From positions 114,366 to 178,365 of the forward strand of contig CAVUWO010000003.1 of assembly GCA_963745155.1 (NCBI GenBank): 64,000 nt of DNA, in the 5' to 3' direction. The notes under the pieces are model-generated. The model worked only from the letters and a program-made list of their open reading frames with translations. It searched no databases and was not told the origin of the DNA. Both the position numbers and the translations under genes were made by a program. Of the stretch, positions 1-64,000 are shown piece by piece. This DNA comes from an uncultured Pseudomonadota bacterium (GTDB lineage Bacteria; Pseudomonadota; Alphaproteobacteria; Rhizobiales; Xanthobacteraceae). The first letter of the stretch is position 1. Every line of letters begins with the position of its first letter.

Positions 1-118
1 CGTCGGGCGGTGTAGCCAATTGACAGAACCTCGGCTCTCGATGAGAATAGCTGTGGTGCGAACCATCGTTCGATAATCGAACATAACCGGCCGCACGTCA
101 TCGTGCAAGTTGGCAAAT

Positions 119-157
119 TTTGCAAACCGACTTTGCAAGCCGACCTTGCAAGCTGAC
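119..157. repeat. 3 tandem copies of a 13-bp unit (tttgcaaaccgac / tttgcaagccgac / cttgcaagctgac) about 85 bp upstream of the ABC substrate-binding gene start
   Basis: Read directly from the sequence. Related half-sites tgcaa/ggcaa occur at 104-108 and 112-116. The position upstream of ATG 243 suggests an operator-like or UAS-like array. Confidence 0.6.
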
Positions 158-242
158 AGCAGCCGGTGTTCGCGCGCAGGACGCCAAATCGGCACGGCCC
201 GATCATCGGGCGACGGTGCCGAACCAAAACGGGGAGGACGGC

Positions 243-1567
243 ATGGCGCGGAAATCAAATTCGCTTCGCTTCAACCGGCGCACATTCATGAAGGCATCGG
301 CCGCAACCGGTGCCGCGCTCGCCGCGGGAGGGGTGTTCGCCCCCGCCGCGCGCGCCGCCAAGACGATCAAGATCGGCTATGTCAGCCCGCAGACCGGACC
401 GCTCGCCCCGTTCGGCGAGGCCGACAAATTCGTCACGGCGAACTTCCAGAGCTTTGCCAAGGACGGCCTCAAGATCGGCAACGCGACCTATCCGGTCGAG
501 GTCATCGTCAAGGACAGCCAGTCCAACCCCAACCGCGCGGCCGAAGTCGCCAAGGAATTGATCGTCTCCGACAAGATCGATCTGATGCTGGTCGCCTCGA
601 CGCCCGAGACCACCAATCCGGTGTCGACCCAGTGCGAGATCGAGGAAGTGCCCGTGCATCTCCACGGTCGCGCCGTGGCAGCCTTATTTCATCGGCCGGC
701 AAGCCGATCCCGGCGCGCCGCCGACCTGGAAGCCGTTCAACTACACCTATCACTTCTTCTGGGGGCTCGAGGACGTCATCGCCGTCTTCACCAACATGTG
801 GGGCCAGGTCGCGACCAACAAATCGATCGGCGGCCTGTTCCCCAATGACGGCGACGGCAACGCCTGGGGCTCGAAGCAGGTCGGCTTTCCGCCGGTGCTC
901 GACAAGCTCGGCTATAAGCTCACCGATCCCGGCCGCTATCAGAACCTCACCGACGATTTCAGCGCCCAGATCGCCGCGTTCAAGAAGGCCGACTGCGAGA
1001 TCGTCACCGGCGTGATGATTCCGCCGGACTTCACCACCTTCTGGAACCAGGCCAAGCAGCAGGGCTTCAGGCCGAAGGTCGCTTCGGTCGGCAAGGCGCT
1101 GCTGTTCCCGGTCGCGATCGAAGCGCTGGGCAAGAACGGCAACAATTTGTCCTCCGAAGTGTGGTGGACGCCGAACCATCCGTTCAAATCGTCGCTCACC
1201 GGCCAATCGGCCAAGGCGCTCGCCGACGCTTATGAAAAGGGCGACCGGCAAGCAATGGACGCAGCCGATCGGCTTCGTCCACGCCCTGTTCGAGATCGCC
1301 GTCGACGTGCTCAAGCGCAGCCATGACGTCGGCGACAACAAGGCGATCGTCGCCGCGATCGGTTCGACCAAGCTCGACACGGTCGTCGGCCACATCGAAT
1401 GGGGCAACAAGAACCTGCCGCCGTTCGCGCAGAAGAACATCGCCAAGACGCCGCTGGTCGGCGGCCAGTGGCGCATCCGCGACGGCAACAAATACGATAT
1501 CGTCATCACCGACAACAAAACCGCGCCGGAAATCCCGGCCGGCGGCAAGATGCAGCCGATCGCGTGA
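243..1567 (+). pseudogene. ABC transporter periplasmic substrate-binding protein (Leu/Ile/Val-binding family), frameshifted
   Basis: ORF pieces 120-848, 796-1326 and 1232-1567 join into one protein. A Tat-like signal NRRTFMKASAATGAALAAG follows ATG 243. The frame changes at ccc 651-653 and ggg 1239-1241. Confidence 0.85.
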
Positions 1568-1684
1568 GCGGGCGGCGCGGGCCGCGCCCGCGGTTGCGTC
1601 CGCGGCGCGGGGGGGTTTAAAAGCTTGGCGCCGGTCCCATCGGACCGGCGTTTATCTAAGGGTAGATCCAGGGTCGTCGTTTCT

Positions 1685-1813
1685 CCTCGTCATTGCGAGC
1701 CAACGGGTCCGGTCCGAAGTGGCCGGCCCGATGACTGGCTCCGCGAAGCAATCCAAGAGTCACTGCCGCTGACTCTGGATTGCTTCGTCGCTGCGCTCCT
1801 CGCAATGACGAGG
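1685..1813. repeat. REP/MITE-like nested palindromic element, copy 1 (outer arms cctcgtcattgcgag / ctcgcaatgacgagg; inner arms gaagcaatcca / tggattgcttc)
   Basis: Inverted repeats read directly from the sequence. The same family occurs at 21334-21429 and 33107-33192. This copy sits between the substrate-binding gene and the first ATPase gene. Confidence 0.85.
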
Positions 1814-1857
1814 AAAACGCGCCCGAGCTCGACCTAAAACTCCACGAAGGCGTAAGC

Positions 1858-2574
1858 GTGATCCTGAAACTCGACAATCTGACGCGCTCGTTCGGCTCGC
1901 TCAAGGCGGTCGACGGCGTTCATCTCGAACTCGCTCCCGGCGAAGCGCTCGGCATCATCGGCCCGAACGGCGCCGGCAAATCGACGCTGTTCAATCTCGT
2001 CACCGGCCTCATCCGGCCCGACGACGGTGCGGTCCATTTCGACGGCCGCGACATCACGCACGCGCCGCCGCGCGCGCGCTGCATCGCCGGCATCGGCCGC
2101 TCGTTCCAAATTCCGCGTCCGTTCGAGAACCTCACCGTGTTCGAGAACCTGCTGGTCGCCGGGATCCATGGTCGCGGCCAGCGCGAGGCGCAGGTGATCG
2201 AGGCCTGCGGCGACATTCTCGAACGGACCGGCCTCATCGCCCTTGCCAACCGCCGTGCCGGCACGCTCAACCTGTTAGGCCGCAAGCGCCTCGAGCTGGC
2301 GCGCGCGCTCGCCAGCGCCCCGCGGCTTCTCCTCCTCGACGAAATCGCCGGCGGCCTGACCGAAGCCGAATGCGGCGAACTCGTCGAACTCATCACGGCG
2401 ATCAAGAACTCTGGCGTGACCATCGTGTGGATCGAGCATATCGTCCATGCGCTCGTCGCCGTGGTGTCGCGGTTGATGGTGCTCAATTTCGGCCGCAAGA
2501 TCGTCGACGGCGAGCCCCGCGCGGTGATGGCCTCGAACGAGGTCCGGCAGATCTATATGGGCATTGCGGCGTGA
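1858..2574 (+). CDS. branched-chain amino acid ABC transporter ATP-binding protein (LivG-like)
   Basis: Walker A motif GPNGAGKST and the typical start ILKLDNLTRSFG. I chose GTG 1858, preceded by gaagg, because the longer ORF from 1780 begins inside the repeat element. Confidence 0.85.
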   Translation: MILKLDNLTRSFGSLKAVDGVHLELAPGEALGIIGPNGAGKSTLFNLVTGLIRPDDGAVHFDGRDITHAPPRARCIAGIGRSFQIPRPFENLTVFENLLVAGIHGRGQREAQVIEACGDILERTGLIALANRRAGTLNLLGRKRLELARALASAPRLLLLDEIAGGLTEAECGELVELITAIKNSGVTIVWIEHIVHALVAVVSRLMVLNFGRKIVDGEPRAVMASNEVRQIYMGIAA

Positions 2575-2600
2575 GGCGGTTGGACGTTGGCCGGTTGAAC

Positions 2601-3302
2601 ATGGCGCTGCTCGAGACCGATGCGCTCACCGCCTTCTACGGCGACTTCCAGGCGCTGTTCGGCATCTCCTTCGCCATCGACGCCGGCGAAACCGTCGCCA
2701 TCATCGGCGCCAACGGCGCGGGCAAATCCACTTTTTTGAAATCGCTCGCCGGCCTGTTGCCGCGCCCGGCCGCCGCGGTACGGCTCGACGGCCGCGACAT
2801 CGGCGCGCTGCCGGCCTATGACGTCGTCAAGCTCGGTGTCGCGCTGGTACCGGAGGGCCGCCGGCTGTTTCGTTCGCTTTCGGTCGAGGAGAATCTTCTG
2901 GTCGGCGCCTACGGCCGCCGTGGCGACGGGCCGTGGGATCTCGACGCGGTCTATCACCTCTTTCCGGTACTGCGCGAACGGCGCGGCACGCCGTCGACGG
3001 CGCTTTCCGGCGGGCAGCAGCAGATGGTCGCGATCGGCCGCAGCCTGATGTCGAACCCGCGCATTCTCCTGTGCGACGAACTGAGCCTGGGCTTGGCGCC
3101 GATCGTCATCCGCGACATCTATGCGGCGCTCGCCGACATCAAGGCGCGCGGCACCAGCGTCGTTCTGGTCGAGCAGGATCTCGCCCACGCCATGGCGGTC
3201 GCCGACCGCGCCTATTGCTTTCAGGAGGGCCGCGTCAGCCTGACCGGCCGCCCCAAGGACCTCACCCGCGACGCCATTCACGCCGCCTATTTCGGATTAT
3301 AA
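2601..3302 (+). CDS. branched-chain amino acid ABC transporter ATP-binding protein (LivF-like)
   Basis: Walker A GANGAGKST, signature LSGGQQQM and Walker B ILLCDE. ATG 2601 gives the typical N-terminus MALLETDALTAFYG. Confidence 0.9.
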   Translation: MALLETDALTAFYGDFQALFGISFAIDAGETVAIIGANGAGKSTFLKSLAGLLPRPAAAVRLDGRDIGALPAYDVVKLGVALVPEGRRLFRSLSVEENLLVGAYGRRGDGPWDLDAVYHLFPVLRERRGTPSTALSGGQQQMVAIGRSLMSNPRILLCDELSLGLAPIVIRDIYAALADIKARGTSVVLVEQDLAHAMAVADRAYCFQEGRVSLTGRPKDLTRDAIHAAYFGL

Positions 3303-3306
3303 AAGC

Positions 3307-4173
3307 ATGCTCGGCTGGGTCGACACGCTGCTGCAAGGGGTGCTGCTCGGCGGGCTCTATTCGCTCTACGCCACCGGCCTCTCGGTCATTTTCGGCATCA
3401 TGCGGCTCGTCAATCTGGCGCACGGCGACCTGATCGTGCTTGCCGCGTTCGTGATGCTCGCCTTGACCGGCGTCGGCGTGCCGCTTTGGCTCGCGGTCGC
3501 GATCGTCATCCCGCTGATGTTCGGCGCCGGCTACGCGCTGCAGTCGGCGCTGCTCAACCGCGCGCTCGGCCGCAACATATTGCCGCCTCTCTTGATCACC
3601 TTCGGCCTGTCGATCATCGTGCAGAACGGCCTCCTGGAATCGTTCTCCGCCGACACCCGCCGCCTCGACGTCGGTCCGGTGCAGAGCGCCTCGCTGCCGC
3701 TCGGCGGCGGCATCGCGATCGGCGTGATGCCGCTCATTTGCCTCGGCGCGGCGATTGCCGTGATCGTGCTGCTCAACAGCGTGTTCTACCGCACCGCGCT
3801 CGGCCGCGCCTTCCGCGCCACTTCCGACGACGTCGAGATCGCGCAGCTCATGGGCATCAACAACAAGACGATCTACGCGCTGACCATGGCCATCGCGCTC
3901 GCCGTCTGCGCCGTCGCCGGCTACTTCCTCGGCGCGCGGGCCGGCTTCGATCCGAGCGTCGGCCCGGCGCGGCTCCTTTACGCCTTCGAGGCCGTCATCA
4001 TCGGCGGCCTCGGCAGCCTATGGGGCACGCTCGCCGGCGGCATCGTCGTCGGCGTCGCCCAGACCGTCGGCGCCCACATCAATCCCGAATGGCAGATTCT
4101 CTCCGGCCATGTCGCGTTTCTGATCGTGCTGGTGATACGGCCGCGCGGCTTGTTTCCGCGCGCGGTCGATTGA
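3307..4173 (+). CDS. branched-chain amino acid ABC transporter permease (LivH-like)
   Basis: 288-aa polytopic membrane protein. The start LLQGVLLGGLYSLYATGLSVIFG and the motif NLAHGD are typical of LivH. Confidence 0.9.
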   Translation: MLGWVDTLLQGVLLGGLYSLYATGLSVIFGIMRLVNLAHGDLIVLAAFVMLALTGVGVPLWLAVAIVIPLMFGAGYALQSALLNRALGRNILPPLLITFGLSIIVQNGLLESFSADTRRLDVGPVQSASLPLGGGIAIGVMPLICLGAAIAVIVLLNSVFYRTALGRAFRATSDDVEIAQLMGINNKTIYALTMAIALAVCAVAGYFLGARAGFDPSVGPARLLYAFEAVIIGGLGSLWGTLAGGIVVGVAQTVGAHINPEWQILSGHVAFLIVLVIRPRGLFPRAVD

Positions 4174-4221
4174 GCGTCGCCGCCATGGCCGTGGACCAAA
4201 CAAACTTGACGCCGCTCGGGC

Positions 4222-5403
4222 TTGCGTTTGCGCGCCGCCTTGCGTCGGGGCGCGAGCCTGATCCGCGCGGGCGCCGACCGGGCCGGCAAGGCGGCGGCCG
4301 GCTTCAATCGCGCCGGCTTCGGCAAGATCCATCATCGCCCGGCGCGCTTCACCGTGACCACGGCGACGCGGGAATCGACGCTCACCGCTCTCCTTGCGGG
4401 CTTGGCCGTCGCCGTGCTGATCGCGCTGCCGAGCTTCGCCAGCCGCGGTCTGCTGCAGGAGTTGTTCTACGTCTTCACCATGCTCGCGCTGGCGCAACTG
4501 TGGAATCTGCTGGCCGGATGCGCCGGCCTGATTTCCGTCGGCCAGCAGGCCTTCGTCGGCATCGGCGCCTATGCACTGTTCGCCTTTACTTTGATGGCCG
4601 GCCTCGAACCGGCGCTCGCGATCATCCTTTCCGGCCTAGTCGCCGGCGTCGTCGCCATTCCGGCGGCGCTGATCGTGTTCCGCCTGCGCGGCGCCTATTT
4701 CGCCATCGGCACCTGGGTCGTCGCCGAGGTCTGCCGGCTCATCCTGGCGCAGGTCAAGCAATTGGGCGGCGGCACCGGCACCTCGCTACCGCCCGACATC
4801 GTCAATTCCGTCATCGGGCTGCACTTCGTGCGCGATCTCTTCCATGTGCGCGGCCCCGCGGCGCGCGACATGCTGTCCTACTGGCTCGCGCTCGCGCTCG
4901 CGGTCGGCGCCTTCCTCCTGGTCTACAGGCTGCTGCGCTCGCGCTACGGCCTCGCGCTCTCCGCCATCGGCGACGCCGAGGAAGCGGCCGAAAGCACCGG
5001 CGTCGACGTGTTCCGCACCAAGCTCGCGATCTACGTCCTCGTCGCCGTCGCGACCGGCATGGTCGGCGCGCTCATCTTCCTGCAGAAGGCGCGCATTTCC
5101 CCGGACGCGGCGTTTTCGCTGATCGACTGGACCGCCTATGTCATCTTCAGCGTCGTCATCGGCGGCATCGGCACCATGGAAGGTCCGATCATCGGCGTCG
5201 CCGTCTTCTATCTGCTGCAGGATTATCTCGCCACGCTCGGCTCGTGGTACCTGATCATCCTGGGCGGCCTCGCCATCGTGCTCATGGTGTTCGCGCCCGA
5301 GGGCGTGTGGGGCGTTATTGCCCACCGCTTCAATGTGAGCCTGTTCCCGGTGCGGCGCCGGCTGATCGTGGCGACGGCCACAGCGGACGAACCCAAGACG
5401 TGA
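4222..5403 (+). CDS. branched-chain amino acid ABC transporter permease (LivM-like); start uncertain (GTG 4354 is plausible)
   Basis: The motifs NLLAGCAGLISVGQQAFVGIGAY and YFAIGTW are typical of LivM. The N-terminal 40-45 aa of the ORF look non-native. Confidence 0.8.
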   Translation: MRLRAALRRGASLIRAGADRAGKAAAGFNRAGFGKIHHRPARFTVTTATRESTLTALLAGLAVAVLIALPSFASRGLLQELFYVFTMLALAQLWNLLAGCAGLISVGQQAFVGIGAYALFAFTLMAGLEPALAIILSGLVAGVVAIPAALIVFRLRGAYFAIGTWVVAEVCRLILAQVKQLGGGTGTSLPPDIVNSVIGLHFVRDLFHVRGPAARDMLSYWLALALAVGAFLLVYRLLRSRYGLALSAIGDAEEAAESTGVDVFRTKLAIYVLVAVATGMVGALIFLQKARISPDAAFSLIDWTAYVIFSVVIGGIGTMEGPIIGVAVFYLLQDYLATLGSWYLIILGGLAIVLMVFAPEGVWGVIAHRFNVSLFPVRRRLIVATATADEPKT

Positions 5404-5502
5404 TAGGCATGCGCCGGCGCCTACAATCGCCATGCTATAGCTAGGCCGTTGACGCCGCACCGAGGCAATGGATTTCGCCCGCGACACTGACGAGGACCGA
5501 CA

Positions 5503-6757
5503 ATGAAATATAATCGACCGCAAGCCACCGCCTCCTGGGGCATGATGGCCAAGGACTGGGAGAGAGGCATCGATTACGATCGCCTGCACAAGGAGCGCGT
5601 CAAGCGCGCCCAGGAAGCCATCCGCCATGCCGGCCTCGGCGCCGTGCTCGCCTTCAACTTCGACAATATCCGCTACATCACCGGCACCCATATCGGCGAA
5701 TGGGCGCGCGACAAGTTCATGCGCTATGCGCTGTGCCCGGTGGTGGGCGAGCCGATACTGTGGGACCCGGCCGCGCCGGCCAAGCGCATTTCCTCGCCCT
5801 GGGTCGCCGACAATGTCGCCGCGCCGATCTCGACCATGCAGGGCGGCCTGCCGCTGCAGCTCAACATCCAGGGCGATTTCGCCAAGCAGATCAAGAAAGT
5901 GCTGGTCAAGCTCGGCATCGACAAGGAGCCGCTCGGCATCGACATGATGGAATTGCCGATGCTGCGCGCGCTCGAGAAGGAAGGCATCGAGGTCGTCGAC
6001 GGCCAGCAGGCCATGCTCGACGCCCGCGAGGTCAAGACCCCCGACGAGATCGAGCTTCTGAAAATGGCCTGCGCCATGGTCGACGCGACCTATGTCGACA
6101 TCGCCCGCGCCATCCGCCCCGGCACCAAAGAGAACGAACTGGTCGCCATCGCCAACGACCGGCTGTTCCGCATGGGCTCCGAGCGGGTCGAGTGCGTCAA
6201 CTCGGTGTCGGGCCAGCGCGGCCGGCCGCATTCGCACACCTTCTCCGACCGCATGATCCAGCCGGGCGACATGGTGTTCCTCGACATCATGCATTCGTTC
6301 AACGGCTACCGCACCTGCTACTACCGCACCTTCATCTGCGGCGAGCCGAACAAATATCAGATCGACGCCTACGAGACCGCGTCGAAATGGATCTCCGCCT
6401 CGATCGATCTGATCCGCCCCGGCATCACGCCCGACCAGGTGGCGCAGGTGTGGCCGGACGCGCAGGAGTTCGGCTACCGCGACGAAGCCGAGGCGTTCCT
6501 GCTTGCAATACGGCCACGGCGTCGGCCTGTCGCTGTGGGAGCGCCCGATCATCTCCAAGCGCTACACCGGTCAGAACACCCCGCTCAAGGAGGGCATGGT
6601 GTTCGCGCTCGAGACCTGGAAGGGCGCCGAAGACGGCTCCGGCGCCGCCCGCATCGAGGAGGAAGTCGTGGTGACCAAGGACGGCTGTCAGATCATCACG
6701 AACTTCCCCTCGCACAAGCTGATCTCGTGCGGGCTACCCGGCTGCGACGTGTGGTGA
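5503..6757 (+). pseudogene. M24-family metallopeptidase (creatinase / Xaa-Pro dipeptidase-like), frameshifted
   Basis: The ORF from 5503 continues in ORF 6503-6757 (QYGHGVGLSLWERP ... EEVVVTKDG). The frame changes near 6503. Confidence 0.75.
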
Positions 6758-6763
6758 CGGCTC

Positions 6764-6844
6764 GTAGGGCGGGTCAGCCGCGCAGCGGCGTGACCCGCCA
6801 CCCTCGCGACGATCGGCGGATTACGCTTCGCTAATCCGCCCTAC
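6764..6844. repeat. Nested GC-rich palindromes (gggcgggtca..tgacccgcc and ggcggatta..taatccgcc, enclosed by gtagggcgg..ccgccctac); REP-like and probably a terminator
   Basis: Complementary arms read directly from the sequence. The element lies in the 93-bp gap between the M24 gene and the GMC oxidoreductase gene. Confidence 0.6.
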
Positions 6845-6850
6845 CAAGGG

Positions 6851-8536
6851 ATGCCCGCCGTGATCTACGACACCATCATCGTCGGCGGCGGCTCGGCCGG
6901 CTGCGTGCTCGCGAGCCGTCTCAGCGAAGGCGGCAAAGCGCAAGTGCTCCTCATCGAGGCCGGGCGGGACACGCCGCCCGGCGAAGAACCCTGGGACATT
7001 CGCGACGCTTATTATTCGGCGTATTTCCAGCCGGACTATTTCTGGCCCGATCTGCAGGTCTATCCGCGCGCGGCGGGCGCGGGCGCGCCGGCGCGGTATT
7101 ATGAGCAAGCGCGCGTGATCGGCGGCGGCTCCGCCATCAATGCCATGGTCGCCTTGCGCGGCCTGCCGGGCGACTACGACGAATGGGCGCAAATGGGGGC
7201 GCGCGGCTGGGCCTGGGCCGACGTGCTGCCGTATTTCCTCAAGCTCGAAAACGATCACGACATCGACGGGCCGCTGCACGGCAAAGCGGGACCGATCGCG
7301 GTCGGCCGCGTGCCGCGCCAGGACTGGCCGGGCTTTGCCCGCGCCGTCGCCACCGCGGCCGCGGCGCGCGGCTTCGACTATGTCGCCGACATGAACGGCG
7401 ACGTGCGCAACGGTTTTTGCTCGGTGCCGACCACCAGCACGGCGGCGAACCGCGTATCCGCCGCCATGGCTTATCTGACGGCGGAGGTACGGCGGCGGCC
7501 GAACCTGCGGATTCTGTCGGACGCTTTCGTCGAGGCGCTGTTGTTGGAAGGCCGCCGCGTCACCGGCGTGCGCATCCGGCAAGGGGAGCAAAGCGTCGAC
7601 TATCACGGCAGCGAAATCATCGTCGCCGCCGGGGCTTTGCACTCGCCCGCAATTTTGCAGCGCGCCGGCGTCGGTCCCGCGCAGCATTTGCAACAGCTCG
7701 GCATTACCGTCATCGCCGACCGGCCGGGCGTCGGCGCCAACCTGCAGGATCACCCGTGCGTCTCGGTCGGTTGTTATCTGCGGCCCGAAGGCCGCCAACC
7801 GCACAGGCTCAGCCGCGGCCAGATCCTGTCGCTGCGCTACGATTCCGGCATCGAAGGCTGCGCCACATCCGACATGTATTGGGCGGTGCCGAACCGAATC
7901 TCCTGGCACCGGCTCGGCCGCGCGCTCGGCGCCATCGTCGTCTGCGTCTACAAACCTTATTCGCGCGGCCGTTTGCAGATCGTCTCGGCCGACGCGCGCG
8001 CCGAGGCGCGGATCGAATGCAATCTCTTGTCCGACGCCCGTGACCTCGCGCGCCTGATGCAAGGTGTCGGCATGGCCGGCGAGGTGCTGGCGCATCCAAG
8101 CGTCCGCGCCGTGGCCGCCGACGTCTTCCCCGCGCGCTACACGCCGCGCGTCCGCGCGCTCAATCGCCGCTCCGCCCGCAATCGCCTGCTGGCGACGGCT
8201 GGATCGGTGCTGATGGAGAGCTCCGCGAGCCTGCGCAAATGGCTTCTGAAAAACCACGTCAGCCCCGGACCGGACCTCGACGCGCTGGTCGCCGACACAG
8301 CGCTGCTGCGCGATTGGGTCAGCGCCGGCGCGATTCCGTTCTATCATCCGTCCGGCACCTGCCGGATGGGGGATGCCGCCGACCCTATGACCGTCGTCGA
8401 CAATCAGTGCCGCGTCATCGGCGTCGACGGCCTGCGCGTCGCCGACGCTTCCATCATGCCGTCGGTGCCGCGCGCCAACACCAACTTGCCTGTGATCATG
8501 ATCGCGGAAAAATTATCCGCGATGCTACGCGCGTAA
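6851..8536 (+). CDS. GMC-family FAD oxidoreductase (choline dehydrogenase-like)
   Basis: N-terminal FAD fold YDTIIVGGGSAGCVLASRLSE. The C-terminal region HPSGTCRMG...VDGLRVADASIMP is typical of the GMC family. Confidence 0.9.
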   Translation: MPAVIYDTIIVGGGSAGCVLASRLSEGGKAQVLLIEAGRDTPPGEEPWDIRDAYYSAYFQPDYFWPDLQVYPRAAGAGAPARYYEQARVIGGGSAINAMVALRGLPGDYDEWAQMGARGWAWADVLPYFLKLENDHDIDGPLHGKAGPIAVGRVPRQDWPGFARAVATAAAARGFDYVADMNGDVRNGFCSVPTTSTAANRVSAAMAYLTAEVRRRPNLRILSDAFVEALLLEGRRVTGVRIRQGEQSVDYHGSEIIVAAGALHSPAILQRAGVGPAQHLQQLGITVIADRPGVGANLQDHPCVSVGCYLRPEGRQPHRLSRGQILSLRYDSGIEGCATSDMYWAVPNRISWHRLGRALGAIVVCVYKPYSRGRLQIVSADARAEARIECNLLSDARDLARLMQGVGMAGEVLAHPSVRAVAADVFPARYTPRVRALNRRSARNRLLATAGSVLMESSASLRKWLLKNHVSPGPDLDALVADTALLRDWVSAGAIPFYHPSGTCRMGDAADPMTVVDNQCRVIGVDGLRVADASIMPSVPRANTNLPVIMIAEKLSAMLRA

Positions 8537-8577
8537 ATGCGTAGGGCTACGGGCTCCCGATCCGTATCGAGGCCCGT

Positions 8578-9009
8578 TTAGTCGTTGGCGCGAACGCGCT
8601 GGGGCTGATGACGCTTCGCACGTTGCGTAGCCTTGCCAGGCGAGGCCGTGGTCTTACGCCAGACGTGGCGTTTGGAAGTGGGCGTGGGAGCGCCAATGTC
8701 CAAGGCTTCGCCGAGCGACGACAATTCGGCGATACCGTCGGGAAACTCAGCCACCAACCGCAGCGATCCACCCATAGCTTCGATGTAGCTTCGGAGCGTC
8801 GAGAGCAGCATGTCGCTTCGGTTCTCGATCTTTGAAATACCAGCTTGGTCAATGTGAAGCAGCTTGGCCATGCTTTCCTGCGTAAGATCGCGCGCGCGCC
8901 GGAGATGGCGGAGTGCCGTCTCCTCAGCTATAAGCTTCCGGGTACGCGCCGTGACCTTCGTGCGCCGCTCGGCCGGCAGATCGTCGATGATCTGATCAAG
9001 GGTTCGCAT
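8578..9009 (-). CDS. XRE-family HTH antitoxin (HigA-like)
   Basis: HTH segment LTQESMAKLLHIDQAGISKIENR. It lies 3 nt downstream of the toxin gene in a toxin-first, HigBA-like order. Confidence 0.75.
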   Translation of the reverse strand: MRTLDQIIDDLPAERRTKVTARTRKLIAEETALRHLRRARDLTQESMAKLLHIDQAGISKIENRSDMLLSTLRSYIEAMGGSLRLVAEFPDGIAELSSLGEALDIGAPTPTSKRHVWRKTTASPGKATQRAKRHQPQRVRAND

Positions 9010-9012
9010 GGC

Positions 9013-9390
9013 TCACCTCTTCTTTTTCACGACGGTAGGACGTTTCAGACGTGCCACATGGGCGGTGAATCGGCGATCAGCGATCCCGATCAGTTCCTTG
9101 TAAAACGCGCCCTGGTCCGCGCCTTGTTTATCGCCCCCGACGAGTACGACAGCTTGCCGTTTGGGGTCGAAGGCAAAAGCGAAACGCCAAACCCCGTCAT
9201 CAGCATTGAACCGTAGCTCCTTCATATTCGGAAAGGACGACCCCTTGAGGGTATCGACGGTGGGGCGTCCCAGTGAAGGCCCAAATTGGGCCAATACTCC
9301 AAGACGAGCCAAAAGTTCATTTTGGACATCTTCGGGCAATCGGCCGAACTCGGCCTCAAAGTCCGAATGAAAGAGCACGGTCCATGCCAT
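9013..9390 (-). CDS. type II toxin, RelE/ParE superfamily (HigB / Gp49-like)
   Basis: 125-aa protein. The segment ELRFNADDGVWRFAFAFDPKRQAVVLVGGDK is typical of Gp49/HigB-type toxins. It is paired with the HTH antitoxin. Confidence 0.7.
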   Translation of the reverse strand: MAWTVLFHSDFEAEFGRLPEDVQNELLARLGVLAQFGPSLGRPTVDTLKGSSFPNMKELRFNADDGVWRFAFAFDPKRQAVVLVGGDKQGADQGAFYKELIGIADRRFTAHVARLKRPTVVKKKR

Positions 9391-9548
9391 GCGGCGGACA
9401 ATGCTCTAGAGTGCATATGGTTTCAAGTGCATAAAATGGGGAGTGTCTTGAAAATTTCAAAGGCGCAAATCCCCGGGGTATAGATCCCGCATATCGGACA
9501 ATTGTCGGACTTCGGCGGCGCGCCGGTAACCAACCCGATTGGAACCAA

Positions 9549-9624
9549 TGGCGCGCCCTACGGGACTCGAACCCGTGTTACCGCCGTGAAAGGGCGGTGT
9601 CCTAGACCGCTAGACGAAGGGCGC
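9549..9624 (-). tRNA. tRNA-Glu (anticodon UUC)
   Basis: The reverse complement GCGCCCTTCGTCTAGCGGTCTAGGACACCGCCCTTTCACGGCGGTAACACGGGTTCGAGTCCCGTAGGGCGCGCCA folds as a cloverleaf with a 7-bp acceptor stem, anticodon loop CTTTCAC and an encoded CCA. Confidence 0.95.
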
Positions 9625-9757
9625 GTGTCGCGCGCAAAGGCGCGATCGGTAAGGCGCGCGACATATAAAGGTGTTCGCCGGGGAGCGCAATCGCCTCACG
9701 CCTGACGGGCGAGAGGGGTTAAGGCGCCGCGGTGCATGGCGTTTTTTCGAAAGGCAC

Positions 9758-9787
9758 GCCCGCCGCCGATCACATCCGGCGGCGGGC
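9758..9787 (-). terminator. 11-bp perfect GC hairpin (gcccgccgccg-N8-cggcggcgggc) downstream of gloA
   Basis: Stem read directly from the sequence, about 60 nt past the gloA stop. The trailing T-tract on the minus strand is weak. Confidence 0.35.
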
Positions 9788-9847
9788 GCTTGGCCGATCA
9801 GGCTCCGGCGGCGCGGGCTGCGGCGGGAGCGGGGAAAAGCGGGCAGC

Positions 9848-10300
9848 CTACCAACGCCCGGTGTTGGGCATCGAGATCCACGGTTCCTTGGGCGGCAGCG
9901 CCGCGCCCTTCTGCAGCAGCTCGATCGAATGCTTGTCGGGGGAGCGCACGAACGCCATCATGCCGTCGCGCGGCGGCCGGTTGATGGTGACGCCGGCCTT
10001 GGAAAGGCGCTCGCAGGTCGCATAGATATCGTCGACCTCGTAGGCGAGGTGGCCGAAATAGCGCGCTTCGCCATAGTCCTCGGTGTCCCAATTATAAGTG
10101 AGTTCGACCAGCGGTTCCTCGCGGCCCTTGGGGCCCTTGCCGACAATGTCCATGTCGCCCGGCGCCGCCAGGAACACCAGCGTGTACTTGGCCTTGTCGT
10201 CGTCCCTGCGGCGCAACTCGGTGAGGCCGAGCTTGTTGCAGTAGAAGTCGAGCGCGGCGTCGAGATTGCGCACCCGCAGCATGGTGTGAAGATATCGCAT
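9848..10300 (-). CDS. gloA: lactoylglutathione lyase (glyoxalase I)
   Basis: The sequence MRYLHTMLRVRNLDAALDFY...LELTYNWD...GHLAYEVDDIYATCERL is typical of GloA. ATG is at 10300. Confidence 0.9.
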   Translation of the reverse strand: MRYLHTMLRVRNLDAALDFYCNKLGLTELRRRDDDKAKYTLVFLAAPGDMDIVGKGPKGREEPLVELTYNWDTEDYGEARYFGHLAYEVDDIYATCERLSKAGVTINRPPRDGMMAFVRSPDKHSIELLQKGAALPPKEPWISMPNTGRW

Positions 10301-10419
10301 GAAGAAAACCTCCGTGGCTGAACGGCCGCCGCCGCGCGTGAGGGCGTAAGCCAGTGACAAAACGCCGACTAGATATGTAGGTTCAGACCGATAGGGCAAC
10401 GCGATAAAGGTGCCGCGAC

Positions 10420-11211
10420 ATGATCGCCTCCGATCTCGACAGCGCCGTCGCGCGCTTGCAGGACATGGTCGGCATGGCCGACATCGTGCTGCCGTTCACC
10501 GGCGCCGGCATCTCGACCGAGTGCGGCATTCCGGATTTCCGTTCGCCGGGCGGGATTTGGACCAAGAACCGGCCGATCCCGTTCGAGGAGTTTCTGGCGA
10601 GCCAGGAGGCGCGCAACGAATCCTGGCGGCGCCGCTTCGCCATCGCCGACAAGTTCGACGGCGCCCGGCCGGGACGCGGCCATCGCGCTTTGGCGAGCCT
10701 CTACCACTCCGGCAAGGTGCCGGCGGTGATCACGCAGAACATCGACAATCTGCATCAGGAATCCGGAATTGCGCCGGCACACGTCGTCGAACTGCACGGC
10801 AATACCACGTACGCCCACTGCCTCGACTGCGGCGAGCGCTGCGAATTGTCCTTCGTGCGCGAGAAGATGGCGGCCGGCAATGGCTGCGCGCCCGATTGTC
10901 CCGGCTGCGGCGGCTATATCAAGACTGCGACAATTTCGTTCGGTCAGGCGATGCCCGATTCCGCAATGCGGCAGGCCCAGGATCTGACGCTGCGCTGCGA
11001 CCTGTTCCTCGCCATCGGCTCGTCGCTGGTGGTGTGGCCGGCGGCCGGATTTCCCTTGTTGGCCAAGCGCAACGGGGCACGTCTTGTGATTCTCAATCGC
11101 GATCCGACCGAGTTCGATGACGTTGCCGACCTCGTCGTGCGCGACGACATCGGCACGGTGCTCGCGCCGTTCATCGCCGAGGCGTCATCCACCTTTGTTC
11201 ACAGGTTTTGA
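10420..11211 (+). CDS. cobB: NAD-dependent protein deacylase, Sir2 family (CobB-like)
   Basis: Motifs GAGISTECGIPDFRSPGG, QNIDNLH and the Zn ribbon CLDCG...CPGCGG. Confidence 0.9.
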   Translation: MIASDLDSAVARLQDMVGMADIVLPFTGAGISTECGIPDFRSPGGIWTKNRPIPFEEFLASQEARNESWRRRFAIADKFDGARPGRGHRALASLYHSGKVPAVITQNIDNLHQESGIAPAHVVELHGNTTYAHCLDCGERCELSFVREKMAAGNGCAPDCPGCGGYIKTATISFGQAMPDSAMRQAQDLTLRCDLFLAIGSSLVVWPAAGFPLLAKRNGARLVILNRDPTEFDDVADLVVRDDIGTVLAPFIAEASSTFVHRF

Positions 11212-11344
11212 AGCTTTTGGCGCGGTGTTGCAATTTTGTCCTTTTCCCTTCGATGGTCGGTGTTATCCTTAATTCAATAGATTCGTTGAAATTGGTGAGC
11301 GCCCGTCGGGCGTCAGCACAAAAAGCGGCGGCGGCCTCGGCGTC

Positions 11345-11941
11345 ATGACGTCGGACGGAATTGAATCAAAAATGGGTAGTCTGGGTCTCGAACCCGACCT
11401 CGATCTCTCCAATGAGGCGGGAGCGCGCGTCATCGAAGTGGCGGGCGTCATCAAATGGTTCGATGTCGCCAAGGGCTACGGCTTCATCATTCCCGACAAT
11501 GGGATGGCCGACGTGCTGTTGCACGTCACCTGCCTGCGCCGCGACGGCTATCAGACCGCCTATGAGGGCGCGCGGGTGGTGTGCGAGGTGCTCGCCCGAC
11601 CGCGCGGGTTGCAGGCCTTCCGCGTCATCTCCATGGACGAGTTGGCGGCGATCCACCCGGCGCAGATGCCGCCGCCGCGCACCCACGTCACGGTCACGCC
11701 GACCAGCGGCCTCGAACGCGCCCAGGTGAAATGGTTCAACCGGCTGCGCGGGTTCGGCTTCCTCACCCGCGGCGAGGGCACGCCCGACATTTTCGTTCAC
11801 ATGGAAACGCTGCGCCGCTTCGGCTTGACCGAGCTGCGCCCGGGCCAGTTCGTGCTGGTGCGCTACGGCCCCGGCCCCAAAGGCATGATGGCCGCGGAAG
11901 TCCATCCGGAAACCGGACCGCTCGGCCCGGCCTCGCACTGA
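11345..11941 (+). CDS. protein with two cold-shock domains
   Basis: Two CSD cores: GVIKWFDVAKGYGFI and AQVKWFNRLRGFGFL. Confidence 0.85.
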   Translation: MTSDGIESKMGSLGLEPDLDLSNEAGARVIEVAGVIKWFDVAKGYGFIIPDNGMADVLLHVTCLRRDGYQTAYEGARVVCEVLARPRGLQAFRVISMDELAAIHPAQMPPPRTHVTVTPTSGLERAQVKWFNRLRGFGFLTRGEGTPDIFVHMETLRRFGLTELRPGQFVLVRYGPGPKGMMAAEVHPETGPLGPASH

Positions 11942-12097
11942 GGCAGTCCTCAACATCTTCATCCAAGGCCGTGCCGCGTCGCTGGATTGCTTCGGCGTTC
12001 GCGCGCAATGAGGGGTGGAAGGCGCGCAGGCTCTCGGCGCAGGCGTCGGCGCGTCTTGCTGGCGCCAAGCCGAAGATGTATCGAAGGCCGCATCTCT

Positions 12098-12174
12098 CGG
12101 GGTATAGCGCAGCCTGGTAGCGCGGCAGTTTTGGGTACTGCAGGTCGCAGGTTCGAATCCTGCTGCCCCGACCA
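12098..12174 (+). tRNA. tRNA-Pro (anticodon UGG)
   Basis: CGGGGTATAGCGCAGCCTGGTAGCGCGGCAGTTTTGGGTACTGCAGGTCGCAGGTTCGAATCCTGCTGCCCCGACCA folds as a cloverleaf with anticodon loop TTTGGGT. Confidence 0.95.
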
Positions 12175-12267
12175 TCCGATCCTTGATTTCGCTCAAGGTG
12201 ATTCTGACGATCCGGTGTTGATTCGAAGACGCAATCAGTCGGCCTTGGCTGCAGAAGGACACATTCC

Positions 12268-12573
12268 ATGACCGCCCGCATCTACAAGCCGGCCCGCACC
12301 GCGATGCAGTCCGGTACCGCCAAGACCAAGGAATGGGTGCTCGATTACGAGCCGGAACAGCCGCGCATGGTCGAGCCGCTGATGGGCTGGACCAGCTCCG
12401 GCGACATGAAGCAGGAGCTGCGGCTGCACTTCGACACCAAGGAAGAGGCGATCGCCTATTGCGAGCGCGAGGGCATTCCCTATCAGGTGTTCGAAACGAG
12501 GCCGCCGGCGCGTCAACGCATCTCCTACTCCGACAATTTCGCCTATCCGCGCCGCGAGGCGTGGACGCATTAA
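12268..12573 (+). CDS. ETC complex I subunit conserved-region protein (NDUFS4-like)
   Basis: The sequence ARIYKPARTAMQSG...PLMGWTSSGD...F.TKEEAIAYCEREGIPY is typical of the alphaproteobacterial NDUFS4-like family. Confidence 0.85.
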   Translation: MTARIYKPARTAMQSGTAKTKEWVLDYEPEQPRMVEPLMGWTSSGDMKQELRLHFDTKEEAIAYCEREGIPYQVFETRPPARQRISYSDNFAYPRREAWTH

Positions 12574-12611
12574 CGCGTTGTCGGTCGCGTGAGCTCCAAG
12601 ATCTTCGCGCG

Positions 12612-13908
12612 CTAGCGCGACGCGGCGCCGACCGGCGCGCCGCCGCCGAAGCGCGCGGCGGCAAGCTGGCGTCCCTGCGAGGCGGCGCGCTGGCGCAGGA
12701 GCGAGATGAAGCGCTCTTCCGGCATCGGCTGGCCGAGCAAAAATCCCTGGCCGTAGTCGCAGCCCATGCTCACCAGGGCGACCGCGTCGGAGGCTTTCTC
12801 GATGCCGATCGCCACCGCGATGCTGCCGAAGTTATGCGCGAGGTCGATCACGGTCTTGCACAGCGGCGCGTTGACCTTGTCGGTGCCGCAGTCCTTGACG
12901 AAGGCGCGGTCGAGCTTGAGCTCGGCGAACGGCAGTTCCTTGAGCCGCGCCAGCGAAGAAAAACCGCGGCCGAAATCGTCGATCGCCAGCATGACGTTGA
13001 GCGGCTTGAGCCGCTTGGTGAGGTCGCTCGCCAGCGACAGATCGGTGACGATCTGCTCTTCCGTCACGTCGATGACGAGCCCCGGCCATTTCTCGTAATG
13101 CGGCCGATAGGTCTGCACGATGTCGGCGACCGGGATGTTGACCAGAGCGTCGACCGGAACGTTGACCGCGAGCCGCACATTGACGCCGAGCTTGGCGAAG
13201 CCGAGCCCCGCCTTGAGCGTCTGCGACAAGGCGAGTTCCGAGAGCGCGACGAGGCTCGATGGCGTGGCGCCGGGCATGAATGCGCTCGGCACGAGCACGC
13301 CGTTCTGCGGATGGCGCGCCCGCGCGAAGGCTTCGGCGCCGACCAGCTGTTTCTTGCGCAAGTCGATCTTGGGCTGATACCAGAATTCGATCCAGCCGTT
13401 GCGCAACGCCTCGTCGAGATCGATCCGCGCGGCGATGGTCGGCGGATGGCCGAGCTTGAGGGTGTGCAATATTCCGACGATAGTGCCGGTCTCGAACGGC
13501 TTTTTCAGGATCGGCAGCATCTGCAGCCGGTTTTGCTCGCCGATGCTTTTGACGTGCTCGAGCACGGCGGCGCCGCGGCTGCTCATCAGTTGCACGCTGC
13601 CGGCATAGCCCACTCTGCCGAGCGCGATCACGCATTCGATGGCGTCGGTCGAATTCGAGCCCGATATCGAGGAAGACGAGCGTCGGCGCGCGGCGGGACA
13701 ATGCGGCGCGAAAGCTCACGCCGTCGGCGAATTCCTCGGTGTCGATGCCGGCGCCGTGCAGCACGAGCGACAGGAAATGCCGCATGCTCTCGTCGGCGTC
13801 GACCAGAAAGCAAAGCGGCACGCGCCCTTGGCCGTGCTGCGCGGCGGCCTCGTTCGTAAGGCCGGTCGCGGCGGGGTCGAGCTGCGCCGGGTTTGCGTTC
13901 ATGGCCAA
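12612..13908 (-). pseudogene. response-regulator receiver + EAL (c-di-GMP phosphodiesterase) protein, frameshifted
   Basis: The receiver N-terminus (CFLVDADESMRHFL...TLVFLDIG) lies in ORF 12832-13908. The EAL domain (QPKIDL...EAFARARHP...DDFGRGFSS) lies in ORF 12612-13631. The frame changes at ccc 13660-13662. Confidence 0.8.
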
Positions 13909-14003
13909 GCCTGGTGACGCACGCAGAGGAACGTGCGTCGTTAACGGTATTGTTTAACCGTTAACCGGTGGTTTCGATGCGCCCCGCTATCCTTGCCTTC
14001 CGT

Positions 14004-14480
14004 TTATCCTTGGGCGTGCAGCGTTTTGCCGCCGGCGGTGACCGGCTTGGCGTCGATCAGCACGAAGGCAATGACGCAGGGCTTGTCGCCGCGGTTGATC
14101 CAATTGTGGATGGTGCCGCGCTGGACCAGGACATCGCCGGCTTTCAGATGCACCTCGCAGTCGTCGAGCGGCATGTCGATCTCGCCCGACAGCACCACGG
14201 CGTAATCGATCGAATCGGTACGGTGCATGCGCGGCGCGACGCCCGGCTGGAATTCGATCACCCGGAACACCGTGCCGCCGGGCAGGGTGGTGCCGACTTG
14301 CCGTGCCGCGCCGTCGGCCGTGCCGGAATTGTCGGCGGGTATCGTGTCCGTGGTCCAGATCACGTTCGCCGAGGCACCCGGCCGTGTTGTCCGCGGGTTG
14401 GTCATGGTCTCGTCGATCGCGACGACCGCGCGCCCGTTGGCGTCGTGACCGGTCACGACGCGGCGTATCTGCAAGGTCAT
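14004..14480 (-). CDS. cupin-domain protein
   Basis: 158-aa protein whose segment HRTDSIDYAVVLSGEI...GDVLVQRGTIHNW resembles a cupin beta-barrel. Confidence 0.7.
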   Translation of the reverse strand: MTLQIRRVVTGHDANGRAVVAIDETMTNPRTTRPGASANVIWTTDTIPADNSGTADGAARQVGTTLPGGTVFRVIEFQPGVAPRMHRTDSIDYAVVLSGEIDMPLDDCEVHLKAGDVLVQRGTIHNWINRGDKPCVIAFVLIDAKPVTAGGKTLHAQG

Positions 14481-14682
14481 TCTTGTTCTCCTTGTCTAAG
14501 ACGGTGGAACGCAGCGCCTAGGCGTCATCGTCAGCGCGGCGCGGGCAGGAAACACACGAAGTCGTGACCGTATCAGCCGGGGTGTGGCGGCCAATTGTGA
14601 TTGGCGCGTTATGGCTCGCCGAACGTAAACAGTTTCGCTGCGCCGCCTTCAGGGAGCGGCGGCAAGCTCTTCGGAGGACCCC

Positions 14683-15407
14683 ATGGCCGTCAGCCGCCTT
14701 TCGTTTCGGCATCTCGTCCCGGCACTCGTCTGTCTGCCGCTCGCGGCCCTCGCCGCAAGCCCGGCGGCGGCCGAACCCGCCGTCGCTATTCCCGCTCCGA
14801 CCCACGAGGCGGCGGCGCCGGCGGATGCCGGCTTGCAGCGCGTCGTGCTCGCCGGCGGCTGCTTCTGGGGCGTGCAGGCGGTGTTTCAGCATACCAAGGG
14901 CGTGACCGCGGCCGTCTCCGGCTATGCCGGCGGCGACAAGATCCACGGCGCACTACGAACTGGTCGGCACCGGCCGCACCGGCCACGCCGAATCCGTCGC
15001 GGTGACCTACGACCCGAAGCAAATTTCCTACGGCAAAATCCTGCAGATTTATTTCTCGGTAGCGCACGACCCGACCGAGCTCAACTACCAGGGCCCTGAC
15101 CACGGCACGCAATATCGTTCGGCGATCTTCTACGCCAACGACGAACAGAAGCGCCTCGCCGAAGGCTATATCGCCGAGCTCGACAAGGCCCACGCTTTCC
15201 GGCGAGCCGATCGTCACCAAGCTCGAGCCGCTCAAGGGCTTCTATGCGGCGGAGGATTATCACCAGGATTTCGCGGTGCTGCACCCGAACTACCCTTACA
15301 TCGTGTTCAACGACGCGCCCAAGGTGGTGAACCTCAAGCGGCTGTTCGCCGACGTCTACCGCGACACCCCGGTCACGGTGATGGCGGCGAGCAAGGCGGG
15401 GGAGTAG
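14683..15407 (+). pseudogene. msrA: peptide-methionine (S)-S-oxide reductase MsrA with signal peptide, two frameshifts
   Basis: Motifs GGCFWGVQ, TGHAESVAVTYDP, QYRSAIFY and FYAAEDYHQDF are spread over three frames. The frame changes near 14951 and 15199. Confidence 0.85.
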
Positions 15408-15559
15408 GTGCATCGCGCCCCCGCGTAACGGGGAGGAAAGACGGCTGCGGCACTCGCGTCTATAGCCATCGGCACCCGACTGCAGTAACCTCGCGTCAAG
15501 GAGACCGGGCCGGAGAAACCCGCTCCAGAGGACCGAGGAAACTGGTTGGGAGGGATGCC

Positions 15560-16892
15560 ATGGCGATGGCCACCACGACGTATGGGACGCTGCCCGATTC
15601 CGAACATAGCGCGCAACTGCGCAAAGCCGTGATCGCCTCGACGATCGGCACCACGATCGAGTGGTACGACTTCTTTCTCTACGGCACGGCCGCGGGCCTC
15701 GTCTTCGGCAAGCTCTACTTCCCCAACCAGGATCCGCTGTCGGCGACGCTGCTCGCCTTCGGCACCTACTTCATCGGCTTCATCGCGCGGCCGGTCGGCG
15801 CCGCGATCTTCGGCCATTACGGCGACCGCATCGGCCGCAAGGCGACCTTGATCGCGACGCTTCTGTGCATGGGCATCGCGACTTTTCTCGTCGCCTTCGT
15901 GCCGACCTACGACTCGATCGGCATCTGGGGCGCGGTGATTCTCACCGTGCTGCGGGCGCTGCAAGGCATCGGCGTCGGCGGCGAATGGGGCGGGTCGGTG
16001 CTGCTGGCGATGGAATGGTCGCGCACCCACGGCCAACGCGGGCTGGTCGCCTCGTGGCCGCAATTCGGCGTGCCGGCCGGACTGTTCCTGTCGAATCTGG
16101 CGGTGCTTGGCTTCAGCGCCTGGTCGGGCGACCAGTTCGCCGTGTGGGGCTGGCGCATTCCGTTCGCGCTGTCGATCATCCTGGTCGGCATCGGCCTGTG
16201 GATCCGGCTCGGCATTCTCGAGACGCCGGTGTTCCAGAAGCTCCTGGACCAGAACAAGATCGAGAAGGCTCCGATCGCCGAAGTGATCAAGAGAGCAGCC
16301 GAAGGAAATTCTGCTGTCGGCGCTGTTGCGCATGTCCGAACAGGCGCCGTTCTACATGTTCGTCGCCTTCATCTTCTCCTACACCGTCGGCACCCTGCAT
16401 ATGTCGCGCAACCTCATCCTGACCGCGGTGATGGTGGCGGCCTGCGTGTCGTTCGTCACCATTCCGCTGTCCGGCCACATCTCCGACCGCATCGGGCGGC
16501 GGAAAATGTACCTGATCGGCGTGGTCATAACCGGCCTGTTCGGGTTCCTCTATTTCGGCATGGTCGACACGGCGATCCCGTCGGCGGTCTTCATCGCCAT
16601 CGTGCTCTCGCTCATTCCCCACGACATCCAGTACGGACCGCAGGCGGCGCTGATCGCAGAGTCGTTCACGCCGCGACTGCGTTACAGCGGCGCTTCGCTC
16701 GGCTATCAGCTCGCTTCGGTCATCGCCGGCGGACCGGCGCCGATCATCGCCACGGCGCTGTTCGCCGCGTATCACTCCGGCTACGCGATCGCCATTTATA
16801 TCCTCGCCTGCGCTGTCGTCAGCCTGATCTCGGCCTCCTTCATGCCGGACTACACCGGCAAGGACATCTCGGCGGAATACGACGAGGAGTGA
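15560..16892 (+). pseudogene. MFS metabolite:H+ symporter (ProP/KgtP-like), frameshifted
   Basis: The N-terminal half carries TIEWYDFFLYG...GHYGDRIGRK. The C-terminal half is ORF 16326-16892 (SDRIGRRKMY). The frame changes near 16293. Confidence 0.8.
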
Positions 16893-17096
16893 TGCGCGTT
16901 GCCGTTGTTGGCGCGCGAACGCGCAATGTGAAATAACGTCACTTGTCGGCGCGGCCTGCCGCCTGCTCCTGTTCGGGGCAGGGGGCGGCCGTGCGGCAGT
17001 ATTTCGCCACCTCACGCAAGCCGCAGGATTCTTCGCAAGACTTCCATCTTCGCGAGACTTCGAGCGGTTGAACGCATCGGCACCGGACACTTCCGC

Positions 17097-18398
17097 ATGA
17101 ACGAATCCGCTGCACCGGCCACCTTGGCGGCGCGCACAAAGCCAAAACCCCGGCCGTTCTATCTGCAGCTCTGGTTCCTGGTGCTGGTGGCGATGGCGCT
17201 CGGCGTCGCGCTCGGCGAACGCGATCCCACGCTCGGCGCGCAGATGGAGCCGCTCGGCAACGCATTCATCAAGGCGATCCGCGTCCTCATCGCGCCGATC
17301 ATTTTCTGCACCGTGGTGCACGGCATCGCCGGCATGGCGAACATGGCCCGCGTCGGCCGCGTCGCGCTCAAGGCGCTGATCTATTTCGAGGTCCTGACGA
17401 CCATCGCGCTCGTCATCGGGCTCGTTGCCGTCAATGTGTTCCAACCCGGCGCCGGCATGAATGTCGACCTCTCCCACGTCGATACGTCGAGCATCGCGCA
17501 TTATCTCGAGCCGACGAGGCGGCAGACCGCCGTGCAGTTTCTGCTCGCCATCATCCCCAACACCTTCGTCGGCGCCTTCACCGAGGGCAATGTTCTGCAG
17601 GTGCTGTTCGTCGCGGTGCTGTCCGGGTTCGCGCTCAGCGCCATGGGACAAGCGGGCAAGCCGCTCACCGATTTGATCGGGGCGGCGACGCAGATGTTCT
17701 TCCGCATCGTCGGCTTTGTGATGTGGGCGGCGCCGATCGGCGCGTTCGGGGCGATCGCCTTCACGGTCGGCAAGTTCGGCACCGGCTCGCTCGTCTCGCT
17801 CGGCAAGCTGCTCGCCAGCTTCTACGTCACCTGTCTGATCTTCATCGCCCTGGTGCTGTGGCCGGTCGCGCACGCCTGCGGCGTGAACCTGTTCAAGTTC
17901 ATCCGCTACATCCGCGAAGAATTGCTGATCGTCATCGCCACGACGTCGTCCGAGACCGTGCTGCCGCGCATGATCGCCAAGCTCGAAGCCTTAGGCTGCG
18001 AGGAGAGCGTGGTCGGGCTCGTCATTCCGACCGGCTATTCGTTCAATCTCGACGGCACTTGCCTTTATCTCGCGACTGCCGCGGTGTTTCTGGCGCAGGC
18101 GACCAATACGCCGCTCCCGCTGGAGCACCAGATCGGGCTGTTGCTGGTGCTGCTCCTCGCCTCGAAGGGAGCGGCCGGCGTCGCCGGCGCGGCTTTCGTC
18201 GTGCTTGCGGCGACGCTGTCGTCGGTCGGCACCATCCCGGTCGAGAGCGTCGCGCTCGTGCTCGGCGTGCACCGCCTGATGTCGCAGGCGCTCACGCCGA
18301 CCAACCTGATCGGCAACGGCATCGCCACGCTCGTCATCGCGAAGTGGGAACGCGCGCTCGACGAGCGGCGGCTGCGGGAAGCGCTCGACGGCAACTGA
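17097..18398 (+). CDS. dctA: C4-dicarboxylate transport protein DctA
   Basis: 433-aa sodium:dicarboxylate symporter family protein. The motifs YLQLWFLVLVAM, SSETVLPRM and NLDGT are typical of DctA. Confidence 0.9.
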   Translation: MNESAAPATLAARTKPKPRPFYLQLWFLVLVAMALGVALGERDPTLGAQMEPLGNAFIKAIRVLIAPIIFCTVVHGIAGMANMARVGRVALKALIYFEVLTTIALVIGLVAVNVFQPGAGMNVDLSHVDTSSIAHYLEPTRRQTAVQFLLAIIPNTFVGAFTEGNVLQVLFVAVLSGFALSAMGQAGKPLTDLIGAATQMFFRIVGFVMWAAPIGAFGAIAFTVGKFGTGSLVSLGKLLASFYVTCLIFIALVLWPVAHACGVNLFKFIRYIREELLIVIATTSSETVLPRMIAKLEALGCEESVVGLVIPTGYSFNLDGTCLYLATAAVFLAQATNTPLPLEHQIGLLLVLLLASKGAAGVAGAAFVVLAATLSSVGTIPVESVALVLGVHRLMSQALTPTNLIGNGIATLVIAKWERALDERRLREALDGN

Positions 18399-18568
18399 TA
18401 TCGAGGACTTTTGTGAGCGCTTCATGTGATCGTCGTGCTTCGAAAGAACATCGCTGTTGGTTTCTTTTGGCGTTCGTTGAACCGAGTCTCCGAACTTCAT
18501 TCAGACCAGGTTCATTCCCCGATGCGCACATTGAGCAATCGATAAACTCATTTGCCGGAGAAAACCCA

Positions 18569-18898
18569 ATGTTACGTAAACTTACTCTGATGGCCGCAGT
18601 GGCGGCGGCGCTTGCGCTCCCTGCGGACGCGATGGCTAAAGGCGGTCACGGCGGTCCATCACGGCGGTGGCCACACGGCGGTGGTCACCACGGCGGTGGT
18701 CATCATGGCGGCGGCCACCATGGTGGACACGGCGGTGGCCATGGACATGGTGGAGGGCATCACGGTGGACATGGCGGTCACGGTCATGGCGGCCATAGTC
18801 ACGGCCGGTACTTCCACGGCGGTCGCTGGTGGAGCGGCTATGGCGTCGGCCCGTGCTGGCAGCAGACCCCGGCGGGATGGATTTGGATCTGTAACTAA
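18569..18898 (+). CDS. small secreted Gly/His-repeat protein with a Trp/Cys-rich C-terminus (possible periplasmic metal-binding protein)
   Basis: RBS ggag followed by ATG 18569. Signal peptide MLRKLTLMAAVAAALALPADAMA, then (G2-3H1-2)n repeats, then RWWSGYGVGPCWQQTPAGWIWICN. Confidence 0.65.
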   Translation: MLRKLTLMAAVAAALALPADAMAKGGHGGPSRRWPHGGGHHGGGHHGGGHHGGHGGGHGHGGGHHGGHGGHGHGGHSHGRYFHGGRWWSGYGVGPCWQQTPAGWIWICN

Positions 18899-18904
18899 AC
18901 ACGA

Positions 18905-18932
18905 GGGGAGCTGGCCGCGTGGCCAGCTCCCC
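18905..18932. terminator. perfect 12-bp hairpin (ggggagctggcc-gcgt-ggccagctcccc) between convergent genes
   Basis: Read directly from the sequence. A T-rich tract follows on the plus strand. The hairpin could act in both directions. Confidence 0.7.
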
Positions 18933-19005
18933 GTCGCTTCCTTGATTTATCTGTTTGGAAGCCGGCGGGACGACCTGACGACGCCGAGCAGAATGTGCGG
19001 CAACT

Positions 19006-20049
19006 TCAATAGCCGCCGCGCTCCGACAACGAAACCGGCGTCACGCCGTCTCCGCCAGCACGCGGTCGACATCCGCGCGCCTTGGTCTTGTCCGCGTCGG
19101 TCATCAGCGAAGCCGTGATGCCGTTGCGCACGATCGCCGCGATCTCGTCGCGCTGAAGCGCGAGCGCACCCGAAACCGCGCGGTAATTGTCGTTGACGTA
19201 GCCGCCGAAATACGCCGGATCGTCGGAATTGATGGTGACGACGAGGCCCTTGTCCATCATGCGCCGCAGCGGATGATGGATGAGGTCGGCAACGACACGC
19301 AGGCGCAGATTGGAGAGGGGACAGACGGTCAGCGCCATGCGCTCGCGGCCGAGCCGGTTGACCAATGCGGCGTCCTCGAGCGCGCGGTTGCCGTGATCGA
19401 TCCGGCCGACGCCGAGCACGTCGAGCGCTTCCCACACATAGCTCGCCGGCCCTTCCTCGCCGGCATGCGCGGTGAGAAAAAACCCGGCGTCGCTGGCGCG
19501 GCGGAACACGTGGCGGAATTTGCTCGGCGGGTGCCCGGCTTCGGAGGAATCGAGGCCGACGCCGACGATCTGGTCGCGAAATGCCAGCGCGCTGTCGAGC
19601 GTCTTCTCCGCGTCCGCCTCGTCGAGATGGCGCAGAAAGCACATGATCAGGCTCGCATCGACGCCGAGGTCGCGCCGGGCATCGGCGATGGCGCGATGCA
19701 ACCCGCCGATCACGGTCGCGAACGCGACGCCGCGCGAGGTGTGGCCCTGCGGATCGAAGAACATCTCGACATGGCGGACATTGTCGGCGCGCGCGCGCTC
19801 GAGATACGCGAAGGCGAGATCGTAAAAATCCTGCTCGGTGAGGAGCACCGCCATGCCCTGATAATAGATGTCGAGAAAATCCTGCAGATTGCCGAACTGG
19901 TAGGCGCGCCGCACCGCCTCGACCGAATCGAACGGCAGCCGCACGCCGTTCCTCCGCGCCAGCGCGAACATCAGCTCCGGTTCCAGGCTGCCTTCGATGT
20001 GAATGTGCAGCTCGCATTTCGGCAGGCGTTTGATCAATGTGTCATGCAT
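19006..20049 (-). CDS. adenosine/adenine deaminase family protein (Add/Ade type 2)
   Basis: Motifs LPKCELHIHIEGSLEPELMF, HAGEEG and TINSDDPAYFG. The last ~25 aa look non-native. An alternative frame ends at 19041 (..RADVDRVLAETA*), so a C-terminal frameshift near 19080 is possible. Confidence 0.85.
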   Translation of the reverse strand: MHDTLIKRLPKCELHIHIEGSLEPELMFALARRNGVRLPFDSVEAVRRAYQFGNLQDFLDIYYQGMAVLLTEQDFYDLAFAYLERARADNVRHVEMFFDPQGHTSRGVAFATVIGGLHRAIADARRDLGVDASLIMCFLRHLDEADAEKTLDSALAFRDQIVGVGLDSSEAGHPPSKFRHVFRRASDAGFFLTAHAGEEGPASYVWEALDVLGVGRIDHGNRALEDAALVNRLGRERMALTVCPLSNLRLRVVADLIHHPLRRMMDKGLVVTINSDDPAYFGGYVNDNYRAVSGALALQRDEIAAIVRNGITASLMTDADKTKARGCRPRAGGDGVTPVSLSERGGY

Positions 20050-20186
20050 GTCTTTCGTTTGCTCCTCCGCCGGCCAGGTGCGCGCTTCGGTCGGCCTGCC
20101 GCCCGGCATCGCGACGCGCGTATGCGGCTGTGTTCCGCAAATCGCGGAAATCGAGGCCAGAACTATCACATGTTTATCTTTCCCGG

Positions 20187-21095
20187 CTAAGCGGGGCGCT
20201 CGTCGAGCCAGCGCTCGTTGCGCAACGCCTGCGTTAATTGCCGCGCCGCCGTGGTGACGTCGCGCGACTTGCCGGTGTGCATCGCCTCGACCACCAGCGC
20301 GCGGGCGAACGTCCAGCGCGGCCGGCGCGCCAATTCGGGCGGTACGTGGCGGTCGATGAAGGCAAGCGCTTCCTTGAGCGTGCCGATGCGGATGCGCACA
20401 CCCGGCGCGGACACACCGATCGCCGTCGGAAGCCCCGCCGCATCCGTCGCTGCCGCGCCCTTGGCAACCGGACGCTCCGGCTTGGGCCTTCGCGCGCGCC
20501 GGCCCGCGGCCGCTTCGACTTTCCGTTCCGCCGGAATGGCATAGACGCGCATTGGCCGGGCGATGTTCTTGAGTTCCTTTTCGCCGGCGTCGATGAACTG
20601 TTCGCCGAGGCGGTCGCGGACCTGGCGGTAGGCGTCTTCGGAGAGCGAGATGCCGCCCGGCTCGGCGATGCCTTCGAGCCGTGCCGCGATGTTGACGCCG
20701 TCGCCGAGGAGATCGCCGTCCGGCAGCGTGACCACGTCGCCGAGGTGAACGCCGATGCGAAATGCGATGCGCTGCTCCGCCGAATCGCCGGCACCATGCT
20801 CGGCCACGCCGCGCTGAATCTCGATGGCGGCGCGGACGGCGTCGACGACGCTCGGAAATTCGATCAGAAAGCCGTCGCCCATGGTTTTGACCACGCGGCC
20901 GCGGTGGCGGTCGATGGCGGGCTCGATGAGATCCCCGCGCAGCGCGCGCAAGCGCCGCAGCGTGCCTTCCTCGTCCGCCCCGGTCAGCCGCGAATAGCCG
21001 ACGACGTCCGCCGCCAGGATCGCAGCCAGTTTTCTTTCGACGTTTTCCACGAGTCCCGGACGACGCTCCATCCCGTATCGATGTCTCCCCACCAT
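20187..21095 (-). CDS. class III adenylate/guanylate cyclase domain protein with an uncharacterised C-terminal domain
   Basis: Motifs LAAILAADVVGYSRL, KTMGDGFLIEF and GDGVNIAARLE. ATG 21071 is an alternative start. Confidence 0.8.
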   Translation of the reverse strand: MVGRHRYGMERRPGLVENVERKLAAILAADVVGYSRLTGADEEGTLRRLRALRGDLIEPAIDRHRGRVVKTMGDGFLIEFPSVVDAVRAAIEIQRGVAEHGAGDSAEQRIAFRIGVHLGDVVTLPDGDLLGDGVNIAARLEGIAEPGGISLSEDAYRQVRDRLGEQFIDAGEKELKNIARPMRVYAIPAERKVEAAAGRRARRPKPERPVAKGAAATDAAGLPTAIGVSAPGVRIRIGTLKEALAFIDRHVPPELARRPRWTFARALVVEAMHTGKSRDVTTAARQLTQALRNERWLDERPA

Positions 21096-21333
21096 TCAAT
21101 GCCCCGTGGGTTCCATCGGTTCCGGAAGCGCTGGAAGGTTTGGCCGCTCCCGGCTCCCTCTTGCCGCATGCGGCACACGGCGGGGCGAGGTGAAAAACAC
21201 GCTGTCGTTCTCGCGGCGCCCCTTCGCGCCCGAGTCATGTCGACGACCAAGCAAACGAATAAAGGCCGGGCGTGATCTTCGTCAGATGGCGCCGGTGGTG
21301 GGACCGGGGCCATCACGATCAAGCACGGATAGA

Positions 21334-21429
21334 CCTCGTCATTGCGAGGAGCGTTTGCGACGAAGCAATCCAGAACTCTGTGCCGCCGACCCTGGATTGC
21401 TTCGCCGCTTTGCGGTTCGCAATGACGAA
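21334..21429. repeat. REP/MITE-like nested palindromic element, copy 2
   Basis: The sequence cctcgtcattgcgaggagcg..gacgaagcaatccag...ctggattgcttcgcc..cgcaatgacga belongs to the same family as 1685-1813 and 33107-33192. Confidence 0.85.
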
Positions 21430-22041
21430 AAGGAAAGCGGAACGCCGAAAGACGCTGTTGCGTGACCTCCGCGCCCTCGCGGGCGCGGCGCGCGCCCCTT
21501 GCGGGCCGCTCGCCTCTCGGCGTTCCACCACGGCACTTGCGGCAGCGACCGAACGCCACCGCTCAGCTCGAGCCACGCGACTTCCTGGGTACTCGTTCGG
21601 AGCGCCCGCCCCGATGGTTCGAAAGACGGAGCGCATCGCAACGCACGACGCGAAACCGACAACCGGTCTCCATGCGTCACTCGCGGGCGTTACCCGCGCC
21701 TTACTGTCCCAGTCCAGCGAGATTGCACCCGCAGTCCGGTCATGATGCCGTCCGGGCGTGTCTTGCCCAAGCCGCCCGGGAGCCGAGGTGACGAGCCTCG
21801 ACCCGCGGGAACCGCACTCGCCCCGCCGGACGGAGTCACCCGGCCGGCGTCCTGGTACGGGGGCGAGATTCGCTCGTCTTGTACCGCAATCGAGGACGGA
21901 TTGTCAAGAGATGGTCGCTGCATCGGAGACCGCCAAGCGTCGCGGCCGGCATGACATCGCGGCGGCCGCGTCGCTCCAGTTAATTAAATGCACTGGCACC
22001 GTAGCGGTAAAGCGACATCCGGATCGGCGCCGGGTAGGGGC

Positions 22042-22335
22042 TTATTCGCCTCCCTGCCACGGTCGCCGTGACGTATGGCGAATGTGCTGGATGCGTATCC
22101 GATCTTCCAGCACGCGATAGAAAATCTTGAAGGGATACCGAGCAAGCGGGACGACGTGCACGCCTGGGCGTTGTTCGATCTCCGGCGCACTCAGCGGGTT
22201 TCTGCCGATGCTGTCGATCAGCGTCCGTATGCGGATTTCAAGCGCTTCGGCGACGCTGTCACCGAATGCGCGGCGGCTGTCGGCGGAAATTTTTCGAAGA
22301 TCGGCGACGGCGCGTTTGGAGTATTCAACCTTCAT
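22042..22335 (-). CDS. type II toxin, ParE/RelE family
   Basis: 97-aa protein. The segment YPFKIFYRVLEDRIRIQHIRHTSR is typical of a ParE C-terminus. The gene overlaps the upstream antitoxin gene by 4 nt. Confidence 0.75.
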   Translation of the reverse strand: MKVEYSKRAVADLRKISADSRRAFGDSVAEALEIRIRTLIDSIGRNPLSAPEIEQRPGVHVVPLARYPFKIFYRVLEDRIRIQHIRHTSRRPWQGGE

Positions 22336-22553
22336 GCACGGCGGAAGCTTCGAAACGCAGCGAGGACTTCCTCGTCACTCGCAACGCCGCTCTTGTCCGC
22401 GTCGTCAATCGCCTGCAGTTCCTCGGGCGTCGCTTGGTACACACCACGACGACGCGCTTCGATGTCGCGCGCGACTTCGGCGAGTTCGTCCTGGTCCTCG
22501 ACGGGCCAAGTCTCGGCGCGCTCCAATAAGGTCTTCAGCTGCGTGCTTGCCAT
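22332..22553 (-). CDS. putative antitoxin partner of the ParE-like toxin
   Basis: 73-aa acidic protein from ATG 22553, placed upstream of and overlapping the toxin gene. The family is not resolved from the sequence alone. Confidence 0.6.
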   Translation of the reverse strand: MASTQLKTLLERAETWPVEDQDELAEVARDIEARRRGVYQATPEELQAIDDADKSGVASDEEVLAAFRSFRRA

Positions 22554-22623
22554 GAAAGAAAATATAGCACGGTAATTCTCGCTGGGCCACGTGCCCGCAG
22601 ATTTGCCGACTACCATTGATTGA

Positions 22624-22641
22624 TTGGCGACCCCGCCTGGA
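22624..22641. repeat. distal att-like direct repeat (copy of the tRNA-Arg 3' end)
   Basis: Exact 18-nt match to 27623-27640. Confidence 0.85.
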
Positions 22642-22806
22642 AGGCCGGAAGCCTTCACCAAATGCCTGTGAAATCTGAATAACTGCGCTGTCCTGCCAAG
22701 TCGATTGATACCACCGGGTGATCCCACCGGCAACCTGCAAAAGTAGACAGGGCGCGGTTCTCCCGCATACGCTGTGGATCAGGCGCGGCAAGGGGAGGGG
22801 CAAACT

Positions 22807-23412
22807 GTGAGGAAGATTGTAGTTGCGCTTTGCTTTTTTGCGCTTGCGGGAACGGTCGCGCGCGCGAACTCTTGTGCGAATGTGGACGTAATAGGCACAT
22901 ACGACGAGAGCGGATTGCGAGAAAGCCGCTATGGGATATTTGCGGCTGGAACTTTTCGAATTGCCGGCGAAGAGAACGAAGAGAAACAGCCTATGTTCAA
23001 CCTCACAACAGTAAATTGCAAACCCGATGCCGGGGGAAGCAATTTTGAATGCGAAGTCCAAAGGGCCGTTGTGTATGCCAGTGCGGCTAAACCCGACCCA
23101 GACAGCCCAAACTGTTCGCTCGATCTCGACGTTTCCACGTATTCAATGAAGCAGATCGGGAGTGGTGTTCTTACAGGGATGGTGGTCAACTCTAGCGCCT
23201 GCTACAACTCGATACTAACAGTAGATCGAAATACCAAGAGAGTGTATATGTCGTTCACGCAAACGAGATCAGCAGGCAAGTACGATAAGATTTGTGGGGT
23301 GGGTCCGCCGCCTACAGAGGTGCTGATGAACTGCACCTCGTGGCCACGAATTCGAAAGGGCGGCAAGACACAGGGGCGTTATTGTGATTTTAGTGGCGCT
23401 GAGGCTAAATAG
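22807..23412 (+). CDS. hypothetical secreted Cys-rich protein (island cargo)
   Basis: A GTG 22807 start gives the signal peptide VRKIVVALCFFALAGTVARA. The mature part has 8 Cys. GC is clearly lower than in the flanks. I do not recognise the family. Confidence 0.55.
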   Translation: MRKIVVALCFFALAGTVARANSCANVDVIGTYDESGLRESRYGIFAAGTFRIAGEENEEKQPMFNLTTVNCKPDAGGSNFECEVQRAVVYASAAKPDPDSPNCSLDLDVSTYSMKQIGSGVLTGMVVNSSACYNSILTVDRNTKRVYMSFTQTRSAGKYDKICGVGPPPTEVLMNCTSWPRIRKGGKTQGRYCDFSGAEAK

Positions 23413-23439
23413 AGCCTAGCCCCGCGCGTTAGCCGACAC

Positions 23440-24111
23440 CTACGTCCTTGCCAACACATTGCTGACAGTCATCGCGTACCAACGTCCCCCGCGCGCCGTC
23501 GAAACACCGCGCGCATTCAAGGCGTCCGCAATCTCCCGCAGCGTTGACGCGCCGGCCCGCTGTATCTCGCGAATGAGGGGCAGCACATTCGCAGCGTGGT
23601 TGTCCGCCGTCGCTTCAATGACGCCAAGGGCCACCTTACGCGCTTGTGCCAACTTAGGCCCTCCAAGCTTCACACCGCGCGCCTTGGCTGCCGCAAGGGC
23701 CGCCTTTGTCCGCACGCTAATCATCGCCCGCTCTTTCTCCGCCAACGCCGCGAACAGGTGCAGAATGAACGGGTCAACGTCGGACCCTAGTTCGGCCACC
23801 AGAAACGGAACGCGGTGCGCCATTAGGCCCGAAATGAAATGCACATCGCGGCTCAGCCGGTCTAGCTTTGCTACGGCGACCGAACAGCGCTTGCGGCGCG
23901 CCTCAGCCAATGCGGCGGCCAGCTGCGGCCTGCGGTCCAACGCGTCGCTGCCTTTGCCTGTCTCGACTTCAACGAACACGCGGACAAGCTCAAAGCCCTC
24001 AGCCTGAGCGAACCGGTCCAACGCCTCTTGCTGCGCTTCAATGCCCAGACCTGAGCGTCCCTGCGTTGCCGTTGAGACGCGAACGTATCCAATGAGCGGT
24101 TTGGTGGTCAC
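23440..24111 (-). CDS. serine recombinase (resolvase/invertase family)
   Basis: Catalytic N-terminus [12 protein letters not shown]...GLGIEAQQ, the segment [11 protein letters not shown], and a C-terminal [22 protein letters not shown] 24111 start is favoured. The longest ORF extends to 24168. Confidence 0.85.
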
Positions 24112-24378
24112 GACTGCCTCCGGGTTGCCTCTGTATAGAAACAGTACGTTCGTTTTGATTTTATACAAACAGGCATGAACGCATGGCTCCCGGCCGTGTC
24201 ATGTGTTTTGGGAATCCCTCGCGCGCTCCGCATAGGCCCTGAGCGCCTCTTGGACGCCTTAGTGTGTTTCGGCGTGCAAATTTGACCCCGTGAGCTGGGG
24301 GATCGGCGTCCAAAATTGACCCCCTGAGGTGTAGCCGTCGCAGGCTTCCCGCTTTGATTCGAAGCGGGTGGTCAGGGG

Positions 24379-25878
24379 ATGCTGGTTGTGGAGACGATTG
24401 CGCGGATTCGGCGCGAGCATTTCGTCAAGGGCAAGACGATCAAGGAGATCGCACGGGACCTTGGGGTGTCCCGAAACACTGTTCGCAAGGTTCTGCGATC
24501 AGGAGAGACGTCGTTCGAATACGAGCGGACCGTGCAGCCGCGGCCGAAGCTTGGGCGATGGACAGCGGAACTCGACGCTTTCCTGGAAGGCAACGCGGTC
24601 AAGCCGGCTCGCGAGCAACTGACGCTGATCCGGATTTACGAGGAGCTACGGAGTCGTGGCTATGCGGGCAGCTACGATGCGGTGCGCCGCTATGCGGGGC
24701 GATGGGCCAAGCAGCACGGGCAAGCGACGGCGGCGGCCTACGTGCCGCTGAGTTTTGCGCCCGGGGAAGCCTACCAGTTCGATTGGAGCCACGAGATTGT
24801 CCTGCTGAGCGGCGTGACGGTGACCGTCAAGGTGGCTCATATCCGGCTCTGCCACAGCCGCATGCTGTTCGTACGCGCCTATCCGCGCGAGACACAGGAG
24901 ATGGTGTTCGATGCCCACGACCGGGCATTCGCGTTCTTCAAGGGCGCGTGCCGGCGCGGCATCTACGACAACATGAAGACGGCGGTGGAGACGATCTTCG
25001 TTGGCAAGGACCGTCTGTACAATCGTCGCTTCCAGCAGATGTGCAGCCATTACCTGATCGATCCGGTGGCCTGCACGCCGGCCTCGGGCTGGGAGAAGGG
25101 GCAGGTCGAGAACCAAGTCGGGCTGGTCCGGGAGCGCTTCTTCACGCCGCGCCTGCGGTTCAAGACGCTCGACGAGTTGAACGACTGGCTCACCGACAAA
25201 TGCGTCGGCTATGCCAAGGCACACCGCCATCCAGAGCTGTCCGATCAGACGATCTGGGAGGTGTTCGAGGCCGAACGGCCGAAGCTCGTTCCCTATGCCG
25301 GCCGCTTCGATGGATTCCACGCGCTACCGGCGTCGGTCTCCAAGACCTGCCTGGTGCGCTTCGACAACAACAAATACTCGGTGACCGCCAGCGCGGTCGG
25401 GCGGCCGGTCGAGGTTCATGCCTATGCCGATCGCATCGTCATTCGCCAGGACGGTCGCGTCGTCGGCGAGCACCGGCGCTCATTCGGCCGCGGCGACACG
25501 ATCTACGATCCCTGGCATTACGTGCCGGTGCTCGCTCGCAAACCCGGTGCCTTGCGCAACGGTGCTCCCTTCAAGGATTGGGTGCTGCCGGCTGCGATGG
25601 AGCGCATTCGGCGCAAGCTTGCCGGCGCCGATGACGGCAATCGGCAGATGGTCAGCATCCTGACCGCGGCAATCACCGACGGGCTGCCGGCTGTCGAGGC
25701 GGCATGCGCCGAAGCAATTGTACAGGGCGTCCACTCCGCTGATGTTGTGCTCAACATCCTGGCGCGCCAGCGCAATCCCGATCCGCCTCCCACCATCATG
25801 ACGCCGGTCGCACTGACGCTGCGCCACGCCCCGATCGCCGATTGTGCCCGCTACGACAACCTCAGGAGAACCGTCTGA
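24379..25878 (+). CDS. istA: IS21-family transposase IstA
   Basis: 499-aa protein. N-terminal [23 protein letters not shown], then a DDE core (YQFDWS...). The stop overlaps the istB ATG (ATGA). Confidence 0.95.
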
Positions 25879-26741
25879 TGGAACGATCCGAGCTCTTCGA
25901 CCTCATGGGCGAACTTCAGCTCCATGGCATGAAGGCCGCCTTCGACGAGATCATGGCCACCGCGATCAAACGCCAGCACGAACCGCAGCGCATCATCGGC
26001 GACCTGCTCACCGCCGAGATCAACGAGAAGCAGGCTCGCTCGATCAAATACCAGCTCACTATCGCCAAGCTGCCGCTCGCCAAGGACCTCGACGACTTCC
26101 AGTTCGACGGTACGCCGACCAACGAGACCCTGGTGCGCGATCTCGCCGGCGGCGGCTTCATCGCCCAGCAGCGCAACGCTGTCCTGGTCGGCGGCACCGG
26201 CACCGGCAAGACGCATCTTGCCATCGCAATTGCCAGAAGCTGCATCAGAGCAGACGCACGAGGCCGCTTCTACAACGTCGTCGATCTGGTCAATCGGCTC
26301 GAGGCCGAGACTCGCAACGCGCGGCAGGGTCGCATTGCCGATCACCTGACCCGCATGGACTTCGTCATCCTCGACGAACTTGGCTATCTGCCCTTCGCCC
26401 AGGCTGGCGGGCAGCTCCTGTTCCATCTCATCAGTCGCCTCTACGAGCGCACCTCGATCATCGTCACCACCAATCTCGCCTTCGGCGAATGGCCGAACGT
26501 CTTCACCGACGCCAAGATGACGACCGCGCTGCTCGATCGCCTCACTCACCACTGCGATATCATCGAAACCGGCAATGACAGTTGGCGCTTCAAAACTCGG
26601 GCCGAGGATCATGCGACCCGCGCTCGCGCCGTCTCCGCAACCCCGACCAGCTCCGACGGCGCGAGCGCTACCACCCGGACACGCCGCACGAAGGGGTCAA
26701 AATTGGACGCCGATCAGGGGTCAATTTTGAACGCTGATTGA
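25878..26741 (+). CDS. istB: IS21-family helper ATPase IstB
   Basis: Motifs [13 protein letters not shown], Walker [12 protein letters not shown] and Walker [10 protein letters not shown]. Confidence 0.95.
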
Positions 26742-26743
26742 CA

Positions 26744-27524
26744 GCTTGATTGCGCGTGCGTATTCAACCAGCGTCTTTTCAGACCGATTGCGACCGCGTT
26801 TCCAGGCCTCAAATGTTGCCCACAACGTGTCGCCTGTCGCCCCCGGTGCGTCGCCGATAACCGCCGGTAACGGGGGTGTTTCTATTGGCTCGCCAGCGCT
26901 TCGCTGTTGGATCGAACGCAGGGCGCGGACTTCCGCCCGCAGCAGAGCAAGCCCAAGCTCTCGAAACGCGGCACTCTTCTGGTCAAGATTGACTTGGAAA
27001 GCGCTTAGAGCCTGTTCAATCTGAAAGGTAATGTGCGCGATGTTGCCTTGGGCTAATGCTGTTTCGGCTTCCGCAACAAGGCGTGGCAAGGTTTCCGCCA
27101 CTTCAAGCATCTGTCCGCCTGACAGACCAAATTCGGGCACTGGTTCGGCCCAAGGCTCGCCGGTGTTTTCATCGCGAAACGCCCGCTCAGTGTCCGGCGC
27201 CGTTCGCAGATAATCATCGTGCCCAACCAGCTTGCCTGCGTAGTGATATTCCGCCATCCGTTTGATTTCGACAGGGGACAGGTTTTGCCGCTGTGCGCGC
27301 TTAACGGTTAAACCCTTCGCGCGATCAAGTGTGTTGTCGAATTCAATGAGGACCGCCTTGGCGAGCTTGTTGGCGGCGGTGATATCCTTGGTGCCCAGCG
27401 ACCGCTTAAGCCAAGTCTGCCGTGCCTTGCCGTTGCCGAGCACGCGCGCAACCGCTTCCTGAAGGCCGGCGGGGACCTTCTTTCTGGCGTAGTAGGTGCC
27501 GTGCCGATCCTTGCTGATACCCAT
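26744..27524 (-). pseudogene. tyrosine integrase, N-terminal fragment only (truncated by the IS21 insertion)
   Basis: The start MGISKDRHGTYYARKKVP is typical of integrases with an N-terminal DUF6538-like arm-binding region. The native sequence stops at ..TLVEYARAIK, exactly at the IS21 IRR (26743/26744). The catalytic domain is absent from the window. Confidence 0.7.
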
Positions 27525-27623
27525 CAGCAGACGCATAAAGTATCCCACCGATTTATACCACCGGGCAGGACGAAGTGCTTGAAGTTGCAAGTTATTCAAG
27601 AATGACAGGCTTGGCGTGAAGTT

Positions 27624-27699
27624 TGGCGACCCCGCCTGGATTCGAACCAGGGACCTTCAGCTTAGAAGGCTGTTGCTCTATCCCCTGAGCTACGGGGCC
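27624..27699 (-). tRNA. tRNA-Arg (anticodon UCU)
   Basis: The reverse complement GGCCCCGTAGCTCAGGGGATAGAGCAACAGCCTTCTAAGCTGAAGGTCCCTGGTTCGAATCCAGGCGGGGTCGCCA folds as a cloverleaf with anticodon loop CTTCTAA and an encoded CCA. Confidence 0.95.
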
Positions 27700-27864
27700 G
27701 AACCACCCTGCAGCGCGATCCGTACAGGATCGGTCCGGGTAGCATCCGTCCGTATAGTATAATGAATCGGGGGGCGGAATATCCCCGGTCACGACCTCGA
27801 CACGATCGTCGCCTCATATCCGCGCCGCTTGGGTGAAATTGCGCGCCCCGGGAGGAGATTACCG

Positions 27865-30800
27865 ATGCTTTGGATCATTCGCGCCGGTGTTGCCGCGGCG
27901 CTCCTCGCCTTTGCCCCGCTCGCCTTTGCCCCCTCGACCGCGAATGCCGCGGAAAAGCCGTTCCAGAACAGCGACCTCGCCGACAGCGCGATCGCGCTCG
28001 AGGCGCAGATCAAGACCGACGCCGGGGCGCCGACCAAGCCGGTGGCTCAACTTCGCCAAGACGCCAATGCGGCGTTCGCCAAGAACGATTTTCGTGCCGG
28101 CATGGCGCTGCTCGGCCAGATCGTCGCCGGTGCGCCGAACGACAGCGCGACCTGGCTGCGGCTCGCCCGCACCATCCTGCAAATCCGCCCCGCCAATGAC
28201 GACGAGCGCAAGCTGCTGACCGAGCGTGCCTCGTCGCGCCGCCTACATCGCCTACCAGCGCACCACCAGCCGGACCGAGGAGGCGGACAGCCTCGCGCTC
28301 CTCGGCAACACGCTCGCCAAGCGCGAGATGTGGCGGCCGGCGCTCGACGCGCTGCGCCTCTCGCTCGAAGGGCGCGAAGTCGCCGAGGTACGCGCGCAGT
28401 ACGAGAGGTTGCGCGAACAGCACGGCTTCCGCGTGCTCGACACCAGCGTCGACGCCGATACCGCGACGCCGCGCGCGTGCTTCCAGTTCTCGGAGGATTT
28501 GCCGGCGCGCACCGACTTCTCGCCGTTCGTCGTGGTCGGCGGCATCGACAAGCCGGCGCTCACCTCCACCGAGAAGCAGCTCTGCGTCGAAGGCCTGACC
28601 CACGGGCAGAGCTACACCGTGACGCTGCGCGCGGGTCTGCCGTCGACCGTGCACGAGACGCTGTCGAAGACCGCGGATTTTTCCGTCTATGTGCGCGACC
28701 GCAAACCGTCCGCGCACTTTTCCAGCAACGCCTATGTGCTGCCGCGCACCGGCCAGCGCGGCATTCCGGTCATCAGCGTCAACACGCGCGCGCTCGCGGT
28801 CGAAATCTACCGCGTCGGCGACCGCAATCTGATCGGCATGACCGGCGGCAACGACGCCGAGAGCGGCGACTTCAAGCGCGCGCTCAGCCGCAGCGATATC
28901 GACCGGCTCGGCGAGACGCGCGGCGTCGCGGTGTGGAAGGGCGAGCTCGCGGTCGCCGAGGCGCCGCTCAATGCCGATGTCACCACCGCGTTTCCGGTCG
29001 ACCAGGCGGTCGGCGATCTCAAGCCCGGCGTCTACGTCATGGTGGCGCAGCCGAAGGAGGTCAAAGCCGTCGACAATTACGATGCGCTGGCGACGCAATG
29101 GTTCATCGTTTCCGATCTCGGCCTCACGGCGTTCTCCGGCCATGACGGCGTCCACGCCTTCGTCAATTCGCTGGCGACCGCCGAAGGCAAAAGCGGGGTC
29201 GAGCTGCGGCTCGTTTCGCGCAGCAACGAAATATTGGCGACCCGCAAGACCGACCCGGCGGGTCACGCTCAGTTCGAAACCGGGCTGACGAGCGGGGAGG
29301 GCGGCGCCGCGCCGGCGATGCTCACCGCGTCCGATCCCTCGGGCGATTTCGCCTTTCTCAGCCTCACCGCGCCGGCGTTCGATCTCAGCGACCGCGGCGT
29401 CGGCGGGCGTCCGGCGGCGAGCGGCCTCGATGCCTTCGTCTATGCCGAGCGGGGCATCTACCGGTCGGGCGAGACCGCGTACCTCACCGCGCTGCTGCGC
29501 GACGCGCAGGGTGCCGCCGCGCTCGGCGTACCCTTGACGTTCGCGGTCGAGCGGCCGGACGGGGTCGAATATCGCCGCACGCTCGTTGCCGATCAGGGCC
29601 TCGGCGGCCACGGTCTGACGCTGCCGCTTGCCCGGTCGGCGCCGACCGGAACCTGGCATGTGCGCGCCTTCACCGATCCGAAGCGGCCGGCCGTCGGCGA
29701 GACGACGTTTCTGGTCGAGGACTATGTGCCCGACCGCATCGCGTTCGACCTGACCTCGCCGAGCGCCAAGATTTCGCAGAAGGCGCCGGCGAGCGTCGAG
29801 GTCGCCGGGCGTTTCCTCTACGGCGCGCCGGCGGCCGGGCTCGATCTCGAAGGCGACGTGACGGTCGGCATGGCCAAGGAGCGGCCGGGCTTTGCCGGTT
29901 ATCAATTCGGCCTCGCCGACGAGGAGATCGAGCCGGTCAAAACGACGCTCGACGATCTGCCGGCGACCGACGACGCAGGCAAGGCGAAATTCACCGTTAA
30001 TCTTGACAAGCCGCCCGCGAGCACCCATCCGCTCGAGGCGAAGATCGCGGTGCGCATGACCGAATCCGGCGGCCGCGCCGTCGAACGCACGCTGACGCTG
30101 CCGGTCGCGCCGGTAGCCAGCATGATCGGCGTCAAGCCGCTGTTCTCCGGCCGCGCGCTCGCCGACGGCGCCATCGCGAACTTCGATGTCGTTGCCGTCG
30201 CGCCGGAAGGCACGACGCTGGCGCAGAAGGGCCTGCATTACGAACTTCTGCGCATCGAGACGCATTATCAGTTCTACAAGCGCGACGGCAGCTGGAATTT
30301 CGAGCCGGTCAAGACCACCAAGCGCGTCGCCGACGGCGTAATCGACACCGCGGCCGACAAGCCGGCGCGCATCGCCGTGCCGGTGAATTTCGGCCGCTAC
30401 CGGCTCGAAGTGTCGAGCGCCGATCCGAACGGTCCGCTCACCTCCGTCACGTTCGATGCCGGCTTTTACGTCGAGGCCAATGCCGACACGCCCGACATGC
30501 TCGAAGTCGCGCTCGACAAGAGCGCGTACAAGCCGGGCGACACGATGACGGTCGCGGTGACCGCGCGCAACGCCGGGCGGCTCACCCTCGACGTCGTCGG
30601 CGACAAGCTCGTCGCCAGCCAAACCAGCGACGTGAAAGCGGGCGCCGCCCAGGTGAAGCTGACGGTCGGCCGTGATTGGGGCACTGGCGCTTATCTGGTC
30701 GCGACCCTGCGCCGGCCGCTTGATGCGCCGGCGCAACGGATGCCGGGCCGCGCCATCGGCGTGCAGTGGTTTTCCGTCGATCGCGCGGCGAAGACGCTCA

Positions 30801-33101
30801 CCGTGGATCTCAAGTCAGCACCGTCGCTCATTCGGCCCAACACGACGCTGCAGCTGCCGGTCAAGGTCGGCGGTCTTAAGCCCGGCGAGGAGGCGCGCCT
30901 CGTCGTCGCCGCCGTCGACGTCGGTATCCTCAATCTGACCAACTACAAGCCGCCGTCGCCGGACGATTATTATCTCGGCCAGCGCACGCTTTCAGCCGAC
31001 ATCCGCGACCTTTATGGCGATCTGATCGACGGCATGCAGGGCGCGCGCGGCGCGATCCGTTCCGGCGGCGACCAGGGTGCCGAGCTGCAGGCGTCTCCGC
31101 CGACCGGGCCGCCTCTGGCATTCTATTCCGGCATCGTCACCGTCGGCGCCGACGGTGCGGCCGAGATCGCCTTCGATATCCCCGACTTCGCCGGCACGCT
31201 GCGCGTCATGGCGGTGGCGTGGAGCAAGGACAAGGTCGGCCACGCCAGCGCCGACGTGACCGTGCGCGATCCGGTGGTGCTCAGCGCCACGCTGCCGCGG
31301 TTCCTGCTGCCCGGCGACCGTTCCAGCCTCCATCTCGATCTCGACAATGTCGAAGGCGAGGGCGGCGATTACGCGCTCGCGATCACGTCGACCGGCGCGC
31401 TCGCCGGCGCGGCGACGCAGAAGCTGACGCTGCGCGCCAAGGAGCGCGGCGCGCTCTCCATCCCGATCGCGGCGAACGCGGCCGGGAACGGCACCGTGCG
31501 CGTCGCCGTCACCGGGCCGGCGGGCTTTGCGCTCGACCGCAGCTTCGCGCTGACGGTGCGGCCGCCGGGGCAAATCCTGGCGCGGCGCACGGTCAAATCG
31601 ATCGCCAAAGGCGAGAGCCTGACAGTCTCTTCCGATCTGTTCGCCGATCTCGTGCCCGGCACCGGCGCGGTGTCGGTTTCGGTCGGCGTCGCGGCGGCGT
31701 TCGACGCCGCGAGTCTCCTCGCCGCGCTGGACCGTTACCCCTATCGCTGCTCCGAGCAGGTGACGAGCCGCGCGCTGCCGCTGCTCTATCTCTCCGACCT
31801 CGCGGGTGGCGCCCGTGTCGCGCTCGATCCGCAGACGGATCAGCGCATTCGCGACAGCGTCGAAGCACTGCTGACGCGGCAGGACAGCAACGGCTCGTTC
31901 GGGCTGTGGAGCGTCGGCGGCAACGATGTCTGGCTCGACTCCTATGTCACCGATTTTCTGAGCCGCGCCCGCGAGCGCAAATACCCGGTGCCGGACGAAG
32001 CGTTCAAGCTCGCGCTCAACCGGCTGCGCAACGCGGTCGCGGCGACGACCGACGCCGGCAAGAACGGTGGCGACGACATCGCCTATGCGCTCTATGTGCT
32101 CGCCCGCAACGGCGCGGCGCCGATCGGCGATCTGCGCTACCTCGCCGACGCCAAGCTCGATGCGCTCTCGACCCCGATCGCCAAGGCGCAGATCGCCGCG
32201 GCGCTCGCGATGGTCGGCGACCGCGTCCGGGCCGAGCGCGTCTACGCCGCCGCGCTTGCTTCGATCGCGCCGCAGCCGCAGCCCGATATGTTCGGCCGCG
32301 AGGATTACGGCTCGACCTTGCGCGACGCTGCCGCCCTGGTCGCGCTCGCCGTCGAAGGCGACGCGCCGCGCGCGACGGTGCAGGCGGCGGTGCAGCGGGT
32401 CGGCGCCGCTTACGCCGCGTCGCGTTATCTGTCGACGCAGGAGGAGGCGTGGCTTCTGCTCGCCGCGCGGGCGCTCGCCAAGGACGGCGGCGGTCTCGCC
32501 CTCGACGTCAACGGCGAAACGCGGCAGCGCCCGTTGTCCCGCACCATCCGCGCCACCGATCTGACGGCGCCGCTGCGCGTCACCAACAATGGCGATGCCG
32601 CGGTCGACGGCGTCGTCACCGTGACCGGCGCGCCGCTCACGCCGGAGCCCGCGGCCGAGAAGGGATTTCAAGATCGAGCGCGAGACCTTCACGCTCGCCG
32701 GCGATCCGGTCGATGCAAAGTCTGTGAAGCAGAACACGCGGCTCGCGGTGGTCTTGAAAATCACCGAGGCGCAGCCGCAGTTCGGCCGCGTCATTGTCGC
32801 CGATTATCTCCCGGCGGGATTCGAGATCGACAATCCGCACATCGTCTCGTCCGGCGATACCGGCACGCTGTCGTGGATCGCCGACGCGGTCGAGCCGGTG
32901 TCGTCCGAGTTCCGCGACGACCGCTTCACCGCGGCGTTCGAGCGCAAGAAGGGCGACCCGGCGGTATTCACCGTCGCCTACGTCGTGCGCGCGGTCGCGC
33001 CCGGTACATACGTGCGGCCGCAGGCGAGCGTCGAGGACATGTACCGCCCCGACCGCTTCGGCCGCACCGCGACGGAGAGCGTGGAAGTCACGGCGAAATG
33101 A
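27865..33101 (+). pseudogene. bacterial alpha-2-macroglobulin family protein (YfhM/ECAM-like), two frameshifts
   Basis: RBS ggaggag, then ATG 27865 and the signal peptide MLWIIRAGVAAALLAFAPLAFAPSTANA. About 1740 aa, with the thioester motif CSEQ at 31748-31759. The frame changes near 28237 and at ttt 32666-32668. The C-terminal piece is ORF 32724-33101. Confidence 0.85.
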
Positions 33102-35349
33102 CGGACCCTCGTCATTGCGAGGAGCGAAGCGACGAAGCAATCCAGGGGCCGTGCCGCTTCACTGGATTGCTTCGCTTCGCTCGCAATGACGACGCGAAAG
33201 CGCGAATAGCCATTTTTATTGCCGGCGTGGTCTTCCTTTCAGCGATCAGTGCCGCCGCTTATTGGATCACCTCCCTCGGCCCGCCGCCGCTCGGCAAGGA
33301 GCTGCAATTCTCCACCCGTGTGCTCGATCGCGACGGCCGGCTGCTGCGCGCCTATGCCACGGCCGAGGGTCGCTGGCGGTTGCCGGCGCGGATCGCCGAC
33401 GTCGATCCGCGGCTGTTCGACGTGTTGTTTGCCTATGAGGACAAGCGCTTCCGCGCCCATCACGGCGTCGATCCGCTGGCGCTCGCGCGGGCGGCGTTGC
33501 AGCTCGCGACCAGCGGCCGGATCCGCTCCGGCGGCTCGACCTTGACCATGCAGGTGGCGCGGCTCCTCGAGCCGCGCAGCGGTCGCAGTTTTGCTGCCAA
33601 GCTGCGCCAGGTCGTCCGTGCCATCGAGATCGAGCGCGCCTTGACCAAGGACGAGGTGCTCGCGCTTTATCTCGACCTCGCGCCTTACGGCGGCAACATC
33701 GAGGGCGTTCGCGCTGCGTCGCTCGCTTATTTCGGCAAGGAGCCGCGGCATCTCTCGCTCGGCGAAGCGGCACTGCTGGTCGCTTTGCCGCAATCGCCGG
33801 AAGCGCACCGGCCGGATCGTTTCGCCAGCGGCGGCGCGTCTCGCGCGCGACCGCGTGCTCGACCGCTTTGCCGCGACTGGGCGTGTGCCCGCCGACGAGA
33901 TTGCTTTGGCCAAGGCCGAGCCGGTACCGGCGGCGCGGCGCGCGATGCCGATGCTGGCGCCGCACGCTGCCGATCGCGTCGTCGCGCAAACCGCGCCTGG
34001 GAGCGAGGTGAAGCTCACCATCGATGCCGAGCTGCAAAAAAATCTGGAGGTGTTGGCGCGCGAGCGCGCCCGCACGCTCGCCGCGTCGCTCGGGCCCGAC
34101 GTTTCGCTCGCCATCGTCGCCGTCGACAACGCGACCGGCGAAGTGTTGGCGCGCGTCGGCTCGCCCGATTATTTCGATCAGCACCGCGCCGGCGAGGTGG
34201 ATCTCACGCGAGCGTTGCGCTCGCCCGGCTCGACGCTCAAGCCTTTCATCTACGGCCTCGGCTTCGAGGACGGCTTCATCCATCCCGAGACGCTGATCGA
34301 AGACCGGCCGGTGCGCTACGGCGCCTATGCGCCGCAGAATTTCGATTTCACGTTCCAGGGCACCGTCAGCGTGCGCCGGGCGCTGCAAATGTCGCTCAAC
34401 GTGCCGGCGCTCGCCGTGCTCGATCAGGTCGGAGCGAGCCGCCTGGCGGCGCGGCTGACGCAAGCCGGCGCCGCTTTGGCGTTGCCGCCGGGCGAAGCGC
34501 CCGGACTCGCCATCGGCCTCGGCGGCGTCGGCATCAGATTGTCCGATCTGGTGATGCTCTATGCCGGCATCGCGCGGCTCGGCACCGTGCTGCCGCTCGA
34601 CGAGCAGGCTACGCGCGGCGCGCTGTCGCGAGCGGGACGGCGAGGGCCGGCGGCTGATGGATCCGGTCGCGGCCTGGTATGTCGGCAATATCCTGATCGG
34701 CACGCCGCCGCCGGAAAACGGCGTGCCCGGCCGCATCGCCTTCAAGACCGGCACCAGCTACGGCTACCGCGACGCCTGGTCGATCGGGTTCGACGGCAAG
34801 CACACCATCGGTATCTGGGTCGGCCGGCCCGACGGCGCGCCGGTGCCCGGCCTGATCGGACGCGCGGCCGCGGCGCCGATCCTGTTCGATGCGTTCGCGC
34901 GTTTGCCGGCGGCCTCCGCGCCGCTGCCGCGGCCCCCGCAGGGCGTCGTCATGGCGACCAACGCCAGGCTGCCGCCGCCGCTCCAGCGTTTCGCGCCCGG
35001 CCGCCTCGCCGGCGACGGGGCGCAGGCGAGATTGCATATCCTGTTTCCGCCGGACGGCGCGCGGCTGGAGCTCGCCATGAGCGACGGCAAGCCCGATCCG
35101 GTGCCGCTCAAGGTCACCGGCGCGGTCGCCCCGCTCACCGTGCTCGTCAACGGCATGCCGGCGTCGCCGCCGGTGCGCGACAATCCGTTCTTCCGCCCCG
35201 ACGGCCCGGGGTTTGCGCGGGTGACGGTGATCGACGCCGCCGGTGCCGCCGATAGCGTGATGGTGCGGCTTGACGGCGGCGCGCCGGTGATGTCTTCCAT
35301 GCCGGTCGCCCAACCGGTGTGTCCGATCAACCCATGCATTCATCAATGA
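33098..35349 (+). pseudogene. pbpC: penicillin-binding protein 1C (PbpC), two frameshifts; start uncertain
   Basis: Glycosyltransferase motifs EDKRFRAHHGVD and RSGGSTLTMQ. Transpeptidase motifs SPGSTLKPF and KTGTSYGYRD. The frame changes near 33825 and 34625. ATG 33098 overlaps the A2M stop. GTG 33227 is an alternative start. Confidence 0.85.
33107..33192. repeat. REP/MITE-like nested palindromic element, copy 3
   Basis: The sequence cctcgtcattgcgaggagcgaagcgacgaagcaatccagg...ctggattgcttcgcttcgctcgcaatgacga lies between the A2M stop and the pbpC membrane anchor and is open in the pbpC frame. Confidence 0.85.
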
Positions 35350-36153
35350 ATTTCAAGCTGGCGCCGGTGCGGCGCGTCGCCACCAATCTCGTGCGCTGGT
35401 GCGGAGCGCTGACGCGCGCGCCGCGGGCGCGATTGCCGCGGCCAAGTACCGGTGTCGTTGCCGTGGTCGTCGTCGGCATCGCTGCCATCGTCGCCTCGAT
35501 GTTCTTGTTCGATACGACGGCGACTGATTGGGCGCGGCATCTGCCCAAAGCGTTCAAGGACGTTTTCGAGGAGATCACGAATTACGGCCGCTCCGGCTGG
35601 TTTCTCTATCCGCTCGGATTCTTGATCCTCGCTCTTGCGATCCTGAGCTCTCCGGCGTTGCCGCGTTTCATCAGAGGCGTGCTGGCGGCGCTGGTCGCGC
35701 GGCTGGGCTTTTTGTTCATCGCGATCGGCCTGCCGAGCCTGTTCGTCACCATCGTCAAGCGCATGATCGGACGGGCGCGGCCCTATGTCGGCGGTCATGA
35801 CGATCCGTTCGCCTATCGGCCGTTCGTGTGGCGTCCGGAATATGCGAGCCTGCCGTCCGGGCATTCGACGTCGGTCGCGGCGGCGGCAATCGCCATCGGC
35901 GTGCTTTGGCCGCGCATGCGCGGCGTGATGGTGGCTTTACGCGCTGACCATCATGTTCAGCCGCATCGTCGTCATGGCCCATCACCCGAGCGACGTCTTG
36001 GCCGGCGCGCTGGTCGGCAGCGTCGGCGCGCTGATGGTGCGCCGCTATTTTGCCGCGCGGGGGTTCGTGTTCGATGCTGATTTGAAGGCGCGGCCGTGGC
36101 CGTCATGGCGGCGGCTCGAGGCTGCCGTCGGCCGGGCTGTGGCTGGATTGTGA
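35346..36153 (+). pseudogene. PAP2-family phosphatase (membrane), frameshifted
   Basis: Motifs KRMIGRARP, PSGHS and SRIVVMAHHPSD. The frame changes near 35930. The ATG overlaps the pbpC stop (ATGA). Confidence 0.8.
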
Positions 36154-36328
36154 GGCTCAGGCTGCTCGGTCTGCCGCGTTGGCATGGCGAGCCAGCCGAC
36201 GTCGCCCTGCGCACGGGGAGCGTCACGTTGTGGACGCAGTCTGTGATACTGTGGAGCCGCGTTCATCGGCCTCGCGGCCGATACTGGCAATTCGCCTCAA
36301 CGATGTCTCTAGGGTGAGCCCAGGAGCC

Positions 36329-36553
36329 ATGAGATTTGCCATCGCACAATTCATTTTCGCACTATTCGCCGTCGCCCTCCTGGTCGTGACCGCTAATGCG
36401 CAGGCCCCGGGCGGCGGTGGCGGCGGCCGCAAGCATGGACAGAAATCGGAAAAGCCCGCGACGCAAACACCAAAGGCAGACGACAAAGCGTACAAAAACG
36501 CGCTCAAGAGCTTGCCGGACAAACCATACGATCCCTGGCACAACACGCGGTGA
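36329..36553 (+). CDS. small secreted hypothetical protein
   Basis: RBS aggag, then ATG 36329. Signal peptide MRFAIAQFIFALFAVALLVVTANA, then a Gly/Lys-rich mature peptide of about 50 aa. Confidence 0.55.
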   Translation: MRFAIAQFIFALFAVALLVVTANAQAPGGGGGGRKHGQKSEKPATQTPKADDKAYKNALKSLPDKPYDPWHNTR

Positions 36554-36747
36554 GTGCGGCTGAGCGCCAATTGATCGTCGACCAGGAATGGAGCCGGCAG
36601 CGATTTGTTTGGTGGACCGGGCGCGCCGCCGGGGCGTAAATCAGAGCTTTGGCATCCGCCGACGAGGCTGTATGCTTGGCCCGTCGTTCGTCAAACGACA
36701 AAATTTCCGACATCAGTCCTTTGCAGTTCCGATCCAGGGAGAAGATT

Positions 36748-37125
36748 ATGATCCGTCGTGCAACCCTCGTGCTGAGCCTCGCGGCCGTCACTTATGTCGC
36801 TCCGTCCATCGCGTTCGCGCAGGAGGCGCCGCCATACTATGTGGCCGATCCGGGCGTCTACAAGGTCATCTTCGAGGACCCGATGTTCCGCGTGATCGAA
36901 GCCACCTGGCGACCGGGTCAAATCGACAAACCCCACTCGCATCTCATTCCTGCGGTGGTCTATTCGCTCGACAATTGCCGCCTCAAATTGACATCCGCCG
37001 ACGGAACGACACGCATCGTCAACAACAAGGCGGGTCACGCCATGTCTGTTCCGTTTACGGCCTCTCATACGGCCCAGAATATCGGCCGCTCGGCTTGTCG
37101 CGTGTTGTTTTTTGAGCGCAAATAG
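36748..37125 (+). CDS. secreted cupin-like hypothetical protein
   Basis: Signal peptide MIRRATLVLSLAAVTYVAPSIAFA. The segment PGQIDKPHSHLIPAVVYSL...HTAQNIG resembles a cupin. Confidence 0.55.
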   Translation: MIRRATLVLSLAAVTYVAPSIAFAQEAPPYYVADPGVYKVIFEDPMFRVIEATWRPGQIDKPHSHLIPAVVYSLDNCRLKLTSADGTTRIVNNKAGHAMSVPFTASHTAQNIGRSACRVLFFERK

Positions 37126-37188
37126 CCGTCGTTGACGGCCCATAGCATTCCATATTTTCGGCTCGGAATGTCCAGCTCGCCTGATTAA

Positions 37189-37224
37189 AGGAAGTTGACG
37201 AGGAAGTTGACGAGGAAGCTGACG
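37189..37224. repeat. 3 tandem copies of a 12-bp unit (aggaagttgacg x2, aggaagctgacg)
   Basis: Read directly from the sequence. It lies immediately 3' of the metC stop, between convergent genes. Confidence 0.7.
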
Positions 37225-37229
37225 ACATC

Positions 37230-38424
37230 CTAGCCCGCCGCGGCCATCGCGGCAAAACCGCGTTCGAGGTCGGCGAGGAGGTCGTCGACGGCTTCGAGGC
37301 CGATATGGAAGCGCACGGTCGGGCCGCCCGGCGCCCACTGCGTCGCGGTGCGCACCGGCGTGCAGTCGAACGGGATGGCGAGGCTTTCGAAGCCGCCCCA
37401 GGACGGGCCGATGCCGAACAATTGCAGTTCGTCGAGAAACGCGTTCACCGCCTGCTGCGGTATCGGCTTGAACACGACGCTGAACAGCCCCGACGCGCCG
37501 GAGAAATCCCGCTTCCAGAGCGCATAGCCGGGATGGCTCGGCATGGCCGGGATGGATGAGGCGCGCGATCTCCGGGCGCTGTTCCAGCCAGCGTGCCACG
37601 GCGAGCCCGGAATGGTAATGGCGTTCGAGCCGCACCGCGAGCGTGCGCAGGCCGCGCAGCCCGAGATAAACGTCGTCGGGACCGACGCACAGTCCGTTGT
37701 TGCCGACGAAGTTCTTCAATTGCGCGTACGCCGCGCCGTTGGCGGAGACGGTGCCGAGCATGACGTCGGAATGGCCGCCGATATATTTGGTGCCGGCCTG
37801 GATCGACAGGTCGACGCCGTGATCGAGCGCGCGGTAATAGATCGGGGTCGCCCAGGTGTTGTCCATCAGGACCAGCGCGCCCTTGTCGTGGGCCGCCGCG
37901 GCGATGGCGGAAACGTCCTGCATCTCGAACGACAGCGAGCCCGGCGATTCGAGATAGACGGCGCGCGTGTTCGGTTGCATCAAGTCCGCGATCGCGCCGC
38001 CGATCAGCGGATCGTAATAGCTCACGGTGATGCCGTAGCGGGTCAGGGTCTCATTGCAGAACTTTCGGGTCGGGCCGTAGGCGCTGTCGGTGACGAGCAG
38101 ATGGTCGCCCGCGCGCATCACCGACAGCAGCGCCGCCGAGATCGCCGCCAGACCGGACGGCAACAGCGCGACGCCGGCGCATTGCGGTCCTTCGAGCGCG
38201 AGCACGGCCGCCTCCAGCGCTTCGGTCGTCGGCGTGCCGCGCCGCCCGTACTGATAGCGCGAGCGGTGGGCGAGATAATCCTCGGCGTTGGGATAAAGCA
38301 CGGTCGAGGCGTGATAGACCGGCGGATTGACGAAGCCATGATAGGCGCCGGGCTCGCGCCCGGCCGTGACCACGCGGGTGTCCTGGTGGCGCGCCGCGGC
38401 GTGGTGGTCCTTCTTGCTGTCCAT
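37230..38424 (-). pseudogene. metC: cystathionine beta-lyase (MetC), frameshifted
   Basis: PLP-Lys motif AGTKYIGGHSD. The C-terminal piece is ORF 37230-37544 (MPSHPGYALWKRDFSGASGLFS). The frame changes at ggg 37549-37551. Confidence 0.85.
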
Positions 38425-38766
38425 TCCGTGGCCTCTTGATTCCAGGATCGCCTGATTCCCGGGACTTTTGCCGCTGTCGCTGCCGGGGGTCTTCGCTCGC
38501 CGCGCCGGGCGCGACGTGATAGGGTGCCGAACGTGCCATTACCCCGGCATCACCCGCTTTCGTCAACCCCTTGACCTTGCTTTGCAACCGTCCTCAGATG
38601 CGGCGCGCCGGAGCGCATTCCGTTTCGGTCGAACCGGAATGCGGTCTAGTTCTGCTTTGTCGCATTTTCTTTCGGAAAAACCGGTGGCCACTTTTCCGGA
38701 AAATGCTCTAGTGCGCACGCCGAAGCGTGGGGCTTTGGCACGCGGTCCATCCCGAAAGGCCTGATC

Positions 38767-39783
38767 ATGAAACGTCTTGCTACGGCTTTTTGCTGTGCGC
38801 TGGTAACGACGCTGGCGATGTCGGCCGCCCATGCGCAAACCCTCGGCGCGGTCAAGGACCGCGGCGAACTCGTCTGCGGCGCCAACGGCACGCTGGCCGG
38901 CTTCGGCTTGCCCGATCCGCAGGGCAATTGGACCGGCTTCGACGTCGATTTCTGCCGCGCCATCGCCGCGGCGATCTTCAACGATGCCGGCAAGGTCAAA
39001 TTCGTGCCGCTGACGGCCAAGGATCGGTTCACCGCGCTGCAATCGGGCGAAATCGACGTGTTGTCGCGCAATACGTCGTGGACGCTGTCGCGCGACACCT
39101 CGCTCGGGCTGGATTTCGCGGCCATCACGTTCTTCGACGGCCAGGGTTTTATGGTGCGCAAGTCGCTCAAGGTCTCCTCGGCGCTGGAGCTCAACGACGC
39201 CGCGGTCTGCGTGCAGCAGGGCACCACCTCGGAGCTCAACCTCGCCGATTATTTCCGCACCAACCACATGGCTCTCAAAACGGTGACGTTCGCGACCGGC
39301 GAGGAAGCGGTCAAGGCGTATGAATCCGGCCGCTGCGACGCCTACACCACCGACTCCTCGGGCCTTTACGGCGAACGGCTCAAGCTGGCGCAGCCGACCG
39401 AGCACATCGTGCTGCCGGAGATCATTTCCAAGGAGCCGCTCAGCCCGGTGGTGCGCCACGGCGACAATCAATGGGCCGACCTCGTGCGCTGGACGCATTT
39501 CATCATGGTCGACGCCGAAGAGCTCGGCGTATCCAAGGCCAATGTCGACGAGCAGCTCAAATCCGACAACCCGGAGATCCGGCGCCTGCTCGGCGTCGAG
39601 GGCCAATACGGCGAGGCGCTCGGGCTGACCAACGATTGGGCCTATCGCATCGTCAAGCTCGTCGGCAATTACGGCGAGGTGTTCGAGCGCAATGTCGGGC
39701 AGGGCTCGCCGTTGAAGATCGTGCGCGGTCTCAACGCGCTGTGGACCAAGGGCGGTCTGCAATACGCGCCCCCGGTCCGCTGA
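38767..39783 (+). CDS. aapJ: general L-amino acid ABC transporter substrate-binding protein
   Basis: 338-aa protein with a signal peptide. The segments GANGTLAGFG..D..G.W.GFDVDFCRAIAAAIF are typical of AapJ. It is followed by aapQMP. Confidence 0.85.
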   Translation: MKRLATAFCCALVTTLAMSAAHAQTLGAVKDRGELVCGANGTLAGFGLPDPQGNWTGFDVDFCRAIAAAIFNDAGKVKFVPLTAKDRFTALQSGEIDVLSRNTSWTLSRDTSLGLDFAAITFFDGQGFMVRKSLKVSSALELNDAAVCVQQGTTSELNLADYFRTNHMALKTVTFATGEEAVKAYESGRCDAYTTDSSGLYGERLKLAQPTEHIVLPEIISKEPLSPVVRHGDNQWADLVRWTHFIMVDAEELGVSKANVDEQLKSDNPEIRRLLGVEGQYGEALGLTNDWAYRIVKLVGNYGEVFERNVGQGSPLKIVRGLNALWTKGGLQYAPPVR

Positions 39784-39825
39784 GCCCTTCTTCATTGCGC
39801 CCGTCATTGTCGCCGCGGCCGGCTC

Positions 39826-41043
39826 ATGACGGATGAAGCGCAGGGGCTCGAGGCGCCAGGGCTCGAGGCGCCGGCCGCGCCGCGACGACGGCAGCGGCGC
39901 CGCCCCGTTGGTCGCGGCGGCCTCGCCATTCAAATCGCGCTCCTCGTCGTCATCGCCGTCGTCGGCTACGGCGCGGCCTTGAATGCGGCGCAAAATCTCG
40001 CCCGCGCCAACGTCGCCTCCGGCTTCGGCTTCTGGAACAACACCGCCGGCTTCGATATCAGCCAGACGCTGATCTATTATTCCGCCTCGACCTCGAGCTT
40101 CGGCCGCGCCTTCTGGGTCGGGCTTCTCAATACGCTCCTGGTCGCCGCGATCAGCATCGTGCTCGCGACCGTGCTCGGGTTTGCGATCGGCATCGCGCGG
40201 CTGTCGCGCAATTATTTGCTCGCGCGGCTTGCCGGCGTCTATGTCGAGCTTGTTCGCAACGTCCCGCTCCTGCTGCAATTGCTGTTCTGGTACAATGCAG
40301 TATTGAAATCGCTGCCCGAGCTGCGCGAGAGTTTGCGGCTGCCGGGGGGCAGCCTGCTCAACAGCCGCGGCCTGTTCCTGCCGCAGCCGCAATTCGCTCC
40401 CGGCTTCCTCGCCGTCATCATCGCGCTGGCGGCCGGCATCGTTGCCGCGCTCGCGTGGCGCGTATTCGTACGCCGCCGGCGAGAGCAATCGGGTGTCGAG
40501 CTGCCGGTATTCTGGCCGGCGCTGGGTCTTCTGTGCGGTTTGCCGCTCGCCGCCTTCGTGCTGGCGGGATCGCCAGTGAGCTTCAGTTTCCCGGTCATGG
40601 GCCGCTTCAACGTCCGCGGCGGCCTCGAAATTCTCCCCGAATTCGCCGCGCTCACCGCCGCGCTGTCGCTCTATACCGCGGCCTTCATCGCCGAAGTGGT
40701 GCGCGCCGGCGTCCTGTCGGTGTCGGCCGGCCAGAGCGAAGCGGCCCATGCGCTCGGCCTGCGGTCGGCGGCAACGCTGCGCCTCATCGTCATTCCGCAG
40801 GCGATGCGCGTGATCGTGCCGCCTCTGACCAGCCAGTATCTCAATCTGATCAAAAACTCGACGCTTGCCGTCGCCATCGGCTATCCCGACCTGTTCCAGG
40901 TGTTCACCGGCACGGTGCTCAACATTACCGGACAGGCCGTCGAGGTGGTCGCGATCACCATGGCGGTCTATTTGTCGATCAGCCTGGTCACGTCGTTCCT
41001 GATGAATCTTTATGCCCGCTCGACCGCGGTGGTGGAGCGCTGA
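39826..41043 (+). CDS. aapQ: general L-amino acid ABC transporter permease
   Basis: 405-aa polytopic permease. The segment GFGFWNNTAGFDISQTLI is typical of AapQ. Confidence 0.85.
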   Translation: MTDEAQGLEAPGLEAPAAPRRRQRRRPVGRGGLAIQIALLVVIAVVGYGAALNAAQNLARANVASGFGFWNNTAGFDISQTLIYYSASTSSFGRAFWVGLLNTLLVAAISIVLATVLGFAIGIARLSRNYLLARLAGVYVELVRNVPLLLQLLFWYNAVLKSLPELRESLRLPGGSLLNSRGLFLPQPQFAPGFLAVIIALAAGIVAALAWRVFVRRRREQSGVELPVFWPALGLLCGLPLAAFVLAGSPVSFSFPVMGRFNVRGGLEILPEFAALTAALSLYTAAFIAEVVRAGVLSVSAGQSEAAHALGLRSAATLRLIVIPQAMRVIVPPLTSQYLNLIKNSTLAVAIGYPDLFQVFTGTVLNITGQAVEVVAITMAVYLSISLVTSFLMNLYARSTAVVER

Positions 41044-41048
41044 CCGCG

Positions 41049-42201
41049 ATGGCGACGCCGCAACAGGAGCGCTTCTATCTGCGCCGCGCGCCGGCCGAAC
41101 GGCTGCCGCCGCCGGCGGCGCGCGCGGGAGCTTTGGGCTGGCTGCGCGCAAATCTGTTCTCGACGCCGGCCAACGCGGTGCTGACCATCGCTTGCGTCGC
41201 ATTGATCGTTTGGGCGGTGCCGCCGGTGGTGCGGTTTTTCCTCACCGACGCGGTGTGGTCCGGGAGCGATCGGACCGCGTGCCTCGCCGTGCCGGCGCAG
41301 CCGGCGCCCGGCGCATGCTGGCCGTTCGTGCGGACGTGGCTGTCGTATTTCGTCTATGGCTTCTATCCGGTCGGCCAGCGCTGGCGGGTCGATCTGTTCT
41401 TTGCGGCGCTGGCCTTCGGCATCGTCTGGCTGCTGCGGCTGTCCGCGCCGCGCCGCGACATCGGTGCGCTGTACGTCTTCGTCGTGCTGCCGGTGCTGTC
41501 GTTCGTGCCTGCTGCACGGCGCGCCGTGGCTGGGGCTCGCGGTGGTGCCGACCGCGCTGTGGGGCGGCATTCTCGTGACCATCGTGGTCGCGACCGTCGG
41601 CATGGTGATCTCGCTGCCGCTCGGCATTCTGCTGGCGCTGGCGCGGCGCTCCGCCATGCCGGTGGTGCGGCTCGCGGCCGTGACCTTCATCGAATTCGTC
41701 CGCGGCGTGCCGCTGCTCACGGTTCTCTTCATGGCGAGCGTGATGCTGCCGCTGTTCGTGCCGGAGCGTCTGGCGCCGGACAAACTCCTTCGCGCGCTGA
41801 TCGGCGTCGCGCTGTTTGCGTCCGCCTATATGGCGGAGGTGGTCCGCGGCGGCCTTGCCGCCGTGCCGCGCGGCCAATACGAAGCGTCGCAGGCGCTGGG
41901 GCTGAGCCATTGGCGCATGCTGGCGCTCATCGTGCTGCCGCAGGCGCTACGGGTGACGCTGCCGAACATCGTCAACACCTTCATCGGCCTGTTCAAGGAC
42001 ACCACGCTCGTCTTCATCGTCGGCATTTTCGATTTTCTGCGCACCATCGAGGCGGCGCGCAACGATCCGAACTGGGCCGCACCGACCATCGGCGTCACCG
42101 GCTATGCCTTCGCGGCGCTGTTCTATTTCGTCTGCTGCTATGGCATGTCGCGTTACGCCAAGAGCGTCGAGACGCGGCTCGGCCGCGCCGGCCGGCGCTA
42201 G
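41049..42201 (+). pseudogene. aapM: general L-amino acid ABC transporter permease, frameshifted
   Basis: The N-terminal part (LGWLRANLFSTPANAVLT) is in one frame. The C-terminal part is ORF 41356-42201 (EAA-loop region ASQALGLSHWRMLALIVLPQAL). The frame changes at cc 41508-41509. Confidence 0.85.
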
Positions 42202-42209
42202 GAGATCTC

Positions 42210-42987
42210 ATGGACGAGCGGCCGCAGAGCACGGGGGAGGGGACGGCGCCGGCCGAAACGGCGGTCGAAGTCACCGGCCTGCAGAAATGGTACGGCGACT
42301 TTCACGTCCTGCGCGACATCAATCTCACGGTCGCGCGCGGCGAGCGCATCGTCATCTGCGGGCCGTCGGGCGGCGGCAAGTCGACGCTGTTGCGCTGCAT
42401 CAACCGGCTGGAGGATTGGCAGCGCGGCCGCATCGTCGTCGACGGCATCGAGCTCAACGACGATCCCAAGCGCATCCTCGCGGTGCGCCGCGACGTCGGC
42501 ATGGTGTTTCAGAACTTCAATCTGTTTCCCCATCTCACCGTGATCGAGAACTGCACGCTGGCGCCGATCTGGGTCCGGCATATGGCGCAAGCGCGACGCC
42601 GAGGCGCTGGCGATGCGCTTTCTCGAGCGCGTGCACGTCGCCGATCAGGCCGGCAAATATCCCGCGCGCCTCTCCGGCGGCCAGCAGCAGCGCGTGGCGA
42701 TCGCGCGCGCCTTGTGCATGAGCCCGAACATCATGCTGTTCGACGAGCCGACCTCCTCGCTCGATCCGGAAATGGTCAAGGAAGTGCTCGACACCATGAT
42801 CGAGCTTGCCGGCGACGGCCTCACCATGCTGGTGGTGTCCCACGAGATGGGGTTTGCCCGGCAGGTCGCCGACCGCATCATCTTCATGGCCGATGGCGAG
42901 ATCGTCGAAATCAATGCGCCGAAGGAATTTTTCGAGCAGCCCCGGCACGAGCGCGCGCGGCTGTTTCTGCGGCAGATACTGCCGTAG
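42210..42987 (+). pseudogene. aapP: general L-amino acid ABC transporter ATP-binding protein, frameshifted
   Basis: Walker A GPSGGGKST is in the first frame. LSGGQQQRVAIARAL and MLFDEPTS are in ORF 42613-42987. The frame changes near 42588. Confidence 0.85.
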
Positions 42988-43021
42988 GCGGCGGTCGGCG
43001 GCGCGGCTTGCGGTCGCGCGT

Positions 43022-44812
43022 TCAGGCGACTTCGCGCTCGGCGCCGTTCGCCTTGGCCAGGACCGCGAGAACGTCGCCGGCGGGCATCGGCCGGCTGATC
43101 AGATAACCCTGTACCTCGGTGCAGCCTTCGGCCTTCAAATAAGCGAATTGCTCTTCGGTCTCGACCCCCTCGACCGTGGTGACCATGCCGATGTTGCCGG
43201 CGAGCCCGATGATCGCGCGCACGATCGCCGAGCTGTCGCTGTTCGCCGGCAGATCGCGCACGAACGATCGATCGATCTTGATCTTGTCGAACGGGAACAT
43301 GCGCAGATAGCTCAAGCTCGAATAGCCGGTGCCGAAGTCGTCCATGCAGATGTGAACGCCCAGGCTGCGCAACTCGTGCAGCACATGCATGATCTTGTTG
43401 TTGTCGTCGAGAAGCGCGGACTCGGTGATCTCGAGCTCCAGACGGTCGGGCTTGAGACCGGACGCCGCCAGCGCGTCCTTGACGTCCTTGAGCAGCGTTC
43501 CGGTGCGGAACTGAATCGGCGACAGATTGACCGCCAGCTTGACGTCAGCCGGCCACCGCGTCGCTTCCCGGCAGGCGTCGCGCAGCACCCAGCGGCCGAG
43601 CGGAACGATCAGGCCCATTTCTTCGGCGAGCGATATGAATTCGAGCGGCGGGATGACGCCGCGCAGCGGATGGTTCCAGCGCACCAGCGCCTCGAAGCCG
43701 GTGACGCCGCCGCCGTTGAGATTGAACAATGGCTGGTAGTGCAGCTCGAATTGGCCATGGCTCAAAGCGTCGCGCAGATCGCGCTCGAGCAGCCGGCGCG
43801 CCTGGGCCCGCGCGTTCATCTCGACTTCGAAGAAGCGATAGCCGCCGCGGGCTTCGGCCTTGGCGCGGTAGAGCGCCAGATCGGCGTTGGCCAACAGAAG
43901 ATCGGGATCGGTGCCGTCGTCGGGCGCCCAGGCGATGCCGATGCTGCAGCTTACCAGGAGCTGGTGGCCCTCGATCTGATAGGGCTGCGCGATCGCCTTG
44001 ATGATGCGGTCGGCCAGGATCCCGGCATCCTCCGCCCCTTCCTTGGCGAGCTGGATGATGGCGAATTCGTCGCCGCCCAGACGGGCGACGGTGTCGCAAT
44101 CCCGCGTCGAATGCTGCAGGCGCCGGCCGACGGCGGTCAACAAAAGATCGCCGATGCGATGTCCGAGCGTATCGTTGATGAGCTTGAACTGATCGAGATC
44201 GATGAACAGCAGCGCCAATTTTCCGCCGCCGTCTTCGACGCGCGCCAAAGCGCGCACGAGCTGATCGCGAAATTGCACGCGGTTGCCGAGCCCGGTCAGG
44301 GAATCATGCTGCGCCATGTAGCGCACGATCGCTTCGGACTGCTTGCGCTCGGCGATCTCGTGCTCGAGCTGAGCGTTGATGCGCTCGAGCTTCTGCACAT
44401 AGTGGGCCGCTGCGCGCTCGGCCTTGAGCCGGGCGACCTGGCTCTGCACGCGAGCGGAGGCGATCGCGAAGTCGATCGGCTTGGTGACGTAGTCGTTGGC
44501 GCCGAGTTCGAGCGCCTCCACCACGTCCTCGCTTTCGACCTTGGCGGTGACCATGATGACCGGCAGGGTCGATGGCGAGTGGGTGGTCCTGATCCGCTTG
44601 AGGACTTCGAGACCGTTCATCCCGGGCATCACGACATCGAGCAGGACGGCGTCGAATTGCTGCTCGGCGACGACGGCCAGCGCCGCCGCGCCATTATCCG
44701 CTTCAACGACATCAAATCCGCGCCGCCGGAAGAACCGGTGCAGTATGGTTCTGTTGTCCGCTATGTCGTCGACGACGAGCAATCGGCTTTGATGGGATGG
44801 CGCTTCGGTCAT
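43022..44812 (-). CDS. response-regulator receiver + GGDEF + EAL protein
   Basis: REC segments LLVVDDIADN...LLDVVMPGMNG, GGDEF motif RLGGDEFAI, and EAL motifs EALVRWNHP and DDFGTGYSS. Confidence 0.9.
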   Translation of the reverse strand: MTEAPSHQSRLLVVDDIADNRTILHRFFRRRGFDVVEADNGAAALAVVAEQQFDAVLLDVVMPGMNGLEVLKRIRTTHSPSTLPVIMVTAKVESEDVVEALELGANDYVTKPIDFAIASARVQSQVARLKAERAAAHYVQKLERINAQLEHEIAERKQSEAIVRYMAQHDSLTGLGNRVQFRDQLVRALARVEDGGGKLALLFIDLDQFKLINDTLGHRIGDLLLTAVGRRLQHSTRDCDTVARLGGDEFAIIQLAKEGAEDAGILADRIIKAIAQPYQIEGHQLLVSCSIGIAWAPDDGTDPDLLLANADLALYRAKAEARGGYRFFEVEMNARAQARRLLERDLRDALSHGQFELHYQPLFNLNGGGVTGFEALVRWNHPLRGVIPPLEFISLAEEMGLIVPLGRWVLRDACREATRWPADVKLAVNLSPIQFRTGTLLKDVKDALAASGLKPDRLELEITESALLDDNNKIMHVLHELRSLGVHICMDDFGTGYSSLSYLRMFPFDKIKIDRSFVRDLPANSDSSAIVRAIIGLAGNIGMVTTVEGVETEEQFAYLKAEGCTEVQGYLISRPMPAGDVLAVLAKANGAEREVA

Positions 44813-45005
44813 ATGGCTGTGGCCCGCGGGAACCCGTGTCCTCGGGCAGCAATAAGCGAAAGCTGTTAATCAACACTCCATTACCGCGGCTTAATCTCCG
44901 AAAGATAAAACGGGGTAAAGATAAACTGAACAGTTGCATTGATGGCAAGAAAGCAACCTCGGCTTGACGAAAGAACCGCGGATTTCACCCGCCCGCAAAT
45001 CCGCA

Positions 45006-45559
45006 CTAGCAACAAGCGGCGGCCCCACGACGCTCGATCGGCAAGGTAAAGCGGATGCGCGATTTATCCGGCTCCGAAACCGTGGAGACTTCGCCGCCGC
45101 GACTGCGCACGAGCTTCCACAAATTCCGCTGCAGAAAATCGGGAAATTCGCGCGCGCGCACGACAAGCTCGGTGACGCACGTTTGTCGCGCCGGTGCAGG
45201 ACCATCCACGCGCAATTCGATCGCATCGCATCCGTTGGTGAATGCGTACTCGACCATGCCGCGCACCAGCGCGCGCAGGTCGGAGGCCGGGCCTTTGACC
45301 ATGACATGATCGGGCAGGTGAAGCGTGACCGGTTGCCCGGCTCCCGTGACGAGCGCCGGCGTCGGCAGCGCGTCGCGCCAAATCGCGGCGAAATCGACCG
45401 GTTCGGCAGCCTCCTGGCTGGCCCGCCGTTCGGCCGCGTTAGTTGTTCGGCGACCCGGCGCAGCTGCGCGACGATACGGGTGTAGGTCGGCTTGTCGGCC
45501 GAGCTCGCAACCTGCAATTCCCGAGCAGCCATGCGTAAAGTGGCAACCGCGCCGTCCAT
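45006..45559 (-). pseudogene. hypothetical protein with a degenerate histidine-kinase-like C-terminal region, apparently frameshifted
   Basis: The N-terminal helix region (ORF 44891-45625 from M at 45559) continues in ORF 45006-45647 (ASQEAAEPVDF...LRALVRGMVEYAFTNG...RIRFTLP). The junction is near 45430. No H-box, N-box or G-boxes are visible. Confidence 0.4.
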
Positions 45560-45763
45560 GTCGAATTCTCCGTCGAGTTTCGTGGCAAGCGAGAACGTCG
45601 CAAATATAAATCGAGTTGTTTGCAAAACCGCTCCGACATTCCATCAAAGCACAAGGAAATTTTGCTCAAAACAATCTAAACGTTTAATCGATCAATTCGA
45701 AGTTCAGTGAAAACATTGGTGTAATAAAAGATGTATTCCGCTGGCAAAACCCGACGGTGACGC

Positions 45764-46033
45764 GTGAAAGCTGGAACGGTCGATCATCACGGCGAGCCCG
45801 ATCGCTATATCGCCTGGATGGACGGCGGGGGTGGCATGCCGTCCAGGCGGTGCCGCGTCGAGGGCGTTTCGCAGGCCGGGGCTAAATTGTGCGCCTTCGA
45901 CGGCGCGGTGCCCAACGAGTTCACGCTCTATTTCAACCGTCGCGGCGACGCCAAGGTGCGTTGTCGCGTGACCGCCCGGGCGGGCTCGATGTGTGACGTC
46001 GAATTCGTTGCATCGTTGGCGATCTACGCCTGA
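45764..46033 (+). CDS. small PilZ-like domain protein
   Basis: The pattern C-RVEGVSQAGAKL ... VPNEFTLYF ... RCRVTARAGSMCDVEF resembles single-domain PilZ proteins. The RxxxR motif is degenerate. Confidence 0.5.
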   Translation: MKAGTVDHHGEPDRYIAWMDGGGGMPSRRCRVEGVSQAGAKLCAFDGAVPNEFTLYFNRRGDAKVRCRVTARAGSMCDVEFVASLAIYA

Positions 46034-46325
46034 CGCCGGCGCGCGGCGGCGCGGGGCGAGCGGCACTTGTTCGGCGCCCCGCCGTCGAGTTGCGTGGTTG
46101 CGCACCGTGATAGGAAACGACGGAGGGTCGCCCCGACAAGCACGGACGCCCGTTTCCATAATCACAGCGTTGATTTGGATAACCAAGCCTCGAACAACAA
46201 AGTGTTTATGATAAAATTTAGCGGTGCGTTAGCCCGGCCTAGGTAATTTCCCCCAGCGATACGCGCGGTGGGGGTGCGAATGAGCGAGCTTTCCGAAATC
46301 GACGGCCGTTCCACAAACCAAGATT

Positions 46326-46730
46326 TTGCTTGTGGAAGACAGCCCGGCAAATCGCGACATGCTGACGCGCCGGCTCCAAAAGCGCGGCTTCAAGGTGTGC
46401 TGCGCGGTTGATGGGCCCATGGGCGTCGCCATGTCGGCGACGGAAGGCCCGGACCTCATCCTGATGGACATCGCGCTGGGTGCGATGGACGGCTGGGATG
46501 CGACACGGCTGATCAAGTCCGACCCGCGGACCACCGAAATTCCGATCATTGCGCTCACGGCGCACGCGCTCGCCTCGGATCGCGAGAAGAGCTTCAAGGT
46601 CGGTTGCTCCGATTTCGACACCAAGCCGGTCGATCTGGCGCGCCTGCTGGGGAAAATCCAGGCGTGCCTGCTGAGGAAGAGCGTTCGAGCAAAAAACGAC
46701 TACCAGATGGTCGCCCGCCTCGGCGGGTGA
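46326..46730 (+). CDS. single-domain CheY-like response regulator
   Basis: Segments LLVEDSPANRDML...LILMDIALGAMDG...IIALTAHA...DFDTKP. TTG 46326 is the only in-frame start. ATG 46280 (MSELSEIDGRSTN) lies one frame off, so a frameshift near 46318 is possible. Confidence 0.8.
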   Translation: MLVEDSPANRDMLTRRLQKRGFKVCCAVDGPMGVAMSATEGPDLILMDIALGAMDGWDATRLIKSDPRTTEIPIIALTAHALASDREKSFKVGCSDFDTKPVDLARLLGKIQACLLRKSVRAKNDYQMVARLGG

Positions 46731-46782
46731 TCGGCAAGAACACGACACTTGAACAAGTCGACAAAAAACGGGGGACGGCGTC

Positions 46783-48139
46783 ATGCTCAATGCAGACTCG
46801 AGGTTCGAAGCGGATCAGGCCCTGATCGGCAGCATGCGGGATTTCCGCGAGCTGCACGGCAAGGATTTGATGGCGCGCGTCGACGGTTTCTACGAGTGGC
46901 AGCACACGCGGCGCCGCCACGGCTTGTGGCCGTATTCCAAGGCGACGGAGCAGGCGCCGCTTGCGGTCTGCACGGCCAGGGACGACAGCGGCGTGAGGTT
47001 CGCCGGCCTCAACTTCGCCACGCAGGATTATCTCGGCCTGTCCTCCGATCCGGAGATCAAGGAAGTGGCGAAGGCCGTGATCGACGAGTACGGCATCCAT
47101 AGCGCCGGTTCGTCGGCCTTGGCGGGCAACACCAAATATTCGTTGCGCCTGGAAAGGACGATTGCCGAGTTCCTCGGCGTCGAGCACACCGTGCTGTATC
47201 CGACCGGTTGGGCGGCGGGATACGGCGCGATCAAGGGACTGGTGCGACCCGCCGACCACGTCGTCATGGACGGTCTTGCGCACGCCTGCCTGCAAGAGGG
47301 CGCATATTCGGCGACGGCCAACGTGCATCTGCACGGCCACCTCAATCTGGAATCCGCGCGCCGGCATCTCAAACGCATCCGCGCCAGAGACGCGGAAAAC
47401 GGCATCCTGGTGGTGACCGAGAGCTTGTTTTCGATGGACTCCGACACGCCGGACCTGCGCGCGTTGCAGGAGCTCTGCCGTGAGTACGAGGCCACGCTTC
47501 TGGTCGACGTCGCCCACGATCTCGGCGCGATGGGCGAGGGCGGGCGCGGCTTCATCGGCCAGCAGGGCATGAGCGGGCAGATCGACATCGTGATGGGAAG
47601 CTTCTCCAAGACCTTCGCGTCGAACGGCGGCTTCGTCGCCTGCAACTCGCCGGCGGTCCGGCAATACCTGAAATTCTACGGCTGCTCGGCGACGTTCTCG
47701 AACGCGCTTGTCGCCGGTGCAGGCCGCCACGGTGACGACGGCGTTCGACATCGTTCAATCGGACAAGGGGCGGCAGCTGCGGCGATTGCTGCTGCAACGC
47801 GTCGGTCAGATGCGCGACGCGCTCGCCGCGGCCGGACTGCAGGTCATCGGCGATCCGTCGGCCATCGTGCCGGTGCTGGTCGGCGACGAAGCGCTGGCGC
47901 GGATGGTCAGCCGGCGCCTGCCGGAGCTCGAAGTGATCGCGAACCTGGTGGAGTACCCGGCCGTGGCCAAAGGCAACGCCCGCTTCCGCCTGCAAATGAT
48001 GCCGACCCACAGCGCCGAGAACGTCCGGGAGCTGGCCGCGAGGCTGCGCCGAGCGGTCGATCTGACGCAGGGTGAGTACGAGCAATATCGGGCGCGGATC
48101 GGCGCGGACGTCGAGTTCGCCCAGGCCGCCGTCGCCTGA
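46783..48139 (+). pseudogene. alpha-oxoamine synthase family PLP enzyme (KBL / SPT / CqsA superfamily), frameshifted
   Basis: Motifs NFATQDYLGL, GSSALAGNT, LLVDVAHDLG and the catalytic Lys motif GSFSKTFASNGG. The C-terminal piece is ORF 47708-48139. The frame changes near 47706. Confidence 0.8.
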
Positions 48140-48170
48140 TCGGCAGTCGCGCAACTGATGGGGACCAGCC

Positions 48171-49551
48171 ATGATACGTGACAGTCTGATCGGCATCATC
48201 GACTGGTTCATTCCGGCCGAGCTGCGGATAAACAATGCAAATCTCTGGCGGGCCAGAATTTTCGTCATCAGCCATCTGCTGGGTCCGTTCAGCGCGATCG
48301 CCATATTGGGCTATCTGTACGGCGTTCTGCAGGTGCACGACGTCGTGTTCTGGACGATCTGCGTCCTGTGCGGCGCGTTCTGGTTGCTGCCTTTGGGCTT
48401 GAAGGTGATCCGTAGCCTGACCTGGCTCGCGTTGTTCTCGTTCTGGGATCTGACCTTCGTCAGCGTGTTCGGCTCGTTCTTCTACGGCGGGGTCAGCTCG
48501 CCCTTCCTGCCCTGGCTCTTGTGCGCGCTCCTGATCGGCTTCTTCTATCTGAGCGACCGGGTGCAGCTCGTGGTCGGCATTTTCGTCGCGCATCTCACCG
48601 GCTTCTGCGTGGCGTATGTGATCACCGGCGCGTTTCCCGAGCGGGTGCCGGTCGCCGCACTGTCCACGGTCGGGATGATCTCGGTGCTGTGCGCCACGCT
48701 CTACAGCTCGATGATGGCGCTGTACTACGCCTACGTCATGATCGAGCAGTCGGCGCTGCGCCAGGAGATCGAGAAGCACCTGGTCACGGCGCGGAAGCTT
48801 CGCCAGGCCAAGCGCGACGCGGAACTCGCGGACGAGGCCAAGGCGGTGTTTCTCGCCAAGATGAATCATCAGCTGCGCACGCCCCTCAACGCCATCATCG
48901 GCTACAGCGAGATTCTGCTGGAGGAAATCGAACCCGAGGACGATTCGACCGACAAGGCCGATCTGACAACCATCAACAACGCCGGCCGACATTTGCTGTC
49001 GTTGCTCTCGGACGTGCTGAGCATGCCCAGGATCGAGTCGGACGATGTCGAGATTTCGCTGCGTCCGGTCGACGTCGAACGCTGCCTCGACGAAGTCGTC
49101 TCGACCTGCCGGAACCTTATTTCGCAGAACGCCAACGAACTCGTGGTCGAAAAGGCCGGCGATCTCGGGCAAATCGAAACCGACGAAACGCGACTGCGTC
49201 AGATCCTGATCAATCTGCTCGGCAATGCCGGCAAGTTCACCAAGGACGGCAAAGTGGTGTTGCGGGCGAGCCGCGTCGCCGCGGGGCCGTCGGGCGCAGA
49301 TCGTCATATCGGTCGCGGACACCGGCATCGGCATCCCCAAGGAAGCCATCGACGGCCTGTTCACGAATTTCAACAGCGCCAACGCCGCGACCTCGCAGTC
49401 GTACGGCGGCTCCGGGCTCGGTCTCGCGGTCAGTCGCAACCTGGCGCATTTGCTCAACGGCGACATCGAGGTCGAAAGCGAGCCGGGCCGCGGCTCGACA
49501 TTCACCGTCCGGCTGCCCGTCGCGGCGCCGGCGATGGCTGCCGCGGCGTGA
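48171..49551 (+). pseudogene. membrane sensor histidine kinase 1 (about 6 predicted TM segments, non-hybrid), frameshifted
   Basis: A hydrophobic N-terminal region of about 190 aa, a coiled linker, the H-box FLAKMNHQLRTPLNAIIGYSE, the N-box LINLLGNAGKF, and G-boxes DTGIGI/GGSGLGL in ORF 49225-49551. The frame changes at gggg 49283-49286. Confidence 0.8.
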
Positions 49552-49583
49552 GCGTGTTCCTTCAGAACGAACGGGGTAGTGCG

Positions 49584-51008
49584 ATGCGGAAATTTCTCAA
49601 AAAGCTCGATGCACGGTTGACCTTGTTCGTGGATCAGTTCATCCCGGCCAAGCTGAAATCGTCCGGCGACCTCGTGCAGGGCGTGCGGATGTTTCTGTTC
49701 AGCCACTTTTTCGGCCCGTTTCTCGGCCACACCATCTCGCTGTCGATGCTTTATCTCCAGGGCGGCGCGGACTTGTCATGGTGGATATTCTTCATCGCGG
49801 TGACGGCGTTCTGGCCGTTCCCGCTGCTGCTGCGGCTGACCGGCTGGTATGTGCCGCTGTCGCTGCTGTCCATCGAAAATCTGATGTTCTGCATCTTCTG
49901 GGGCTGTTACCAATATGGCGGCGTCTCTTCGCCGATCATGCCCTGGCTGGTGACGGTGCCGCTGCTGGCGTTCTTCTATCTGCCGGAGCGGGCGACGCGC
50001 ATCGTCGTCGGCTTTCAGATCATCGCCAACCTCGCGGTGTTCTACGGCATCTATTCCGTGATCGGCTTCCCGCAGAAAGTCCCGATGGACGGCCTCGTCA
50101 TCCTCGGCCTGGTATCGACCTTCTGCGCGAGCATCTACGTGTCGATGATGGCGCTCTACTATGCCAACGTCGTCTCCTCGCAAGCCGAACTCGAGCAGGA
50201 GATTGCGCGCCACAAGGCGACGGAGAAGCAGCTGCGCGACGCCACCGTGCAGATCGAACGCGCGACGCTCGCGAAATCCGAGTTCCTCGCCAAGATGAGC
50301 CACGAATTGCGGAATCCGCTCAATTCGATCATCGGCTACAGCGAGGTGCTGCTCGACGAGCAGGAGTCGCCGAACGACCAGAAGTACAAGGACCTGAATT
50401 CGATCAAAGATGCGGGTCACCGGCTGCTCGAGCTCATCAACGATCTGCTCGACCTGTCCAAGCTCGAGGCGGGCAGGATGGAATTGCAGCCCGACCGCAT
50501 CGAAATTCGCAGCATGTTCGATGAGATCGCGGAACATTGGCGCGCGGCCATCACCAACAATGGCAATGAATTCAAGCTGCAGCCGCCAGCCGTCGGCGTC
50601 ATTCGCTGCGACGCCGGCAAGCTGGCGCGCGTCATCACCAATCTTCTCAGCAACGCTGCGAAGTTCAGCACGAACGGCTGCGTCACGTTTTCCGCGTCGA
50701 TGCAAGGCGACGTCCTCACGGTGTCGGTCGCGGACACCGGCGTCGGCATTGCCGCGGAAAAGATCAACGGACTGTTCGAGACGTTCGGCCGCTCGGAAGA
50801 GGAAACGGCGAGCAATTATGCCGACGACGTCAGGCTCGGATTGCCGTTGGCGCAGCGTTACTGTCGTCTGATGGGCGGAGAGATTTCGGTCGAAAGCAAG
50901 GTGGGCTATGGTTCGTGCTTCACCCTTACAACGCCCGTCGAGCCGCTCGACGTCGACGTTCGCCACGAGCCGGAGTTGGAAGCCGAATTGCTGACCAGGG
51001 CAGCCTGA
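49584..51008 (+). CDS. membrane sensor histidine kinase 2, tandem paralogue of kinase 1
   Basis: Same architecture as kinase 1. H-box FLAKMSHELRNPLNSIIGYSE, N-box ITNLLSNAAKF, and the G1 motif DTGVGI. The N-terminal TM module shares several motifs with kinase 1. Confidence 0.85.
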   Translation: MRKFLKKLDARLTLFVDQFIPAKLKSSGDLVQGVRMFLFSHFFGPFLGHTISLSMLYLQGGADLSWWIFFIAVTAFWPFPLLLRLTGWYVPLSLLSIENLMFCIFWGCYQYGGVSSPIMPWLVTVPLLAFFYLPERATRIVVGFQIIANLAVFYGIYSVIGFPQKVPMDGLVILGLVSTFCASIYVSMMALYYANVVSSQAELEQEIARHKATEKQLRDATVQIERATLAKSEFLAKMSHELRNPLNSIIGYSEVLLDEQESPNDQKYKDLNSIKDAGHRLLELINDLLDLSKLEAGRMELQPDRIEIRSMFDEIAEHWRAAITNNGNEFKLQPPAVGVIRCDAGKLARVITNLLSNAAKFSTNGCVTFSASMQGDVLTVSVADTGVGIAAEKINGLFETFGRSEEETASNYADDVRLGLPLAQRYCRLMGGEISVESKVGYGSCFTLTTPVEPLDVDVRHEPELEAELLTRAA

Positions 51009-51080
51009 GTTCGGATTGCGCGGTTGAGCGAACAAAGTTGATCCCGAACATGGCGGTGCGACCGGGCGGTCGTACCGGCC

Positions 51081-51129
51081 TTCACGAACGAGCCGCCTTC
51101 ATGAACGAACCGGTTCATGAATGAACCGA
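51081..51129. promoter_or_regulatory. three direct repeats of a ~16-bp unit (ttcacgaacgagccgc / ttcatgaacgaaccgg / ttcatgaatgaaccga) upstream of the Spy/CpxP-like gene
   Basis: Read directly from the sequence, about 150 bp upstream of ATG 51281. The array resembles direct-repeat binding sites for an OmpR/PhoB-type regulator. This role is hypothetical. Confidence 0.4.
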
Positions 51130-51280
51130 CAGAAACGGCAGCGCTGCGGCAAGCACACGCCAAATCACACTGTGGCGATGCAAGTTTAAAACCCAACCTG
51201 ACGAAAGTTTAACTTGCCCCGAAGCGGTCGCCGGCTCTTACTTCCGGCACAATCCCGCTGTGGAGATCTTGGAGGATCAC

Positions 51281-51967
51281 ATGTTGAAATCGGTAGCCGT
51301 GGGGGCGGCGGCGCTGGCGATCGTAGGCTCGTCGATCGTCTATGCGCAGCAGCGTTCCGGTGGCCCGGACGGCGTCGGCTCGGGCGGATTTGGCCACGGC
51401 CTGCGGTTGGTGGCGCATTATCGGCCGAGCATCGACGACATGAAGGCGTTCACCGACGCGCGCATCGCCGCACTCAAGGCCGGACTGCAGCTCACGCCGG
51501 ATCAGGACAAGAACTGGCCGCCGTTCGAGCAGGCGCTGCGCGATTTGGCCAAACTCCGCATCGACCACATGCAAGCCCGCCTGGCGCGCGAAGAGGCGGG
51601 AGCGCCGCAGACGCCGCCCGCGCCGTTCGAACGGCTGGCGAAACGCGCGGACGCCATGGCCAAGCGCAGCGCGGCATTGAAGCAGCTCGCCGATACCGGC
51701 GCCCCGCTTTATCAGAGCCTGAGCGATGCGCAGAAGGAGCGCTTCAAGATTTTGGCGCACAGCCTGCGTCCGCATCACCATCATTTCGCCTGGCACCGCG
51801 GCGGCGAGGGCGGCTGGCGCGACGGTCGCGGCGAAGGCCAAGACGGTGGCCATGAAGGTGGCCATGACGGTGGCTGGCGCGGCCGCTGGTTCGGCCATGG
51901 GGAGCAGGGGCCGGATGGCCCGATGCACCGCATGATGGGCCGTGACGAGCAGGGCTCTGAGCTCTGA
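51281..51967 (+). CDS. periplasmic Spy/CpxP-family (LTxxQ motif) protein with a His/Gly-rich tail
   Basis: RBS ggagg, then ATG 51281 and a signal peptide. LTPDQ and SDAQKERF motifs are present. The C-terminal tail is HHHHFAWHRGGEGGWRDGRGEGQDGGHEGGHDGGW. Confidence 0.7.
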   Translation: MLKSVAVGAAALAIVGSSIVYAQQRSGGPDGVGSGGFGHGLRLVAHYRPSIDDMKAFTDARIAALKAGLQLTPDQDKNWPPFEQALRDLAKLRIDHMQARLAREEAGAPQTPPAPFERLAKRADAMAKRSAALKQLADTGAPLYQSLSDAQKERFKILAHSLRPHHHHFAWHRGGEGGWRDGRGEGQDGGHEGGHDGGWRGRWFGHGEQGPDGPMHRMMGRDEQGSEL

Positions 51968-52023
51968 TATAAACCGATTGCCGGTGCCTGCCCGTTTCCC
52001 TCCCCGCGGCGGGCACCAAAGCG

Positions 52024-52052
52024 AAAGCCGCAGGATCCGTTCCTGCGGCTTT
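52024..52052 (+). terminator. rho-independent terminator (aaagccgcagga-tccgt-tcctgcggcttt followed by cttgt)
   Basis: 12-bp stem with a T-rich tail, about 55 nt after the Spy-like stop codon. Confidence 0.7.
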
Positions 52053-52087
52053 CTTGTATGTCACCGGTCCTATCGTATCCGTCTCGC

Positions 52088-52495
52088 TTATTGTCCCTCG
52101 CTGCGCCGTTCGGCCGACCATGCGCCGCCGCATTGTCCGGTCGACGTGTGCCACCGGCCGCTGCCGCGATTGCCGGACAGCCGGCCGGTGCCGTCGGCCC
52201 AATCGCCGCCACGCGCGACGATCACCCTGATCGCGCCGCTGCGGCCGACGACGCCGTCGACCCGATAGTCCTGGCCCTCGGCGCTGTTGACGGCCCGCCC
52301 GCCGACGATGCGCAGCGCGTAGCGATAGGCGCGGTCGCAATCGCCGTACTGCGTCATGATCATGACGCTCCAGAGTCCGTCGAACGCCCGCGTCGGCGCG
52401 GTCCTCCGCCGCGCCGCGTCGGACGGGCTGTTGGCGCCTGCGATCAGCAAAGCCGCAAGTGTGGTGACGAGGATCGGGCGCAGCAGATGTCTCAT
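52088..52495 (-). CDS. secreted hypothetical protein
   Basis: Signal peptide MRHLLRPILVTTLAALLIAGANS. The mature part is conserved-looking (DGLWSVMIMTQYGDCDRAYRY...) with 2 Cys. The family is not recognised. Confidence 0.55.
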   Translation of the reverse strand: MRHLLRPILVTTLAALLIAGANSPSDAARRRTAPTRAFDGLWSVMIMTQYGDCDRAYRYALRIVGGRAVNSAEGQDYRVDGVVGRSGAIRVIVARGGDWADGTGRLSGNRGSGRWHTSTGQCGGAWSAERRSEGQ

Positions 52496-52603
52496 GGATG
52501 ATGTCATTGGGTTGTTCATTGGGTTGATCCTCGCGTTCGGTTGTTTGCTTTGGTTCTTCGGCTTCGGTTCTTGGGTTTGGATTAGCCGCCGGCGCGGGCG
52601 CGA

Positions 52604-54091
52604 TCAGCCGATCGGGACCGCCACGAACGTCAAGGTGTCGCCGCGTTTTATCCGCAACAGCGCGGCCCGTTTCGATTGCCCGCGAGCTTCCTCCACCATC
52701 CTGTGAACGTCGGCGGGCGAATTGACGGCGCGGCGGCCGACGTCGAGGATCACATCCCCGATCTGCAACTCGGTTTCGGCGGCGCGGCTCGCGGCGTTGA
52801 TGCCGGTGATGACGACGCCGTGCTCGCCCATTCCCGGCACGGTGCTCGCCGGCACGAGCGTCAATCCAAGCACCGAGGCTTCATGCGGCGTCTTCCGCTC
52901 CTCCGCCTTGGCTTCGGCGGCGGCGCGCGGATACTTGGCGAGGGTCACGGTCAGCATCTTGTTCTGTCCGTCGCGCACGATCCCGAGCTTGGCCGCGCTT
53001 CCCGGCGCCATCTCGGCGATGGACCGCGCGAGATCGCGCGAGCCTTTCACGGCTGCGCCGTTGACCGATGTGATGACATCGCCGACCTCCATTCCGCCTT
53101 TGGCGGCCGGACTGTCGGGCTCGATGTGCGCGATCAGCGCGCCGTCCGCGGTCTCGAGCCCCATGGCATCGGCGATCGCCGAGGTGACGGATTGGATCTG
53201 CACGCCGATCCAGCCGCGCGTGACGTGTCCTTGCGTCTTGAGCTGTTCAATGACGAATTTGACGGTGTCGGCGGGAATATCGAACGCGACCCCGACCGAG
53301 CCCCCGGACGGCGAGAAGATCGCGGTATTGACCCCGATCACTTCGCCCCTGACGTTGAAGGTCGGCCCTCCGGAGTTGCCGACGTTGACCGGCGCGTCGA
53401 TCTGGATGAAATCGTCGTAGGGGCCTTCGCCGATGTCCCGGCCGCGCGCCGAGACGATCCCGGCCGTGACGGTGCCGCCGAGCCCGAACGGGTTGCCGAC
53501 CGGCAGCACCCAGTCGCCGATGCGCGGCGGCTCGGCGGCGAGCCGCACGAACGGAAAATCGACGGTCGCGCTGACCTTGACGAGGGCGAGATCGGTCTTC
53601 GCGTCGGTGCCGACGACTTTGGCCTGATAGCTCTTGCCGCCGGCGGTCGTGACCTCGATGCTCTTGCCGTTGGCGACGACGTGATTGTTGGTGACAATAT
53701 AGCCGTCGCCGGAGATGAAGAAGCCGGAGCCCAAGGCGATGCCGGAATCATGCCCGGGCCTGTCGGGCGCCGGAGGGCGGAACGGCGAACCGGGAAGTAG
53801 CGGCGCCTTGTCCGGCTCCGAAGAGCTGGCGTCCTCGATCTTGACACGCACGCCGACCACCGCCGGCTTGATCCGCTCGACCACGTCGGCGAAGCCGATC
53901 GGTGCCGGCGCGCCGACGGCGTCCACCTCGGCCGCAAAAGCCGGTAACGCCGTTCGCAGGTCCGCCACGCGCAAGTCCGGCGCCGCGAGCCACGCCGCGG
54001 CCGTCAGCACGACCAGCGGCAGCGTCTTGCGCAAATGGCGCCGACCACGATTGCGTAAGCCGTCGCTGCAAACATGCAACTGCTCGACCAT
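52604..54091 (-). CDS. degP: Do-family periplasmic serine endoprotease (DegP/HtrA)
   Basis: Catalytic triad contexts VTNNHVV, DLALVKV and GNSGGPTF, followed by two PDZ-like regions. Confidence 0.9.
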   Translation of the reverse strand: MVEQLHVCSDGLRNRGRRHLRKTLPLVVLTAAAWLAAPDLRVADLRTALPAFAAEVDAVGAPAPIGFADVVERIKPAVVGVRVKIEDASSSEPDKAPLLPGSPFRPPAPDRPGHDSGIALGSGFFISGDGYIVTNNHVVANGKSIEVTTAGGKSYQAKVVGTDAKTDLALVKVSATVDFPFVRLAAEPPRIGDWVLPVGNPFGLGGTVTAGIVSARGRDIGEGPYDDFIQIDAPVNVGNSGGPTFNVRGEVIGVNTAIFSPSGGSVGVAFDIPADTVKFVIEQLKTQGHVTRGWIGVQIQSVTSAIADAMGLETADGALIAHIEPDSPAAKGGMEVGDVITSVNGAAVKGSRDLARSIAEMAPGSAAKLGIVRDGQNKMLTVTLAKYPRAAAEAKAEERKTPHEASVLGLTLVPASTVPGMGEHGVVITGINAASRAAETELQIGDVILDVGRRAVNSPADVHRMVEEARGQSKRAALLRIKRGDTLTFVAVPIG

Positions 54092-54150
54092 CCGTGCTGC
54101 TCCGTTAACGACAATGACGGCCGCGCCGAGACGGGAATGCAGGCGAGCGA

Positions 54151-54342
54151 CTAATCCGTGTCACACGGACCAACAACCCAAGTAACGCCCGGTTCCGCTT
54201 TACCCAGCGTCGAGCGCACCTGCTCGGCCTCGTCGTCCAATCCCATCCAACGCAGCTTGACGATGCGCTGCATGAGTTCGTGCGTCGCGTCCGGTGCATC
54301 GCCGAGCTGGTGCCGTTCTTCGGCCTCTCGCGACAGATCCAT
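54151..54342 (-). CDS. small hypothetical protein
   Basis: 63 aa from ATG 54342 (MDLSREAEERHQLGD...IVKLRWMGLDDEAEQV). Called only from coding-looking codon usage and its position upstream of degP. Confidence 0.4.
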   Translation of the reverse strand: MDLSREAEERHQLGDAPDATHELMQRIVKLRWMGLDDEAEQVRSTLGKAEPGVTWVVGPCDTD

Positions 54343-54474
54343 GGGCTGCTCCCTTGTGGGTTTTTGTTGCTTCGATAACGAATTGGCCGGGGGCATTGCC
54401 GCAGGCGCGTCGCGCTGCATGCGCGATGCGTATCGAGGCACTTTACGGCGCCAAGTTACGGCGCCAAGCCTCGG

Positions 54475-54867
54475 CTACTTGCCCTTGCCGTCGGGCTTGG
54501 TCGCCCAGCCGTTGGACATCAGACGCGTGCCCGTTTCCATCAACGCCTTGGAATCCGCGAGCAGATGCTCGCCGTCTTCGGCCATCATTTCAAACCAACG
54601 CCTGGTATAGTCCTGGCACGCACTCATCGCCTCCGGCAGCGACCGCGCCGCGCCCAATTTGGAGGAGAACTCGGAGACGAACGCGGTTTCGGTTTGGAGG
54701 CGATCGAGCCATTGGCGGTTCGCTTGCTGCAGCGTCTCCAAAAACTCATTCTGCGCATGCAAAATCTCCTCCATGCGCTTCTTGCCGGTTTCGGCCAATT
54801 CGGCCGGCGTCAGATTGAGCGGCAACGGCATTTCCAATCGTTCGCCGCCCGGTTGTTTCTGTGCCAT
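54475..54867 (-). CDS. phasin-family protein (PHA granule-associated)
   Basis: 130-aa helical protein. The segments NEFLETLQQANRQWLDRLQTE...AARSLPEAMSACQDY resemble the phasin_2 family. Confidence 0.6.
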   Translation of the reverse strand: MAQKQPGGERLEMPLPLNLTPAELAETGKKRMEEILHAQNEFLETLQQANRQWLDRLQTETAFVSEFSSKLGAARSLPEAMSACQDYTRRWFEMMAEDGEHLLADSKALMETGTRLMSNGWATKPDGKGK

Positions 54868-55026
54868 GGTCCACCTTGTTCAGAACTCACGACGCCCCCC
54901 GCGCCAAAATACATTAAGACGGCGCGCCAAATCGTACGCCTTGACCTGGATCAAGCGATGTTCGGAATTGTCGCGGGCGGCTCGCGCTTCGGTTGCGGCG
55001 GGCGGCCGTTGAAAGCCGCGCGAACG

Positions 55027-55900
55027 TCAGTCGCGCGCGATCGGCAGGTCCGGCCGCGATGCCCATTCCGCCCAGGAGCCGTCATAGAGGCGCTTGGCGT
55101 CCTTGCCGAGTGCGTCGAGCGCGAAGGTGAGGATCGCGGCGGTGACGCCCGAGCCGCACGAGGTGATGATCGGCTTGTCGAGGTCGACACCGGCGTTCGT
55201 GAAAGCCGCCTTGATGCGCTCGCGCGCGACGAGGCGGCCGTTCTCGATCAGGCGGCCGTAGGGCAGATTGAACGCGCCGGGCATGTGGCCCGAGCGCAGG
55301 CCGGGGCGCGGTTCCGGCGCCTTGCCGCTGAAGCGCTCCGCCGAGCGCGCGTCGACGACTTGCACGCTCTCGTCGGCGAGCGCCATGCGCACGTCGTCGG
55401 TCATGGCCACGGCGTCGACGTTCATTTCCGCGCTGAATTTTTTCGGCGGCCGTTGCGCGTCGCCGGTTTCGGTCGGACGACCCTCGGCCTTCCATTGCGG
55501 CAGTCCGCCGTCGAGGATGTACACGTTCTTGGCGCCGAACAGGCGGAACGTCCACCACACGCGCGGTGCCGAATAGAACCCGAGGCTGTCGTAAACCACC
55601 ACGGTGTCGCCGTCGCCGATGCCGAGCGCGCCGACCGCGGCGCCGAATTGGCCGGCGCCCGGCAGCATGTGCGGCAGTTCGGTCGAATGGTCGCTGACCG
55701 CCTCGATGTCGAAGAATACGGCGCCGGGGATGTGGCCGGCGCGATATTCGGCGTGCGCATCGCGGCCCTGGATCGGCAGGAAAAACGAGCCGTCGACCGC
55801 CACGACATTGCCGTCGTGTAAATGCTCGGCGAGCCAATCGGTCGAGACCAGCCAGCGGCTCGGCAGCTTGGGGGCAGGGGATGTCGTCGGTTCTCAGCAT
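55027..55900 (-). pseudogene. sseA: 3-mercaptopyruvate sulfurtransferase (tandem rhodanese, SseA), N-terminal frameshift
   Basis: Active-site loop ITSCGSGVTA and the motif AEYRAGHIPGAVFFD. ATG 55900 is out of frame with LVSTDWLAEHL. The frame changes at ccagccag 55847-55854. Confidence 0.85.
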
Positions 55901-55947
55901 GGCGATGATCGATCCATTGATGATAACGCGCGCGCGGCCGCGATCGT

Positions 55948-56979
55948 TCACGCGAACGGCGGCTCGATGTGCGAGCGGCGCTCGAGCCAGGGCGGAACCG
56001 GCAGCTTCTTTTCGCGCAGAAACTGCGGATTGAACAGCTTGGATTGGTAGCGCGTGCCGTAATCGGCGAGAATCGTCACGATGGTATGCCCGGGGCCGAG
56101 CTCCTTGGCGAGACGCACCGCGCCGGCGACATTGATGCCGGACGAGCCGCCGAGGCAGAGGCCTTCGTGCTCGAGCAGATCGAAGATGATCGGCACGGCT
56201 TCGTCGTCGGGAATCTGATAGGCGGTATCGATCGGCGCGTCCTCGAGGTTCTTGGTGATGCGGCCCTGCCCGATGCCTTCCGTGATCGAAGAGCCTTCGG
56301 ATTTGAGCGTACCGGTGGTGTAGTAGCTGTAGAGCGCGGCGCCCATCGGATCGGCAAGTGCGATGCGCACGTCGCGGTTCCGCGCCTTGAGCGCCATGGC
56401 GATGCCGGCGAGCGTGCCGCCGGTGCCGACGGCGCAGGAAAAGCCGTCGACCTTGCCGTCGGTCTGCCGCCAGATTTCCGGTCCGGTCGTCTCGACGTGT
56501 CCCTGGCGGTTGGCGACGTTGTCGAACTGGTTGGCCCAGATCGCGCCGTTCGGCTCGGTCTTGGCCAATTGCTCCGCCAGCCGCCCGGACAGCTTGACGT
56601 AATTGTTGGGGTTCGAATAGGGCACCGCCGGCACTTCGATCAGCTCGGCGCCGCACAGCCGCAGCATGTCCTTCTTTTCCTGGCTCTGCGTTTCCGGAAT
56701 GACGATCACGGTGCGGAAGCCCATGGCGTTGGCGACGAGCGCAAGCCCGATGCCGGTGTTGCCCGCGGTGCCCTCGACGATGACGCCGCCCGGCCGCAGC
56801 GTGCCCCGCTTCACCGCGTCCTCAATGATGAACAGCGCGGCGCGGTCCTTGACCGACTGGCCCGGATTCATGAATTCGGCCTTGCCGAGTATCGTGCAGC
56901 CGGTCGCCGCGGAAACCCGTCGCAGCTTGATGAGCGGCGTATTGCCGATCGCCTCGATGATCCCGTTGCAGATTTGCAT
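55948..56979 (-). CDS. cysteine synthase / cystathionine beta-synthase family PLP enzyme (CysK-like)
   Basis: Motifs GNTPLIKL, the PLP-Lys motif PGQSVKDRAA, GTAGNTGIGLA and GTGGTLAG. ATG is at 56979. Confidence 0.85.
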   Translation of the reverse strand: MQICNGIIEAIGNTPLIKLRRVSAATGCTILGKAEFMNPGQSVKDRAALFIIEDAVKRGTLRPGGVIVEGTAGNTGIGLALVANAMGFRTVIVIPETQSQEKKDMLRLCGAELIEVPAVPYSNPNNYVKLSGRLAEQLAKTEPNGAIWANQFDNVANRQGHVETTGPEIWRQTDGKVDGFSCAVGTGGTLAGIAMALKARNRDVRIALADPMGAALYSYYTTGTLKSEGSSITEGIGQGRITKNLEDAPIDTAYQIPDDEAVPIIFDLLEHEGLCLGGSSGINVAGAVRLAKELGPGHTIVTILADYGTRYQSKLFNPQFLREKKLPVPPWLERRSHIEPPFA

Positions 56980-57392
56980 CGTCACATTTTCCCCGAGCGG
57001 GCGGCCGACGGTAAAGGACCGACACCCCGGAAACAAGGCTGTCGTCGCGGATAAGTCCGGCCCCGGTCGCGGCGAGAACATCTTGCTGCGGCAGCCGGTT
57101 AGCGCGGCAATTGCTTTCGGCTCCGGCGCTCGCGGCAGAACGCCTCGCGGCACCTATGGCGGCACCCTTGCCGGACCCCGGGGCGGCGCGGGGCGAGGCC
57201 ACAATCGCGATGGATGACGGGGAATCGCTGCAAATTTCATCCATCGGCGAAAGATTATCGAAACCATAACGCCGCAAGAGGGCTGCGTGCGTAGGTAGAT
57301 TCACGGATTGTTTGCGGCCACCCCGATATGCCTGCGGCGACGGGGCTTTCCAGATATCGCTGCCCGTTGCCGGTCCAAACTGGTTGAGCGCG

Positions 57393-58638
57393 ATGAATCT
57401 CGACGTCAACACCCTTTTCCTCGTGACCATTTACGTCGAAGCGATCCTCGGATTGCTGCTGTTGTTCGCCTGGGTGCAGAACACCGCCATCACCGCGGTG
57501 GCGTGGTGGGGTTTTGCGCATCTGTTGCGCGCCGTCTCGGTGATGCTGTTCGGCCTGTTCGGGTCGGTGTCCGATCTGATTTCGATCGATCTCGCCAACT
57601 CGCTGCTCTTCACCGCGTTCGCTCTGACGTGGACCGGCGCGCGCGTGTTCGATCATCGCCGGCCGCTGCCGGTCGTTGTTGTTCGGCGGCGCCGCGCTGT
57701 GGCTCGTGGTGTCGCGGCTGCCGAGTTTCGCGTCGTCCTGGGATCTGCGCGTGCTGACGAGCTGCGGCATCATCACCGCCTATACCTGGGCGACGGCCTA
57801 CGAGTTCTGGCGCGGCCGCAGCGAGCCCTTGGTGTCGCGCTGGCCGGCGATCTTCATGCTGTTCGCGCACGGCGCGCTCTATCTGTTGCGCACGCCGTTC
57901 GGCGCGATGCTGCCCTGGTCGCCGACCGGCAGCCAGGTATTCGACAGCGTGTGGATGACCGTGCTCAGCTTCGAGGCGCTGTTGTTCACGATCGCCATCG
58001 CCTTCATCCTTCTGGCGATGGCGAAGGAGCGCACCGAGCATCGCCACAAGACCGCCGCGCTGATCGATCCGCTCACCGGCATCGCCAACCGCCGCGCCTT
58101 CCTGCAAGACGGCGAAGCCCAGCTCAAGCGGCAATCGACCGATCCGCGTCCGACCGCGGTGATGCTGCTCGATCTCGATAATTTCAAGTCGATCAACGAC
58201 CGCTTCGGTCACGCCGTCGGCGACCGCGCGCTGCAGATCTTCGCGCAGGCCACGGCCGCCTGCATGCGCCGCCTCGATCTGTTCGGCCGGCTCGGCGGCG
58301 AGGAATTCGCGGCCGTCCTGTTCGACACCACCCACGAGCGGGCGCTGGCGATCGGCGAGCAGATCCGCACGTCCTTTGCCGAGGCGACGCGCGACGTCGA
58401 CGGCCGCCCGGTGGCCGCGACGGTGAGCATCGGCGTCGTCATCAGTCAGGATGCCGTGCTCGATCTCTCGGCGCTCTTGGCGCAGGCCGACCACGCGCTT
58501 TATCGCGCCAAGGACAACGGCCGCAACCGCGTCGAGGTCGCCTCGCTCGACCATATCCTCGATCGCGCCAAGCGCGGCGGGCCCCAGCGTCAAGGCGGCG
58601 CCGGCGCCAAACCCGGCGCTGCCCAGACGGCGGCCTGA
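57393..58638 (+). pseudogene. membrane diguanylate cyclase (GGDEF), frameshifted
   Basis: A multi-TM N-terminus, then DPLTGIANRRAF, LDLDNFKSINDRFGH and RLGGEEFAAV. The frame changes at gg 57671-57672. Confidence 0.85.
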
Positions 58639-58734
58639 CCGGCCGTCCGCACCGTTCCCATCAGCGCTTCCACGTACACAATTGTTGGTGCGTATTTAAC
58701 GCGACATTGACTCGTCAGGCGTCCTAGTTCCGCC

Positions 58735-59420
58735 ATGATCAACCTCCGCCTTCTCATCGTGGACGACGATCCGGGCGTGCGCGCCTGTGTCGCCGCCGCG
58801 TTGAAGGATGATCCCTTGTTCGTGTTGCGCGCGTGCGCCGCCGGACGCGAGGCGCTCGCCGCCGCCGTCGAATGGCGGCCCGATCTCATTCTGCTCGACG
58901 CGCAAATGCCCGGCATGAGCGGGACGACGGTGTTGAAGCGGTTGCGGGCGGACCGGCGTACGGCGCCGATTCCCGTCGTGTTCATGGCCGCGGCACCTGC
59001 GCGGGTGCAGCGGGACGCGCGGCTGATAGCGTGCGGCGCCGCCGGCGTCATCGACAAGCCTTCTATCGCCGAGCCTTGCGAACCGGCGACGCTCGGCGCG
59101 ACATTGCGCCGCTTTGTCGCCGTCGAAGGCGTGCTCTCGCCGGCGCGTGAGAGATTTTTCGCCGGCTCGAGGCCGACGCCGGGGCGCTGTCGGACTGTCG
59201 ACGCGATCTGGCGCAGACGCGCTCCGAGCCGGTGCTGCTGCGGATCAGTCAGATCGCGCATTCGCTCGCCGGCGCCGGCGGCATCTATGGCTTTGCCGGC
59301 ATCTCCTGCGACTCCGCCGCGCTGTCGGACGCCGCTGCGAGCATCCTCGCCGGCCGCGCCAGACCGAGCGAAGTCGAGCGCGCCCTGGACCGTCTCCTGG
59401 AACGCATCGAGCCGCGTTAG
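58735..59420 (+). pseudogene. response-regulator receiver + Hpt fusion protein, frameshifted
   Basis: REC segments LLIVDDDPGV...LILLDAQMPGMSG. The Hpt helix with His (ISQIAHSLAGAGGIYGF) is in ORF 59232-59420. The frame changes near 59162. Confidence 0.75.
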
Positions 59421-59552
59421 CGCAAATCCTTTCGCATCTTCGTCGCCGCCAAAATCCAGACCCTGGGGCATCCGGCGGGGTTCATCCACGCTGTCGAATT
59501 TGCTAGGCTGCCGTCAAAACGGGGAGGGGCGTCGCCCCAAGGGAGAAAAATC

Positions 59553-60735
59553 ATGCTCGATATTACCAAGCGAACGGGCACCGCGCCGTTCGACACCGCG
59601 CGGCTCGACCGGCTGATGGACGAAGCGGGCATCGACGTGCTGTTGGCGACCTCCAAGCACAACGTCCAATACCTGCTCGGCGGTCATCGCTCGTTCTTCT
59701 TCGACAACATGGATGCGATGGGGGTGAGCCGTTATCTGCCGGTGTTCGTCTATGCCAAAGGCGCGCCGGACAAGGCCGGCTATTTCGGCCACGGCATGGA
59801 GACCTATCAGACCCAGATCAAGCCGTTCTGGGTCGGCGAGGTCTCGACCAAAAGCTCGGGCTCCGTCGACGTGATCCAGAAGGCGGCGGATTATGTGCGC
59901 ACGCTCGCGGCCAAGCCGCAGCGCATGGGCATCGAATATGCGTTCCTGCCGGCGGATTCCGCGGCGGCGCTGCGCAAGGCGCTGCCGGATGCCGAGCTCA
60001 AGGATGCGCTGTTCGTGCTCGAACGGCTACGCGCGAAGAAGACGCCCGAGGAGCTGGAAAAGCTCAGGCTCGCGTCCGAACTGGTGATCGAACTCGATGC
60101 TCGCGGTCTTCGCCAGCCACGGCGCCGGCGCCACCAAGGCGGAGCTGGCCGAGGCGCTGCGGCGCGAGGAGACGTCGCGCGGGCTCGTGTTCGATTATTG
60201 CCTGATCGCCGCCGGCTCGAGTCTCAACCGTGCGCCGTCCGATCAGCGCTGGGAGAAGGGCGACCCGCTGTCGGTCGATTCCGGCGGCAATTATCACGGC
60301 TATATCGGCGACCTCGCCCGCATGGGCATCGTCGGCGAACCCGACGCCGAGCTCGAAGACATGCTCGCCCATGTCGAGGCGGTCCAGCAGGCGGCGTTCA
60401 AGCCGATCCGCGCCGGCGTCAACGGCCGCGAAATCTATGCCGGCGCCGACACGGTGCTGCGCGGATGGTCGCTGCACAATCACGTCGAGTTTCTCGCCCA
60501 CGGCATGGGGCTGATCAGCCACGAGGCGCCGCGGCTCACCAATTCGGGTCCGGTGCCTTATGACGATTATGACGCCGGGCGGCCGCTCGAGGCCGGCATG
60601 GTGATCTCGGTCGAGACCACGCTGCAGCATCCGCGCCGCGGCTTCATCAAGCTCGAAGACACGGTCGTGGTGACGCCGACCGGCTTCGAGATTTACGGCA
60701 ACCGGGCCCGCGGCTGGAATCGCGCCGGCGCTTGA
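59553..60735 (+). pseudogene. M24-family peptidase (creatinase/prolidase-like), frameshifted
   Basis: The N-terminal creatinase-like domain is in ORF 59553-. The catalytic domain is in ORF 60097-60735 (DSGGNYHGYIGDLARM...HGMGL..HE...SVET). The frame changes near 60093. Confidence 0.75.
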
Positions 60736-60790
60736 CCGCAAGTTTTCAGGGCGGCGATGCGCCGTCCTGATGCGCTCGAAGCAAGGCTGC

Positions 60791-61018
60791 TCAGATCGCG
60801 CTACGGCGAATGCCGTAGCGGCGATTGCGGTGGTTGTCCTCGACCGCGCGGCGCAATTTGCGCAGATAAGCGAAGTAGGCCGCACCGGCGCATACCCAGG
60901 ATATGCCCGCGATAGCGAACGTCATCGGATCGGCCGCGGGCCAAATCCGCACGATCAATCCGCACGTCATTCCCCACGCCAACACCACAATGGCCGCTCG
61001 TGACAACACGTAGGTCAT
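60791..61018 (-). CDS. small two-TM hypothetical membrane protein
   Basis: 75 aa from ATG 61018 (MTYVLSRAAIVVLAWGMTCGLIV...FAIAGISWVCAGAAYFAYL). Support is weak. Confidence 0.35.
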   Translation of the reverse strand: MTYVLSRAAIVVLAWGMTCGLIVRIWPAADPMTFAIAGISWVCAGAAYFAYLRKLRRAVEDNHRNRRYGIRRSAI

Positions 61019-61243
61019 GATTCGCACCTCGCCGTGATGATCCGAGCGAAGGTGTCCGAGTATGGTTAACAATGGCTCAACGAGAGCGTTGATCCCCGAG
61101 ACAGCTTCGCGCCCGAGGCTGGAACTTTGACTAATTGGTGGCGTTGAAACTTCCCATCCCGTGATCGGCCGCGGGATTGCCTCGGTGCCGAGGACCGTTC
61201 GCGTGACACGCTTGGATCAAAAAGGAGCCTGGTCGGACGTTCG

Positions 61244-62738
61244 ATGAACGCCAAATTGGAAATCTTGCCGCGCGCCGCGACCGGCGTTGACGGCCTCGAC
61301 GGCGTGCTCGGCGGCGGCCTCGCGCGCAATCGCCTGCACCTTCTGGAAGGCAGTCCCGGGACGGGGAAGACCACGATCGCCCTTCAATTCCTCCTGGCCG
61401 GCGCGGCCGTGGGTGAGGTCGGCATCTATGTCAGCCTCGCCGAGACCGAGTTCGAACTGCGGGAGGGCGCCAAGGCGCACGGCTGGACGATCGGCGAGAA
61501 GATCGAAATCTTCGAGCTGGTGCCGCCGGAAAGCGTGCTCGATCCCAACCAGCATCAAAGCCTGTTGTATTCCTCCGATCTGGAACTCGGCGAAACCATC
61601 ACGCGCATCTTTCAGGCGATCGAGCGGCTGCGGCCGAAGCGGGTGGTGATCGACAGCCTCTCGGAGATCAGGCTGTTGGCGCAGGGCTCGTTGCGCTACC
61701 GGCGGCAAATTCTGGCGCTCAAGCACTATTTCGCCCGGCATCAATCGACCGTCGTGATGCTCGACGACCTCACCACCGAGACCACCGATCGCGCCGTGCA
61801 CAGTATCGCGCACAGCGTCATCCATCTCGATCAGCTCGCGCCGATTTATGGCGGCGAGCGCCGCCGGCTGCGCGTCGTCAAATGCCGCGGCCAGGCGTTT
61901 CGCACCGGCTACCACGACTTCATGATCCGCAAGGGCGGCGTCCAGGTCTTTCCGCGCCTGAGCGCGGCCGAGCATCGCCGCGATTTTGTCGGCGACATGG
62001 TCAAGAGCGGCGTCACGGCGCTCGACGATCTCTTGGGTGGCGGGCTCGCCGCCGGCTCGAGCACCCTGGTCATCGGCCCGGCGGGTACCGGCAAGTCGCT
62101 CCTGGTGCTGCAGTTTCTCACCACCGCGGTGGCGCGCGGCGAGCGGGCGGCGTTGTTCGTGTTCGACGAGGAGCTCGGGCTCTTGATGGCGCGCGCCAAG
62201 AGTCTCGGCATCGACCTCGGATCGATGCGCGCGGACAAGAAACTGTTTATTGAACAGATGGACGCGGCCGAGCTGTCGCCGGGCGAATTCTCGCACCGCG
62301 TGCGCGATTGCGTCGATCGCGAAAACATCCGGATGGTCGCGATCGACAGCATCAATGGCTACCAAGCGGCGATGCCGGAAGAGCAGTTCCTCACGCTCCA
62401 CCTCCACGAACTGCTGCAATATTTGAATGCCGCGGCGCCGCGACCTTCCTGACCTTGGCGCAGCACGGCATGGTCGGCGACATGAAGCGCCGGTCGACGT
62501 GACTTACATCGCCGATACCGTGGTCCTGTTGCGCTATTTCGAAGCGCTCGGCCGTGTGCGCCGCGCCATCTCGGTAATGAAGAAACGCGCCGGCCCGCAC
62601 GAGGATACGATCCGCGAGTTCCGCATCGACGGCCGCGGCCTCACCATCGGCAATCCGCTGCGGGAATTCCAGGGCGTGTTGCGCGGCGTACCGACCTATG
62701 TCGGTCAGCCCGACCCACTGATGGTAGACAAAGTGTGA
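61244..62738 (+). pseudogene. kaiC: KaiC-family double RecA-like ATPase, two frameshifts near the C-terminus
   Basis: Two Walker A motifs (GSPGTGKTT and GPAGTGKSL) and typical TGVDGLDGVLGGGL / SGVTALDDLLGGGL starts for each half. The frame changes near 62430 and 62488. The tail is ORF 62427-62738. Confidence 0.85.
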
Positions 62739-64000
62739 GCGCTCATCGATCGCCGGAGCAACGAAGCTTGATCCTGGCGCCGCGCGGGCGCGACGCCGTC
62801 GTCGCCAGCGGCATTTTGCGCGAGGCCCGCATCCGTGCCGACGTCTGTGCCGACTTCTTCGCGCTGATGGATGAGATAGAACACGGCGCCGACGTCGTGA
62901 TCGTGACCGAAGAAGCGTTCAGCGGGATCGACACGCGCCGGCTGGTGAGTTGGGTTTCGTCGCAGCCGCCATGGTCGGACTTTCCCTTCGTCGTATTGAC
63001 CCGGCATGGCGGCGGCTTGGAGCGAAATCCGACCGCGGCGCTCATGACCGAGATTTTGGGCAACGTCACGTTTCTCGAGCGGCCGTTTCATCCGACCACC
63101 CTCGTCAGCGTGGTCGAGGCCGGGCTGCGCGGCCGCCGCCGGCAGTATGACGTTCGCCGCCTCAATGTCGAACTGGAAACGCGGGTCGAGGAGCGCACCG
63201 CCGAACTCGCGGCCGCCAACCGCCAGCTGTTGGCCCAGATCGAGGAACGCGAGCGGGTCGAAAGCACCTTGGGTCGCATGCAGCGGCTCGACGCCGTCGG
63301 TCAGCTGACGTCGGGTGTCGCGCACGATTTCAATAATCTTCTGACCGTCATTCTCGGCAATATAGGTTTCCTCGAAAGGGGCGTCGCCAAGGCTCAGATC
63401 GACGGCGGCTTGTCGCGTCGCCTTGGCTATATGCGTGCCGCCGCCGAGCGCGGCGCCCGGCTGACGGACCAGCTGCTGTCGTTTTCGCGCCGCCGACGCC
63501 TGGAGCCGAAGCCGGTCGATCTCAACGATACCGTCCTGGCGATGCGCGATCTGCTGCAGAGCACGATCGGCGGCAGTGTGCGCATCGAGACGCGACTGTC
63601 ACAATCGCTCGGACTGGCGCTGGTCGACCCGACCCAGCTCGAGCTTGCGGTTCTCAATCTCGCAATCAACGCGCGCGACGCCATGGAGATCGGCGGGACA
63701 CTCACGGTCGCGACGGAGAATGTGAGGCTCGAGGCACCGGCAGGTCCCGAGGAGCCGCCGCCGGGCCGCTATGTCGAGATTTGCGTATCGGACACCGGGT
63801 CCGGCATGACCGCCGACGTCCTGGCCAAAGTGTTCGAACCATTCTTCACGACCAAGGAAGTGGGCAAGGGCTCGGGCCTCGGCCTCAGCCAGGTTCTCGG
63901 CTTCGCCAAACAATCGGGCGGCGGCGTCCGCATCCGGTCGGAGCCCGGCTGCGGTACCTCGGCGTGCATTTATCTGCCCTACGCGGAAGGGGACGCCGCG
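62735..64000 (+). CDS. histidine kinase with an N-terminal pseudo-receiver domain (partial; runs off the window end)
   Basis: GTG 62735 overlaps the kaiC stop (GTGA). The REC-like fold lacks the acidic pocket (LILAPRGRDA; VVIVTEEAF). A coiled linker follows, then the H-box GQLTSGVAHDFNNLL, the N-box LNLAINARDA, and G-boxes DTGSGM/GSGLGLS. The frame stays open to the window end, so it is not in the ORF track. Confidence 0.8.
   Translation, partial: MSAHRSPEQRSLILAPRGRDAVVASGILREARIRADVCADFFALMDEIEHGADVVIVTEEAFSGIDTRRLVSWVSSQPPWSDFPFVVLTRHGGGLERNPTAALMTEILGNVTFLERPFHPTTLVSVVEAGLRGRRRQYDVRRLNVELETRVEERTAELAAANRQLLAQIEERERVESTLGRMQRLDAVGQLTSGVAHDFNNLLTVILGNIGFLERGVAKAQIDGGLSRRLGYMRAAAERGARLTDQLLSFSRRRRLEPKPVDLNDTVLAMRDLLQSTIGGSVRIETRLSQSLGLALVDPTQLELAVLNLAINARDAMEIGGTLTVATENVRLEAPAGPEEPPPGRYVEICVSDTGSGMTADVLAKVFEPFFTTKEVGKGSGLGLSQVLGFAKQSGGGVRIRSEPGCGTSACIYLPYAEGDAA

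Follow-up and report, generated by a model that had tools for sequence, protein, structure and literature searches.

Does the cluster of a receiver, a PLP enzyme and two membrane kinases in this uncultured bacterium of the Xanthobacteraceae form a dedicated signalling unit, and how is such a unit related to the hydroxyketone quorum-sensing systems of Vibrio and Legionella? In the window (the whole 64,000-nt stretch of DNA that was analysed), the relevant features are as follows:

46280..46730, forward strand: REC, a single-domain CheY-like receiver (Pfam Response_reg, E=1.8e-22; ~149 aa once repaired)
46783..48139, forward strand: AOS, a PLP enzyme of the alpha-oxoamine synthase family (Pfam Aminotran_1_2 in two frames; 451 aa once repaired)
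48171..49551, forward strand: HK1, six-TM sensor, HisKA and HATPase_c over two frames (Pfam; canonical G2 box GGSGLGL)
48171-48755, forward strand: sensor module of HK1, the counterpart of 49584..50183 in HK2
49584..51008, forward strand: HK2, six-TM sensor, HisKA and HATPase_c, intact (Pfam; degenerate G2 or ATP-lid box DDVRLGL)
49584..50183, forward strand: sensor module of HK2, a six-TM domain (from an alignment of 95 sensors)
43022..44812, reverse strand: REC-GGDEF-EAL protein, 596 aa (Pfam EAL 2e-77, GGDEF 3e-45, REC 7e-32)

The four genes REC, AOS, HK1 and HK2 lie where an earlier note on this DNA had placed them (46280-51008), with the spacing that it gave (52, 31 and 32 nt), and the sequence also shows the AT-rich flanks, 45650-45760 and 46140-46260; HK1 and HK2, with about six predicted TM helices apiece, are paralogous as it claimed (40% identity across the full length, sensor included). 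The small ORF that it called PilZ-like is without Pfam support and is present in close relatives only.

Three indels interrupt the locus, positioned by comparison with two intact relatives, L001 and L005. In the receiver gene, a surplus A in GAAA at 46296-46298 puts the ATG at 46280 out of frame with the REC (the repaired N-terminus reads MSELSESTAVPQTKILLVED); the AOS gene carries a 1-nt insertion, a surplus T at 47708, and HK1 a 1-nt insertion near ~49292. The frame changes reported previously are present in REC, AOS and HK1, but they are not peculiar to the locus: frame changes occur in 9 of the 18 genes syntenic with a relative (window 37-60 kb), including ABC-transporter and cystathionine-type genes; the same gene fragmentation recurs at other long-read MAG loci; and AOS orthologues with 94-96% identity have intact reading frames. 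With reading frames also shifted in neighbouring genes and unbroken in close orthologues, errors in the sequence almost certainly account for the three 1-nt frameshifts, and they explain the locus better than the inactivity that had been considered; the window copy would be dead if the frameshifts were real.

Scanning genomes for the kinase sensor domain yielded 80 loci, whose flanks were examined by tblastn; in all sufficiently flanked loci but two, the kinases lie next to an orthologue of the AOS (59-96% identity) and to the cognate REC (57-98%). Conversely, an AOS-centred metagenome scan, counting loci flanked by 3.5 kb or more on both sides, found sensors in 21 of 21 loci and REC in 20 of 21. 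The module genes occur in at least four gene orders, so that their linkage has outlived rearrangement; the hosts are Xanthobacteraceae, Burkholderiales, Rhodospirillales-type lineages and Acidobacteria, mostly uncultured soil bacteria. AOS and sensor are obligately linked in both directions across phyla, and the cassette forms a genuine functional unit; the four genes in the window are one copy of a widespread, apparently undescribed signalling module. The linkage in both scans bears out the proposal of a conserved, dedicated unit of AOS, two kinases and receiver: the neighbourhood is kept across related genomes, around an AOS that is not of a housekeeping type. Additional HK/REC sets lacking AOS were found only in MAGs with a complete module on another contig, and are comparable to the orphan receptors of known signal systems; Pseudorhodobacter turbinis carries a lone, distant homologue of the sensor (35% identity) amid IS elements, which indicates that the sensor fold is not strictly bound to AOS. 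The module genes encode no export function, which counts against the circuit proposed below, and additional genes of lipid biosynthesis (reductase, N-acyltransferase, ACP) are not conserved in the neighbourhoods. A FadL-type outer-membrane channel, absent from the window, adjoins only nine loci; an SDR adjoins some modules, and in the window’s lineage the module has an LTXXQ (CpxP/Spy-like) gene downstream of it.

The AOS carries the PLP-lysine motif GSFSKTFASNGG; among its orthologues, the PLP Lys in SFSKTF, a His and an Asp-x-x-His are all invariant. The enzyme scores under every NCBIfam equivalog cut-off (on the CqsA-type model, 177 bits where 428 are required) and shares 26-31% identity with characterised BioF, KBL, SPT, ALAS and CqsA, being no nearer to CqsA (28.7%) than to KBL, SPT or BioF; on these scores and identities, its assignment as a CqsA/LqsA, BioF, KBL, SPT or ALAS orthologue was rejected. 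In an NJ tree, CqsA was the first characterised reference joining the large clade that contains the module AOS. The nearest sequence relatives are acyl-ACP-type AOS proteins that carry FAAL-ACP, FAD monooxygenase, FeeM or cNMP-binding domains as fusion partners (FAAL-ACP-AOS and related multidomain forms match the AOS core at 44-61% identity); unlike these, the module enzyme is without a carrier or activating domain and is paired with signalling proteins. Such fusions point to fatty-acyl substrates and, where the partner binds cNMP, to a regulatory input of another kind; for the module enzyme, these relatives suggest condensation of an acyl-thioester, with a fatty-type acyl group, and an amino acid. 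The N-terminal extension of ~85 aa described previously was overstated, since alignment to the SPT model begins at residue 27 and to the KBL model at residues 41-42; only ~25-40 residues are surplus, and these are conserved among orthologues.

The sensor consists almost wholly of TM helices with short loops, and has invariant polar residues within TM1. The alignment of 95 sensors identified R35, F37 and H41 in TM1, the motif YGGxSSPxxxW in the loop from TM3 to TM4, and S178, A182, Y185 and A190 in TM6 as invariant. Searches of Pfam, its RegB TM model included, and of PDB sequences returned zero matches, and the sensor is, judging by its sequence, an undescribed six-TM domain. CqsS is likewise a six-TM kinase with a membrane-embedded sensor domain (PMC3376566); the earlier view that the module sensor is unlike it agrees with the hhalign probability of 0.09% against the CqsS TM profile, which amounts to no detectable homology. 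The RegB-family model, the only one with repeated weak HMM matches, was weakly matched by 32 of the 95 sensors; the hhalign probability against RegB was 0.95%, which is not significant and leaves a resemblance at motif level only. As to the catalytic part, all 59 HK1-type orthologues have a canonical G2 box, and the degenerate HK2-type box is kept in 54 of 76. The kinases are not hybrid in the window, as had been stated, but in other lineages the orthologous HK2 bears a C-terminal receiver (23 of 76 orthologues; G2 canonical in 17 and degenerate in 6).

The acidic pair, phospho-Asp, Thr and Lys of the receiver are invariant in ~130 orthologues, and the protein is without an output domain. REC and AOS are fused in 13 loci, in Alpha- and Betaproteobacteria both and with short-read assemblies included, and 49 of the top 120 protein matches in the database are fusions as well; no such fusion is known for CqsA. 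In 20 loci with other gene orders, AOS is directly followed by a second REC gene. AOS looks like a phosphorelay target because REC is fused to it, or because a second receiver gene follows it where REC is not adjacent; given the fusions, the enzyme is probably controlled by phosphorylation and not merely a signal source. A role of the receiver as simple pathway output, as read previously, is unlikely, since the protein lacks an output domain and is AOS-fused in many orthologues. REC and AOS are separate genes in the window, so that direct control here follows a Rosetta-stone argument from the fusion in relatives. Response regulators with enzymatic outputs include PleD (REC-GGDEF), CheB and RpfG (REC-HD-GYP); many module orthologues resemble them in carrying a canonical N-terminal receiver, with the phospho-acceptor set intact, on an enzyme, and by analogy this likeness implies phosphorylation-controlled catalysis in the REC-AOS fusions. 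The module differs in that its output is a PLP-dependent alpha-oxoamine synthase and in that the parts are separate in the window; within the searchable literature library, no paper describing a REC joined to such a synthase was found.

The best explanation, held tentatively at a probability of roughly 0.45, is a circuit of synthase and receptors that feeds back on itself; here we infer the AOS product, the cue sensed by the kinases, the phosphotransfer routes and the effect on AOS. The AOS would convert acyl-CoA or acyl-ACP and an amino acid to a lipophilic alpha-aminoketone, or a derivative thereof; the ligand of HK1 and HK2 would be dissolved in the membrane, most likely this AOS product, and would be bound in a pocket of the invariant TM1 Arg/His and the GG-x-SSP-x3-W loop. 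HK1 would act with a canonical catalytic core and HK2, its ATP lid degenerate in the window, would probably be mostly a phosphatase or modulator; jointly they would determine phosphorylation of the dedicated receiver. The receiver would bind AOS and govern its activity; since it would act on the enzyme to which it is fused in many relatives, the proposed circuit feeds back on synthesis. In the window’s lineage, HK1 and HK2 probably also drive the neighbouring REC-GGDEF-EAL protein, with c-di-GMP as output.

Kinases that respond to an unrelated cue, with the AOS purely as their output, would account for the obligate linkage just as well. This alternative, in which the kinases sense an independent membrane cue (quinone redox state as in RegB, envelope or lipid stress, or an imported hydrophobic compound) and the receiver switches AOS with no self-made signal, is rather unlikely; the end product would be a membrane aminolipid, a sphingoid-like base or another metabolite, and c-di-GMP a parallel output. 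It is consistent with the REC-AOS fusions, which make AOS an output domain, with the FadL-type uptake channels and SDR beside some modules and the downstream LTXXQ gene, and with parallels to RegB, a six-TM kinase whose membrane-embedded sensor binds ubiquinone via TM1 and short periplasmic-loop residues (PMC3000548). RegB/PrrB/ActS and the module sensor share an N-terminal domain of six TM helices joined by very short loops, conserved polar TM1 residues, and GG-x-x-(N/S)-P-F in the TM3-TM4 loop (PMC3000548): the module loop YGGVSSPF resembles the RegB quinone-site GGXXNPF, the TM1 polar pair parallels RegB R31/Q38, and the weak matches of 32 sensors to the RegB-family model point the same way. 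However, the similarity is not statistically significant, the fully conserved and essential Asn of GGXXNPF, required for quinone binding, is Ser in the module, and the partner of RegB is a RegA-type DNA-binding regulator, that of the module an AOS and a bare REC. If the sensor answered generic redox or stress cues, it ought to occur with further outputs too, whereas the closer sensors (at least 45% identity) are almost never found apart from the AOS clade, and the same is true in reverse; the lack of additional conserved lipid-biosynthesis genes also speaks against a purely metabolic role.

The feedback circuit also has to be weighed against a classical Cqs/Lqs-type system, with a constitutive autoinducer synthase, kinase receptors and a receiver that relays downstream and not onto the synthase, which appears distinctly improbable. 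The module layout is like that of the Vibrio and Legionella hydroxyketone systems, with parts that appear unrelated. It shares with Legionella the parts list of LqsA, LqsS/LqsT and LqsR (an AOS-family enzyme, two dedicated, homologous six-TM non-hybrid kinases, and a receiver) and the phospho-His just past a ~200-aa N-terminal sensor, near residue 200-240; LqsS and LqsT are homologous and partly antagonistic (PMC5289986, PMC3376566). With Vibrio CqsA/CqsS (CAI-1), it shares an AOS synthase adjacent to a six-TM receptor kinase and, in some lineages, a CqsS-like hybrid HK2 with C-terminal REC and Hpt-containing genes nearby; the position of CqsA in the NJ tree fits as well. Yet the AOS fails the CqsA/LqsA model, falls outside that family and is equally far from CqsA, KBL, SPT and BioF, and the sensors are without detectable homology to the CqsS type, where the literature places LqsS; the unit is thus distinct from Cqs/Lqs, as the earlier note had supposed. 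The module receiver is a bare REC without the LqsR-type C-terminal part or another output domain, fused or adjacent to the synthase; the cluster holds both kinases, two receptors against one in Vibrio, and often REC-GGDEF-EAL too. A decayed or coincidental locus, be it frameshifted pseudogenes or a housekeeping BioF/KBL/SPT beside an unrelated two-component system, would accord with the 1-nt corrections that three of the four genes need for read-through, and with automatic annotation of the orthologues as ‘glycine C-acetyltransferase’ or ‘7-keto-8-aminopelargonate synthetase-like’; it is made very improbable by the frame changes in syntenic genes, the fragmentation at other long-read MAG loci, the intact close orthologues, the AOS scores under all housekeeping cut-offs, and a linkage kept across phyla and gene orders.

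The suspected connection to c-di-GMP is borne out as gene linkage: in 45 of 84 loci the module is accompanied by an orthologous REC-GGDEF-EAL gene (50-96% identity), a likely accessory output. In Xanthobacteraceae this gene sits upstream in divergent orientation; in Burkholderiales and in one acidobacterial locus it is found immediately downstream of HK2.

A list of ORFs, Pfam scans and inspection of the sequence itself confirmed four co-directional genes in the window, spaced by gaps of 52, 31 and 32 nt, as had been described from the sequence alone; a gene for a REC-GGDEF-EAL enzyme lies upstream on the opposite strand.

46280-46730: REC, CheY-like receiver, co-directional with AOS, HK1 and HK2
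46783-48139: AOS, alpha-oxoamine synthase family PLP enzyme, co-directional; lysine motif GSFSKTFASNGG; Aminotran_1_2 matches
48171-49551: HK1, histidine kinase, co-directional; about six TM segments, then HisKA/HATPase_c
49584-51008: HK2, histidine kinase, co-directional; about six TM segments, then HisKA/HATPase_c
43022-44812: REC-GGDEF-EAL gene, opposite strand, upstream of the module

The REC gene encodes a protein of approximately 150 aa in which the receiver is the sole domain (Pfam/NCBIfam); a stop codon and the 52-nt gap separate it from AOS, as in the closest relatives. HK1 and HK2 are paralogs with 40% identity over their full length; about six hydrophobic segments fall within residues 28-190, and HisKA begins near residue 224. 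Rfam gave no match at E ≤ 0.1 across window positions 44800-51400, and a promoter/terminator consensus scan no excess over the shuffled expectation. The locus is flanked by a DUF6611-like gene (approximately 45027-45559, minus strand) and by a gene for an LTXXQ (CpxP/Spy-like) periplasmic protein (51281-51964, plus strand). A conserved 71-aa ORF (45818-46027, plus strand) has no Pfam match, and Pfam lends no support to the previous reading of this stretch (45764-46033) as PilZ-like. These three genes were rejected as parts of the module since they are present only in close Xanthobacteraceae relatives, which amounts to local synteny.

Alignment with two intact close relatives of the window locus, L001 (approximately 89% nucleotide identity) and L005 (approximately 91%; the closest genome locus, with 96-98% amino acid identity), placed three single-base insertions that are specific to the window.

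46296-46298: extra A in REC; the repaired REC starts MSELSESTAVPQTKILLVED
47708: extra T in AOS
approximately 49292: insertion in HK1

All three 1-nt frame changes, one of which the earlier note had called only possible, are present in the sequence; of its two alternatives, an inactive locus or sequence errors, the second is favored, as neighboring genes are affected too. Frame changes occur in nine of the 18 window genes that are syntenic with L001 (37-60 kb; 37200-59500), namely REC, AOS and HK1 in the module and the following genes outside it.

Cys_Met_PP (cystathionine-type) enzyme
approximately 41507: ABC permease
approximately 42588: ABC ATPase
approximately 45440: DUF6611-like gene
approximately 57672: GGDEF gene
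approximately 59155: 228-aa REC protein

The indel density in window positions 37200-59500, approximately 1 per 2.5 kb, is typical of an unpolished long-read assembly. Since so many syntenic genes are affected, genes are fragmented in the same way in other loci from long-read MAGs, and intact orthologs exist at 94-96% amino acid identity, the frameshifts in REC, AOS and HK1 were treated as probable sequence errors, and frame-repaired proteins were used in later analyses; pseudogene calls anywhere within 37200-59500 are unsafe.

The repaired AOS scored below the cut-off of every curated NCBIfam equivalog model of its family.

Scores of the window AOS against NCBIfam equivalog models (bits; cut-off)
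BioF: 274; 426
KBL: 238; 460
SPT, two models: 232; 640 and 216; 500
ALAS: 186; 339
CqsA/LqsA (NF005526): 176.6; 428

KBL and SPT are its best solved relatives in the PDB, with CqsA among the weaker matches. In an alignment of 114 sequences trimmed to 338 core columns, with references taken from PDB alignments and with CqsA and ALAS sequences that match PDB entries 2wk8 (100%) and 2bwn (near-identical), core identity was 30.9% to KBL, 30.5% to SPT, 29.2% to BioF, 28.7% to CqsA (2wk8) and 26.0% to ALAS; the enzyme is about equidistant from all characterized subfamilies, and its core is 55-61% identical to uncharacterized relatives. A neighbor-joining tree, built with few references and with CqsA representing the CqsA/LqsA family, placed it within a 104-leaf clade of uncharacterized enzymes, with every characterized reference, including CqsA, outside; across 100 bootstrap replicates, the module clade stayed free of references. 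The profile and phylogeny comparison that had been proposed thus sets AOS apart from CqsA, BioF, KBL, SPT and ALAS, and the housekeeping identity that the earlier note had weighed against a signaling role falls away. The N-terminal extension of about 85 aa that it had described consists for the most part of the N-terminal segment usual in AOS enzymes, with which the SPT model aligns from residue 27 onward. Sixteen diverse orthologs all retain the lysine of the SFSKTF motif, a His and Asp-x-x-His. Within the 104-leaf clade, enzymes occur as fusions to FAAL-ACP, acyl-CoA dehydrogenase, FAD monooxygenase, FeeM or cyclic-nucleotide-binding domains. The nearest clusters outside the module are multidomain proteins (P0125, P0135, P0130, P0133, P0136, P0141, P0147, P0153) that combine AOS with a cyclic-nucleotide-binding domain at either end, or take the forms FAD monooxygenase-AOS, FAAL-ACP-AOS, FAAL-acyl-CoA dehydrogenase-ACP-AOS and ACP-AOS-FeeM; judging from the cNMP-binding fusions, regulatory domains of a second kind seem to have been joined to AOS in this clade.

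Fusions of approximately 615 aa, in the order REC, low-complexity linker, AOS, account for 49 of the 120 best AOS matches; 13 of the retrieved loci, from Alpha- and Betaproteobacteria, encode them, short-read assemblies included, with the caveat that in long-read MAGs indel errors can affect whether the two genes are read as fused or split. A REC gene lies directly upstream of AOS, as in the window, in 28 more loci; in other gene orders, a second, different REC gene directly follows AOS at its 3′ side (20 loci), and in several loci the two genes apparently abut or overlap. The phospho-acceptor set (E/D-D, Asp, Thr, Lys) is invariant in approximately 130 REC orthologs, and such an intact set is shared with response regulators with enzymatic output; these carry REC and enzyme in one polypeptide, whereas the two are separate in the window and often fused in its orthologs. 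Because REC lacks an output domain and is fused to AOS in orthologs, we infer by the usual fusion logic that the receiver probably acts on AOS. The phosphorelay would then have the enzyme as a target at the least, regardless of whether a signal also originates from it. The flow of information sketched in the earlier note is revised to this extent, with the enzyme downstream of the phosphorelay.

The linkage of the four genes was followed from both sides. The order REC-AOS-HK-HK was the same in close relatives in the first look-ups. A kinase-side scan, with an alignment of the N-terminal six-TM sensor domain only against one genome per species, found 80 loci, nearly all in MAGs, from Xanthobacteraceae, Stellaceae, Ferrovibrionaceae, Micropepsaceae, Acetobacteraceae, Acidobacteria, Burkholderiales (Rubrivivax, Methylibium, Rhodoferax, Rhizobacter, Acidovorax) and the cultured Virgifigura deserti. 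These loci show at least four gene orders.

REC-AOS-HK1-HK2
AOS-HK2 ... REC-HK1
HK1 ... HK2-REC, with AOS following in reverse orientation
HK1 on the minus strand, then AOS-HK2-REC

By tblastn, an AOS ortholog (59-96% identity) and the cognate REC (57-98%) lie beside the kinases; among contigs of sufficient length there are two exceptions, L082 and L083, each of which is an additional set of receptors in a MAG whose complete module lies on a different contig (L052 and L076). From the other side, an AOS alignment searched against metagenome contigs found more than 522 relatives, of which 80 loci were kept; where at least 3.5 kb was available on both sides, kinases were present in 21 of 21 loci and REC in 20. 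This linkage, conserved in both directions in the neighborhood check that had been proposed, survives rearrangement and extends across phyla, and thereby shows REC, AOS, HK1 and HK2 to form a functional unit. The sets in L082 (1415-7049) and L083 (2458-3018) have no AOS and look like orphan receptors; that in L082 comprises a hybrid HK2, the cognate REC, one more CheY-like gene and, judged by eye, an EAL-like protein of 396 aa. In the plasmid collection, the sole find of the sensor family was a distant orphan (35% identity; L165:8956-10413) on the 1.58-Mb replicon NZ_CP039965.1 of Pseudorhodobacter turbinis S12M18; it retains the motifs RMFLISH and GGSTSP..GW and stands alone between IS/transposase genes, with AOS and a cognate REC absent within 9 kb, and the same record contains a second match.

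The sensor domain has no assigned Pfam or NCBIfam family, apart from weak RegB-type matches (model NF033792, 32 of 95 sensors, best E = 0.087; at most six for any other family), and its profile retrieved nothing from PDB sequences at E ≤ 10. Across the 95 aligned sensors, Arg35, Phe37 and His41 in TM1, the motif YGG-x-SSP-x3-W in the loop that joins TM3 to TM4, and Ser178, Ala182, Tyr185 and Ala190 in TM6 are invariant. The ATP-binding part differs between the paralogs: the G2 box of HK1 is canonical, GG(S/T)GLGL, in 59 of 59 HK1-type orthologs, and that of HK2 (the ATP lid) is degenerate in 54 of 76 HK2-type orthologs, including L001, locus L004 and the window (DDVRLGL, 50800-50850), in the conserved forms DDVRLGLP, DEAGLGLP and ENPGLGL. 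This pattern suggests that HK1 and HK2 may be an ancient pair of kinase and pseudo-kinase, possibly a phosphatase, with a probable division of labor between a kinase and a phosphatase or modulator. In Rhodospirillales-type lineages, HK2 can be a hybrid kinase whose C-terminus bears a receiver.

To our knowledge, the only characterized AOS-based signaling systems are Cqs and Lqs, both in aquatic pathogens. The module shares with them an AOS fold with the catalytic PLP-lysine (CqsA/LqsA), a kinase gene beside its cognate AOS gene, and a six-TM sensor at the N-terminus that leads directly into HisKA/HATPase_c, as described for CqsS and LqsS (PMC3376566); two homologous kinases are also found in Legionella, and the hybrid kinase of Vibrio has its counterpart in some HK2 (PMC5289986, PMC3376566). 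In contrast, the module AOS falls below the NF005526 cut-off and outside the CqsA grouping, and the receiver consists of REC only, whereas LqsR adds a family-specific C-terminal part (PMC3376566). Because NCBIfam has no model specific to CqsS, protein-database sequences of CqsS and RegB were used for profile-profile comparisons. Against the TM region of CqsS, represented by a shallow profile of seven database N-termini (one of them NCBI-named CqsS), hhalign detected no homology of the 95 sensors (probability 0.09%, E = 0.61), which bears out the previous impression that the sensor does not resemble CqsS. Ubiquinone sensing by RegB depends on GGXXNPF in the TM3-TM4 loop, whose Asn and Phe are needed for quinone binding, and on Arg/Gln in TM1 (PMC3000548). 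The module loop reads YGGVSSP(F/I), with Ser in place of the invariant Asn and without an invariant Phe; against a shallow profile of nine RegB TM domains, the hhalign alignment (probability 0.95%, E = 0.058) covered exactly the GG..PF loop and TM4, and the likeness to RegB appears to lie at the motif level only. Full-text literature searches found neither a receiver domain or two-component system combined with an alpha-oxoamine synthase, nor Cqs/Lqs-like systems in the host lineages of the module.

The c-di-GMP output that had been suggested stands at the level of conserved gene linkage: in 45 of 84 loci, the module is accompanied by a linked ortholog of the REC-GGDEF-EAL enzyme (50-96% identity). 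In Xanthobacteraceae this gene lies upstream in divergent orientation; in Burkholderiales and one acidobacterial locus it comes immediately 3′ of HK2. A further GGDEF gene and the 228-aa REC protein lie 6 kb downstream (57393-59417); together with the upstream gene they form a c-di-GMP-rich neighborhood that is kept in L001 and L004.

The biochemical steps that we infer from these patterns, to which as a whole we assign a probability of roughly 0.45, would run as follows: AOS would condense an amino acid with an acyl thioester of the fatty type, yielding a lipophilic aminoketone; this product would be detected within the membrane by both six-TM kinases; the kinases would set the phosphorylation of the dedicated receiver, which would gate AOS in a positive or homeostatic loop; and in this lineage they would also act on the REC-GGDEF-EAL enzyme. 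The last two steps could be kept with kinases that sense an unrelated membrane cue, such as the quinone redox state, the main alternative, though a less likely one; the near-exclusive two-way association of the closer sensor relatives (≥45% identity) with the AOS clade favors, without proving, a synthase-receptor pair, and the distant P. turbinis sensor is an orphan. A classical Cqs/Lqs scheme, with the receiver as a pure downstream relay, draws on the common architecture of AOS and six-TM kinases, paired kinases and hybrid variants, yet it is improbable, as the module lacks membership among CqsA/LqsA synthases, CqsS-type sensors and LqsR; decay or a coincidental assembly of the genes is very improbable indeed.

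The module would be a third, independently assembled AOS-based signaling solution. Its copies in metagenomes from soil and peat number in the hundreds, and its hosts belong to lineages that resist cultivation (Xanthobacteraceae, Burkholderiales, Stellaceae, Acidobacteria). Tentatively, it could represent a new circuit class for cell-cell or membrane lipid signaling in abundant, mostly uncultured soil bacteria, combining an AOS-derived lipophilic signal, a new six-TM receptor-kinase family, a synthase-gating receiver (post-translational autoinduction or homeostasis), the first described PLP-enzyme response-regulator output, and c-di-GMP wiring. The genuinely new elements are the PLP-enzyme output, in which a PLP-dependent condensing enzyme appears to be under the direct control of a receiver, and the undescribed six-TM sensor domain with its sharply defined, putative invariant pocket; the conserved link of the circuit to a REC-GGDEF-EAL enzyme is a further novelty. 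Virgifigura deserti SYSU D60014, cultured and with a complete module whose intact AOS gene is L055:4189-5514, offers an experimental entry point.

Additional genes adjoin the module in some lineages. A FadL/TodX-family outer-membrane channel is found in nine loci of Rhodospirillales-type lineages and V. deserti (L064:2825-4111, minus strand; L066:83-2248, minus strand; L055:448-1863; six more loci), and a generic SDR in six; the latter had looked KDSR-like by eye, a candidate identity rejected when it matched generic SDR models only. Channel and SDR may point to a hydrophobic molecule that is taken up or modified. In some modules there are also genes of the types REC-Hpt, REC-HisKA-HATPase or REC-PAS-kinase.

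L051:10505-11494, minus strand: gene of one of these types
L043:10859-11752, minus strand: gene of one of these types
L051:10912-12672, minus strand: gene of one of these types
L055:2395-3924 (V. deserti): gene of one of these types

A third kinase is present in L064 (5679-6962), and the gene content of L051, L043, L055 and L064 indicates probable multistep phosphorelays in these lineages.
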